Source: Aplysia californica (taxonomy: Eukaryota). From it: a stretch of 64,000 nucleotides of DNA. Below the pieces are notes generated by a model. The model was not told where the DNA came from. It searched no databases and saw nothing but the letters and a program-made list of their open reading frames with translations. Made by a program: the position numbers and the translations under genes. Below are positions 1-64,000 of the stretch, piece after piece; position 1 is the first letter of the stretch; each line of letters begins with the position of its first letter. Location: positions 384,102-448,101 of the forward strand of contig NW_004797808.1 of the NCBI RefSeq assembly GCF_000002075.1, written 5' to 3'.

Positions 1-3000
1 CGGGCCGTGCCACGCTGGGCCAGCAGCAGCAACAAGCCACGCCGCAGCAGATTGTGCCCAAACCCGAGCCAGACCCCAACTACCCCGAGTGGTTGGTGCA
101 TGAGGAGTGGGCTCTCCTTGAGGTGAACTTACACGCACATTCGCAGTAGCAAGCTCAGTTGAGCATTTCTGATTCTCTTTGTCAATATTTTTATTTTGTT
201 ATTTCTGAAGTTTCCATGTCATAGATATGGGTTAAGTGGTGTTGGTGGAGTAACACAGCACACATGTTTTTTAGCCACTGTAACTCTAAAGTGTTGTTGA
301 AGAGTCATGAAAGTATTTTCAGTGGGAAATTAAAGTTGTTAAATAAGTAATTAAAAAAAAATTTTGCCAGATAAAAAAATATTGTAAAAAGACACTTACG
401 ACAAGCTCTTAGGTTTCTTCAATTAACAAACAAGTTGTTGTTATTTTATCTTGTCCGTCTATCTGCTGTGGGTAGGTGGAGGGCGCCACTGGTAGGTCCT
501 ACTTCCTTTCTTTTCCTCTGTTGTCTTCCTTGCACTAAATAGTTGCTGCAGTATGGATATGCTTCTCTTTAACAAGACCTAATTGTCGTACTGCCTCTGA
601 GCTTTGTATGGAAAATATTGTGTTCTTCTCTTCTCTAAGATGCTCCACTAACTATATATAAGGGACATTTGTTGTGTATTAATTAGGTTCTTTGCCATTG
701 CATGCAGAGGTGAGTTATTCCTTCATGGAGACATTTTTTTTGACTGAGATTCTCCATCAAACTGCAGCTGAGGTTTGGTGGGTCAAACGGGTCTGCTTCC
801 CAGGTATCTATATTGTGGGGATGGAGGTGTAGAATTTACAATCGCTGACTGTACGTATGACCACCTTTTGTACACAGGCTGTGCAGCACATCCAGAAGTT
901 GAGCCCTGACCTTCTCATGGACAACCCGGCTCAAATCGTCAACTGGGACTTTGTCTCAGACTTTGTCAGCACTGTGGGGCGCATCTTCCGAGCCGCCAAA
1001 CACTGTCGTTACCAGTACGAGTGTGTTGTGCTCCCCAGAGAAGATGGGAAAATTGTCTACAACATTAAACAGAAGAAGACCCCTAAGAGTATCTATAAGG
1101 TATGTCTTTTTTTTGGTTTTGTTTCCCACACCATTTTTGATACGCAATATGAAACAAGTTTGCGTTGGGAAATTAAAAGTTGTATGAAATGCTGGTCTGC
1201 AAGAAAAGAAAGCGAATTTTGTATGTGTGTTTATCTTTATTGTATCTTCTGCCTATAGATTGTTTTAAACGTAAAATGATTTATTTGCTACTTGAAGGTT
1301 TCTTGGTATGCAAATAATTTAAAAATGAGTATATTGAGTCCATCTATAGGGAACGCGTTCCTTTATTGTTTGAATTGTGTAAAAATGAAAGGAACTGTTT
1401 GTATCCTAGAGTACTTCTTTCATTCTGTTCAGACCAAGAACGTACGTCCACTGCGTACGGAGCAGCTGTACTCGCAGGAAGGGCTGAAGAACTACTCTCA
1501 CCTGTATGACAACCGCTTCACATCCATGATGGAGATTGGCTCCAAGCGACCCGCAGCAATGAGGCAGACCATTGTCAATCCTGCGGCCAAGCCGACGAAG
1601 CACGCCGTTATCCTGGCCGAACACGGCATCAACTACGATAACCCGATGACCCCCAGCCAGCTGGCCACCAAACGTGCCGAGAGGATTGCAGCCGACAAGA
1701 AGAAGCAGCAGCAGCAGCAGCAGCAGCAAGCTCAGCAGCAGGCCCAGGCAGCCTCAGCGGTAGGTGGTGCAAGTGGTTCATTTTATTTGAAAAGACGTGT
1801 GTATATATATAGGTGTGGAGACTGGGAAAAGCTTTTGACATGAGAACATTTTGTCAAATGACATAGTCAGACCTCAGTTTGCCTAAGCTCATGATTTTGT
1901 CTTGGCTTAGCTTTTTCTTTCAAAGAAATAGGTGTTAAGAAATCTTGTTTATGCAAATGGTTGATCTATAGCACAGTGATTTAAAAGACCCTTTGAATCA
2001 TCGTCATTGTCATATTTAAAATGCATCTATTCAAAGAGTTGACAACTTGTTACAGTTGCCGTTGTTATTGTGGAACTGAGATGAAGCTTGCTTTTTCTGT
2101 ATATCAAATGTCTGGTTTTAACTCAGAAGAAATTCAGGTCTTTTTGTGCAAGTGGAATTTGTTTTATGGTGAAGGGCGATGTGCATGATATAATATAATA
2201 TAAAGACTGTTGTGTGAGTGGTCTGATGTCTGTAAATAATGGGGGGGGGGGGGGGGGGGGGGGGTTCCCAAGAGACTGGTAAAGACAGGGGAAAACTGTA
2301 TTTAATGAGGTCTAATATCAGTTCACAATATGTGGAGGATGGTTTGAGTACTGCAAAAGAAAAGTTTTCTTATAAGGACATTAACATAGAGTGAAGGTCT
2401 TGTGTGGTTTGTTTTGTGTCCAAAAGATTTAAATGTGAAAGTGAGTCTAAAATAAGTTTGTAGAAGTGTATACGTTGATGTGCACATGGGTGTTTGTGTG
2501 TGTTCATTTTGGTGGTTCAGTATGTGTGTCACAGTGTGTGCTTGTGCGTGTGTTGTATGCTGTAGCTGCAGTAGTCATCTGTGTTGATGAGACAACTTCC
2601 AACCCACCCCTCAGAATGCCAGCCAGGATGCTGCGGCTGTGGCACAGAGAACTGGCCAGGCTGGTCTGGCTGCTGCTCCTGGGGTCACTCCGACCATCCA
2701 AGGCCAGCCACTCTCCTCCATTGTTTCCGTCACACCCACCACTGTCATTGTAAGAACATTTCCCCCAAGGCACGCTCGCACACACTTCTCTACTCAACTG
2801 ACTGCTTTGTTCCAGGTTTCATGGTCTGAAAATGTACATGAAACAAAGCAAATTTGTTTTAAGGGACTTTCTAAAGAACAAAGTAGTTCAAAAGTGTCTT
2901 GATTTATGTTTCAAAAAATGTATTTGTGCCATGCTCTTTCAATAGATATCTTTCTTTGTCAAAGTCAGCTTGTCATCATTAGCCTTCAGCTCGTTGTTTC

Positions 3001-6000
3001 ATTGAGTCATTTTAATCTAACTTAAAAAAACATGGCCACAGAAGAACAGATTTTTAATTGGATAAAGTGATAGTTCTTTGTAAGCAAAATTTTGACTTTT
3101 GAGATGTTTGGAAAACTTGCTCGCTTTTTTTGGATTAAATTGTCTTTCTTTTTTATTTAATAACTAATGTATATCTTTGGTGAATGCTGTAGAGAAGTGT
3201 GTGGGTGTGTGCCCTAAACATGTATCACACATGTATATAAATAAACATATGCATGCCAGTGGGTATGTGATGGTGAACTGTGGTGTGTGACACTTTTTTC
3301 TGTGGCTTACTGTTCACAGCCAGGTCAGATGTCCAAGGTGGGCCTGAGGACGCTGGGAGCGGCAACAGGGAACATCATAGTGAACACGTCGACGGGTCTG
3401 CAGTCTGGACCGTTTGCTGCCATCAACAAGAGAATGTCACAGGCCGCTGCCTTGCCCTCCACCATTGTGAGTATGCCTCTGTAGCTGCATGAATGTCCTC
3501 TTATTTTATTTTCCTATAGTGTGTAAAAGCAAGTTAAGTGCATGAAAAGTACCACTACAGTGGGAACCATTTATAACAGGCCTGGTAATAACAGGGATCC
3601 GGTAATAACAGGGATTTTTTAAATCCCCGTTTTTTTCCTACTCTTTGTCTCTGTTAAAAGTTATCGACAATAACATGGCCTCATCGGAGCCCAATCGGTT
3701 ATAGCAGGGACAAAGGCTAGTTAACAATGTGTAAAAAGTAAGAGAGATGGAGCAAGCCCACGCAAGCCGTGCCACTGCAAGCACACACAGCGTGTGAAGC
3801 GAGAGAGGGCTGCAGTGTTCTGCAGACCTCGATCTAGCCCGAAACCTAGCAACACGCACACGTAATGTGTCATGCGCAGGCCTGCCGCATGGCCAAATCT
3901 GGTCGTGCGTTATTACTCCCTTGCAACACCTCTAATCTTCGGCACTTCTATGACCATGTTGCAAGTGCCATAAAACTGTTACTAAAACTTATTTTAAAAA
4001 TTTTCCAAGAGGGACTTTTTACAATGTGCAACCACCCCCCACCTCCCCACCTAGAGTGTGCTCACATTACAGTTATACTTTTAATTGAGTTTTTCAAAGG
4101 AAATGTGTTATTTGCTGCTGTAGTTCACTTTGCAGGATAATGATGATAAAATCTACACTTCAGTCTTGATGAAGTTGATGATTAATATAATTTGTTCTGA
4201 ATTCTGCTCATGTGAAAATTCAAGTAAGTATCTGAGACTAAAGTGCTGAAATTCTATTAAACAAAGTAAATAATCCCCTTCAATTTTTGCATTTTTGCAT
4301 TCTAAATAGTGAATTCCGTTTTCAATCTTAAAACATTTTTTAAAAAATTGCTTCACATGTTTGTGGCCTTGTGAGTTTACATAGGCAGGTGTAGAAGACA
4401 AGGAGAAAAATCATATTTTTTGTAGGGTGCAATTTTAGTTGAAATTACACAAGGATCAAGTTAGGATTCAGTGTCATCAACATCAAGTTTTAATCTTATT
4501 TTTTTATACTGTTTTGAGATGAATATCGACACTTGATTTGTTTCAGTTCGAAGATGCGAATTGAAACATTGTGAACTGAATTTTGGTAAACCAATTGTTG
4601 TACACTGAATTTGGTTACTTTAGTGCAACCATTCTTCCTTTTAGATTTGACAGTAATGTGAGCCTCATGTATTTTTACTAATTGATGTAAGACAGAAATC
4701 CTAAGATACATTACACTATTTCCAAAATTTATATATAAGTCATTCTCAACCACAGGATTGTGATGATAAACATTCACACTTCAGTCTTTATGAACTTGCT
4801 GATTCGTACGTTTGTTACTGAATCCTGTTTGCGAAAAGAGTTCTAGATCTAAGCTTTTTCAACTCCGGTATGGCGTTATAGGGTAGGTGTTTTTACAGCT
4901 CTATTGACACGGTAATGCACATGTAAGCAAGCAACAGCAACTAAATTGTCTATGCCTCTGCTAACTTGAGTTGATTTTTGTTTGAATTGAAATATAATGT
5001 TTAGCTGTCAGATATTGAAGGATTGTTAGTTTATCTTTCTTTAAGCGTAGCCACATGTTCATGAATGATGTAAAAACCCAAACAAAACTTGAAAGCTTGG
5101 AGAGTTTTATAAGTTTTCTTCATTTGTAGCAAAAGTGAGAAATGGGTTGGTGGGTGTTGTGGTGTGGTATGTACCTATCTTTTTGAGGATCATGATGATA
5201 GATATTCACACTTCAGTCTTTATGAATGTGCTGATTCAAATAGTTTGCCACTGAATCCTGACTAATGACTTGTCTGTCTTCCACACAGCGCTATAGACAC
5301 AGTAATGTGCATGTTAGCAACAGCAACAAAATTGTCTATGTCTCTGCTAACTTGGGTTGATTTTTGTTTGAATTGAAGTTGTTATCGATCCAGATTTGAA
5401 TTGAAGTATAATGTTTAGCTGTCAGACATCGAAGGATTGTTGGTGGGTGTTGTAGAGTGGTATGTATGTATCTTTTTACTTTCACTCTTTAAACATGTAT
5501 TTGTAATCTGTTCCCTGTAAAATGTCTTAATGCGAGTGGTTAAACGGCACCTCTGGTAGGCCCTACTTCTTTACTCACCAACTTTTATTTCTGTCAGTCA
5601 TTCTTCCTTTTTCCTAGAGCTAAATGATATTGTCTTTGTGCTTCTTCCTAAGCAAACTATAGTCATGGCTGTTAGTGTACAACTCAACAACACCATACAC
5701 CATGCACATGTGGGGAAAATGGGGTGGAAAAGTGGATTCTCAAACGAACTCAACAGCAGGATTGTGATGATAAACATTCACACTTCAGTCTTTATGAACT
5801 TACTGATTCGTACGTTTGTTACTGAATCCTGTTTGTGATAAGAGATCTAAGGTTTTGTTTCTGTCTGTCTTTCTTGCTTTTTTTTGTGCTTCCCCCTGAG
5901 CAAACCATATCCACGACTGTTAGTGTACAACTCGACAACACCGTGCACGTGGGGGGGGGATTCTCAAATGAACTCAACAGCAGGATCATGATGATAAATA

Positions 6001-9000
6001 TTCACACTTCAGTCTTTATGAATGTGCTGATTCAAATAGTTTGCCGCTGAATCCTGACTAATGACTTATCTATCTTCCACACAGCTTGGTGGATTGAAAT
6101 AATCCATAAGAGACATGTGTTTTTTTAAAGGGGAAAATTGTGGGTCTTCGTGACTTGTTATTTTGTTTCATACTGCGTTCCTTTTATGCAAAGAGGCTCC
6201 AGATTGGGAATTTCCGTCTATGAGGCTAACCTTTGTGTAAGACCTATTTGATGTACATATTTTGAACCTCATGATGTAGCATTACTTTAACAGAAATAGC
6301 TCCAGCGTACGTGCATCCCTCACTGCTTTTCAAAGTTAAGCTTATACAACCCAGCCTTTGTCCGAGAAATTCCCCCCTTTTTGCAATGTTGCCTGACAAT
6401 TGTCATTCTGCTATGTGTTTGTGATGTTCCTGATATGATAGCCCTAAACTTAAGAACTAAGAACTAATAAACCAAGCACTGGTGTAATGCATACTTTTTG
6501 CTTTTTGCATCACAGGCCGTGTCTGCCAACCTGACCCCCGCCATCCGTGGCCAGCGTCCGGCGGTGACGGTCACTCCCACCATCACCATGCAGGACCTGA
6601 CAGCTATCCCGGGCACCACCACAGCGGTCACCGTGGCCTCACAGGCTGCTGCGGCCGCGGCTGCTCGGTCAGCACTCCAGACCACCGTGGCCTCCTCCAG
6701 TCTCGCAGCAGGTCAGCTAACCACCCAAAAGTTAGCAGCTATCGCTGGCCCTGGGAGTGAGTAGACTTATCTAACACACGCACACACAATCTGATGTTTC
6801 TTGCATGAGTGTTGTACTCCTGTGCGTGCTGTGTGCTTTGGCTCACACAAAGCTTCTGTGGTGTAATAGCTAGGCTTTCTTTGCTGTTGCGCGCTGATGG
6901 GAGTTGGATTCTTGACTTAAGAAGTTACAGACGAAATACTGCCCAAGATTTACTCTTAAATTTAAGATTAAACGACATATTATTTTTATCAGATTGATAA
7001 TCAGGTTTCTCCAAACAATTCAAACGAGAGCAGTTTAAAAAAGGAGAAAAAGAGCATGAATTTACCAATCCCATTACTATACTGAGCAGATTTGTTGTTG
7101 GGAATCGTCTTTAGTTGAATTCTTCTTTAAAATAAGCTGATAGCTAAAAATTTGTCAGTTTGAATCAAAGAGACTTGCAAGTTGAAATAGATGCAGTGTG
7201 AACATCAGTTAATGTTTATTTTGATTGTCTAGGACTTTATTCACTATTGGTTATCTTAACGTGTACACTTGTTCTTCTTTTTGCTGTTTTCGACATGTAG
7301 TCTTATAGCATGCTGAGTGTGTATGTGTGTAATGTTTGCAATTTATGGAGTTGAGAGAGGCATGTTCAGTCCTCTACTTCAGTGAAATAATTTGAAGACC
7401 TATTATACTCTTAACATCATAGATATGTGCTGCTGAGTGTAGAGTAGTTGCTTTTAACCTGGGTTCGCTCAAACCCAAGGGGTTCTACGAGTCAATCTCA
7501 GCAATTCAGTGGAGGTTCAGACATGTTTTGTGTGTGTGTATCTATTCCTTCCACTCCTCTCGAAGGGTTCAGTTAATGTACATGGGAGGTTCAATTCCTC
7601 CAACGAGGTTGAGAACCACTGTTGTAGATGGATAAGACATGAAGCGGCATTTTGCCGTATCGTCTCTCTTGACTGAAATAAATATCTAGCATGAATACTT
7701 TTCTTTTTTGTTCAGCTTTTGATGTAGATATATGTGTTGGTTTTTTATTTGTTGTTCATTTCAAAGGATTGTGTGTTACTCTGTTTTGCTACCTTCCATA
7801 GGTTTGTTACTAATATAGTTATGGTCCTGCATGATTTACATGTCTATCTGTTGGCTCTCCTCCCAATGTGACCAATGAGTATACTGTGCTTTTAAATGAC
7901 AAAAAACATCAGAATGAGGGATAAGAAAGAGCTGGTGATGTAGAACTATTTCATTTTTTAAACATGTTTTTTTGAGTAAAAAGAAGTTTGTTACTGATTA
8001 ACTCATGTATTGTCTTTTATACATGCAGTTTTAAGAGTGAAGCCCAATGTTAGAGTCATTGCCACAAATTTCCGGTCAGGGAAATACATAACTTCTGAGA
8101 GCATGCTCTAAATTTTAAAGAGGTTCAATTTCAGCTGCATTCAAACATGGTCAGTTGTGCTAAATCTATAGGTGTTTTTTATTTTTTTATTTCTGCTCAG
8201 TTGGTCAGCTATCAGTTGCTTCTTTTCCTTCTGTTTTTAAAAATCATTTTTTGTGAAAATGATTTTAATCCCAAGTTTTTTTTGGTCATAGTTCATGATG
8301 TCTACAGTGCTCTAGAACTCTTCACAGCACTCGTGTCATGTTGTTGAAGACAGCCCCTGTTCACCTCTCCTATTTTGTCACCACCAGCTCTCCAACCTCA
8401 GTTGGTACACGCGACCCGAAGCCTGACCCCGCACCAGATCAACATTCTGCGCCAGAACCAGTCCATCATCCGCACACATGCGGCGGCAGCGGCTGGCACA
8501 CAGCAGATCCGCACACAGAAGCTGCTCAGTCAGGAACAGTTGCGAGCCCAGCCGTTGAAGCATCCCACGCAGAAAGTGATCACACAGCAGCTGCTGGTAC
8601 CTGTCAGAGGTGGTCAGGTGAGGAATTGAATAGTTTCAATGAGATTGAAGGAATTTAGCTAAAGCTTACATGAGATATTTGGGGCTGAACTTCTAACATG
8701 TCTGTATTGTGTACTTGCTTTCTTTCTTTCTTTCTTTCTTTTAGAAAATTAACTGCATAGTCCAATTAATAGTTGGTACAAAATTTGTGCACTTTGGCTC
8801 TTAAAATGAAAAGATAAAGCTTTTTTGCTCACAATTATCTTTCAAAGCAAAGGTAAAAGAAAACAATTGATGTAATAATTCATGGGGTTTAGTTGAACTT
8901 ATGATTTTTCTGGAGAAAAATAATCAGGAAAGTGATTTCAAGTCGAACTGGTCCAAGTTCAAGATTGACCCTAATCACCATTTGGGTTCTTGCATATTTT

Positions 9001-12000
9001 GTTACGACAAGATCATTATGGCCTGTCTTTTTAATATTTTTAAGCCTGACATTTGTTTTTTTGATTTGTAGTTGAAGGAAAATGTAATGCCCCAAGCAAA
9101 TTTTTAATAGAGCAAAACTTGAGTGTAAACTTTGTTGAACTTTTATATTTAATATATCACAAAAAATGTAGAATCACATTGTGAAGCTCAACTGTTCAGA
9201 GATGTTCATGAATTTGTTGGGGTTTTATTTGCTCAGTCCATCCTGCAAGGAGCTAAGCAAGGTCTAATACGTACAACCATCCCCAAGATGACGGACGAGC
9301 AACTTCAGGCTCTGAGAATGAGGACCCAGATCCAGACCCAGACTGGAAAGCAGGTGAGCTAGGGAGACATATGCTGTGTCATGACCATGCACACTTTTGT
9401 CAGTGGTGGCTGTGTGTGCTAGCTGCGATGGAGTATTCATGTTCAGTGGGTTTTTGTGGGGGACTGAAATAGCAAATTTGAACAAAAGGTCAACCAAAGG
9501 ACTGATGGTCAAGTAATGTGAACCTTATTTGGTTTTTGTGGTGGTTGTTGGTAGGGGTGAGGGGGGGTTAATGCCTGTACTAATGCACTTTTAAAATCTT
9601 AGTAAGAATTTATAATTTTTTATGCAACTGATTTTTGGCGTAGTATTAAGATCAATATATTTCCTCCCTTATTCTTTTTGTTTTTAAATCTGAAGTTGTG
9701 TGTGACCTATGGTTTCTCATGACTGACATTTGCTGATTAAAGAATAAGAAACCATATTTTCAAATCTTGTTCCACTCCTGTTTATATTATAAAATTTTAG
9801 TTTAAAATCTTGGTTGATTTAAAGTCTAATTGGATACGTACTCAGGTAGAAATTGGACAAGATTAGTTTTTCCATTAAATGTTCTCACATGTTTGACATA
9901 AACCCTCCGAGCGTTGCTAACAAGTAACCTGTGGTGTCAGGAGAAATTTTATGGTGTCAATATATTTTGGTGGAAAATGCTTGAGAATTGGTAAATCAAG
10001 CACATACAAACCATAAACTTACACAGTTTCAAAAATTACGATCTTCATAGGAAGTAGACTAGTGAAGAAGTCAAAATATTTACAGATAAATAAAACGGGA
10101 TAAACAAAAATGAAATAGTAATTACATGAAATGTGAGATTGCCTCACACCTTACATTGCTTCACATCTTACGAATGAAAGTTTAGTCAAGCTGATGTGTT
10201 GTCTTCACAGATTCAGACAGCCCAGATCATCCAAGGCCAGGTGACTCCTGTTGGTCAGTCTGCAGCCTCCACCTCTCAGTCCCCGGTGGCCCTGGTCAAG
10301 TCTGTGTCGGCCTCCCCGGCGGTGACAGTGCCGGTCAATATCCCAGTGTCCAGCATCAGCGTGGGTCAGCAGAGGACTGTACTAGGTAGGTTTGCCCTGG
10401 TTGGCCCTGTGATGTAGTAGTTCTACAGGGACTTTTGACAACAAGACCTCTTTACTTGTCGGCTGCTTGCCACGAACTGATTAGCAAGATTTTTATGGAG
10501 TCTTTACTGGCTTCCGACATTGGCCAGGGTTTTTACTGTAGGGAAGGCCAAACAATGCATTGCCACGTAAGAATGAATAGAACAAATACCCATATGCACA
10601 TGTATATGGACACACACACGCGCGCACCAACATATCAATCTCTTTACTTTCTCTGACAGGTTTGTCAAGGGCACATGACTGTCTAACAGAACTTGGATAA
10701 GAATTTAACCCCTTTGCTTTTTCCCCCCCAAGACTGCCTCAGGCCTGATTTTACCAACAAACAAACCAACATGTAACTGAAGGCAGTCTTTGACTATATA
10801 CATAAATAGTTTTGACCAAATCGGTTTCAGAAATAAAACTAGAACCGTATTAATTTGACTATGTAATAGTAGCAAAATCCTTTTATGTAATCCTGTTGAA
10901 TGTCAAAGCACTTTCATCATTCAGTAGGTCAAAATAAGCAAGTGTGTTACTGTAGTGGGGTTTGTTTTTTTAAACTTTAAACGAACATTGCATGGATGTT
11001 TAACAACTTGTACTTAAAAATATACAAAAAATAAGGAGAAAAAGGGTTGGAAATCTTGTTCCCGGTCAGCCAGTGATATTGTAGCCACATGTGCAGTTGA
11101 GGTGAATGTCCTGTCCTCCTCAGCATCCCGGGCTACCACAGTGAGCCAGATCCAACAGCAGCAACGCATGCAGCTCCTACACCAACAGAGGAAAGGAGTC
11201 GGTCAGCAGAAAGTGGCAGGTTGGTGCTGGGGCTTTGGCAATGTTGTAGAGTGTTACTCTGACTAGGCAATTTTTTTAATGGTTTCTGAAAGTGTTAAAT
11301 TGATCATTGATTGGGGGGAGGCGAGCGCTGAGTAGCTAACATTTTTTTTTTTTTTAAACCAATCTAGAAATGATTTTTTTTTTTGGAGCAACCTCATTTC
11401 TCATTTTCCAAAGTTTCGTGTAGTAAAAAATATGGTTATCCTTTGAGTTTTGTGTGTTCGACTTGTCTGTGCTCAACTATATCTTGATGGGTTTTAAAAA
11501 TATTTTTAAAAAAAAATTTATTTCAGGTCTGAGTGCTGGCAAAGCCAACCAGTTCCCTCAGCTGCTGATCCAGCAGAACAGTGTGAGCAAGCAGTTTGTG
11601 CACCAGTTCCTCAACAAGAACCCGGGCACCATCCAGCAGATCATCACCCACAGCTCCCAGCCCACCATCATCACACAGGTCTCACAGGCTGGGGGGCAGC
11701 CCATCACGCAGATGGTGGCAAAGGTCCGATTTTTTTGTCAGCCTCCTTTAGATGATCAAATAATGTTGATAGCGCTGTTGAACAGTTACACTTACTTACT
11801 TCCCTACTTGTGTACTCTCTCTCTCTCTCTCTCCCTTTTCCGTCAAGGTCACAAGAAGGAGAGCAGGAGATTACCCGTGGGTGGTTGGTGGGTGCTCTGG
11901 TGGCTTGCTCCTTCTTTCCTATCTAACATCTATCGTCTTTATCTTCCCTTCTTCTTTTGTGTTTGTTTCTATCTTGTAACACTTTTTATCTTCGGCACTT

Positions 12001-15000
12001 TGTTGTGTTGTAAGTGCCGTAAAACTTAAGAAAACAGCAGATTACACTGGCTAACTGAATACTTGTTGGTCTCTTTGTAGAGGATATTTTTTCAAGAGCT
12101 TTACAGTGAATGTTTTAGAATACTTGGTTGTATTTCTGGTCAAATGAAAAATTATATTATAGTTATCAGGGGTTAGCATTGTTGGATTGTTTTGAGCTGT
12201 GTTTTCAGGATTTCAAAGAATTTTTACGGCTGACATTCAAGAGTGATTATATTGAAATGTTTTGTATTGAATGGATTTTGTTTGTGTTGCATCAATGATG
12301 TCCAGCTCAAGCATCTTTTTTTAATGGAGGAACAGATCTACACTATACTTCAATGAACATAATTTTGTTTACCCGTCCTGCTCTCACTGTTCCAGGTTTC
12401 CCTCACCTCTGGTAACCAGACCATAACCCCGGGCACCCCCATCACGGTGACCCACGTGAGCACGACGTCTGCGGGCGGGGTCGGGCTGAGTCTGACGCCA
12501 CAAGGGGCGGTGAAGACAGCCACCATCACCTCCCTGGACGCTGGCAGTATGGTCGGGGCCGTGGCGGGCATCCAGGTGCACTCGGTGCAGCCCGGGCAGA
12601 AGACGGTGCCGGGCCTTACTCAGAGCCTGGTCACTGCACAGACTGTTCAGGTATGTGTTGGAGTTCTCAGCCTAAATGTACAGTACTTGGGAGAGCTCCT
12701 AAGTTTGAAACACTGGTAGCTATGGTGAAATGGCTAGGTTCTCTGCCATGCCAGCAAAAAGTTTACACAGGAAAAGGGCACAACCGTTTCATTTCCTTGA
12801 TATTTTAGTGATTACTGTTACCTCTGGGGGGTGGGGGTCACTTCATTGATTAAGTGAGGAAATATGATTGTTTTATAAAAGAATTCCCCAATCACGGTTA
12901 CACCTACAAATGTGTTGAAATGAAGGGGGGGGGGGGGGGGTCGCCAAAAAGACTGACTCCTGTACTAATGTGCACTGTCAGTAACAGATAGGAAGAAAAT
13001 GTTGGTGGTAGGGAAGAGTGCTCGGCCATGCAACCACTCCGGACCACCTGTCTTCTGTTGCAACTCCGTAAATGCTTGGATGACGATAGACATTCCGAGA
13101 GAGTTTTCTGTAGTGATTGGTTAAACAACTACGTTGTAGTTCTTTGGGTGCAACTGATGACTTGACTAAATCATTCATCCTTTAGGCCTTTCTAGTGTTT
13201 TTCTGCAGTCATGCATGTTGCACATCATAGGCCTATATAAGCTATACAGTCACCCAAATCCAAGTGAGAAACCTGTCAAACAGGCATGTTGAGTGACCAA
13301 TCAAAATAAAGTGACTGTGCTCATGCATGTCTAGATTATACAGAAAAAAACCCGTCAATTGACAAAAGCATTCATTTGTGGAGACCGTGCTTTGGCATGG
13401 CAGAAACTATTGTAATTCCTGAGCTTTTTGATTGTTGAAAGTTACTTTAGAATTTTTGTTACTCCATTACTTCTGCTTTACTCAAAGAAAGTTGTGGAAT
13501 GTAGGTAAGGTGAGTAGAATAAAGTAAGGCCATCATATGACCTTATGCAGTTGCGAGCGCCGTTAAACATGTACCCAAAAAAAATCTTTAAAAAGGAATG
13601 ACGTAATGAAAAAATATAAAGTAAGGACTTGTGTAAAAGTAATGTAAAAGGTGACACTTATTGAATTACCCAATTACTGTCGACACAGGTTCGACTGTAG
13701 TATGCCCCTGTAATTTGTCTTTGTGATTGAGGAAAAAAACCATGAAACAATTATTATTGTTTCTCCAGGTGCAGCAGGCATCTAGCGGCTCAGGGCCACA
13801 AGCCACGCAGTTCTTACAGGTGACCCCAGCTACAGTGCAGAGTCAAGGGTCGAGCAGTGGACAGCCCCAGCAAGCCACGGTGACGGTCCCCGCTGGGCTG
13901 GTGGCCGCCTCAGCTCTGAGAGCCACCCCAACGCCACCCACGGCCAACCCTCGCTCAGTCACGCCCACACAGATCAGCCTGGTGTCCGCGCCTGTTCCTG
14001 CCGCCAGCATTGCTTCAGTGCAGGTGAGGAGCCCCAGGAGTATGTTGGAATTGTTTTGTTTTCCTGTGTTTTGATGTAAGACATGCAGTGAAACACTGGC
14101 CTCTATCTATGGTGAAATGACTAGGTTCTTTGCAATGCTAACAAGAAATGTAAGTTGACTCTAGCTTGGGTGGAGAAGATAATGAGATGATAATTTTCTT
14201 GCTTAAAATGGGATGACCCTCAAAGGTAGTTTAGAAGTAGGCCATCTGAAAAATTATTTAGATTGTCGGTAAGGCATATATATATCTTACCAACCAAGCA
14301 TTAAGATGAAATCCCCCACAAGGTTGAGAGGGGAAGATTTAAAGAACTTGGGAGAAGGACTTAAATTTGGACCTGAAACTCACTCCCTCTAAATGCACGC
14401 TCCGATCCACGAAACACCGACAGGTAAAGCTTGACAAAGGGAAATTTTCACTACAACCTGCACAACCTGCTTAAGACAAGCCTAGAAAACCAGATATTTG
14501 GTGAGACTGCCCCTCACACCGAACAAAGAGAGTGATGGACAGCGTTTTCACACCCAACTTTCCACAGACAGTACATAGGTCTAGGACTGGTCTGTGAAAT
14601 GTTGAGGGGTTGGGGGACTGAAATGTTTTTTGATTGGTCACTGGAAATGCATCTTTGAGTGAAGGGTTTCTGACTGGTGTTTGGGTGACTGCATGTAATG
14701 TTTAGTTAGACCTTGGTTTATGATGCACAACACGTGTGAATGCTGTAAAACATAAGACAGACCTCTATAGGATTAAAGATTAGTCAAGTATGCCTAATCA
14801 GCTGCACTCGAAGAACTTATAACGTCCCTGTTCAACGAATCACAAGAGAAATGTTTCTTTTGAATGTAGAAACTTATGATTCCGATGTTGTCCTTGAATT
14901 TATGGTCGGGGATGGTCGCTTGGAAAGCCATGTTGCTGGCTGTCATCTCTATGACTATCACCAACAGTTTCCTCTTAGGCTATCTGTTCCCAACATTTTA

Positions 15001-15310
15001 TGGTGCATATCATTACATTGAGTCTTTCTCCAAGGGAGGCCACTAGAATATTAAGGAATTGAGATTACTGCGTCCTTTCCCCCTTTGCTCAGTGTGATGG
15101 ATTCCTTTCCATGTTCTGCAGGTTCAGCCGGCTCCAGCTGCAACAAGTGAAGTTGTGGCCACCACAGCACAGGTGATAGCGCAGAATGTGCCGGCCCCGG
15201 CTGCCATGGCCACTGTTGTCACCCAGACCAGCCAACCGGACTCCTCACAGGCTGGCGCTGGACAGAAAGCCTCACCGTATGCCATGAGAACTCGCAATAC
15301 AAAACATTGA
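1..15310 (+). CDS. EP400: E1A-binding protein p400 / domino (isoform-A type C-terminus), 5'-partial, last 14 coding exons
   Basis: GT-AG exons in continuous frame: <1-122, 878-1099, 1433-1759, 2615-2749, 3320-3466, 6516-6756, 8388-8617, 9237-9353, 10211-10385, 11124-11219, 11527-11723, 12396-12650, 13769-14023, 15122-15310 (TGA). PEWLVHEEWALLEAV...NWDFVSDFV..GRIFRAAKHCRYQYECVVLPREDGK...RPLRTEQLY matches the EP400/domino SANT-like region, followed by polyQ and a low-complexity tail ending SPYAMRTRNTKH*. Confidence 0.9.
468..580 (+). mobile_element. Short retroposon family C (further copies ~5533-5656, 18131-18270, 55597-55748, 56600-56735)
   Basis: Shared head GTGGGT(A/G)GTGGAGGGCGCCACTGGTAGGTCC, pyrimidine-rich body, GCACTAA.TGACC...GTCGATGTG-type 3' end (degenerate in this copy) and (AAAC)n tail in some copies. 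Confidence 0.6.
1705..1748 (+). repeat. Coding (CAG)n polyglutamine tract in EP400 exon
   Basis: CAG run encoding [14 protein letters not shown]. Confidence 0.9.
4132..4207 (+). ncRNA. Box C/D snoRNA-like unit 1 (divergent), EP400 intron
   Basis: GCAGGAT/ATTCTGC terminal stem; box C ATGATGA 4140-4146; D' ATGA; C' TTGATGA; box D CTGA 4197-4200; guide ACACTTCAGTCTT. Confidence 0.7.
4752..4828 (+). ncRNA. Box C/D snoRNA-like unit 2 (type a)
   Basis: ACAGGAT/ATCCTGT stem; box C GTGATGA 4760-4766; box D CTGA 4818-4821; same guide. Confidence 0.75.
5186..5259 (+). ncRNA. Box C/D snoRNA-like unit 3 (type b)
   Basis: AGGAT/ATCCT stem; box C 5192-5198; box D 5251-5254; same guide. Confidence 0.7.
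5757..5831 (+). ncRNA. Box C/D snoRNA-like unit 4 (type a)
   Basis: CAGGAT/ATCCTG stem; box C 5764-5770; box D 5822-5825; same guide. Confidence 0.72.
5981..6056 (+). ncRNA. Box C/D snoRNA-like unit 5 (type b)
   Basis: CAGGAT/ATCCTG stem; box C 5988-5994; box D 6047-6050; same guide. Confidence 0.75.
7445..7621. mobile_element. hAT (Charlie-like) MITE
   Basis: Right TIR GGTTGAGAACCACTG; degenerate left TIR TAGTTGCTTTTAACC; 8-bp TSD-like GTGTAGAG/TTGTAGAT fitting the NTCTAGAN preference. Confidence 0.7.
11877..12034 (+). mobile_element. Short retroposon family A copy
   Basis: GTGGGTGGTTGG head, CGGCACTT...AAGTGCCGTAAAAC 3' end, imperfect TSD CAG(G/C)AGATTAC. Confidence 0.8.
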
Positions 15311-16869
15311 GCTGTAGTAGTTATTTCCGGGGTAGATGACCATTTGAATTTTATTTTTTTTATTATGTAAATTTCTCTCTTGTCTTGTCGCGATGTAGAC
15401 TTAATTGTAGGCTTAGAAATCGGGGATAGTTGGTTGGGGCTTGTATTGAATTGGCTTGATAGATGAAGGAGCATCATCTTCAGCAATTTCTAGACGTGAG
15501 AAAATGCTGGATCTCTTTTGTCTAACTTTTTAATAAAAATCTTATTCACTTTATATTTTTATGGACTTAATGTAACTATTTCTTTTTGTTAACTGTTTAG
15601 TAAGGTCCTGAAGTTTTTGCCTGTATAACTAGCTTGTGATGTGCCTGGTAATACATAACAGATTTAATCAAAATTGAAAACAATGAAGCTTATGGTTATT
15701 GTGAACAAGCGTATGGGATGTTGATACAACAAATTTAAAAAATGGTTAATGAGTTCAAAGTTGCAGATTGCTTTGAAAGCATACACCTTTTTAACTCCTT
15801 TCAGCCAGAATTAATTTCATTGATTTTCCTGAACAGCCAGAATTAAATCAGTGCTGTCATTTGTGTAAGTTTTTGTAACACCAACATTTTTGGATTTAGA
15901 TTTGCCTCGTTCACCATGCCAAAAATTGAACCATCCGCAATATTGGGGAAGCAGATACTGAGACTGAATGCAGTAAAAGCAGTTGTGTTGTAGAGAAATT
16001 TGATGCACACTCTTGATGTGGAGAGTGACTTAGATTCTAGATCTAATATTTCCATTGACACAACGTGTTGTCACTCGAACGATAAGCCTACATGGGACAA
16101 ATTTTGTTCAGAAAAGAAGTATCACTATGTCTTGACCAGTATTATTAATATGGATTGGGGGAGTGGACGGAAAAGGGTATCTAATAAGGGGATGTAAAAA
16201 CAAGCTCTGCGTCATTCTGGTTCTGGCTGATAGGAGTTACACTTTTATTTCTCATCATTCCTCAAGTATTTTCCTTCAGCTGGGTGTTCTGTCTAGGGAT
16301 CAAGAGCGCTGGCTTTGAACCAGTGTGTTCAGAGTCTAATATTTGTTTAAATTTCCACCAGCATACCGATACTGATAAAGGTCATGAACCTCATAGCCAT
16401 AACAGGACTTCTCATTTTGCAAGATGATCCAGATGAAAATTGGACAGAATAATCTTGGTCATTCCTTCTCAAGCGAAACATGTTTCCGGTATGGTATTCG
16501 AGGTGTAGCCTGAAGATTGTACAAAAGGCTAAAAAAGTACTTTGCTGTGAAAGTGTGTGCATATGGTGTTCGAGTTTTTGAAATTATGTGCATTTTATTA
16601 GTGTATTTTTGTGTCGTATAATTATGTACAGTAGGAGGTGCCCATCCTTTGAATTTTGAATGAATTGTATGTGCAAGTGATGATATGGTATTGCAGAAAC
16701 TTACTTGTTGGAAGTTGAGTATGAGGAAATGGATTAGGGTGTAATAATGCTCTGCATATACTGTTTGTCAATTTACTGGCTTACTGTAATGTTCTGTAAA
16801 AATGGGGAATCTTATTCCCCCCAAGTTTATGGCAAATTTCTGTTGTTTTGTACTTTTATTGCCTTTGAG

Positions 16870-16875
16870 AATAAA
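16870..16875 (+). terminator. Candidate polyadenylation signal of EP400 (3'UTR ~1.6 kb)
   Basis: AATAAA followed by T-rich sequence; a proximal AATAAA also occurs at ~15532. Confidence 0.45.
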
Positions 16876-17209
16876 GTATATCGTACATCAGACTAATGTT
16901 TTTTACATCATTCTATTATGTGCTTTAGAGTCCGAAACTGAACAGTTTGTCCCAAAATAACGGTAATACAAAATAAAATAAAATCCCTCATTTTGTCTTT
17001 GTGAGAAAACTATAGGTTACCGAAAATGCTTCTATAAATCTAAACTGAAAGTGAAAGAATTTGAAGTGTTGTGTTGACTAAATCTTCAGTAACAGCCCTC
17101 AAGTGATGCAAATTATCAAGTCATGCACGCTCTAGATAGCTAGAAGAAGGCATTGACTGTTGACTCTTTGCCTATGTTATTATCACTCACAACATTGGGT
17201 CTGTTATTT

Positions 17210-17640
17210 CGAGAACTGTTGCCTTTCTTTTCTCATCCTTACTATCATCATTTTTCCTGTATTTCTATTGTGTTTTTCACGCTCGTGTGAATTGCTATTT
17301 CAGGCTTGGGTGGTTGGCGGGTGCTCTGGTATGGTTTGCTCTTTCTTTCCTGTCAAACAGCTATCGTCCTTATCTCTCCTCATTTTTTGTGTTTGTTACT
17401 CTCTTGTAACACCTTCGGCACTTGTATGACCTTATTGTGTTCCGTAAAACTCTTACTAAAACTAAAACTATTTCCCGGGTGCCTTGATTGTCAAAGCAGA
17501 CTTTGTGCTGCTGAAGCAAGAGAGGTGAGCAGAGTAAGCCTGATTTCCCGTTTGGACTTCTCTGTTGACATCCACCCCTTGGCGCTCATATGACCTTACG
17601 CAGTTGCGAGCGCTGTAATACCTTACAAAAACTAAACTAT
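17210..17640 (+). mobile_element. Retroposon family B, interrupted by a family A copy (17302-17467)
   Basis: Colinear with the uninterrupted inverted copy at 58600-58857; inner element flanked by TSD CTATTTC (17295-17301 / 17468-17474). Confidence 0.8.
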
Positions 17641-19534
17641 CTTACTTTTCCCCGGCTCTAAATGACCATTTTTGTGTCAATATGCTTCTATAAAAATAAT
17701 ATCTTTGTAGTCAAATTTCCAAACTGAAAAATTAAGGTGGTCTGGCAGATTTCAGTTGAAGATTAAGTGGACTTCACTGTATGTTACATGCAGGAGTGAA
17801 AGAATTTAGGAAATCTGGACACAAGTTCAAGCTTTGGACTCCAGTCTTGGTTGGTTTTTGGTACCATACTAAAAGTAAAAGAAATCATCATTGCCCTTGA
17901 CCCAAGCATGCGTACACAGTATGGAAATGTGCATTACATTTGAATTGATGAGCTGTGTGTAACGATGCAAACATGGAGGGAGCAAGAATCTCAGATGAGC
18001 AATAACTGAAGTTTTCTTACACTATTCATAGGGAAGTATACCTGAAGTTCTCAACATGTTATGTAATACATGTAATTTTTAAAAAACAATGGCTTCACAT
18101 GTGCCACTTTGATCTGGGTGCGGATGATCATGGTTGGTGGAGGGTGCCACTGGTAGGTCCTGCTTCATTTCTTTTCCCCTGTTGTTACTATCTTGTTGAT
18201 CTTTCTTGCTTCTTCCCTGCATGCACTGAATCACCATTATTCTGTTGATGTGCTTCTTTTGACTCAAAACTGATTTATCTCTGCTGTGAGTGGAGCCACT
18301 CAAACTTGGATGAAATGATAGTCAAAATCAAAACCAGTTGAGATGTCATAGTGATTTTATTTGAATATACAATATATGGTCATTCCTCAGTAACCCTGTT
18401 ACCTACGTACATTTGATCAGGGTTAAATAAACTTGGATTTAATGAAATGAGAAGGGTCCCTCCCTACTCCCTGTCAGACAGAAGATGGGCACACAACTAC
18501 ATATTCCTGTGGTGTGCTGGCCGCTCCCTCAACCTCTCTCGACTCTTGACACATGCCAAGCCTGAAAGACGCGTCTTGCGCACATCAACAACCCTTGTGT
18601 TGGTATGGAAGGTGGCCTCTGATTGATTCTCATATGATGTCATTGTATTGTAGTCCGCTTAAGTAAGTGTGTAAGTGTAAGTGTAATGATCTATGAAGCA
18701 GGGCAAGAGAGAAGCTCCGTTTCGTTACAGAGGAACAGTGTGTGAAGCCTCATCAGTGGAGGCTAATCGCCCCATAAGAGACTTCGTTGAATCATCTCTT
18801 TTGAATTACAGTATAATCCGCTTATATCAACATGCTGTAGATTTGATGTCGATATATAAAAAAGTCGATAAATGAAAATATAAAGCCAAAGAGAGGAAAA
18901 ATATGGGGAGGTCAGCGGTAAAAGACAACACGACTTGTTAAAGCTGGTTGCTTCCCTTGGTTCTTGAAACTAACTGGAGTTAGAGGGGAGGGAGGGGGGG
19001 TACCAATGACCGAGCAGCGGGAAGTGCACACTACTCACAAACCTGTTCAAACTTTGTTGTAGCATCCTTATTGTGACTTATTGTAAGGCCTGTTCATGGC
19101 CGCTTGCAAGGGAAAATTGAAATGTGAGGCACTGACTCACTGATCGTGGCACTTGCCGGCGACAGTCTGAGAAGGGGAAGGGGAGTGAGCCATCGGGAGT
19201 GGGGGTAAGGAGGTGATGCCCAGCGCTCGAGACGCTCACGTCTGTGAGGCACTGTACTGTGTTGGAGACTACACTGCGTAGGCCCTACATGACCTACTAA
19301 AGCCTGGTGTGTCATTTAATTGGTTACTTGGCGGGTATGCGGACTTAATGATGAACTATTGCGTTGACCGTTAGCGTGACTTCTCCCCCCATTTCTGTTC
19401 GTGGGCCTTGCCAGGTACCCAGGAAGCATGTCGATAAAGCAGAGGGGGCCGAAAAAAGTCGATATAATAAGAGAATTTGTTTTCAATGGCGATATATTGA
19501 AAGAAAAATTTCGTAATTGGAAAATTTGTCAATA

Positions 19535-22392
19535 CAGTGGAATCATGTTATAACGAGAGGGAGCAAAATGTCCGTTATAGCAGGATTCTCGCTATAAGGG
19601 ATCCTGTAATAAATCCAAGGGAAACTGTAAAGTAGGCCTTATCTATGAGTTTGGTGTTCTGTTTATTTCCTTTTGCTATCCCCCCTTATGATGATTTTGT
19701 TTCAACATGACCTCTAGGTCTTACTTGATCAAAAATTCTTTTCGAAATCAAAATAAATTCCATCACAAAAACCCTTCAAAACAATATTGACTGCTCACTT
19801 TATGTTGACGACTTCCTGATTTGCTATAAATCCAAATCCAAAATGGATCACATTGAACGTCAGCTTCAGCTTCAACTCCATAAACTGGAAACTTGGGCAA
19901 ACGGGCACGGGTTCAAATTTTCCACATTAAAAACAAACTGTGTGCATTTTTGTCTGTCGCACAAGTGTGTGCGACAACCAGATTTATATTTGTTTGGAGA
20001 GAAAATTCCTGTTAAAAAACAAGCTCGTTTCCTGGGCGTAATCTTCGACAATAAACTTTCTTTCCTACCACACTTGAAAGACCTAAAGACGAGGTGTCAG
20101 AGTGCTCTCAACGCCTTAAAAGTAATATCTAATCCTGAATGGGGAGGAGATACTGAAATACTTCTTCAGCTTTACCGTTCCCTTGTCCGCTCCAGGCTGG
20201 ACTATGCCAGTCCTGTTTACAGATCAGCCAGAAAGTCTTACCTTAAAATTTTAGACCCTGTTCAGAACCAAGGCCTTCGCCTTGCCCTAGGCGCTTTCCG
20301 TACTTCACCTGTAGAAAGTTTACAGGCAGAAGCGCATGAACCATCTTTGGAACTTAGAAGGAAAAAACTCTCTTTGCAGTACGCTTTGAAACTTAGCTCA
20401 GTACCCCAAAACCCAGCCCACAAATGTGTCTTTGGCCTTCCCGAAGATCTAAAAACCCTATCCTCCTTAGGAAATAAAGTAAGCGAGTAAGCCCTTTCGG
20501 AATAAGAATCCAGAACGATCTCAAAGACATTGATTTTTCTGAAGACATAATCGAGCCCTTTGCCATGTCCAGCATACCTCCATGGCATTTAACCAAACCA
20601 AACATAGATACTAGTCTTGAAAAACACAACAAAAAGTCCACAGACAAAACTACATACTTAAACTCATACAAACAGCTGATAAATAGATACCTTGAAGCAG
20701 AGAAACTCTTTACAGACGGATCCATAAATGACTCCTCAGTAGGAGCTGCTGCCCTTGCATCGCCACACAGCTTAAGCTTAAGGAAACTCCATCCAGAAGC
20801 TTCAGTCTACACTGCTGAGGCTACAGCTCTTGAAATGGCCCTAAATATTATAGATCAATCAACCAAGTCTACCTTCCTAATCCTTTCAGACTCTCTCTCT
20901 TGTCTGAAATCCTTAGAGCGCTCTGACACCTCCGACAACAGAATTTTGAAACTTATCATTAAACTGCATTTTCTACATCAGTCTGGAAAAACTATTACAA
21001 TAGCTTGGCTTCCAAGCCATGTAGGCATTGATGGCAACGAAGCCGTTGACCAATTTGCCAAAGAATCTCTAAAACTACATGAAAACAAAAATAGTAAAAT
21101 CCCCTTCTCTGACATGAAACCGAAAGTAAAAGAACACATCACATCCTCCTGGTCCCAAAGTTGGAATCAACAAATACACAACAAACTCCATTACATTCAA
21201 CCGAAACTTACACCCAGGAAACCATTTTCTCTACCACGAAGAGAAAAAGTAATTTTTACCCGACTAAAAATAGGACACACGCACGTCACGCACAAACATT
21301 TTCTCGAGGGAGAGGAAGCTCCTTTTTGCGTGGCGTGCAACACAAATTTCACAGTTCGGCACATCCTAATGGAATGTGTTGACTTTAATTATGTCCGTGA
21401 TAAATATTTTAAATGTAAAGATATTAAGACCCTTTTTAACATCATAGAACCTAGAAGAATTTTAAGTTTTATAAAAGAAATTGGACTGTTTAATAAAATG
21501 TGAAAATATATAGTTGTCGTTGTCGGTGTATATATACATACACTGAGATTTGTATTGTATATACAAATGTAAATAAGCCTTTTCCATATTTACAAATTTT
21601 TTTTATAAATGTTTGTTCGTCTTTTTAGCATAATAGAAATAGTGTGATCGTTTGCGGTTGCGAGCTCCGAAAGACTCTTTATTAAAACACGTCTGATTCT
21701 GTAGCGGTGAAACCTGATGGCGCTTAAATGACCAAAATTGTGTCGATAGTGCCGTAAAACATCTACCCAATCAATCAATCAATCAAAAATCGAATCAGGT
21801 TTCTTTCTCTAGCGCTAGATCTCGTGATGTGGACTGACAGCTCGGCGTTGGCGATCAGAAAGAAAGGGCCTTAGGCTAACTCCCCCCGCTGTGTTTTCCC
21901 CCACCCCACCCCACCCTGTGGTGCATTCTGTCTGATTGCGCACGTCACACATTCGCTCCGCCCATCACATTGATGTGACCTCTCCATCCACGCATTGGAG
22001 AAGTGAGAGGCATGGAAGGCCTTGATAATCTAAACTAGGCTTACGCTGGCCTATCACGCGATGCGTTCTGCTTGTCTGCGCATGCCACACACCCCCTACT
22101 CAGTTGCTCCGGCCTTCATTGTTGACACACATGGGCTCTCCTATTCTTTGTTTCGCAAGATCACCAACAAGTTTCTCTAGTGGCGAGGGTTTGCATGATG
22201 TATAACTGGCATATGCACTGTGCACAGCAGCAGCAATATTCCGCTATAACCGACTCGCATGTTTGTCTGATAGCGCTATGGCAGTATTTTATTTACAAAG
22301 GTAAAGAGGAGAAAAAAAACCGGGTTTTTAGAATAGTGTCTTTATAACAGACTTTTCGTTTTTTCCGGACTCGTTATAAGTGGACTCCACTG
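19535..22392. mobile_element. Second Tc1/mariner-pogo-type MITE nested in the first
   Basis: TIRs CAGTGGAATCATGTTATAACGAG / CTCGTTATAAGTGGACTCCACTG, TA flanks. Confidence 0.75.
19737..21781 (+). mobile_element. 5'-truncated non-LTR retrotransposon, I group (I/Nimb/Ingi-like): RT C-terminus, RNase H, CCHC
   Basis: YVDD at 19801-19812; ORF 19843-20490 (RT thumb: FLGVIFD, LYRSLVRSRLDY); one frameshift ~20470-20490; ORF 20565-21503 with RNase H (FTDGS, YTAEA, LSDS, WLPSHVGIDGNEAVD) and CxxC..H....C; 3' stem-loop, (TCAA)n tail; TSD ATCAAAAAT (19728-19736 / 21782-21790). Confidence 0.93.
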
Positions 22393-23378
22393 TATTATGT
22401 CAAAATGTCGATAAATCGGATGTCGATATAAGTGGATTATACTGTATGTGATTTTGTTGATTTCTTTTTTAAAACACCAGGGAATTCTCCTTCCATTGAA
22501 TCCAAGTTTCACTATACTACAAAGGCTTAAGACCTAAGTATAACACAATCTGACCTGTATTTTTTGTCAGTTTGACATTTAACAAATATAAGATGTCAGT
22601 CCCTTCGGAGATGGACTTTAAACTCGGAGGTCCAGCCTCTTATTACTCTTAACCACTAATAAAAGTGTTCATAATTAATAACGGCATTAAACCTACATAG
22701 TAGAACACGGCTATGGCAGGACATTTGGCTCCAGAAGGAAAATCTCGCTGTTGACAAGTTACCGCTATAGGGAGAGGAATGCAAAAGGGGGGAATTACTG
22801 GAAAATTTCTGAAAATCCACATTATCACCTCCCTTCCATATATATCAATAAAATTTGCGCTTTAGATTAGTATTTTAGTCTTCCTTTTCTTGTAAACTTC
22901 ATTGTTTATCTAGGCCTTTAACCCGAGTGAGAAGCCTTTCATTTCGTCTTTGTTGACTGGAAGCCATCTATTCCTCAGTCTCGTTGCCTGTGCTGTCTAT
23001 CGTACCGGTACTACAGTAGAACTCATGAACTGGATGCGTGCGTATGCCTATGAGATTCAACGATAGCAATTCAATGAATCAGGAATCACAGTTCACACAC
23101 GTCACTCTCCTCTTCTTTACTTTTTTTGGCCTTGCCTAGGCCATGGGCTATGGCCTATACGCTCTCCATACTTGTACTGAGAGTACAAGCTATGGCCTAG
23201 GCCATGGCACATCACTTTTGGAGTGACTCAGGTAGCATAACGCGTCTCTCCGCAACAGCTCTCTCTCAACTCTCTGCCGCCTGCCCCACCTCACTCATCA
23301 CTGGACTGGCCAATCACAACGCTGCACAGCTGACTGCCTGTTTGGAGCCCGCCTACAGTCCCCCAACCCCCTTACCCT

Positions 23379-24204
23379 CAGTGGCGGTGGGTAGTGAAGG
23401 GCTTACGGGCTTGAGCCCCTCACCCCGTCCCCACCCCAACTCTATCCCTTAGTTCATGAAAGTTTCTTAAATAACAAAATCAACAGTTGAAACCGTTGTG
23501 ATCGCACAAGGATCGCACACAGTGAACACACAGTTATCAGCTTGCGGCTTGCCCGTTTATCCAATCATTATTGTCACCGCTTACAACTATAGTAACCTAA
23601 CAGCCAATCAAATGTCGTTAGGGCTCAGAAAGAATAAGCCGGTTCCCACGCCCGTCTTTAATTAAACTCTTCTTGTAAAAAGGTAGAAGACTTTAAAAAA
23701 ATAACACTGCACAGCGGGCTCACGCTCTCCCAGCCCAGACAATGGGGTGAAAGTTTACGACACACTTTCCCCCAGTGACACAGATACCTATACGCTCATT
23801 GGGCCTTTGTTAGGCGCGTTCTATTTTCCGCAACAACACAACCCAATCTACCTCATAGACGGTATGTGTTTGGAGTGCTGTGTGTTTGTGCCGCTGAGAT
23901 TTAACAGCTATTAATTACATCAAAGCAGTTTTGAGGCAACTTTTTCTTCAGATAAAAACTAATTAGAGAAATTTGGAGGTGAAACGTCTTCGTCACCACC
24001 ATCCTGAAGAGCTTAAATTTAACTAAGGACAAAGAGTTGGAAGACAAAGGTAACTCTTCTCGTTTGAATGGTTCTCAAAATGCCGTGGCTCGCCGTGAGT
24101 ATAGAAAAACTATCACTGTTTTGTTCTTATTGCTTGCTTTTTGGTGGTAAAGAAGTGGAAGAAACCTAAGCCCCACCCAAATCTTGGTCCACCCACCGCC
24201 ACTG
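23379..24204. mobile_element. hAT-type MITE
   Basis: TIRs CAGTGGCGGTGGGT / ACCCACCGCCACTG; 8-bp TSD CTTACCCT/CTTACCCC. Confidence 0.85.
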
Positions 24205-24368
24205 CTTACCCCCCAGCTAGAGCTCGCTCGATCTCTCCCGCTGTACCTGAGTTCGGGCCTTTCCGGGTCTACAGGAACCTTGACACAGACTTACAGCCTA
24301 GCTTCTGATCTAGTACTAGTATAAATTTTCAATTTGAATTATCGGTAACGTAAAGTTAATCTGGGTTT

Positions 24369-24737
24369 TAGTTTTAGTAAAACTTTTACGGCACCTGCAA
24401 CACTATAACTATAAGGTCATATAAGAGCCGAAGATTAGATGAGTTTCAAGAGAGTTTAGTTCAGTAAAGAGTTTTACGGCACTTGCAACACAATAAGGTC
24501 ATATAAGTGCCGAAGATTAGAGGTGTTACAAGAGAGTAACAACAAACGTAAAAAAGGAGGAGAGATAAGGACGATAGATGTTTAAGAGGAAAGAAGGAGC
24601 AAACCACACCAGAGCACCCGCCAACCACCCACGTTTCAAGAGAGTAATAAAAAAAACAACAACAAAAAAACGAGGAGAGATCAGGACCATAGGGGTTTTA
24701 TAGGAAAGAAGGAGCAAACCACACCAGGGCACCCACC
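24369..24737 (-). mobile_element. Family A copy containing a second family A copy (24456-24632)
   Basis: Outer TSD ATCTGGGTTT; inner TSD GTTTCAAGAGAGT (24443-24455 / 24633-24645). Confidence 0.85.
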
Positions 24738-25289
24738 ATCTGGGTTTGCATTTGTACACACACACACGCAGAGAAAGAGACTCAAAACTCTCATGTACAT
24801 GTAAATCACCCCCCACTTTTCAAACACATATCACACAGCAGAATCATTTCTCTTGACTTGACGTTGGGCAGGCGGGGCTATTTAAGAGTGGAAACCCTGT
24901 TAAACTAACTTTAACTTCCAGCCCTGCTTTTCCACTAACTTCACATTGGCCCCAAGGGTGGGACTATAAGGAGGTTTGACTGCACACAGCAGACAAAAAT
25001 GCTTACAATACAGGGATGCACATTCCAACACATCTGGGCATGTTAAGGAACTCGAATGTCAACCCCAACTCAAAGAGTACTGGCCTGCTTGGGTGGGTAC
25101 AGCCCATCTCCCATTCCAACAGATGAATGAAATTAACACTTTTGTCCCACAGGGATGAATCAAGCTGCCTTCTGTCTCTTCATTATTGCTGTCCCACTTT
25201 CTAGTGGAGAACTTGGTAAACAACACACCCCTATATTACATTTAGTAACATTTCATAAACAAACAAAAACTACAAAATTGTATTCAAAG

Positions 25290-25295
25290 TTTATT
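25290..25295 (-). terminator. Candidate COX6A polyadenylation signal
   Basis: TTTATT on + (AATAAA on -) ~280 nt after the stop codon. Confidence 0.55.
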
Positions 25296-25574
25296 TCACA
25301 ATAACTGGGTTCATTGTACCGTACTCATTAAAATCAAACACAAACCAAATGTTCTACAGCATACATACAAGGCCAATATTCTTTATCATTGGTGGTAACG
25401 ACCAAAACCAAAACTTCGAAACGTTCATCCAATAGCAATGGACGCCCACTGTGGGTGAACATGGACTCTTGACCTGTTCTGTATTGACCTGTGGCAATCA
25501 CGTCTCTTCATGTCCATTCACAGCACAGGCATACTCTCGCTAAGTTCATCACCAGGGATGGAGGCTACGGGCAC

Positions 25575-28500
25575 TCAGTGGTGGCCTCCATGCAGAGCTT
25601 CACTGCCTTCTTCATAGCCCTCCGGCAACGCGTTGTAATAGCCATTGTGGAACAGGGAGTGGTTGCCATCTGACCATGGGAAGGGCTGAAAAAGACAAAG
25701 TGTCACCAAATTTTATTTTATGAACAAAAAACAAAACCATTCAGATTGGGACTATAATAGAGAGCATGTAAGTTCTTTTTTAAAGTTTTAGTAGAGGTTT
25801 TACTGCACTCGCAACTGCATAAGGTCATATGAGCGCCAGAAGATTAGAGGTGTTACAAGGGAGTAACAAACATAAAAAAGAACGAGGGGAGAAAAGGACA
25901 ATTGATATTTGATTGGAGAGAAGAAGCAAACCACACCAGAGCACCTGCCAATCGCCCACTGTAAGTTCTTACACGACAATTTTTAAAAAGTTTCATTCTG
26001 CAAAACCCACCACCTTCGACTGAGGACGGAGGGTGGGAAAATCTGACAAGACCTAGCTAGACAAAAGCGCAGGGTTTTGTACAATGCTCTTCAGCAGCAG
26101 TAGCCTAGAACTTGTTTTCAGTAATGTCGGACAAAAGAAGCAATAAAACAATCAACTTGTCGTAGGCCTACTGGTTTCAGTAAATAAATCCGAACTTTCT
26201 GCTCATTCTGGCAGTGGAAAATCAGCAGTGTTGCAGACCTGCTATAGTCATGCAAACAGCGTACTAAATTTTCTGATTGTTCATCACGTCACATGTAGGC
26301 TACTCGTATACAACGGAACTAATAAAATGCACAATATAGCAAGAAAACAAAATCCATCCAGCAATCACTTGTAAGGGACCCATCTAAGAAAATGACCTCC
26401 TTTCCCATATAGTTGAAATAATCATTACACTAAACTACACAAAAACGAGTGTCAAATATTCTGCATGGCGGCACCCAGTCTTTCCTGAACAGCTGTCATA
26501 ATCTAGCTCCAGAAACTAATAAATGTTCAAAATAAATATGACAAATTTCTGTTCCATATGAAAGGCACATCAATCTCTTGAGAATTTTGGCGTCAATCTT
26601 TTACCTCTTAGTCAGTTTTTTAAATAAAAAGTGGCAGCCATGAAATGTGTGAAACGCTCGCAAATTGGCTGCAACCCCATGTTGGACAGACAATAAAGCA
26701 GTAGCTTACCCGCAGTACCAAACATCCACATACAAATGAACATAGTACAATCACAGTAATGCAGATTTGGAGCCTAATTTTTCTCCAAGCCTTTGAGACC
26801 ATTGCAAATGAGTGTTTTATTGCCCCAAACATGTTCCTTTGTATTTTAGGCAAAAACACTGAGTCCTATCCCAACCAGAGGCACACCGCCATCTGTAGCG
26901 AGCGGTACGGTCCTATATTATACTGTGTACAAACTGCTCCATGTTGCGAGGTCTTAACATTTTTGGAGTTCTAAAGAAGGGAGGAGGCAAAATTTTCCAA
27001 AGCTGATGACATTATCCCATCTTTCTATTGGTGCCTTTAAAAAAAAAGTATTTTACAAAGAGTGAAACCCTGTTATACCGCCTACACCGGGACCAGCATT
27101 TAGCTGGCGGTACAACCAGGTTTTCATGTCCCCTTTTAAATACATGGACCACCGCTTGACCAAAGTCAAGGTGACTTGTTAACCAATCACTACATGAATT
27201 AATAATGAGCTATAAAAATCCCTTTGGACTGTCACTTGAGAGTGAGTCCTTACTAAATAAAACATAAAAGCCCCACGGGCATTCCCCTGTTTGTAAGCTA
27301 TTGAGTTGATATATAGGTCGCCCTTTAAAGTTTCTTCAGACAACTTAAAATTTAATTCCACTTTTTAAAAATACAGTCGAACCTGAGTAAGACGGCCACC
27401 CATTGTCAAGGAGAAAAGAGGCCGTTTAAGGCAGGACTGATCAAGATGAAGAAAACAAACCATTACTTTCTGAGGTCCCAACCAAAAGTAGCCGCATTGT
27501 TGTTGTTGATATTGTTTTTGTTTTCGCTGGGGGGGGGGGGTCTTTTGTTGCTGCTTTTGTGCAAGGGTGACAATAAAACGAAATGGACTGATCTCGTGCT
27601 ATGGTAAAACAAACACACGGGTAGCCACCACTCGGAGAATGAACGACGCTTCCGTCACAAGTTCATGTTTACGTCCATTGTTACCTTTGTTACAGACTGG
27701 GTAAACAGTGACCACTCATCTCACTTACGATTTGTGTATGAGTTCTGGGCGGGGCTTATGGGTTTTGAGGGATCGCATGCTTACCTCACCAGCAGCTGAA
27801 AATTTGTTACCTATAGTTCAACTGTGGGAGGGGCCTACGCAACATGAATCGGTTGGATGGACTACCTAACAACGCCAGGGGCCAATGCATATATTTATGA
27901 CAAAACGTAATGGCGTCACTAAGGAGGCCGTCTAAGACAGGTGTTATTGTTTGGTGTGATAGGGGTTGTGTGTTAAAGTATGGTGGCCGCGGCCGCCTTG
28001 GACAGGTGCCCGTTTTACACAATTAAATTATATAGAAAAAAAAGGAAAGGGGGGAAATGGAAAGTGGCTGTTTGTACAGGTGGCCGTCAGGGCAGGTTCA
28101 ACTGTATTGACCAATAAAAATAAAAGCATTTTCATAACCAGCTTGTCAAATTTATTCGAATTCACGTGGGGAGCAAAATTTAATGCTTAATTAAGTAATA
28201 TTTTATTTCAATTGTACTCTTCTATGTAACACATTGTATTGCATTCACTTGTGGTACATTACATCACTGTAGCTCTATCTATAGGCCTATTGTTTGAAAT
28301 CTACAAGACAAGGCTGGGGAGGAGAGATGAGTTGGGAGGGAGCAAATCGGTGAAAAGTATTTTGATCTAGACCTAGACCACAGAGACATCTGTGAGAGAT
28401 TGTCAAGCAACCACCCATTGGATGTGCCATGCGCCTTGTGTAGCCTAACGTGTACTGTGTACTTCCAGCGGCCAGTTCATGGCAGTACAGCAGAGTAAAT

Positions 28501-31500
28501 TTAGAGCAGTTTAATAAGGACCATACAAGTGAGAGAGTTGGCGGCGTAAAGGCTCAAATACTATGTTTATATTACATTGGCCAAACCTGGCGGTAAGTGG
28601 GGTTGGCGGTACGATGAGGTTTGACTGTATTTCCCGTAAAAAGTATACCACTGGAAACACTGTTCAAAGCTCTATTGTTCTCTTCCAATGAAAAGACGGT
28701 ATTTGATCATCTATCTTTCTGCAAACCATTCAAATGCACTGGTGTCAATTTTGAACCAGCTGACCTTCCATTCCGACTTTGAGGGGCTTCTCTTTCCATG
28801 GCGATTTTCCAGCTCCAAATACAAGAACAACACAAATAACCTACACCATCATATTGAGGAAAAGCTGAACCTTTTAATATACAATACTGTGTTTTATAGC
28901 AAAAAAGCAAACCCCCCACATTAAGCAATCAGACTTACTACAATTTTACCGAAACCACATGCTCAGAACGCTGCACAGTTTTTACGATACCTACATAAAA
29001 AAATCCAACATCAGTGCTCTCTTAATCAACAAGCCAGTAGCTACAACTATAACTGGAAAACTTTGCAACATAAATCAACTATCAAACTTACTTTTGCTCT
29101 AATCCTAAGATGAGGATAGGCTACAAACTCGTCTCTCTCTGGGTGCTGGGGCATAATGTAGTATGAATTGTAGTACACTAGAGCAACGGCAGGGGCCCCA
29201 AGGAAGAAGAAGGCGCTCTTCCACCTTTTGGCACTCTCTGGGGAAAAAAAAAATAATTATCAGATGCCCAGCATAATGAAAAAAACAATGACTATGATAA
29301 TTTGACATGGAAGCTTCCTGGACAAAAGATCATATAGCCTCACTATTCCAAGGTGAGCAATGTCAAAAACTGGTTACACTTCTCCAAGGGAAAATACTGA
29401 TCATGAGTTCAATTCTATTTCAAGCAGCAATGGCACCTTCAGGATACACAAAAAACAGGTTTGATAGCTTGAATAAAAGTAGCAGTAGTTAAAGTGGGGG
29501 AGAAATTTGCTGAGAGTGAAAGTCCGCAAAAATCGCCCTGATCAAGGGGCTCTCAGCTCCAAGTGGGCTGGCTTGGATAGGAGTGAGAATTTTTATCATA
29601 ATCTACACCGTATTAGAGGTTTTGTAACAAAAACCATATTGAAGTATATGATAATATACAGACTGTACTAATACTAGTGAGGACATTGGGAGAATATTTT
29701 TGAGGGGTGACTTTAAAATATAACATACAAAAGCTCATCAAAACTAGGGCAATAAACAGCCATGTATCTCAAGGCTAAGCCTTCAAAACTTCCCACAACA
29801 CTTGCCATGCCTCATGGCCACCATTCTTTATCGAAGTGACTATTCCCAGTGACACTGGGGATAGGTACAGAAACTATTCCCAGTGACAACGGAACTCTTT
29901 TGCATAAAAAAATCAGAACTAGATCTAGAACAAAGAAGAATCGAGAAGAATTTCTACCTGTCCTGTAACATGGTTTCCAAAATTTGTAGATCTATGTAGA
30001 TCTAGATGTACATTTAAATTACGACTGCATAACAAGCAAGCATAGAATGATCATTCCTTTTTCTTAAAAAAAATTCTTTCACTCACATCAGAATCTACTT
30101 AAATTTAGTTTAATTAGATCTAGAATCTAGATCTAGAACAACATTAGATAAAGTCTAGTATTTGTAACCCATCACCATCATGCCCATGTAGATCAGCGTG
30201 GGAACAATAGATATAATGGGCCGGTCTGTTCTCAGTGTCAGTGGGAATAGTGCTTTCCATTCTTTATTCTTCCTGTGACAAGGTGAACAAAAAGTAACCC
30301 CAACTCTTGTATAGTTTGCTCAGTGGACCGTGTCACAGTAAATGCCGGCCCTCTGCGGAACTTCTCCCCAATTATTACCAGACAGGATTCACCTTCAACA
30401 AATGAATAAAACACATTTCAAACTCAGGCAAACTGGAAGATTTCACCATGTCTCACTCAATGCCCCAGCCCCTCAACTACCAGATCTTACATTTGATAAC
30501 ATCAGATGGTTTGGTCAGTGAAGGAGACATTCTACTCATCGAAAAAAAGCTGCTTTAACCACAGTACGTCTAACTTCAAAGTAATTCAAAATGATCCATA
30601 GTTCTTTATATGATCAATGTGTTACCTGGCAATCTGATAGTGATAGAAGTAGAAGAGAGAGTCATGTTGAATTTCACGAGCCGATAGTTGGAGAACATTT
30701 GGAGTACGCCATTGCCCAATATTTTAAGTAACAGCCATCTTGTTTGAGTCATAAAATAGTGTACTTCATTCACACACACACACAAAAAAAGAAGTTCCAG
30801 ACCTAGGCTAGATCTACTGTCTCACTGTCAGATCTAGGAAAAAAATGTTGAGTAAAAAAAGCTCTTTTTTCATTTTAGCAAAGTGTTATGATAATGCTCA
30901 TTATATTATGTATGTTAACTCTTGTCCTGCGCCTGTGCTGAGATGCGAATTTTATCAGCAACTGATTACATCGGACGTTCCAGGCAGGTCGCCGGGGTCA
31001 CTCAGTGTGTACTGTTGGTGTACAGCGTGCCCGCCGGGAAACGTGTGTTTTCACCATGAATACAGTGGGAGTGTGTTAATCGATGATGAAAATAACGCTC
31101 TATCTTTCATAGCTTTCTATTTATAAAGTGTTACAAACACATGAATAACCCCCTCTCACAAGCTGATAAGACATTACAAGTAGTTACGCCCTTTCGAATT
31201 TACCTTTCTAGACGCTCTTGTTGTTATTAATGACCTGAGGTTTGAAAGGGGATAATATAGGTCAATTTCCGAATGTTTTGCACTCAAATTGTTCTTTGTA
31301 CCTGCACAATGGTATTCAAAACTATCAAAAAAGCTTATTTTTTATCAGGTAGTATCATTTCATGCAAAATCAAGCTCAATTGAAAGGCTTTGTATAGAGA
31401 AAAATGGAAGTCTTGTTTCCTGACTATCCTTTTGAGCTCCTCATGTCTAAGTCGGTAAATTTCTTCTATAATTTCATTGGACAAACATCTAAATTTAGAT

Positions 31501-33897
31501 TTAGAGCTACCAACTTGGTGTGTTTTGAATGAGACGTATGCCTCGATTACGAACCAATGCAGGCAGTTCTAGAAGAAGGCCACAAATGCACACAACCCTC
31601 AAGCAGACTGACGCACACACACTTGACCTGCATGAATGGGGATCCGACTCGGGACCCGAATTTCACGTAAGATGAAGCGCGGTGCGCGTGCCCTGAGCCA
31701 GGGGCTACACTGACTCGGGACCAGAATGTAGGCGAGGTGCCGAAATAGGCTTATCGGGCGACATAAACCCGGCCCCTGCAGGATGAGGGTTAAAGAATAG
31801 GTCAAACAAAATGGCTGTTACTAAAAATATCGGACAGTGGCGTACTCCTGATTATGTTCTCCAACTAGAATCTAGATAGATCTAGAGATCTAAACTATCG
31901 AGAGAACTTCCGTAACGAGCGACCACTATGAGACAGAGCAGAATTGAGGGCTAGGGGTAGGGGTAGATCTAGGGGTAGAGGTAGAGGTAGGTTTAGGGTT
32001 TGGGTTAGGCCTCTTCTTTATGGCCACCTCTATTCTCACCCTAGCGCAGGCGAGTCTTTTGGCTATTCTCACGCGGTGGGCGTTCACCGTTATAGTATAG
32101 CCTAGGCCAACCAGTTAAGCGTTCACCCTGAGCCACAGAATTCTACACTCTCTCTCTTTAGCTATCTCTATCTTATAAAACGTTCTAATTACTACTGTTA
32201 GTGTTAGCCTAAAAGCATGCAATTTTGTCTGTGGGCAGTGGAGAGAGAGAAAGAGAGAGAGAGAGAGGAGTAGCGCAAGAACTTCCGGGCAAAACAAAAT
32301 GCGACCCGCATAGCTATGCTCGATTCGGAAAGTTAAACAGCCGTAGCATCTTTGTACACGACCAAATTAATTTACTTTTGTGTTTTAACATCATTTTTAA
32401 ACTTTGTTTTGGTCAAGTTGATCGTCCGCACCGATAGACAGTATTCAGAAAGAGACAGAGAGAGAGAGAGAGAGAGAGAGGGGAGGAGTAGATCTTGCGA
32501 GAACTTCTGGGCAAAACAAAATGGCGACCCGCGTAGTTCGGCTCGATTCGAAAAGTGAAATAGCCATAGCATCTTTGAAGACGATCAAATTAGCTTACTT
32601 TTGTGCTATAACGTAATTTTTTCTTGGCTTTTATCAATGGGAGTGTATACACTCCCGGTTACCGGGAACAAAGTCACAAAGTATACAGACCCGGTAGGGG
32701 AACTCTGTTGTGATTTCGGAGAGTTTCAGCGCCCTCTTGGCTCAGGGTAGACCTAGGTTCTTCTAGATCTATGGTCTAGATCTAGACAGACATAAATCTT
32801 TGATCTAGTTTCGCGGCTAGCCTAGATCTAGATCTAAATGAAGATTGCGGATGTCTTTTCGATGAACGATCGTTTTTCCTCCGTTTTGGAGCAGGAGGAA
32901 TCACGATTTGAAGTAAAGAACAATGTCATAATTTCAATCAAGAAGCAGTCACCCTCTCTATTTCTCTGCCTCTCTCCCCCCCCCCCCCCCTACTGGGTGT
33001 GTGTATCGCTCGCCTTCTCTTTTTCTTTGTTTGTCTCCGTCTTTCTTTGTCCCCACCTATTTCCCACTCTATCTTTCTCTCGTTCCCTCCTGCCAACTGG
33101 GGCATGTCACATTTTGCTAGCACCTCTCTCTCTCTCTCACACACTCACTCTCTAGATTTTTCTACCGGGTCTGGGCGCTGAAACTTCCCGAAATCACAAA
33201 AGAGTTCCCCTACCGGGTCTGTATACTTCGTGACTTTGTTCCCGGTTACCGGGTCTGTATTACTGTATACACTTTGTTTCAGTTTATCAATTTGATCATC
33301 CACACCGAAATGAGGAATAACAGGTCTTGTTTCACACTGGGTGAGAATAGCCTACGCTGGCAAGTCTCACCCGGGGTGAGAGGTAGATCGTATTTCTATT
33401 CTCACCCCGGGTGAGAATAGCCACTTCCCTTCTTTATTGTGTTTGAGTTTGATGGGGTGGTCGCTCGTTATGGCTGTTTTATGGCATGGAAGTCTTTCCA
33501 ACCAATCTATTGGCTTTGAATTTCAAGCAGATTTCTCTGGTGAGCAGAAATTGTCAGGTCACTGACAAGATCATCTAATCTACTCTAGGTCTGAGTCTGA
33601 TGGAGGTCGGTCTGGGGCGTTGAGACTGCACACTACTGTGAGCCTGTCGTCCCTGCCCCTCTTGCTCTTGGACCTGCACTCTTGTCCTTGCTGATTGCGA
33701 CTGCATGTCCAGAGGATAGGGGTAAAAACAGCAGAACAATCAGGGGATAATTTAAAATATACCTTTAGCTGATGAACATATGGATCTAGAATCTAAGTCT
33801 TACCATGGCCATGCTCCCCAGCTTGAGCTGAATAAAATCTTCGGCAAGTGCGAAGAGCAACATTCAGACGATTCAGAGTAGCCATCCTGGTCGCCAT
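25575..33897 (-). CDS. COX6A: Cytochrome c oxidase subunit 6A, mitochondrial (3 exons, 116 aa)
   Basis: Exons 33897-33804, 29237-29092, 25685-25575, phases 1 and 0. [98 protein letters not shown]: transit peptide plus COX6A signatures YPHLRIR.KPFPW.DG..SLFHN. Confidence 0.96.
25778..25959 (-). mobile_element. Short retroposon family A copy
   Basis: Perfect 11-bp TSD TGTAAGTTCTT (25767-25777 / 25960-25970). Confidence 0.88.
26440..28993. mobile_element. Non-autonomous DNA element X (homologous to 53171-54140) split by nested MITEs 27060-28628 and 27374-28104
   Basis: Both halves align by eye to the uninterrupted copy at 53.2-54.1 kb; inner MITE ends TACAGTCGAACC/GGTTCAACTGTA; middle MITE right end GGTTTGACTGTA; left boundary approximate. 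Confidence 0.7.
30919..31789. mobile_element. piggyBac-like MITE
   Basis: TTAA at both ends; imperfect TIRs CTCTTGTCCTGC / GCAGGATGAGGG. Confidence 0.6.
31904..33477. mobile_element. TIR element containing a ~220-bp direct duplication and a nested foldback
   Basis: TIRs CCGTAACGAGCGACCAC / GTGGTCGCTCGTTATGG; subterminal CTATTCTCACC motifs; duplicated block ~32250-32400 / 32460-32620. Confidence 0.6.
32640..33280. mobile_element. Foldback element with ~90-bp inverted repeats (MULE-like?)
   Basis: CCCGGTTACCGGGAACAAAGTCAC...TTTCAGCGCCC mirrored at ~33173-33253; possible TSD TTTATCAAT. Confidence 0.7.
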
Positions 33898-34331
33898 TTT
33901 GTCTTCCCTGTCAGGGTCAATTTTCAAAAAACAAGAACTGTTACGGTCCCGCACGTAAAAAAAGAAACGAAACATACTTTTATGAATTTATTTTGTATTC
34001 ATTATTACATGACAATTGTTTCTGTATGATTTATTCAAGATCTACAATTAACCAATTGTTTTGTCTCTTTTGGTACAATTATATTAAAAAGAAAACTCAT
34101 TATTTGGCAGTACAAGCTTATACATTCACTTTGCTTCGCGGATTAGATCATTTTCATTTGGAGTTTAAATTCTTAGACGATTAGTACAAAACAAGGATCA
34201 TTTTATTGTAAACAAGTTGGCTAAATTATGATTTCGCAAGTCCATTCACATACACTCTCTGAAGATTACGCGTAGGCCTACTCTTGGTCTGTGTGATTGT
34301 CACAAAGTCCAGTCCTTGTGTGAAAGTAAAG
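33890..34331. promoter_or_regulatory. Putative bidirectional promoter COX6A/CHFR with candidate non-coding CHFR exon 1 (donor at 34332)
   Basis: Divergent genes; YY1-like CAAAATGGCGAC overlapping the COX6A ATG (-); AAG|GTAGGC donor at 34331/34332; the CHFR ATG exon has an acceptor at 36065. Confidence 0.5.
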
Positions 34332-36087
34332 GTAGGCCTAATTTTTATCTACCTGATTCTAATGAAGACTAGTACAGCCCCTTACCCTACAAGCCTACAC
34401 TACACTACTACACTAGTGACTAGTGACTAGATCTCTCTGTCTCTAGTGACTACACCACAACCACACCTATCAATCGAACCAACCCCTGGTGACCTACCTA
34501 GTCCCTACCTAGTCCCTACCTAAGCCTAAGCCTACTCACACCCCTGTCCCTGCCCTTGCCCATGCCCTTGCCCATACCTCTCCTCTACCCTACCCTACCT
34601 CTACCTCTAACTAATCTGACCCGAACACCACAATGTTATGTTAACATCAATATTCCAGTGCTCTTGACGACTCTTGAGGCCAAAACCGGAGGTTGCCAAC
34701 ATCAGTCCATCCTTGAACTTGAACACTTTTTTTTTCATGTTCACTCGGATCAGGCTACTTTATTCCAGAACTATATGGTCTTCAGAGATGGATTGTATTC
34801 TTAAAATGTATAGTGCTAAAGAAGGATGGCTACCATCATTGAAAAAGTCAAGTCAAAGTTAGAGGTTACAGAGTGTTATGTAAGATTTTTGCATACAAAA
34901 GCGGGTATTTTTTTGCCCTCCCTCCCGTCTCTCACTTAGCTGCCAGTTGTCCATTTTCTACTAAATATTAATATGCTGAACACGAATATCAACTTCATGT
35001 CCGTCACAAATTAATAATTTTTAAAATATCCGATTGTTCTTTTTAAATCGAGATATAGACGTGCTTTGGACCAATCAGGGGGTTCCAGGGGGGCCTGCCC
35101 ACCCTGAGGTAAAAGTAAATCTGGGGGGTTATAGGAGGGCATGCCCCCCTGTTTTAAACCATAATTTGATATTTTACAGTTAGATTTGAAATTTTCCTAA
35201 GAATAAAATTGATTTGCTGCAGTTTTAGTGGCTTTATGTATGATCTGCAGCAAACAGTACTGCAGTTTGACCCCCGAAGCAGTGCATCTGTGTGCGGGAG
35301 TGAAAGTAAAAATTTACCCAAAAGCGATTTATAATCAAGCTTAAATTCATATTGAACTTGTTTCTGTACAAGGTAAGATGGAATTTATCATATATGAATG
35401 AGAAACAGGTCTATCAGTGATGAAAAAGTACATTCAAGGCAGGGCATTCAAATCTTAAAGATGACCATGGCTGTGGGTGCCGTAGTCTTCTGTGACAGGC
35501 AATAAAATCAGAAACCGGTCATTTCTTATATGTGTGACGAAATGACTTCACTTATCTCTCCAAAATTGTTAAATGCTAGTAGAAAATAGCCCACCCTCCA
35601 CCCCTCCCACCAATGACACAACTCAACAAAACTCACCCAGTTATGAACAGTGTAGCTGATAGGCACGACGACTTACTCCCTCCCCCCTTCTGTCCTTTCA
35701 CACACCACCCAACCCTCCCCCAAAAGTCATGATTTGCGATTGCCATGACAATGAGTGTTTGATGTTTGCAAATGTGTGACGAAATTACCATCTCCATTTA
35801 ACCTTGTGGATTTGTGGTAATACGAGATGACTGTGATATAATCTTGACTACACCGATGTGATGATATGACTGTGTGACGGAATGGCTGGAATCAATAAAA
35901 GCATTGCAGGTGCTGATGCTTTGATTTACAAGTGAGGACAGGCAGCTTCCTGAAAATTCATGATTTGGCTGTCGATCTTGACATCTGGAAGACAGATGTT
36001 CATGGAATAGTGTTTGAAGAGCTGACTTATTTATTTTAGAATTTTCAACCTTTGATCTATTACAGGTCTACCTCAGTTGCCATCACA

Positions 36088-39000
36088 ATGAGCGTCTGTG
36101 ATGAAACTGAGGCGTGGGCCCAGTTGGTGTCAACCACGGACATTGACTCCTCACCGATCCCCGTTGTTAAGGACACATTTGTGGTTGGTAGAAGTTCAGG
36201 TATGTCTTCATGATGCAGTCTCTGAAATTGATTTTTATTTATACTCTACTATTACTACTATTAGTGCTATTGACTCCAAAACCTTCTTTATGTTTTGCAT
36301 GTTTATATCAAAGTTACCTGCCTTTTAGGAATATATTAAGTTTGAGGAAAAATTTAAAATTTTGCTTGAGTACTGTCTCACTGCATTTTTAGTGGCTCAA
36401 GATTGTGTATAATATTTTAATATACCTGTTACATTCACTGTATGTTTGTTTGAATTTCTAATTTTGAAGAATAGAGATATTTTATTCAAGTTCTCATTAC
36501 TTTTGTGGTATCAATTCAAGCCTGAGCATGTTGTAGGATAAAATTTGTCTTCGCTAAATTGTTAAAGCCTCTTTTTTATGTTGAGATATCTACCAAAACG
36601 ATTGTGTCACGACACGGTGGAAACAGGCTCTCGTCAATTTTTGGGCTTGTCGAGTTATTGGTATCATCTTAAAGCTTCTTGTTCAGTTGTCTTGCTATCG
36701 GTGAAGAAAATGCCCCTCTCTCTAGAATAAAAATCAAAGTAATTGAGATTGAAGAAGGTGGTCGCCTAGTTTCAAAAGTATGATCAGGGAGAAAATGGCC
36801 GCCACAGATTGGTTATTTCCATAGCTTGATAGTCAGTGGAAACTTAAAACTTACATATTTTGTGCCTTTAATCAAAGTTTTTCTGTAAAAATCCACCCAG
36901 AAATGTGTTCTTAATTGGACAACAATAGTGTTAAGTCAAAAAACAAAAATTAGATGTATAAATTGCCAAACTGACAGAAAAATGCTAGTATCTTGACTTT
37001 CATTATTTTGTCAAGTGCCTGGTTTCTCCATGCTGCATCACAATTATTATCTGTGCAATTTTCACGCATTAGTTATGGGCCATATGTGAAGAAAACCTCA
37101 CTTTTAAAAGATAAGATACATATTTTAATGTATTTGACCTTTTCCTCATTAAAGGGAGAATATGAAAATTGTATCTATTACCATTTTTCAGATTGCGATT
37201 TACCTTTTGTTGGCAACAAGCTTGTATCTGGGAAGCATTGTTATCTGGAGAGAGACAAGGATGGACAAGTTTGGCTTTATGACACAAGGTGAAAGATCAG
37301 TTTTGTGGCCATCCACACTCAAAGATCTCCTCTTCATTGTAGGATGGAAATAGTCAGATTCAGTAAGATAATAGGACAGTAAATTCCAGCTCAACAGCAA
37401 GCTCTATGCACATTTTTTACAATCTTATATTATTTGGAATTATTACCCCAGCATACTTAACAGCATTCTGAAACAATCTCAACTTCCCGGGAAGTACACA
37501 GTGCAAGCTGCTATTTTACTGGGGCTAAAACACTATCATGCTGACATTCTAGCAAGATTAAGATAAATGAAGGAAGAGTGAATTCATTGACAGTGCCTGT
37601 TTTAAAAAAATATTAAAAACAGAGACTCATAATAATCTATGCAGAGTTTTGTTGTATTCTATGGTTTGTCGAAATTTGTTTTGTGCTGTATAATCATGGA
37701 CCTGCTTTAGTACAGTTTATGTTCAGTTTGAGAAAAATGTAGAAAGAGAATAGAAAGTGGTTTTATTTTCCTGCTAGATCTGTTTCTGTTGAAAACTGCT
37801 GGACATTTTATTGTATGTATACAAAGCCTATAGCAAAATCTGTTATCACGTGTTCATTATATCCAAGTTTATCCAACCTCAGTGTTTAAAGTCTGTATGT
37901 TCTGATGGAATTCTGTGAAAATTTGCAAATTCTGTTCTTGAGTGTTGCTGAAGATAATGAAAAGGAAAGATGTAGTTTTCTTTTTTTGGAATAAAGCATT
38001 TTCTTTTTGTTGCAAATATGATAAAATGATGCCAGGATGTTTGGTTACGATTCTTCTGTCTTTGTCCCTGAACCCACAGCACAAATGGAACTCTCCTGAA
38101 TATGAACATCAAACTTATCAAAGGAGAGGTGAGTTATTGGGGATTGCATTCTGTTTTTGATTGTTTGACGAGTAAAGTGTTTGAAGGACCACATAACATT
38201 ACGCCTTTTATAATGCTAATTCTGTCCTACTAAATCGGATCAACTGGGTTCAGTTACAGTTTCTGACAATATAATGTAAAGGAACTGCCTTCGTAAGATA
38301 AAAAAAACACCCAACCCATTAATGTTGGTCTAGTATTTCATTTGAAAAAAGGAGTCTTGTACTATTGCTCAGAGCTGTGAGAGAAATCATCTCCAATAAC
38401 TAACTTCTTTGTTTGTTTCAGTTTCAATAGTGGGAAGTATTGAAGCTTTTGATGTGACCTATCATACTTTCAAAATTTATGTAATTGTTTTATGCTCTTA
38501 AAAGAAGCCACGGTATACTTAGAGAAGTATTTCAAGTACTGCTTTGAGTTCATTTAGTTTGTACAGTGAAAAATGATAATTCTTTGATTATGCTTTTAGG
38601 AGCCTGCAATTAAATTAATCTGTGTTATTACACATTAAATTATAGTTGACTGATTTAATATTTTAGCAGACAGTTATGTATCAGTACTGTGTGAATGCTG
38701 GATTTTAAAAAAGTGCAAATGCTATAACAAGATTTTGCATAATTTTACAGTGTCGGGAACTCAAACATGGAGATGAGTTTCACATTGTTCACAAGAAGAA
38801 CAGTCCAGAGGATGGTGAGAACAAACCCTATGCATGTGTTTGCTTATGTTGGTGGCTCAGTGAGTGTGTGATTTTTGAAAACATGGGTTCACTTTTGAAT
38901 ACTTGTATTTCATATTTTTGTCACTCTTTGTTAATGTATATATATATATTCCTCCTGTGAACTTTGACTGTTTGTCTTCTTCTTCTAGTTCATCTTTAAA

Positions 39001-39402
39001 TGGACATCCCAGTCTCTAGTGCGAAGGCTTCTGTTCATTTCAGGTCCTTGAGACTCCTGTAGAGTTCTGGGGCTCCTTGCATAGGGTTGGGCTGTTTTTT
39101 AACCTCTTCGCTGCCGCACTCGTAGAATTTAAGAGCCTGGACCGTGTAGCGCTGTGCCTATGGCCCATAGAATTTATGGGACTGTGACAGAGGTTGTTTT
39201 GATTCCAATTATTAGGGAACTTACTGCTAAAATCTTGTAATTATTATTTAGAAACCTTCCCTTTTTGTTTGCCTCCATTTTACCCCCATTTGAAAGCGTC
39301 TGATTCAGATTTTAGCTTGAAGAGAAGATTAAATCTAGATCTAAATATTATAAACATCTACTGCACAAGAATGATTTACTGGCATTAAACAGAGATAAGC
39401 TT

Positions 39403-39464
<62 letters not shown>

Positions 39465-42400
39465 ATTGTACGAGTGTTGTATAAAATAGGAAAAGCCTCT
39501 TGTCACTTCTTCTTTTCCTGCAAACACTCTCACAACACATATTCCCCCTTTTTTTGGTATCAGTTTATCATTATTCGGGGCCTATTTTACATGTGACATT
39601 GAAAGAGTTAAATGACAATTTTTGTTTACCGGTACCTTGTGAAAATTTTACAAATGCAGTGAAGAAAATAAAATGAGTGTACATAAACAAAAAATGTTTG
39701 TGCTTATCTACTCTTTCCTAAACAGAACATAGCACACGTTAAAATGTGTTTCTTTTGCCAGACATTGGCTACATATTTCAAGATATAGAAGCCTTGAGGG
39801 CCGAGACCAGTTCTGACCTTGAGGAGGAATCGACACAAGAGTACACCCAACCCATTGCAGATGCTGATTCTACGATAGTTGGTATGACTCCAAATCTGTA
39901 ATTTTCCTTTATTTGCCTTATAAACCTTTGGTTTTTAGAGGAAATACATCAAGCCTATCAAAGAGTATCATTGTTTGGGTGACACAAGTTTACCATAGTC
40001 ATGTTATGTTTATAATTGCAAATGTATAAATCGATTAACTTGAGTTAAGATGTAAATGTTGATATTTTAAACATTTCACTTATTCTGAGTATGCTTTTAC
40101 AATTATCAAAAAAAAGAAGTCAAAGATTTGGAGAAAAATCACAATGGACACGTCAAAGACAATATGTGTTGCGTTTTGGTGAAATCAGGCATTCATTAAA
40201 AATAATGAAATTGAAGAAATAGGCATTTTTGCACCTGTTGAGCAATTTTTATTGAATTTTTCTTGGTGGTTTTTGTTGTTGTTGTTTTTTTGGCTCAAAC
40301 CTTTTATGTCTATTTAGGAACAAATTCCTATGTGGATTTTACTTTCAAAAGTTTATCAAAAGCACAAAAAATATAAATTTGCCTTTTCCAAGGACACTCA
40401 AGCTTTGGAAGTTACGAAAATTTGGCAGCCATTTTCTCCCAATTTTACTTCTTACATTAGGCAACCCTCCACATTCTTCAATTGCAAATATCTCAACATT
40501 TATTCAAGATAAGATACCAATATGCCCAAAGATTGACGAGCGCCTGATTCCACTGTTTTGTGTCACATAAAATCATTTTGAGAAAAATAAAAATTGTTGC
40601 TATCATTTATTACAAATCTTATACTCTTTAATTTTGTTGTTGTAGATGATGATATCAATGAGGTATCGACTTCAAGCCCTCCAACCCAGAAGCGAGTGAG
40701 TATCCATTGTGCGTTTACTGATAGAAATGAGTCTCTTAATTGTTAATAGGAATAGGAATTATAATTATTTCCTTTTTTATGACTACATTTAGCTTCTTGT
40801 GGTGAACTCTTGAGGTGCAGTTAATAAGGATTGGGATAAAAAGCAGGTCAGTGAAGAAGTACAAAAGCACAGAGGCTGGAAATATGCAAGACCGATCTAT
40901 ATCAGGGTTTGCTTCTCTGAGATGTTACAGATGTCACTGAATTAATTATTATTATTATACTGGTAGGCTCCTTTTTTCTGTACTGGCCACTTGCAAATAT
41001 GACACCTATTGTAATTTTTTCTTAACAAAACTTTATTAAGTGCTGTGAGTATATCCTCTGCTTTCTGGCATCTGTGGTGTAGTGGTTAGGTGTTTCGCTT
41101 TTGCAAGCAGTAGACATGAGTTCAATTCCCTTATGGGAAGAATATTGATTGAGTATATATCCTCCTTCCTGCTGGGATATTTTATCCCTCTCAGCTCTGG
41201 TTGGCAATGTCAGGCAGGGGAAAAGCAGCCTGCCTCCAAAATGATTGAAATGGTGTTGATAGACCTATTAAACATCTACAATCAATCTGTCTCTGCCTCA
41301 CACTATGAAAGTATTTTCAAGCAGGCATAACTCATCAGATTTTGGGTTAGGGATTTGAAGTTCGTTGGTAGCCAAAGGAAAAAAAAGGTAAATGACCTCT
41401 TTAAGCTCTCATCACCAAATTAAGCCATCTGAAAACTCTCTAGTGAAAAATGTCTGGAATTGAATGCCCTCTAGAACAATGCATACACTCACAAAAGGGC
41501 CATGTACCAGCAGTTTAAGATTTATAATTGATCTTGAGTTTTGGGGTCAGTGAAATTTTCTCCACAGATTTTTGGCAGGCTTTGCTGGAATCTTGGAAGA
41601 AACAACTTTGGCAATTGCTGGAAGTGAAATAAGAAATAGGTTCTGAATACCGAGACTGAAATTGGATGAATAAAAGTGAACCACTGTAACAAATGCTTCC
41701 CTTGTTCTTTACAGAAAAGTGATGACAGCAGCCCTCATGTAACTAACAAGAAAATGCGTTCACAGACATGTGAAGACCCATCTCCAGGTTTGAATAAAAA
41801 TTGTTTTTGGGGTTGTTTTTTTTGTTGTTGTTGTTGTTGTTGTTGTTGGTCATTATCTTAAAGAAAGAGTCATCAGTGGTATTGTTGTTTATAGTTGTAA
41901 ATGTTTTAAGCCCATTTTGAGACAGTAGCTTGATCATTTCAAAGGCTGTTGTCTCATATACTTCTTTAAAGTTAGTGAATTTGGAAAAAAAGCTATATAT
42001 ATATCTTTTTACATTAAATTGTTCCCTCATTTTATTTTGGTCTGTAGATACTTCTGGCACATGTCTAAGGCATGTTTTCCAGCTTTCCAAACATGGCAAG
42101 TCTTGTTTAGAAGTCAGTCTTCTTACTTTACTCCCTTTTAATCTTTTTCTTGTTGGTTAGACATCAACTATGCAATTCAAAGGAATAAGTGCATCTCATT
42201 AATTTTTTTCATTGTTATTTAAAGTGTTACAGTTCAAGTTAAAGGGTGTTTTTTGGAAACAGAGGTAATGGTTTTGTGTTCGTTTGTTGATTTTTCAGAA
42301 AAGGCAGCAGCAGAAGAACCTCTGAAAAATGAAAAGAAAGATGCAAAAGAAACTTCAAATGACAGCCAGTTTGGTGTTGGGACTGCGAAAACCGCAGAAG

Positions 42401-45400
42401 TCTCTTCCACTTCCTCTGGTTTGTTGTATACTTAATTTGGTTCTGGATTTATAAGTAATTAATCCATTAACAGCACGGAATTCAATGTTATTATTTTTTT
42501 AAATGGAAAGAGAGAGTATATTTTGTATATAGTGTATGGGGCAAGTTTGAAGACAGTCACAGAGAAATTTCTCAAAATTCTTTTAAGGTGCCTTTTCAGC
42601 CAACTGTAATGAATTCAATTGTGAAGATGGACCTGCGACTTAATTTTCTGAGGGGTTTTTGGTTTTTAAGAAAATTCCTAACAGGAAGGGTTAAATAATG
42701 CTCTCCAGTGATCTTTATTTTTTCCTGGTGATAATAATGACTGTTTAATTTTGTAAAAAGAATGTTTGTGTTTTAATGCTCCCATTGACACAAGTTAGAT
42801 CATTCAGGGGGTGATCTTCGACCCTGCCTATTGGGGCCAACAAAGGCTGAGAGGGATACAAGGTCCCAACAGAAAGACAGAGATACTTGATAAAAATTTT
42901 CCTCACATGGGTGTTGAACTCAAGTTTTCTACATGCAAATGTGATGTGTCTAACCGCTTCACCACAGACGGCAGAAATAATAACTGTGAAGGCTAATGCT
43001 TAATCTGAAAGTCAAGGGGAAGTGCTGAAAGAAATTCGTAATATGAAGGAAAAACTCCAAATAAGTTGGGGTTGTTTTTCTTTTAGGGAAAAAAATAGCC
43101 ATGCTAATTTCAGTTTGAATTTACAGGGAGGAAAAGAAGCTCAAGTTTTACCAGATTTTTTTCTTTCTCTCCAGTACCAGAAGGCAAATCTGGAGTTCCC
43201 CAGGAACCAGAGTCAGATGCGATTGCGGAGAGCCTGATCTGTATCATTTGCCAGGAGCTCTTTCATGACTGCATCAGGTCTGAGCACGGGAACTGCCCTG
43301 ATGGTTTAAAAAAAATAAAAACTATAAGCTTGGTCTCCTTTTACTAAATATATGAGAGTATCATTTTTTTACCAAACTTGGAAACTAGTATTTTGAGCAT
43401 TTCTTTCTGAAACTTTGTCTATACCACCCTTAAAATATTTTCAGGAAGAATTTTCTATGTTAAAAGAAATTCTGAGTGTGCTTATTTGAACATTTACTTT
43501 GTGTCAGCGTTTGAACTTAAGCCCAGTTGTAGTATTTGAACATTTGCTCAAAGTCAGGATTTGAACTTTAGCTCAGTGTGAGTATTAGAGTCTAGAGCAT
43601 TTGTTCAGTGTTAGGAATTGAATGTCGACTCAGTGTAGGTATTGGTGATTTTGCTCAGTGTTTGTAATTGAACATTTACGCAGTCGCCAAATTGAACATT
43701 TGCTTGGTGTCAGTATTTAAACATTGTTTCCCTGCCACTGATTCCTGTTTTGCTGTGTGTTCAGTTTGCAGCCGTGCATGCATTCCTACTGTTCTGGCTG
43801 CTACTCAGAGTGGATGGAGAGGTCAAATGAGTGCCCATCAGTAAGTCTTGATTTTCATTTGCTAATAAAGTGGAGTCCGCTTAAACTGAAATCTGCAGGG
43901 CGCGGGACTGCTGTTTTCGATTAACCTAAGATCAGTTTAAGCGGATTCCACTGTGTTTAGAAAATGGACTGTTCATGGCTATGAAGAATCATTTGGAAAT
44001 GTAAGAGATGTGAAATAAAGAATGAACATGAAAAAAACCCATTATTTTATGTAGAATGTAACTCAGGCTCCACAGGGAATCGCAAAATGTGTTTTGCTTG
44101 ACCAGCGCTTTATGACTGTGAGCAGTATTTCATGGCTCCACAAATTCTTAATTACTTTCTTTCCAGAGTCAATTGACTCACAAAAAACACAATATATTTT
44201 AGCTCCAATTGCTTAAAAAAAAAAAAAAAAGTCAAATAAGAAATTACTTTTTCTTCATTTTAAAGTATAACATATTATAAGCTTCCTTTTTTTCTTTTTG
44301 TATTGTCTAATAAGAAAATATTTTTTCAACATTTTGACATATATTTCAGGCTTTGTAAAAGGTTAGGAAGAAATAATATTTTATATAATTACTATGTGAC
44401 AGGAGAAATATCACAAAAATAGTTTGGTCACAATGAGAATATGGTGTGGGAGGGAAAGAGTTAATATATCTCTGCTGTTTACCTTAAACGAGTCCAAAGA
44501 GGGAAATAAGATAAAAAATCAGATCATGACATTATGTCAATGTTAATAAGATGATTGCTTTTATGTCAAATATGACAAAAAATGTCCATTTTTGAAAAGT
44601 TACGAGATGTTTTAAATGGTAATTGTTTTCTGAATAAATATCTGAATCAGAGACCGAAGCAGTTGCACACTCAGTCAGTATACGCTCAAGATGAGAACAT
44701 CTGTTTGATATTGTAATGATGACAGTAGACAAAATCTTTATTTTAATTAAAACCTAGTTGTACTCAAATGAGAATTTTAAAGGTTGTTTTTACTTACATA
44801 TTAAGATAGAGAACTCTTAAGAATTAGTGTTTTAATGTGATTCCATTGGTGTACTGTGTTCTTCAGCTGTATTCTACGATTTCAGTAGGTTTTCCAGCCA
44901 AAAGTTAAATTTGCTTTAGAGAAGATAAAAGTTGGAGTTTTTGTGAGCTCTTGGTGTGAGATCACTGTTAAAAAATTATAAATTTTTTTTTCAATTTCTC
45001 TTGTCAAGTGTCGCTTGAAAGTCGATCGCATCAACAAAAACCATATTGTGAACAACTTGGTGGAAGCTTACCTCAAGGACAAGCCTGGTGAGAGCTTTGA
45101 TAAAATGTCACCCATTGACTGTGTTCGACTCTTGGAAGAAATAGATCACAAATTTTCTTTTTGTGTGTAGTTTGGTTTTGTATCAGAGGGGTGTCGGAGG
45201 TGGAGGTCTTGTTTTAAAGAGACAATCGTTAAAAAGTTGAATTATTGCTAGCTTTTAAGTCTCTAAGCGTTTTAGTGAACTTGATATCTTGGGTTCATAA
45301 CATTATTGAAATGATCGTGTTAATCCTTTTCTCAACTGAAGCTGCCCTCAGTGTAAGGAATGGGAGTGTTGCATAAAGAAGTCCTTACTTGGTTCTCTGC

Positions 45401-48400
45401 TCCTATGGATGGAGATGAGTAATTGAAAGTGTACCAGGCCCCTTGATTTTTAAGCTTATGCCCACCTATGAATTTCAGTTAATCATTGTAGGGGTCGAAG
45501 AACCCTCGGGCCTTAGGTCAATTGGTGGTGTGTGCACTTAAATGTTATTCAAGCGGGAGTACTTTGGCTCTGAGACTGATTCTTTTGAAAGTTTACATCT
45601 AAGTGGCGAGATATCGAAAGGAAGAAAGAAAGAATGAAAGCTTTTATAATGTTTCAACTCAAAATGTATTAGTGTTTGTGACCTTTCCAGAGCTTTACAC
45701 CTCTTCCTGCTGGTAGGATGCCCCTCGTGCACCACAATATCTCTCCTGTAAGACTGACAACTTTTCTCTATACTATGATGGATGGTTGCAAATGGTTTAC
45801 ACCCCCAATGACACAGATTAGATCATCTAGGAGGCAGGTTCCTTGAACTCTACTTGTCAGAGCCAAACTTTGGTGAGTGGTACTCAGGGCCCGGGCAGGA
45901 AGACAAAATACAGGATAAAATGGGACCCCCCCCAATGCAGAAATCAAACTTACTTCTCTGCATACAAGGTGTAGAACCCAAGTATTACATCTCAGACACC
46001 AGCCCTTTCATTGTGATGAATGTTATTAATGGTGCTGAGAAAAATGTACCCATACTGAGGCTCAAGTGTTTTGTTGATTCTCTCCATGCCAGAGAAACGC
46101 AGGTCCCAAGCAGATTTAGATGAACTGGATGCAAAGAATAAAATCACCAGAGATATGGTAAGACGATTGCACGGCAACCTTAGTTCTTTTAAATCCATTA
46201 ATTCTTCAACAACGTTAGCTAAATTTAATCTGTGATTTTTTCACTTGTTTCCACTTCCAGGACTGCTCGGAAATGATAAAATTGGTAGAGACTTGAGTCT
46301 ATGATACAAAAAGAAGCAAAAATGAGATGAAAGTGGTAAAACAGAAAATTGTTGAAGAACCTCATGAATAAATTTTTGATATATCGTCGCCTCAGAACAA
46401 TTTTGTCCAAAGTGTACTAAAGTAAATAGGCGCTTTGAACAACATAGTTCGGAGATGACGATATATATATAATTCTTTGAAAAAGCCAAACCGCGGAATT
46501 TATGAAGCTATTTTATACTGGATTTTCTAAATGGAAAAAAAAGATGATAATTGTATTAAGTGCATGTTTTACTGCAGTTGAGTGTAATATCAATGTAAGG
46601 CAAATTGCCATTGTGTTGAACCCGTTTACCAGTGTCTGTGGTGTAGAGGTTTGGGGCTTTGCTGTTTCAGGCAGGAGACCTGAGTTCTGTTCTCTCAGCC
46701 GTGGTTGGCCTCGACATGCACGGGTTGAAGCCAGCCTCCTCATCATTGCCTTTCTCACCCTGCACCAGGGTATAGGCCACGGGCAAACACCTTCCACCTT
46801 TCTATGATCTAAATTGTGTTAATGATAATGGGGGGTGTAAAAACACTTACAATCTATAGGAAAAAAATGAAGACTTGTTTGAGTGTACAGCACTTGATTA
46901 ATTTCTCCCCCACCCCTCCTCCACTTCCCTCCCTCTCCTCCCTCTCCCCCACCCCTCCTCCCCTTCCCTCCCTCTCCTCCCTNNNNNNNNNNNNNNNNNN
47001 NNNNNNNNNNNNNNNNNNNNNNNNNNNNNNNNNNNNNNNNNNNNNNNNNNNNNNNNNNNNNNNNNNNNNNNNNNNNNNNNNNNNNNNNNNNNNNNNNNNN
47101 NNNNNNNNNNNNNNNNNNNNNNNNNNNNNNNNNNNNNNNNNNNNNNNNNNNNNNNNNNNNNNNNNNNNNNNNNNNNNNNNNNNNNNNNNNNNNNNNNNNN
47201 NNNNNNNNNNNNNNNNNNNNNNNNNNNNNNNNNNNNNNNNNNNNNNNNNNNNNNNNNNNNNNNNNNNNNNNNNNNNNNNNNNNNNNNNNNNNNNNNNNNN
47301 NNNNNNNNNNNNNNNNNNNNNNNNNNNNNNNNNNNNNNNNNNNNNNNNNNNNNNNNNNNNNNNNNNNNNNNNNNNNNNNNNNNNNNNNNNNNNNNNNNNN
47401 NNNCTCCCCTTCCCTCCCTCTCCTCCCTCTCCCCCGCCTCTCCTCCCCTTCCCTCCCTCTCCTCCCTCTCTTCCCTCTCCTCCCTCTTCCCCCCTCCCCT
47501 TCCCCCACCTCAGTTATATCCTGTGAAGAATCCTCGAGGTTGTGACTCAGAAGACAGTAGTGAGGATTATGATGATGAAGAAAATGAAGATAGAGATTAT
47601 GAGGAAGAGGACTCATCAGATGAGCCTGTGCCTGCCCCAGTGGGCAACATGCTCTTTGGTATCGGGACACCGATATTCGGGGCCACACAAATAAGGTCAG
47701 TTTTTGGGGTTTGAGTTTCCTTCCTTACAGATCCCCATGTGGAAATTTTGCTTACAATGGCAGACATACATCTGTACTTGCTTATAAACATAGATAATTA
47801 ACTCTTTGAACCCCATCGGACGCTGGGAGCATCCAGTACTAGTGACAACTGTTTCGTTTTATTTAGTGCTAGATTTTGCTTGTTTTTCGGAGCTATTCCC
47901 AAACCAAGTTTTTTAGTAATGACTAAGCTTTTGTTTACGCTATTTAGAAGTTGGAGGCAAGCTTTTGGAGTTATAATGACATAGTGCACTAGGTTTGGGT
48001 GACTGTAGAAAAAAACCCTCTGGGAAACGTTGGAAAAGTTCAAGGCTTAAAGAGTTAATACAGGGTTTGAGTTTCCTTTTCTTTCATCTTTGCGTTCCCC
48101 TGCTAGACCGCAGGAGTTGCAGACCGCTGGTTCTTCTTCATGTAGTGCAACTGATTTTTATGTATGTAACTATTTTTCCTACTTGTAGTGCCCTTGCTTT
48201 CAACTTTAAAGGAGCCACTTTCTAATTTCGAAGGTAGTCTCTATTTTCCTTCCGTGGTGTTGCAGCTGATTTAGTTGGCTGTAATCTGAGTCACTATTTC
48301 GGTTCATTTATCCCGTTTTTTTGTATGAACTCTAAATATTTCAATTCCTTCTTAACTGATCGTTACTTCCTATGTATAGATCTAGACCTATTGCGTTTAC

Positions 48401-51400
48401 TGGTTTGGTTTGCCTTTCTCAACATAATATGGTGAAATCACATAATTTCCCTGACTCCACAGGCTACTTGTTAGCTACCCTTGGAGGGTTAATTGTAGCA
48501 TTGTGGTTGGTTGGTGGGTGCTCTGGTGTGGTCTGCTCCTTCTTTTCTACTGAACATCTATCATCCTTATCTCTTCTCTTTCTTCTTTATGATTTGTGAC
48601 TCTCCTGTAACACTCTAATCTTCAGAACTTATGTAACCTTAATATGTTGCATGTGCTGTAAAACTCTCTCTGTGGGTGGTTGGCGGGTGCTCTGGTGTGA
48701 TTTGCTCTTTCTTTCCTTTCAAACATCTATTGTCCTTATCTCTCTTTCTTCTTTATGATTGTTTCTCTGCTGTAACAGGTCTAATCTTCAGCACTTATAT
48801 GACTTTATTGTGTTGCAAGTGCTGTAAAACTCTTTCTATATAACTTAACTTATTGTAGCATGTTTCATAATGTAAACTCCACTGTGTTTGCTGACAGACC
48901 TACTACGGTGTGTCGACAGTGTCCGAACTTCCGTGAGACGAACCCGTCTGGGGGAACGGGTATCCTGGCTGGCGTCCAGCAAGGTTGGTGACATGAACGT
49001 TTGAATTTCTCTCTCTCTCTCTTCTGGCGCTGTGGCTTCATAAACGGTCAGCGATGCCGACAGCACGCAGGAACTCAACACTCGCCCGGGGGTCCTCAAA
49101 AAGTGCTGAAAGTGGGTTACTGAAATGTCCCAGCAGACGACGTTTGAATTTGGAACGGAGTGGACAGAAACTTGATTTTTTTTTACAAAAGTAGACAAAT
49201 TAGGTTTTTAGTAAAAATATGGGCGGTTTAATAACCCTCTCAACAATATTAGGTTATTAAATTAAGAAGTGGGACCTCCTAATTTAATGTTCGTCTCCGA
49301 TAGGACTGAAAATTAAGTTTCTGTTCTGTATTTAAGGACAATTGAAAAACGAAACAAGTAAGATTGGTTTTGTTGTGTATAGATCTGGAATTCGTTCTCA
49401 CTTGTGTTGACTGAGGAGAGTGTTACCATTCCCGTAAAACTATGAAAAAATTTCCCACGAGAACACTAAAGTCTTATCTTATCTCATCTCATCTCATCTC
49501 ATCTCACCTATCTTATCTTACCGTACCTTATCTTGTCTTGTCTTGTCTTGTTTTATCTTATATTATCTTGTCTATATTTCATTTGTTTCAGTTTTCACGA
49601 CAATCAAGAATGCTGTCACAGGAGGTGGTGGGGATGGTGCCGGCCCCTCTACGGCCACCGACACTGGCCCGCCCGCTGCAGGTGAACGTCAGCTTTTCTT
49701 AGCTCTCTGCTTTCTTTCATCGTTCCTATCTAAGATGGACGTTGATTTTATGAGGTCCTGTCTGTTTCATAACAGTACAGTGTTGAAATGAGCGTTAAAC
49801 TCATACGGTTACCGGTACCATTTACTATAGACTCTTACTTATACTGAAATCCGTGAGACCACCGGATTTTCATTGGTTCAAGCATGTTTAGAGAGATTGC
49901 TCAAATAGTGAAGCAAATAGTAGGGGATTCTATTTTATTTAGGTAAATGTCTGTGTTCGGATTAACAATGCTGAGTTTAGCTCATTCGCTACGCCGGGCC
50001 GTGGGGGGCGGCGCGGCTAAGGTGCCGTCAGTACGCTAAGCCGCCCCCGGCGGCGCGAGAACCGATCTTCAATTTGAGCTTGGTTTCTATTCCAATCCAC
50101 ATATCCATGTTAAAATAAAGGTCATAATATAATGTTGACTTCCGGGTCAAGCATTTCCACTGAAAATCGGAAATTTAGATTCAATTTTGAAACGCGATTT
50201 CGTAGTTTATTCGACTTTGTTTTATCGTGATGCCAAAATTGTAGCCCGGACACCAGTTTTTGTAATTTTACGCAACAAAATCTATCATTATTTTGCCCAC
50301 TAAAGAAGTGTAGGACTCTTTTTTATAATATTGATACGATTGGACTCATATTGCCAATGCACTGTTATTGAGAAATCAATATTTTTGAGTGCTAGATCTA
50401 GGTCTAGATCTAAATAGTCAAAATATTTTTTTCTCCCCAAAATCACTACTTTTTGATGAAATTACACAAAAAATGCCACTCAAGACATGTATAGGTGTAT
50501 TCCAAATGCAATTCTCAATAATTCCATATAAGATACGAGCGGGTTTTTTTCTGTTTGTGATCGTTTTTCAAGATTATAAATTTTTTTTTTTTTTTTCAAT
50601 ATCGGATGTTATGTTCAAAATGTACAAATATTATGGAATGTAGGTAAATAAATGCAAACTTTTCAATATTTTCCAGTTCTATATTCATTTATGGTTATTT
50701 TGATGTATCATTTGACTAGGTGCAAACATATTTTTTGAGTTTCACCAAAGATTATAAATTTTTTATTTTCAAATTTTATCCGCATCCAATCAAAACTGTG
50801 TTGCATAATCGTCTCTTACAGGAACCAAAGTTGAAAAATACATAAATAAACATTACAGGTGTATTCTACAAACCATACTGAAAATATTGGTATATAATAC
50901 GTTGATATTTATTTGAATTTGTGGCCCCAAAGATCTTTTAACTGCCCACTAGTCATCATCTCTTTCGCTCTCCTGAGTTAAACCCACTCTACTGTATATT
51001 CGATATAGACTATACATTTGAAAAGTGGGAGGTTGGGGGGTGTTGTGGTTTGGTGTGCTTCTTCTTTCCTATTGAACATCTATTGTCCTTATGTATCCCC
51101 CTTCTTTTATTTGTATCTTACTATCTAGTAACACTTCTAATCTTGGACAATTTTATGACCTGTTTGTGTTGCTGGTGCTGTAAAACTTTTTCTAAATCTA
51201 AACATTTGGAAGTAAGTAAGTTAGTAAGTATAAACATTTGGAAAATATGTTGGAAAGGACATTTTTCTGTGTGACAGGTTCCTCGTCTGAGGCAGACCCC
51301 GATGCTAAAGTGATGCCGGACGCTCCCGCGTTCACGTGTGCCTTGAACCAAAACCACGTCCTGTGCCTGTGCTGTATGCTACCCATGCCGGACAGGAGGG

Positions 51401-51519
51401 CAGAGTACCTGCGTGGGGCTGACCTACCTCCACAGCAATGTATGTGTGTGTGTGTGTATGTGTATGTATGTGTGTGCGTGTGTATGTGCTTGCATGTGCA
51501 TGTGTGTACGTGTTCGTGA

Positions 51520-51566
<47 letters not shown>

Positions 51567-63100: not shown

Positions 63101-64000
63101 GTTTGGGCTGACTTTTTCCAAGACACCAATTTGTACGTCTCTGTCTAAGTCTTTCGATACCTGTTCTTGCCAGTGAATGGGTACTAGAGCAGGTTTGTGG
63201 ACTGCCACCGGCTTTGCATCAGGGTTGACATGTAGCTGGAGTGGCTCGCATTTCATCATGGGAGGGGTTGGTGCTCACAGATGTTGAATGCTGTGCCGCC
63301 ATAGTAGTCCACGAGCCTCTGTTTCAGTGCTGGTATGTTGTCATCTGTGGCTGACAGTCCAGATGGCAGACTTGTAGGTATGGGAGGTGGATCTTGGCCA
63401 CGCGTAGGGCATGAGCATGTTGATGGTGCAGGGGTTTCCATGGAGGCTGTGAAATCTTGTGGCCAGGAAGCTGGGACACTTGAGAAGTTGGCAGGAATGG
63501 CTCCGAGTGTGACGAGGGCTTCCCTGCACGAGAAGGCCTTTTCCATTTTTGCCGAGACGTACATCGTGATTTTGGTTGATCTGGTGGTGCCAGAAGTGTC
63601 TGATGTGCTGATAGTTGCGATTATACCGCCTTCGACCCCCCAGATCTTCCTTGATGGCACCACACATTGTCAGTTTGACGGGTATTAAGTCAGTGTGGCT
63701 GATACCCATGGCGAGAGCTGATTGTAGTGGAATGATAGAGCTCTGACAGCCAGAGTCAGCGACCATGGGTAATGTGGGATAGTGCGTCTGATGACTTGGC
63801 ACAAGATGCGGGGAAAAGTGAAGTGAGACCAAGGGAACAGGGAGGCAAAACAGTTGCCAATAGCTTGAGCAAGACGCTGAATCAACTTGGAAGACTGGTC
63901 ATTTGGTTTCATCAAGATACTAGGATCTGCAAAACATTCTGTGATATTTATTGTTGGCTGTTGTAGTGTCTTGGTCTCTACCTGTGCTATTCTTTGCTGC
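60190..64000 (-). mobile_element. Decayed Ty3/Gypsy LTR retrotransposon pol (PR-RT-RH-IN), extending beyond the window
   Basis: Protease VADSGCQSS; RT TDAWNGYHS and IKCVDD (~62735-62755); RNase H YAPIEGEALAV/TDHKPL; integrase HAAHQG, CSDYF, SDGGPQF, AEIAVKTVKR; Gypsy domain order; multiple frameshifts. Confidence 0.93.

What the first reader, a model, noticed from the sequence alone, without database searches (positions are those of the whole stretch)
4132..6056. Five paralogous box C/D snoRNA-like genes in a single EP400 intron
Seen: five ~75-nt sense-strand units in intron 3467-6515. Each has box C (RTGATGA), D' (ATGA), a degenerate C', box D (CTGA) and a CAGGAT/ATCCTG-type terminal stem, in the order divergent-a-b-a-b. 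The boxes and the D' guide ACACTTCAGTCTT are conserved even in the divergent copy 1, while the D-side segment has drifted, which suggests selection on an RNA. Known: vertebrate intronic snoRNAs are generally one per intron and are released by debranching and exonuclease trimming; human EP400 hosts a different, H/ACA snoRNA (SNORA49). Inference: several snoRNAs in one lariat need endonucleolytic separation or internal splicing, or else give sno-lncRNA-like molecules capped by snoRNPs at both ends.
Basis: partly seen in the sequence, partly recalled or inferred. Interest (0 to 1): 0.8.

Follow-up and report, generated by a model that had tools for sequence, protein, structure and literature searches.

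The report
Five-copy methylation-guide snoRNA array, sea-slug intron
One intron of the sea slug's EP400/domino chromatin-remodeller gene carries five well-formed copies of a small guide RNA predicted to methylate one adenosine of the large ribosomal RNA; the RNA family is new to the databases, but several guide RNAs in one intron is an arrangement already known from flies and plants.

Summary
Five sense-strand units of 76-77 nt lie at 4132-4207, 4752-4828, 5185-5260, 5756-5832 and 5981-6056. They sit in an intron (3467-6515) that RNA contigs show to be spliced out.

Each unit has box C, a D' box (AUGA), a C' core, box D and a 5-7 bp terminal stem. All 25 box and guide positions are identical in the five copies, while the other positions are only 59-66% alike between the three lineages.

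The invariant guide pairs over 12-13 bp, in the canonical register, with this genome's own LSU rRNA. It predicts 2'-O-methylation of the A in GAAG-A-CUG. The fly map lists no site between Gm1692 and Am2183, and I recall none at this position in yeast or human.

No Rfam family reaches its threshold. Genome-wide the family consists of these five copies plus three truncated retrocopies, so it is not a transposon.

The framing needs correcting. The genome is Aplysia (927.3 Mb), not a vertebrate, so the one-snoRNA-per-intron rule does not apply. Multi-snoRNA introns are known in Drosophila, plants and Plasmodium, and this scan has already noted similar arrays elsewhere in this genome, including H/ACA arrays in the same gene.

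Neither the discrete ~76-nt RNAs nor the methylation could be shown with the available reads. Verdict: a real but ordinary snoRNA gene cluster and a new family.

The parts
3467..6515 (+). Host intron of the EP400/domino-type gene
   Evidence: GTGAGT donor and CAG acceptor. Contigs of runs X7 and X6 join 3466 to 6516, GT..AG, skipping 3049 bases.
857..1843 (+). Two upstream coding exons that identify the host (ORFs 857-1258 and 1292-1843)
   Evidence: phmmer against PDB chains: human EP400 residues 2377-2440 (E 2e-11) and 2436-2541 (E 1.4e-18). The exons were searched apart and not joined.
4132..4207 (+). Unit 1 (divergent copy), box C/D snoRNA gene
   Evidence: C 4140-4146, guide 4156-4167, D' 4169-4172, perfect C' TGATGA, D 4197-4200. 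91.4 bits with model R1. Its guide extends to 15 Watson-Crick pairs with 1 mismatch on the LSU.
4752..4828 (+). Unit 2 (type a)
   Evidence: C 4760-4766, guide 4777-4788, D' 4790-4793, C' core 4799-4805, D 4818-4821. 103.2 bits. 7-bp terminal stem.
5185..5260 (+). Unit 3 (type b)
   Evidence: C 5192-5198, guide 5209-5220, D' 5222-5225, C' core 5231-5237, D 5251-5254. 99.4 bits. Terminal stem reduced to 5 bp.
5756..5832 (+). Unit 4 (type a)
   Evidence: C 5764-5770, guide 5781-5792, D' 5794-5797, C' core 5803-5809, D 5822-5825. 100.8 bits.
5981..6056 (+). Unit 5 (type b), 459 nt upstream of the 3' splice site
   Evidence: C 5988-5994, guide 6005-6016, D' 6018-6021, C' core 6027-6033, D 6047-6050. 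101.5 bits. It is the source type of the three retrocopies.
4930..5948 (+). Duplicated spacer blocks between the units
   Evidence: Repeat families D4-D7: 4930-5030 and 5146-5184 recur at 5316-5477, and 5630-5700 recurs at 5878-5948, at 82-95% identity. The array therefore grew by local segmental duplication, not by retroposition.

Best explanation
These are five paralogous genes of one box C/D snoRNA family. They are transcribed as part of the pre-mRNA of the Aplysia EP400/domino gene and released from its 3-kb intron. Each RNA would bind the Snu13/Nop56/Nop58/fibrillarin core at its C/D and C'/D' motifs. It uses only the D' guide, which pairs with LSU rRNA 5'-GAAGACUGAAGUG-3'. The nucleotide opposite the fifth guide position upstream of D' (AUGA) would be 2'-O-methylated: the A in GAAG-A-CUG, position 1706 counted from the Rfam LSU start in this genome. 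The D-side spacer has no target and drifts freely. The array arose by local tandem duplication: an old split separated unit 1, type a and type b, and the a and b units were then duplicated recently. Release of five RNAs from one intron needs cuts in the spacers followed by exonuclease trimming up to each snoRNP, as assumed for the intronic clusters of flies and plants. Shown here: the anatomy, the conservation pattern, the rRNA complementarity, splicing of the intron, restriction to a single locus, and past existence of the type-b sequence as RNA (retrocopies). Inferred: snoRNP assembly, the methylated nucleotide and the processing route.
For: All defining motifs are present in all five copies, with consistent spacing: C to D' 22-23 nt, D' to C' 5 nt, C' to D 12-13 nt. 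Box and guide positions are 25/25 identical in every pair, stem positions 10-12/12, and other positions 24-27/41 between lineages. The guide gives 12 Watson-Crick pairs plus one G-U wobble, starting at position 1-2 from D', at a single site in the LSU of both rDNA copies read. Only 3 of 2000 shuffled guides do as well. All units are sense to the host, and the intron is spliced. A whole-genome DNA search and a whole-genome covariance-model search find only these five full copies. Three chimeric retrocopies start at the expected mature 5' end (AGGAUC..., 6 nt before box C), two of them with target-site duplications. This shows that type-b RNA existed in the germ line. In run X7, bins over the b units have depth 7.6-12.5 against 13-16 on the exons, while most of the intron has 0; this is weak evidence.
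Against: No read evidence exists for a discrete ~76-nt RNA. The only raw-read run was poly(A)-selected and empty here, and contigs cannot show RNA ends. No Rfam family reaches gathering; the best is 26.4 bits against a cut-off of 38, so there is no support from a characterised homologue. D' (AUGA) and C' (CUGAUUC in four copies) are degenerate. The predicted site is absent from the Drosophila map, which has nothing between Gm1692 and Am2183, and by my own recollection is not methylated in yeast or human. No orthologue from another species could be obtained. Unit 3 has a weakened stem.
Confidence: 0.75

Rival explanations
1. The array mainly yields long, stable, non-polyadenylated RNAs capped at both ends by snoRNPs (sno-lncRNA-like, for example from unit 3 to unit 5). 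This would happen because the debranched intron is trimmed only from its ends and no endonuclease separates the internal units.
For: In run X7 the non-repeat intron depth is confined to 5124-6036, from unit 3 to unit 5. It reaches 4-12 against 13-16 on the exons, and is zero in 4098-5123 and 6150-6491. The units lie 459-2308 nt from the 3' splice site, which is far from the short distance that favours splicing-coupled release in vertebrates (my knowledge of Hirose and Steitz 2001).
Against: The contig ends at 5855 and 6027-6039 recur in the DNA run X1, so assembly at repeats sets them, not RNA ends. Unit 4 itself has no X7 contig. Run X6 shows a different, pre-mRNA-like pattern. Flies and plants make free snoRNAs from such clusters.
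Confidence: 0.1
2. The units are real snoRNAs, but the D' box lies a few bases upstream (CUUU/CUUG or UCUU). The methylated nucleotide would then be one of the two A's of CUG-AA-GUG rather than the A of GAAG-A-CUG.
For: D' boxes are often degenerate, and the complementarity also covers those A's.
Against: The duplex would then run into the box and leave only 8-9 bp upstream of it. AUGAA is invariant in all five copies, while the base before it varies T/G. AUGA keeps the UGA core of CUGA and lies 5 nt from C'. By my offset count from the conserved GUAGUA-GC motif, neither A falls at a site in the fly map, which has none between Gm1692 and Am2183.
Confidence: 0.08
3. The copies are relics: a duplicated snoRNA family that is no longer expressed or assembled, or of which only one copy still works while the rest decay by birth and death.
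For: There is no direct evidence of mature RNA. Unit 3 lost one stem pair and unit 4 has a change next to the C' core. b/b and a/a copies are so recent that their conservation says nothing.
Against: Three lineages that are about 40% diverged at free positions keep all 25 box and guide positions (P about 1e-5). Even the oldest copy, unit 1, has a perfect C' box and the longest guide match.
Confidence: 0.06
4. The unit is part of a mobile element, or a chance resemblance.
For: Three further partial copies exist on other contigs, each fused to an abundant retroposon.
Against: Those copies lack box D and the 3' stem, derive from type b (98-100% identity) and are secondary. There are no other hits in 927 Mb by DNA or covariance-model search. 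All full copies lie in one intron in one orientation.
Confidence: 0.01

Closest known systems
Intronic snoRNA gene clusters of Drosophila melanogaster (Huang et al. 2004 J Mol Biol 341:669; 2005 RNA 11:1303) and of rice/Arabidopsis
   Same: Several snoRNA genes, often paralogues made by tandem duplication, lie in one intron on the sense strand of a protein-coding host. They need separation inside the excised intron.
   Different: This case is in a mollusc, a group for which I found no published snoRNA survey in the held library. The host is a chromatin remodeller, not a ribosome-related gene. I saw only the titles of the fly papers; the plant and Plasmodium statement was read in PMC2656528.
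Generic Rfam box C/D families (best: snoZ122 RF00343, SNORD91, SNORD73, SNORD51/52)
   Same: Box C, box D, terminal stem and overall length all align.
   Different: Scores are 15-26 bits against gathering cut-offs of 37-70, and the guides do not match. The unit is therefore not a member of any curated family.
Human SNORA49 in EP400 (intron between exons 28 and 29; PMC12824223)
   Same: The host gene family is the same, and the snoRNA is intronic and on the sense strand.
   Different: SNORA49 is a single H/ACA pseudouridylation guide, whereas this is a five-copy box C/D array in a different part of the gene. There is no sequence relationship.
Mammalian sno-lncRNAs (two snoRNAs in one intron protect the sequence between them; review PMC5054931 listed, not read)
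   Same: There is more than one snoRNA in one intron, which is the precondition for such RNAs.
   Different: No RNA bounded by two units was demonstrated here. The X7 depth pattern is only suggestive.
LINE-mediated chimeric retrocopies of small nuclear/nucleolar RNAs (Buzdin-type template-switch chimeras; my own knowledge)
   Same: The three extra copies have a small-RNA 5' part that starts at the RNA's 5' end. It is fused at a microhomology (GTTTGC) to the 3' part of a retroposon with an A-rich tail, and target-site duplications are present.
   Different: All three share one junction, so they may descend from a single event. The partner LINE was not identified.

Membership tests
Box C/D snoRNA (fibrillarin guide RNA) | Box C RUGAUGA near the 5' end and box D CUGA near the 3' end | tested here: met
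   ATGATGA or GTGATGA, and CTGA, are present in all five units and invariant apart from the R position.
Box C/D snoRNA (fibrillarin guide RNA) | Short terminal stem that brings C and D together | tested here: met
   The stem is 5-7 bp and 94% of cells are paired, against 25-49% when the partner columns are slid. One pair changes on both sides and one changes G-C to G-U. The stem is present in 4 of 5 minimum-energy folds.
Box C/D snoRNA (fibrillarin guide RNA) | Internal D' and C' boxes | tested here: inconclusive
   D' is AUGA (3 of 4 positions, UGA kept) and invariant. C' is a perfect UGAUGA in unit 1 but CUGAUUC in the other four, with the UGAU core kept. The spacing is 5 nt. The boxes are degenerate, as often seen, but not proof.
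Box C/D snoRNA (fibrillarin guide RNA) | At least 10 nt of complementarity to rRNA or snRNA ending 1-2 nt from D or D' | tested here: met
   There are 12 Watson-Crick pairs plus 1 G-U wobble from position 1 or 2 upstream of D', at a unique site in the genome's own LSU. Only 3 of 2000 shuffles reach this. The D-side spacers have no match of 9 or more Watson-Crick pairs within mature rRNA.
Box C/D snoRNA (fibrillarin guide RNA) | Accumulates as a discrete 60-120 nt RNA bound by fibrillarin/Nop56/Nop58/Snu13 | not testable with these tools
   Only contigs and one poly(A) raw-read run were available.
Box C/D snoRNA (fibrillarin guide RNA) | Target nucleotide is 2'-O-methylated | not testable with these tools
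   No methylation map of Aplysia rRNA was found. The fly map has no site between Gm1692 and Am2183.
Any curated Rfam snoRNA family | Score at or above the family's gathering threshold | tested here: not met
   There are no matches at gathering in the whole window. The best sub-threshold match is 26.4 bits against a cut-off of 38.
Intronic snoRNA gene cluster (fly/plant type) | Two or more snoRNA genes inside one spliced intron, sense to the host | tested here: met
   Five units lie in intron 3467-6515. The 3466->6516 junction is seen in RNA contigs, and no internal GT..AG junction is seen.
Intronic snoRNA gene cluster (fly/plant type) | Each unit is released as an individual mature snoRNA | not testable with these tools
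   An indirect hint comes from the retrocopies, which begin at the expected mature 5' end of type b.
sno-lncRNA | Stable RNA whose two ends are snoRNAs, without cap or poly(A) | tested here: inconclusive
   X7 depth is confined to 5124-6036, but the contig ends coincide with those in the DNA run X1.
Transposable element / SINE | Many dispersed copies in both orientations | tested here: not met
   The genome has 8 hits in total: 5 here and 3 truncated secondary chimeras.

The most novel reading that the evidence does not exclude
Because five snoRNPs sit in one 3-kb intron far from the splice sites, part of the intron survives as snoRNP-capped long RNA, for example from unit 3 to unit 5, about 870 nt. 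This would make the Aplysia domino gene a source of sno-lncRNA-type molecules outside mammals. The X7 depth pattern does not exclude this.
Probability: 0.1. Interest if true: 0.55.

Novelty: new member of a known kind. Interest (0 to 1): 0.3.

Why it matters
The finding adds an uncatalogued box C/D snoRNA family and a testable prediction of a ribosomal methylation site. The site is the A of GAAG-A-CUGAAGUG, 28 nt downstream of the conserved Am/Gm pair in the GUAGUAGC motif, and is not reported in fly, yeast or human. Together with the other arrays noted in this genome, it suggests that gastropods, like flies and plants, routinely pack amplified snoRNA paralogues into single introns. That makes Aplysia a usable system for the old, still open question of which nuclease separates snoRNAs that share an intron in animals. 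On its own the locus is ordinary.

Tried and rejected
- **Rfam at gathering over the window**: nothing.
- **Rfam at E<10 over the array**: only generic C/D hits.
- **First metagenome pattern scan**, box C + guide + D': 0 hits.
- **Second, relaxed metagenome scan**: 10 hits, about the number expected by chance. None has a box D and a terminal stem, and model R1 scores them at 18 bits or less. No orthologue was obtained.
- **Poly(A) raw-read run X22**: no reads on the units, as expected for non-polyadenylated RNA.
- **X1**: it proved to be DNA, with flat depth of about 52x.
- **Pfam on ten + strand ORFs**: no domain, because the tail is low-complexity. Host identity came instead from PDB sequence matches to EP400.
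- **Targets for the D-side spacers** in SSU, LSU, ITS/5.8S and rDNA flanks: only weak matches outside the mature rRNA, taken as chance. snRNAs were not tested.
- **Full-text search for the guide or target strings**: only primers and an rRNA-fragment probe.
- **Supplements of the fly methylation map**: not held.
- **Huang et al. 2005**: not held.
- **Test of other arrays in this genome**: SNORD27 gave two near-threshold copies 4.5 kb apart on contig C10. SNORD25 gave nothing, but only 68 of 50,976 first-look candidates were scored. I therefore could not confirm the large arrays reported in other notes.
- **Transposon and chance explanations**: considered and rejected.
Full report
**What is there**

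Window 3300-6700 holds five direct repeats on the + strand. Aligned, each is a 76-77 nt unit with these parts in order:
- a 5' stem strand (C/G)AGGAT;
- box C (A/G)TGATGA;
- a 22-23 nt spacer ending in the invariant ACACTTCAGTCTT;
- one variable base;
- an invariant ATGAA (D' = AUGA);
- a 5-nt linker;
- a C' core (perfect TGATGA in unit 1, CTGATTC in the other four);
- a 12-13 nt variable spacer;
- box D CTGA;
- the 3' stem strand AT(C/T)CTG.

The order is unit 1 (divergent), a, b, a, b. The stem is paired in 94% of cells, against 25-49% when the partner columns are slid. One G-C has become G-U in unit 1, and one outer pair changes on both sides.

A covariance model of the five (R1), run with filters off over the whole window, scores them 91-103 bits and everything else at 13 bits or less.

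**Selection**

I defined functional columns from the general C/D consensus and from the rRNA complementarity: UGAUGA, the 12-nt guide, the UGA of D', and CUGA, 25 columns in all. On that definition:
- every pair of copies is identical at 25/25 functional columns and 10-12/12 stem columns;
- the three lineages (unit 1, a, b) agree at only 24-27 of 41 other columns;
- none of the 24 variable columns falls in the functional set (hypergeometric P about 1e-5).

The flanks of unit 1, a and b cannot be aligned beyond the units. The a/a and b/b pairs are recent duplicates (2 and 3 differences), so they say nothing about selection. Spacer blocks are duplicated as well (families D4-D7), so the array grew by local segmental duplication.

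**Target**

I took LSU and SSU rRNA and the ITS region from this genome's own rDNA.
- The D' guide pairs with LSU 5'-GAAGACUGAAGUG-3' with 12 Watson-Crick pairs plus a terminal G-U wobble, starting directly at D'. The site occurs once in the LSU and is the same in both rDNA copies read.
- Only 3 of 2000 shuffles of the guide reach 12 uninterrupted Watson-Crick pairs in that register.
- Unit 1 extends the duplex to 15 Watson-Crick pairs with one mismatch, so it is not a decaying copy.
- With D' = AUGA, the fifth-nucleotide rule points to the A of GAAG-A-CUG, LSU position 1706 counted from the Rfam model start.
- The D-side spacers differ between unit 1, a and b and have no convincing rRNA match. 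The RNA therefore looks like a single-guide snoRNA.

**Is the site known?**

The Aplysia LSU context places the target 28 nt downstream of the A in the conserved GUAGUA-GC motif. From my own knowledge, that motif carries yeast Am1449/Gm1450 and human Am2350. The Drosophila map (PMC11014333, table seen) lists Cm1679, Am1691 and Gm1692 and then nothing until Am2183.

The equivalents would be yeast A1477, fly about A1719 and human G2378. That numbering rests on my recollection of the rRNA sequences and on the offsets, not on a tool. By that numbering the site is not a known methylation site, so the prediction is of a lineage-specific one.

**Family membership**

No Rfam family reaches gathering in the window. 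At E<10 the units hit some twenty unrelated C/D families at 15-26 bits, through boxes and stem only. This is a C/D snoRNA by anatomy but belongs to no curated family.

**Copy number and the transposon test**

A DNA search of the 927-Mb assembly finds eight places: the five units and three others on contigs C145, C372 and C133. The covariance model finds the same eight.

The three extra copies carry only the first ~63 nt of type b, at 98-100% identity. They are joined at a 6-nt microhomology (GTTTGC) to the 3' ~140 nt of a very abundant retroposon. That retroposon also lies in this intron at about 3910-3986 and elsewhere in the window, and DNA depth over 3870-3983 is over a million. Two of the copies have target-site duplications (TAGAAGTC and CAAAAGCAG) and A-rich tails.

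They lack box D, so they are dead chimeric retrocopies and not evidence of a mobile unit. They begin at AGGAUC, 6 nt before box C, where a mature C/D snoRNA should start. This is indirect evidence that processed type-b RNA existed in the germ line. It is an inference, and because the three share one junction they may descend from a single event.

**Host and organism**

The + strand ORFs at 857-1258 and 1292-1843 match human EP400 residues 2377-2440 and 2436-2541 (E 2e-11 and 1.4e-18). Pfam sees nothing in the low-complexity tail exons. I searched the exons apart and did not join them.

The assembly has 927,310,431 bases in 4332 contigs. AplCal3.0 of Aplysia californica is given as 927.3 Mb (PMC8861042). 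Earlier notes of this scan call the gene the single Aplysia domino gene. So the host is EP400-like, but the animal is a gastropod, not a vertebrate.

**RNA evidence** (one call allowed)

- Run X1 behaves as DNA, with flat depth of about 52x.
- Runs X7 and X6 each contain a contig that joins 3466 to 6516 (GT..AG), so the intron is spliced as predicted. No internal GT..AG junction appears; the other joints involve repeats.
- The poly(A) raw-read run has no reads on the units, as expected.
- In X7 the non-repeat intron depth is confined to 5124-6036 (4-12, against 13-16 on the exons). This covers units 3 to 5 but not unit 4 itself.
- The contig ends recur in the DNA run, so they are assembly breaks at repeated words and not RNA ends.

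I treat the X7 pattern as an unexplained hint of stable intron-derived RNA, not as proof. Discrete ~76-nt RNAs remain unshown.

**Comparison with what is known**

One snoRNA per intron is the rule in vertebrates and yeast. Clusters in one intron are documented in:
- plants and Plasmodium (PMC2656528);
- Drosophila ('multiple intronic gene clusters', Huang et al. 2004 and 2005, titles);
- chicken, in two cases of identical copies (PMC2770669).

Human EP400 hosts the H/ACA snoRNA SNORA49 between exons 28 and 29 (PMC12824223). Other notes of this scan report many such arrays in this genome: about 19 H/ACA copies in six introns of this same gene, and arrays in HUWE1, CCT4 and SSR1. I confirmed only two SNORD27-like copies 4.5 kb apart on C10. 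I found no paper on mollusc snoRNA organisation in the held library.

**Mechanism**

- Shown: five sense-strand C/D units in one spliced intron, under selection on boxes and guide, with a canonical rRNA duplex.
- Inferred: snoRNP assembly on the nascent or excised intron.
- Inferred: endonucleolytic cuts in the spacers. Exonucleases entering a debranched intron from its ends would stop at unit 1 and at unit 5, so internal units cannot be freed by trimming alone.
- Inferred: trimming to the snoRNP borders, and methylation of LSU A1706.

The units lie 459-2308 nt from the 3' splice site. The short branch-point distance that favours splicing-coupled assembly in vertebrates (my knowledge) is therefore not used here.

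**Verdict**

This is a real feature: a new family of a well-known class, in an arrangement already known outside vertebrates and apparently common in this genome.

Noticed in passing
L003:1500-1712, L004:1498-1703, L005:1509-1715 (contigs C145, C372, C133): Three chimeric retrocopies. Each has the first ~63 nt of the type-b snoRNA fused at a 6-nt microhomology (GTTTGC) to the 3' ~140 nt of an abundant retroposon. Two have 8-9 bp target-site duplications and A-rich tails. They look like reverse-transcriptase template-switch products.
   Followed up: partly
window 3870-3990 (also 57973-58107, 25797-25931, 11905-11993 and others): A very abundant short retroposon, the 'family A' of another note. 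DNA word depth exceeds one million in run X1, and it is strongly represented on both strands in poly(A) RNA (run X22). One truncated copy lies in this intron upstream of unit 1.
   Followed up: partly
window 5124-6036, run X7: Outside repeats, RNA contig depth within the intron is confined to the stretch from unit 3 to unit 5 (4-12 against 13-16 on exons). Unit 4 has no contig, and the rest of the intron is at zero. This may be stable intron-derived RNA or an assembly accident at low depth.
   Followed up: no
window 5466-5579 and 5808-5921: Two short repeat insertions inside the array, with DNA depth 3400-8800 in X1 and many joints of the 5575->5856 type that carry foreign letters between the two sides. 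One sits where a further snoRNA copy would be expected, after the duplicated spacer block 5316-5477.
   Followed up: no
window 3373, 6000, 6189-6345, 6617 (run X6, 'organism B'): A run labelled as another organism differs from the window by about 1-2% in the intron and at two exon positions. Its only change inside unit 5 (6000 A>G) lies in the non-functional spacer between box C and the guide.
   Followed up: no
G000:C10:85510-85581 and 90073-90148 (L021, L022): Two SNORD27-like box C/D units lie 4.5 kb apart on the same strand, just under the Rfam gathering score (50.9 and 49.8 bits against 52).
   Followed up: partly

What the first reader, a model, noticed from the sequence alone, without database searches (positions are those of the whole stretch)
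11877..12034. ~180-bp retroposon (family A) with a fixed 5' end and no Pol III promoter
Seen: nine near-full copies (11877, 17302, two at 24369-24737, 25778, two at 48502-48851, 51025, 57953). Nearly all start at GTGGGTGGTTGG(C/T)GGGTGCTCTGGTGTGGTTTGCTCC, end in a stem-loop plus a short A-rich tail (often (ACTAAA)n), and have 6-13-bp variable TSDs, the signature of target-primed reverse transcription. No tRNA/5S/7SL head or B box is visible. Known: truncated LINE copies have random 5' ends and SINEs carry Pol III boxes. Inference: a constant start implies a bipartite LINE derivative (LINE 5' end fused to LINE 3' end, like RIME/NARTc) with an internal Pol II promoter, or a processed or self-cleaved 5' end.
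Basis: partly seen in the sequence, partly recalled or inferred. Interest (0 to 1): 0.7.

Follow-up and report, generated by a model that had tools for sequence, protein, structure and literature searches.

The report
Headless snail retroposon with LINE tail
A 180-letter jumping element repeated tens of thousands of times in this mollusc genome nearly always starts at the same letter and ends in a LINE's tail, yet its front end matches neither a tRNA nor the front of that LINE, so it likely carries a small promoter of its own, an unusual but not unheard-of way for such elements to spread.

Summary
Family A is a ~180-bp retroposon: 8,506 exact matches to its first 34 bases genome-wide (reversed control 0), about 46,000-102,000 copies. 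In 600 kb sampled blind and anchored on the body, 27 of 38 copies reach positions 1-5, 20 exactly G1; TSDs in 52 of 101 full copies, control 7; upstream flanks are unrelated. No tRNA, 5S, 7SL or A/B box. The last ~60 bp come from an older subfamily of an I-group LINE of this genome (57/62 and 52/61 identical). The RIME/NARTc reading is not supported: that LINE lineage starts with a different head, and the 32-bp head matches none of seven LINE families tested. The CT-rich body is shared with a 390-bp sister family that also has a fixed start and no tRNA head. Most likely an internal, probably Pol II, promoter; untested. Closest known: mollusc LP-SINEs. An earlier scan note found the shared tail on other DNA of this genome. 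Repbase/Dfam could not be searched.

The parts
11877..11906 (+). Head (consensus 1-32), G-rich, origin not found; defines the fixed 5' end
11907..11993 (+). CT-rich body with T-run and small hairpin (consensus 33-121); homologous to positions 148-227 of sister family C
   Evidence: score 72-75, shuffle maximum 35-40
11994..12035 (+). Tail: stem-loop plus A-rich end, from the 3' end of the older LINE-B subfamily; this copy lacks 9 nt of the stem
11868..11874 (+). 5' copy of the target-site duplication (3' copy at 12039-12045)
17306..17467 (+). Copy (tail type 1) inserted into a family C element, whose 3' part follows at 17468-17632
24456..24632 (-). Copy inserted into the body of an older copy, 13-bp TSD
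24367..24740 (-). Outer copy, 5'-truncated by about 10 nt and split by the inner copy
25781..25959 (-). Copy (tail type 2), 11-bp TSD
48503..48838 (+). Two head-to-tail copies (48503-48667, 48672-48838)
51025..51203 (+). Older, diverged copy
57956..58135 (-). Copy (tail type 2)
3910..3990 (+). 5'-truncated copy (consensus 91-178)
58605..58992 (-). Full copy of sister family C (390 bp; fixed C-run start, shared body, type-2 tail)
19711..21787 (+). 5'-truncated I-group LINE (LINE-A; RT-RNase H end, 3' UTR, related tail); ORF2 51% identical to LINE-B in the last third

Best explanation
Family A is a ~180-bp non-coding retroposon in tens of thousands of copies that ends in the 3' stem-loop of an I-group LINE of the same genome and is likely copied by that LINE's enzyme from an RNA that likely begins at G1 under a promoter inside its own head, probably read by RNA polymerase II. 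Shown: three modules (32-bp head of unknown origin, CT-rich body shared with sister family C, ~60-bp tail matching the older LINE-B subfamily), TSDs, a fixed start beside ordinary random truncations, two tail types on one head. Inferred: target-primed reverse transcription in trans by LINE-B; the fixed start is the RNA's own 5' end, reached often because the RNA is short; the promoter travels with the element; the modules were joined by template switching, and the younger subfamily A2 took the tail that family C also carries.
For: Tail identity to old LINE-B 3' end 57/62 (A2) and 52/61 (A1), against 33/43 and 24/28 for LINE-A; those old copies lead upstream into ORF2. TSDs 52 of 101, control 7. 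Truncated copies with their own 12-bp TSDs at positions 24 and 32 show that RT can stop early, so the pile-up at G1 marks the template end. No 5' flank is carried along: 39 of 52 TSDs abut G1. Head kept through a tail swap and through two ages (A1 13.2% median divergence, n=44; A2 5.9%, n=24; copies not picked by likeness) and both states of position 36 occur with both tails (49/8/22/16), which fits several source copies. T-run in the body (68 of 101 with >=5 T) would stop Pol III (general knowledge). Family C, with the same body, also has a fixed start and no tRNA head (29 of 30 top hits are whole ~390-bp units, the 30th is cut by N). Precedent: LP-SINEs (PMC4758252, section 10 read).
Against: No promoter activity was measured. 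Poly(A) RNA reads give no sign of a free 180-nt RNA: reads lie in both directions, 78-82% run on into unlike flanks, and no place where many molecules begin was reported (three runs, one study). No extra G before the start, as copying of a cap might leave (G at -1 in 7 of 101, background 18%). No LINE donor of the head was found. Mixed haplotypes can also come from recombination or recurrent C/T change in a pyrimidine tract, so they do not exclude a master gene. 32 bp is short for a promoter, though the body may contribute.
Confidence: 0.55

Rival explanations
1. One or a few master loci make the RNA from an upstream, external promoter (snRNA-type or U6-type, or a host gene's), and the dispersed copies are dead on arrival.
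For: G1 start; the first 59 nt can fold back on a 7-bp terminal stem; no promoter signature shown inside the element.
Against: That fold is weak (z -1.4 and -0.5); two tails and all four position-36/tail combinations; T-run would cut a Pol III transcript before the tail.
Confidence: 0.2
2. The 5' end is made by cutting longer read-through transcripts at G1, by a ribozyme or a host nuclease.
For: Copies are common inside poly(A) transcripts, about 1,000-1,400 reads per million; some LINE clades have 5' ribozymes (PMC5786205, part 3 read).
Against: No Rfam ribozyme hit; an HDV-like descriptor found 0 of 101 copies and neither consensus (descriptor recalled, no positive control); no T-arm-like hairpin in the predicted fold.
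Confidence: 0.14
3. A tRNA- or 5S-derived SINE whose head has decayed beyond recognition but is still read by Pol III.
For: A tRNA-headed Nin-like SINE with the same tail exists in this genome.
Against: Head versus 20 host tRNA genes (7 amino-acid types; one entered in reverse by slip): score 16, 196 of 200 shuffles as high, while the Nin-like SINE heads score 50-52 with shuffle maximum 33-34; no boxes; internal T-run.
Confidence: 0.07
4. A strict bipartite deletion product of its own partner LINE, like RIME or NARTc.
For: The 3' half fits; a faint CT-tract likeness to LINE-A/B 5' UTRs (p about 0.07-0.11).
Against: Young, intermediate and old LINE-B and LINE-A copies start with another head; in 1.85 Mb, 167 of 171 head matches are followed by the element body or tail, and the other 4 are two cut at a locus end, one split by a LINE fragment, one with a diverged body.
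Confidence: 0.04

Closest known systems
LP-SINEs of gastropods and bivalves (Lsa_2, Hdi/Hmi_LP, Oco/Oed_LP, Sgl_LP, pectinoid MESC; Matetovici et al. 2016, PMC4758252; read: passages, section 10, part 1 of the supplementary PDF and passages from it; figure 3 not seen)
   Same: Short, TSD-flanked, no tRNA at the 5' end, proposed Pol II promoter in the head, ACTAAA near the end, a CT-rich stretch behind the head in the scallop family.
   Different: Their head is a ~70-bp piece of the Nimb-17_LMi / I-3_DR 5' end (C-run start); family A's 32-bp head does not look like it (compared by eye with supplementary figure S2) and matches no LINE tested here. Family C, with its C-run start, looks closer to them.
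Bipartite non-autonomous LINEs RIME, NARTc, Vingi-N, Bov-A (Kojima 2018, PMC5786205; read: parts 1, 3, 4 of 5)
   Same: No ORF, LINE 3' end, fixed 5' end, probable Pol II.
   Different: They keep the 5' end of their own LINE; family A does not. That paper lists only RTE, Ingi, Vingi and R2 as known sources, not I/Nimb, and notes that a short piece from an extinct LINE would be untraceable.
Mollusc SINEs with Nimb-type tails (Meta, V families; Martelossi et al. 2024, PMC11481361; read: passages, section 13)
   Same: LINE-like 3' tail of 35-61 bp at 72-95% identity, shared across unrelated bodies; tandem multimers.
   Different: Those carry tRNA heads with Pol III boxes; family A has none.

Membership tests
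SINE (Pol III type) | Head from tRNA, 5S or 7SL RNA | tested here: not met
   positive control passes
SINE (Pol III type) | Internal A and B boxes | tested here: not met
   5/7, 6/9, 5/7 informative bases, matched by 72-97% of shuffles (box patterns recalled)
SINE (Pol III type) | TSDs and LINE-derived tail | tested here: met
SINE (Pol III type) | Transcribed by Pol III | not testable with these tools
   T-run in 68 of 101 copies argues against
Bipartite non-autonomous LINE (RIME/NARTc type) | 3' end equals partner LINE 3' end | tested here: met
   57/62 and 52/61
Bipartite non-autonomous LINE (RIME/NARTc type) | 5' end equals partner LINE 5' end | tested here: not met
LP-SINE | Head homologous to the first ~70 bp of Nimb-17_LMi / I-3_DR | tested here: not met
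   by eye against the scallop copies in supplementary figure S2; no alignment run, figure 3 consensuses not seen
LP-SINE | Variable TSDs, short terminal repeats with ACTAAA-type hexamer | tested here: met
LP-SINE | Head acts as (Pol II) promoter | not testable with these tools
   untested in the source paper as well
HDV-like 5' ribozyme | Nested double pseudoknot starting at the 5' end | tested here: inconclusive
   no Rfam hit; recalled descriptor 0 of 101 but without a positive control
Partner LINE in the Nimb clade | RT phylogeny places it in Nimb | not tested
   ORF1 plus APE-RT-RNase H ORF2 fits the I group; 'Nimb' rests on recall and on the papers read

The most novel reading that the evidence does not exclude
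The 32-bp head (with the CT-rich body) is a portable Pol II mini-promoter that came from neither a small RNA nor a LINE, and it has driven a SINE-sized retroposon to some 70,000 copies on an I-group LINE's machinery; with family C it would mark a group of promoter-bearing retroposons in which heads are swapped onto a shared body.
Probability: 0.25. Interest if true: 0.65.

Novelty: new variant of a known kind. Interest (0 to 1): 0.42.

Why it matters
SINE-sized retroposons are defined by Pol III heads, and the known exceptions borrow a LINE's 5' end. This family, about 1-2% of its genome by the copy estimate, fits neither, and at 180 bp with a 32-bp unique head it makes the open LP-SINE question (which polymerase, which promoter) cheap to test with one reporter. 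If the head is a promoter, tens of thousands of copies could start transcripts inside host genes. If a master gene or an extinct LINE explains it, it is an ordinary lineage-specific repeat.

Tried and rejected
Head as 5' end of LINE-A, LINE-B or five other RT families: no match above shuffles; the 5' boundary of one of the five (L103 type) was not fixed, and several families seen were not fetched at their 5' ends. Body as LINE-A/B 5'-UTR CT tract: p 0.07-0.11, not accepted; four weak hits at p<=0.03 among 120 comparisons (one for the body, three for family C pieces) were treated as chance. True start at an A before G1: rejected, the -1 base is usually the last TSD base. Head fused to a different LINE tail at L161: a LINE fragment inserted in a copy. 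Consensus structure over 101 copies: RNAalifold gave none; neutral copies cannot show covariation. G-quadruplex stop: would remove the head, not fix its 5' edge (reasoning). Metagenome contigs: 0 matches to 28 head bases. Sequencing runs: no RNA holder listed; raw poly(A) reads showed no start pile-up, which such libraries may not show; no empty-site allele seen at 11877, but no contig spans the site. The first tRNA positive control missed the SINE head and was redone. A genome-wide list of tail copies with foreign upstream DNA was not obtained, so LINE families outside the fetched 1.85 Mb remain unexamined. Literature searches: 'LP-SINE' 1 paper, 'CALSINE' only a mention of CALSINE3 as a CORE-SINE, first 24 bases 0 papers, searches gave no description of this family; Repbase and Dfam are not searchable here and may hold it. 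PMC5729268 (passages) was not relevant.
Full report
Setting. The window lies in G000 (927 Mb). An exon at 833-1255 matches human EP400 (E 2e-11), and the copy at 11877 sits, by reading of the flanking splice sites, in sense in an intron of what is probably that gene. Earlier scan notes call the animal a sea hare; I did not check this, but a Nin-like SINE in the genome fits a mollusc (the Nin label is by eye against rows seen).

The observation. All nine copies are there, plus a truncated tenth. The first 34 bases occur 8,506 times exactly, the reversed control never. Sixty blind 10-kb stretches held 47 hits starting at or before position 12 (tandem partial heads included), giving about 73,000 copies, bootstrap 46,000-102,000. 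Anchored on the body alone, 27 of 38 usable copies reach positions 1-5 and 20 start at G1; 11 start at 7-75. Two truncated copies have their own 12-bp TSDs, so ordinary truncation occurs and the peak at G1 marks the end of the template. Among 101 full-length copies, 52 have a TSD (control 7), mostly 11-13 bp, 39 abutting G1; upstream flanks share no family sequence. Poly(A) reads agree: 1,200-1,762 loose ends per run before G1 have a consensus agreement of only 0.37-0.38.

No Pol III head. Rfam and ARAGORN give nothing on the element. Box matches are at chance. Against 20 host tRNA genes the head scores 16, with 196 of 200 shuffles as high, while the heads of two Nin-like SINE copies score 50-52 against a shuffle maximum of 33-34. 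A run of five or more T lies in the body of 68 of 101 copies, which would end most Pol III transcripts before the tail (general knowledge).

The tail. Two I-group LINEs with ORF1 and an APE-RT-RNase H ORF2 were found (LINE-A, which has a fragment in the window at 19.7-21.8 kb, and LINE-B). Clustering the flanks of 447 usable tail hits (of 460) in fetched DNA gave families A and C, a Nin-like SINE, LINE-A, LINE-B and 61 singletons. One singleton led to an older LINE-B subfamily whose 3' end leads back into ORF2. Its majority 3' end matches subfamily A2 at 57 of 62 and A1 at 52 of 61 positions, better than young LINE-B (54/60, 46/60) or LINE-A (33/43, 24/28). The tail hairpin is the most stable part of the fold (z -2.6 and -3.7). 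A1 is older (13.2% median divergence, n=44), A2 younger (5.9%, n=24), and A2 has the same tail end as family C.

The head. LINE-A and LINE-B both start ACCCCCAGTGGG. So do 18 of 20 LINE-B copies picked by ORF1, the other two being truncated, and a full-length old copy with the matching tail begins with a worn form of the same head (L292). The family A head scored at chance against seven LINE families on both strands, and head plus body fell short against a profile of 38 LINE-A/B 5' ends (21 and 20 of 300 shuffles as high). In 1.85 Mb, 167 of 171 head matches run on into the element; the four others are explained by locus ends, an insertion and a diverged body. The element is therefore not a RIME-like deletion product of its partner. 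The search is not exhaustive: several RT families seen were not examined at their 5' ends, and a short piece of an extinct LINE would be untraceable (PMC5786205, part 4).

The body. Positions 32-115 align with the middle of family C (score 72-75, shuffle maximum 35-40), including a small hairpin whose stem differs by a paired change. Family C is 390 bp, starts at a fixed C-run as the two LINEs and the scallop LP-type SINEs do, has TSD-like flanks by eye and no tRNA likeness, and 29 of its 30 top hits are whole units with no ORF behind. Its first 170 bases match no LINE 5' end tested.

Mechanism. Shown: modular build, LINE-B tail, TSDs, fixed start. Inferred: copying in trans by LINE-B. For the fixed start I favour an internal promoter read by Pol II (0.55), because the head survived a tail swap and two waves, haplotypes are mixed, no flank is carried along, and the T-run disfavours Pol III. 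Against it, there is no direct evidence: reads lie in both directions, 78-82% run into unlike flanks, no start pile-up was reported, and no extra G marks a copied cap. A master gene with an outside promoter (0.2) and RNA cleavage (0.14) remain. The head contains short words resembling Sp/KLF, E2F and RUNX sites; these are recalled motifs, untested, and likely by chance in G-rich DNA.

Comparison and verdict. It works like the LP-SINEs of PMC4758252 but fails their defining head by eye; it fails the Pol III SINE and RIME/NARTc tests. My searches found no description, but so abundant a repeat may well be in Repbase or Dfam, which I could not search, and figure 3 of the LP-SINE paper was not visible. 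New variant of a known kind; interest 0.42.

Noticed in passing
window 58605-58992 (-); 17468-17632 (+); L231-L260: Family C: a second headless retroposon, 390 bp, fixed C-run start, same body and type-2 tail as family A; 8 hits over 150 nt in the 600-kb blind sample.
   Followed up: partly
L091:2760-2800 (+); L098:2974-3015 (+): LINE-A and LINE-B, about 51% alike in late ORF2, share their first ~45 bases; the C-run/G-run and an 8-bp stem could form an H-type pseudoknot at the 5' end (by eye, untested).
   Followed up: no
window ~21645-21700 (+); L211-L230: The LINE-A 3' UTR holds a worn internal copy of the older LINE-B-type tail upstream of its present tail, as if a new end had been added.
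   Followed up: partly
L022:1581 and 1600: About 950-1,270 reads per run join a poly(T) stretch to the body on the + strand, i.e. antisense copies sit next to poly(A) tails or prime oligo-dT; one join looks like a single abundant mRNA.
   Followed up: no
L024:806-1044, L181, L178, L205; window 48503-48838: Head-to-tail arrays of a 3'-truncated copy followed directly by a full copy are frequent; similar SINE multimers are described in PMC11481361.
   Followed up: partly
window 833-1255 (+) and exons to at least 14 kb: Host gene resembles EP400/domino.
   Followed up: partly
window 61174-63900 (-): Broken LTR-retrotransposon pol remains (RNase H-like and integrase domains).
   Followed up: no
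window 48845-49207 (-): 3' fragment of the RNase H-bearing LINE family seen in L032-L058, next to the tandem pair (by eye).
   Followed up: no
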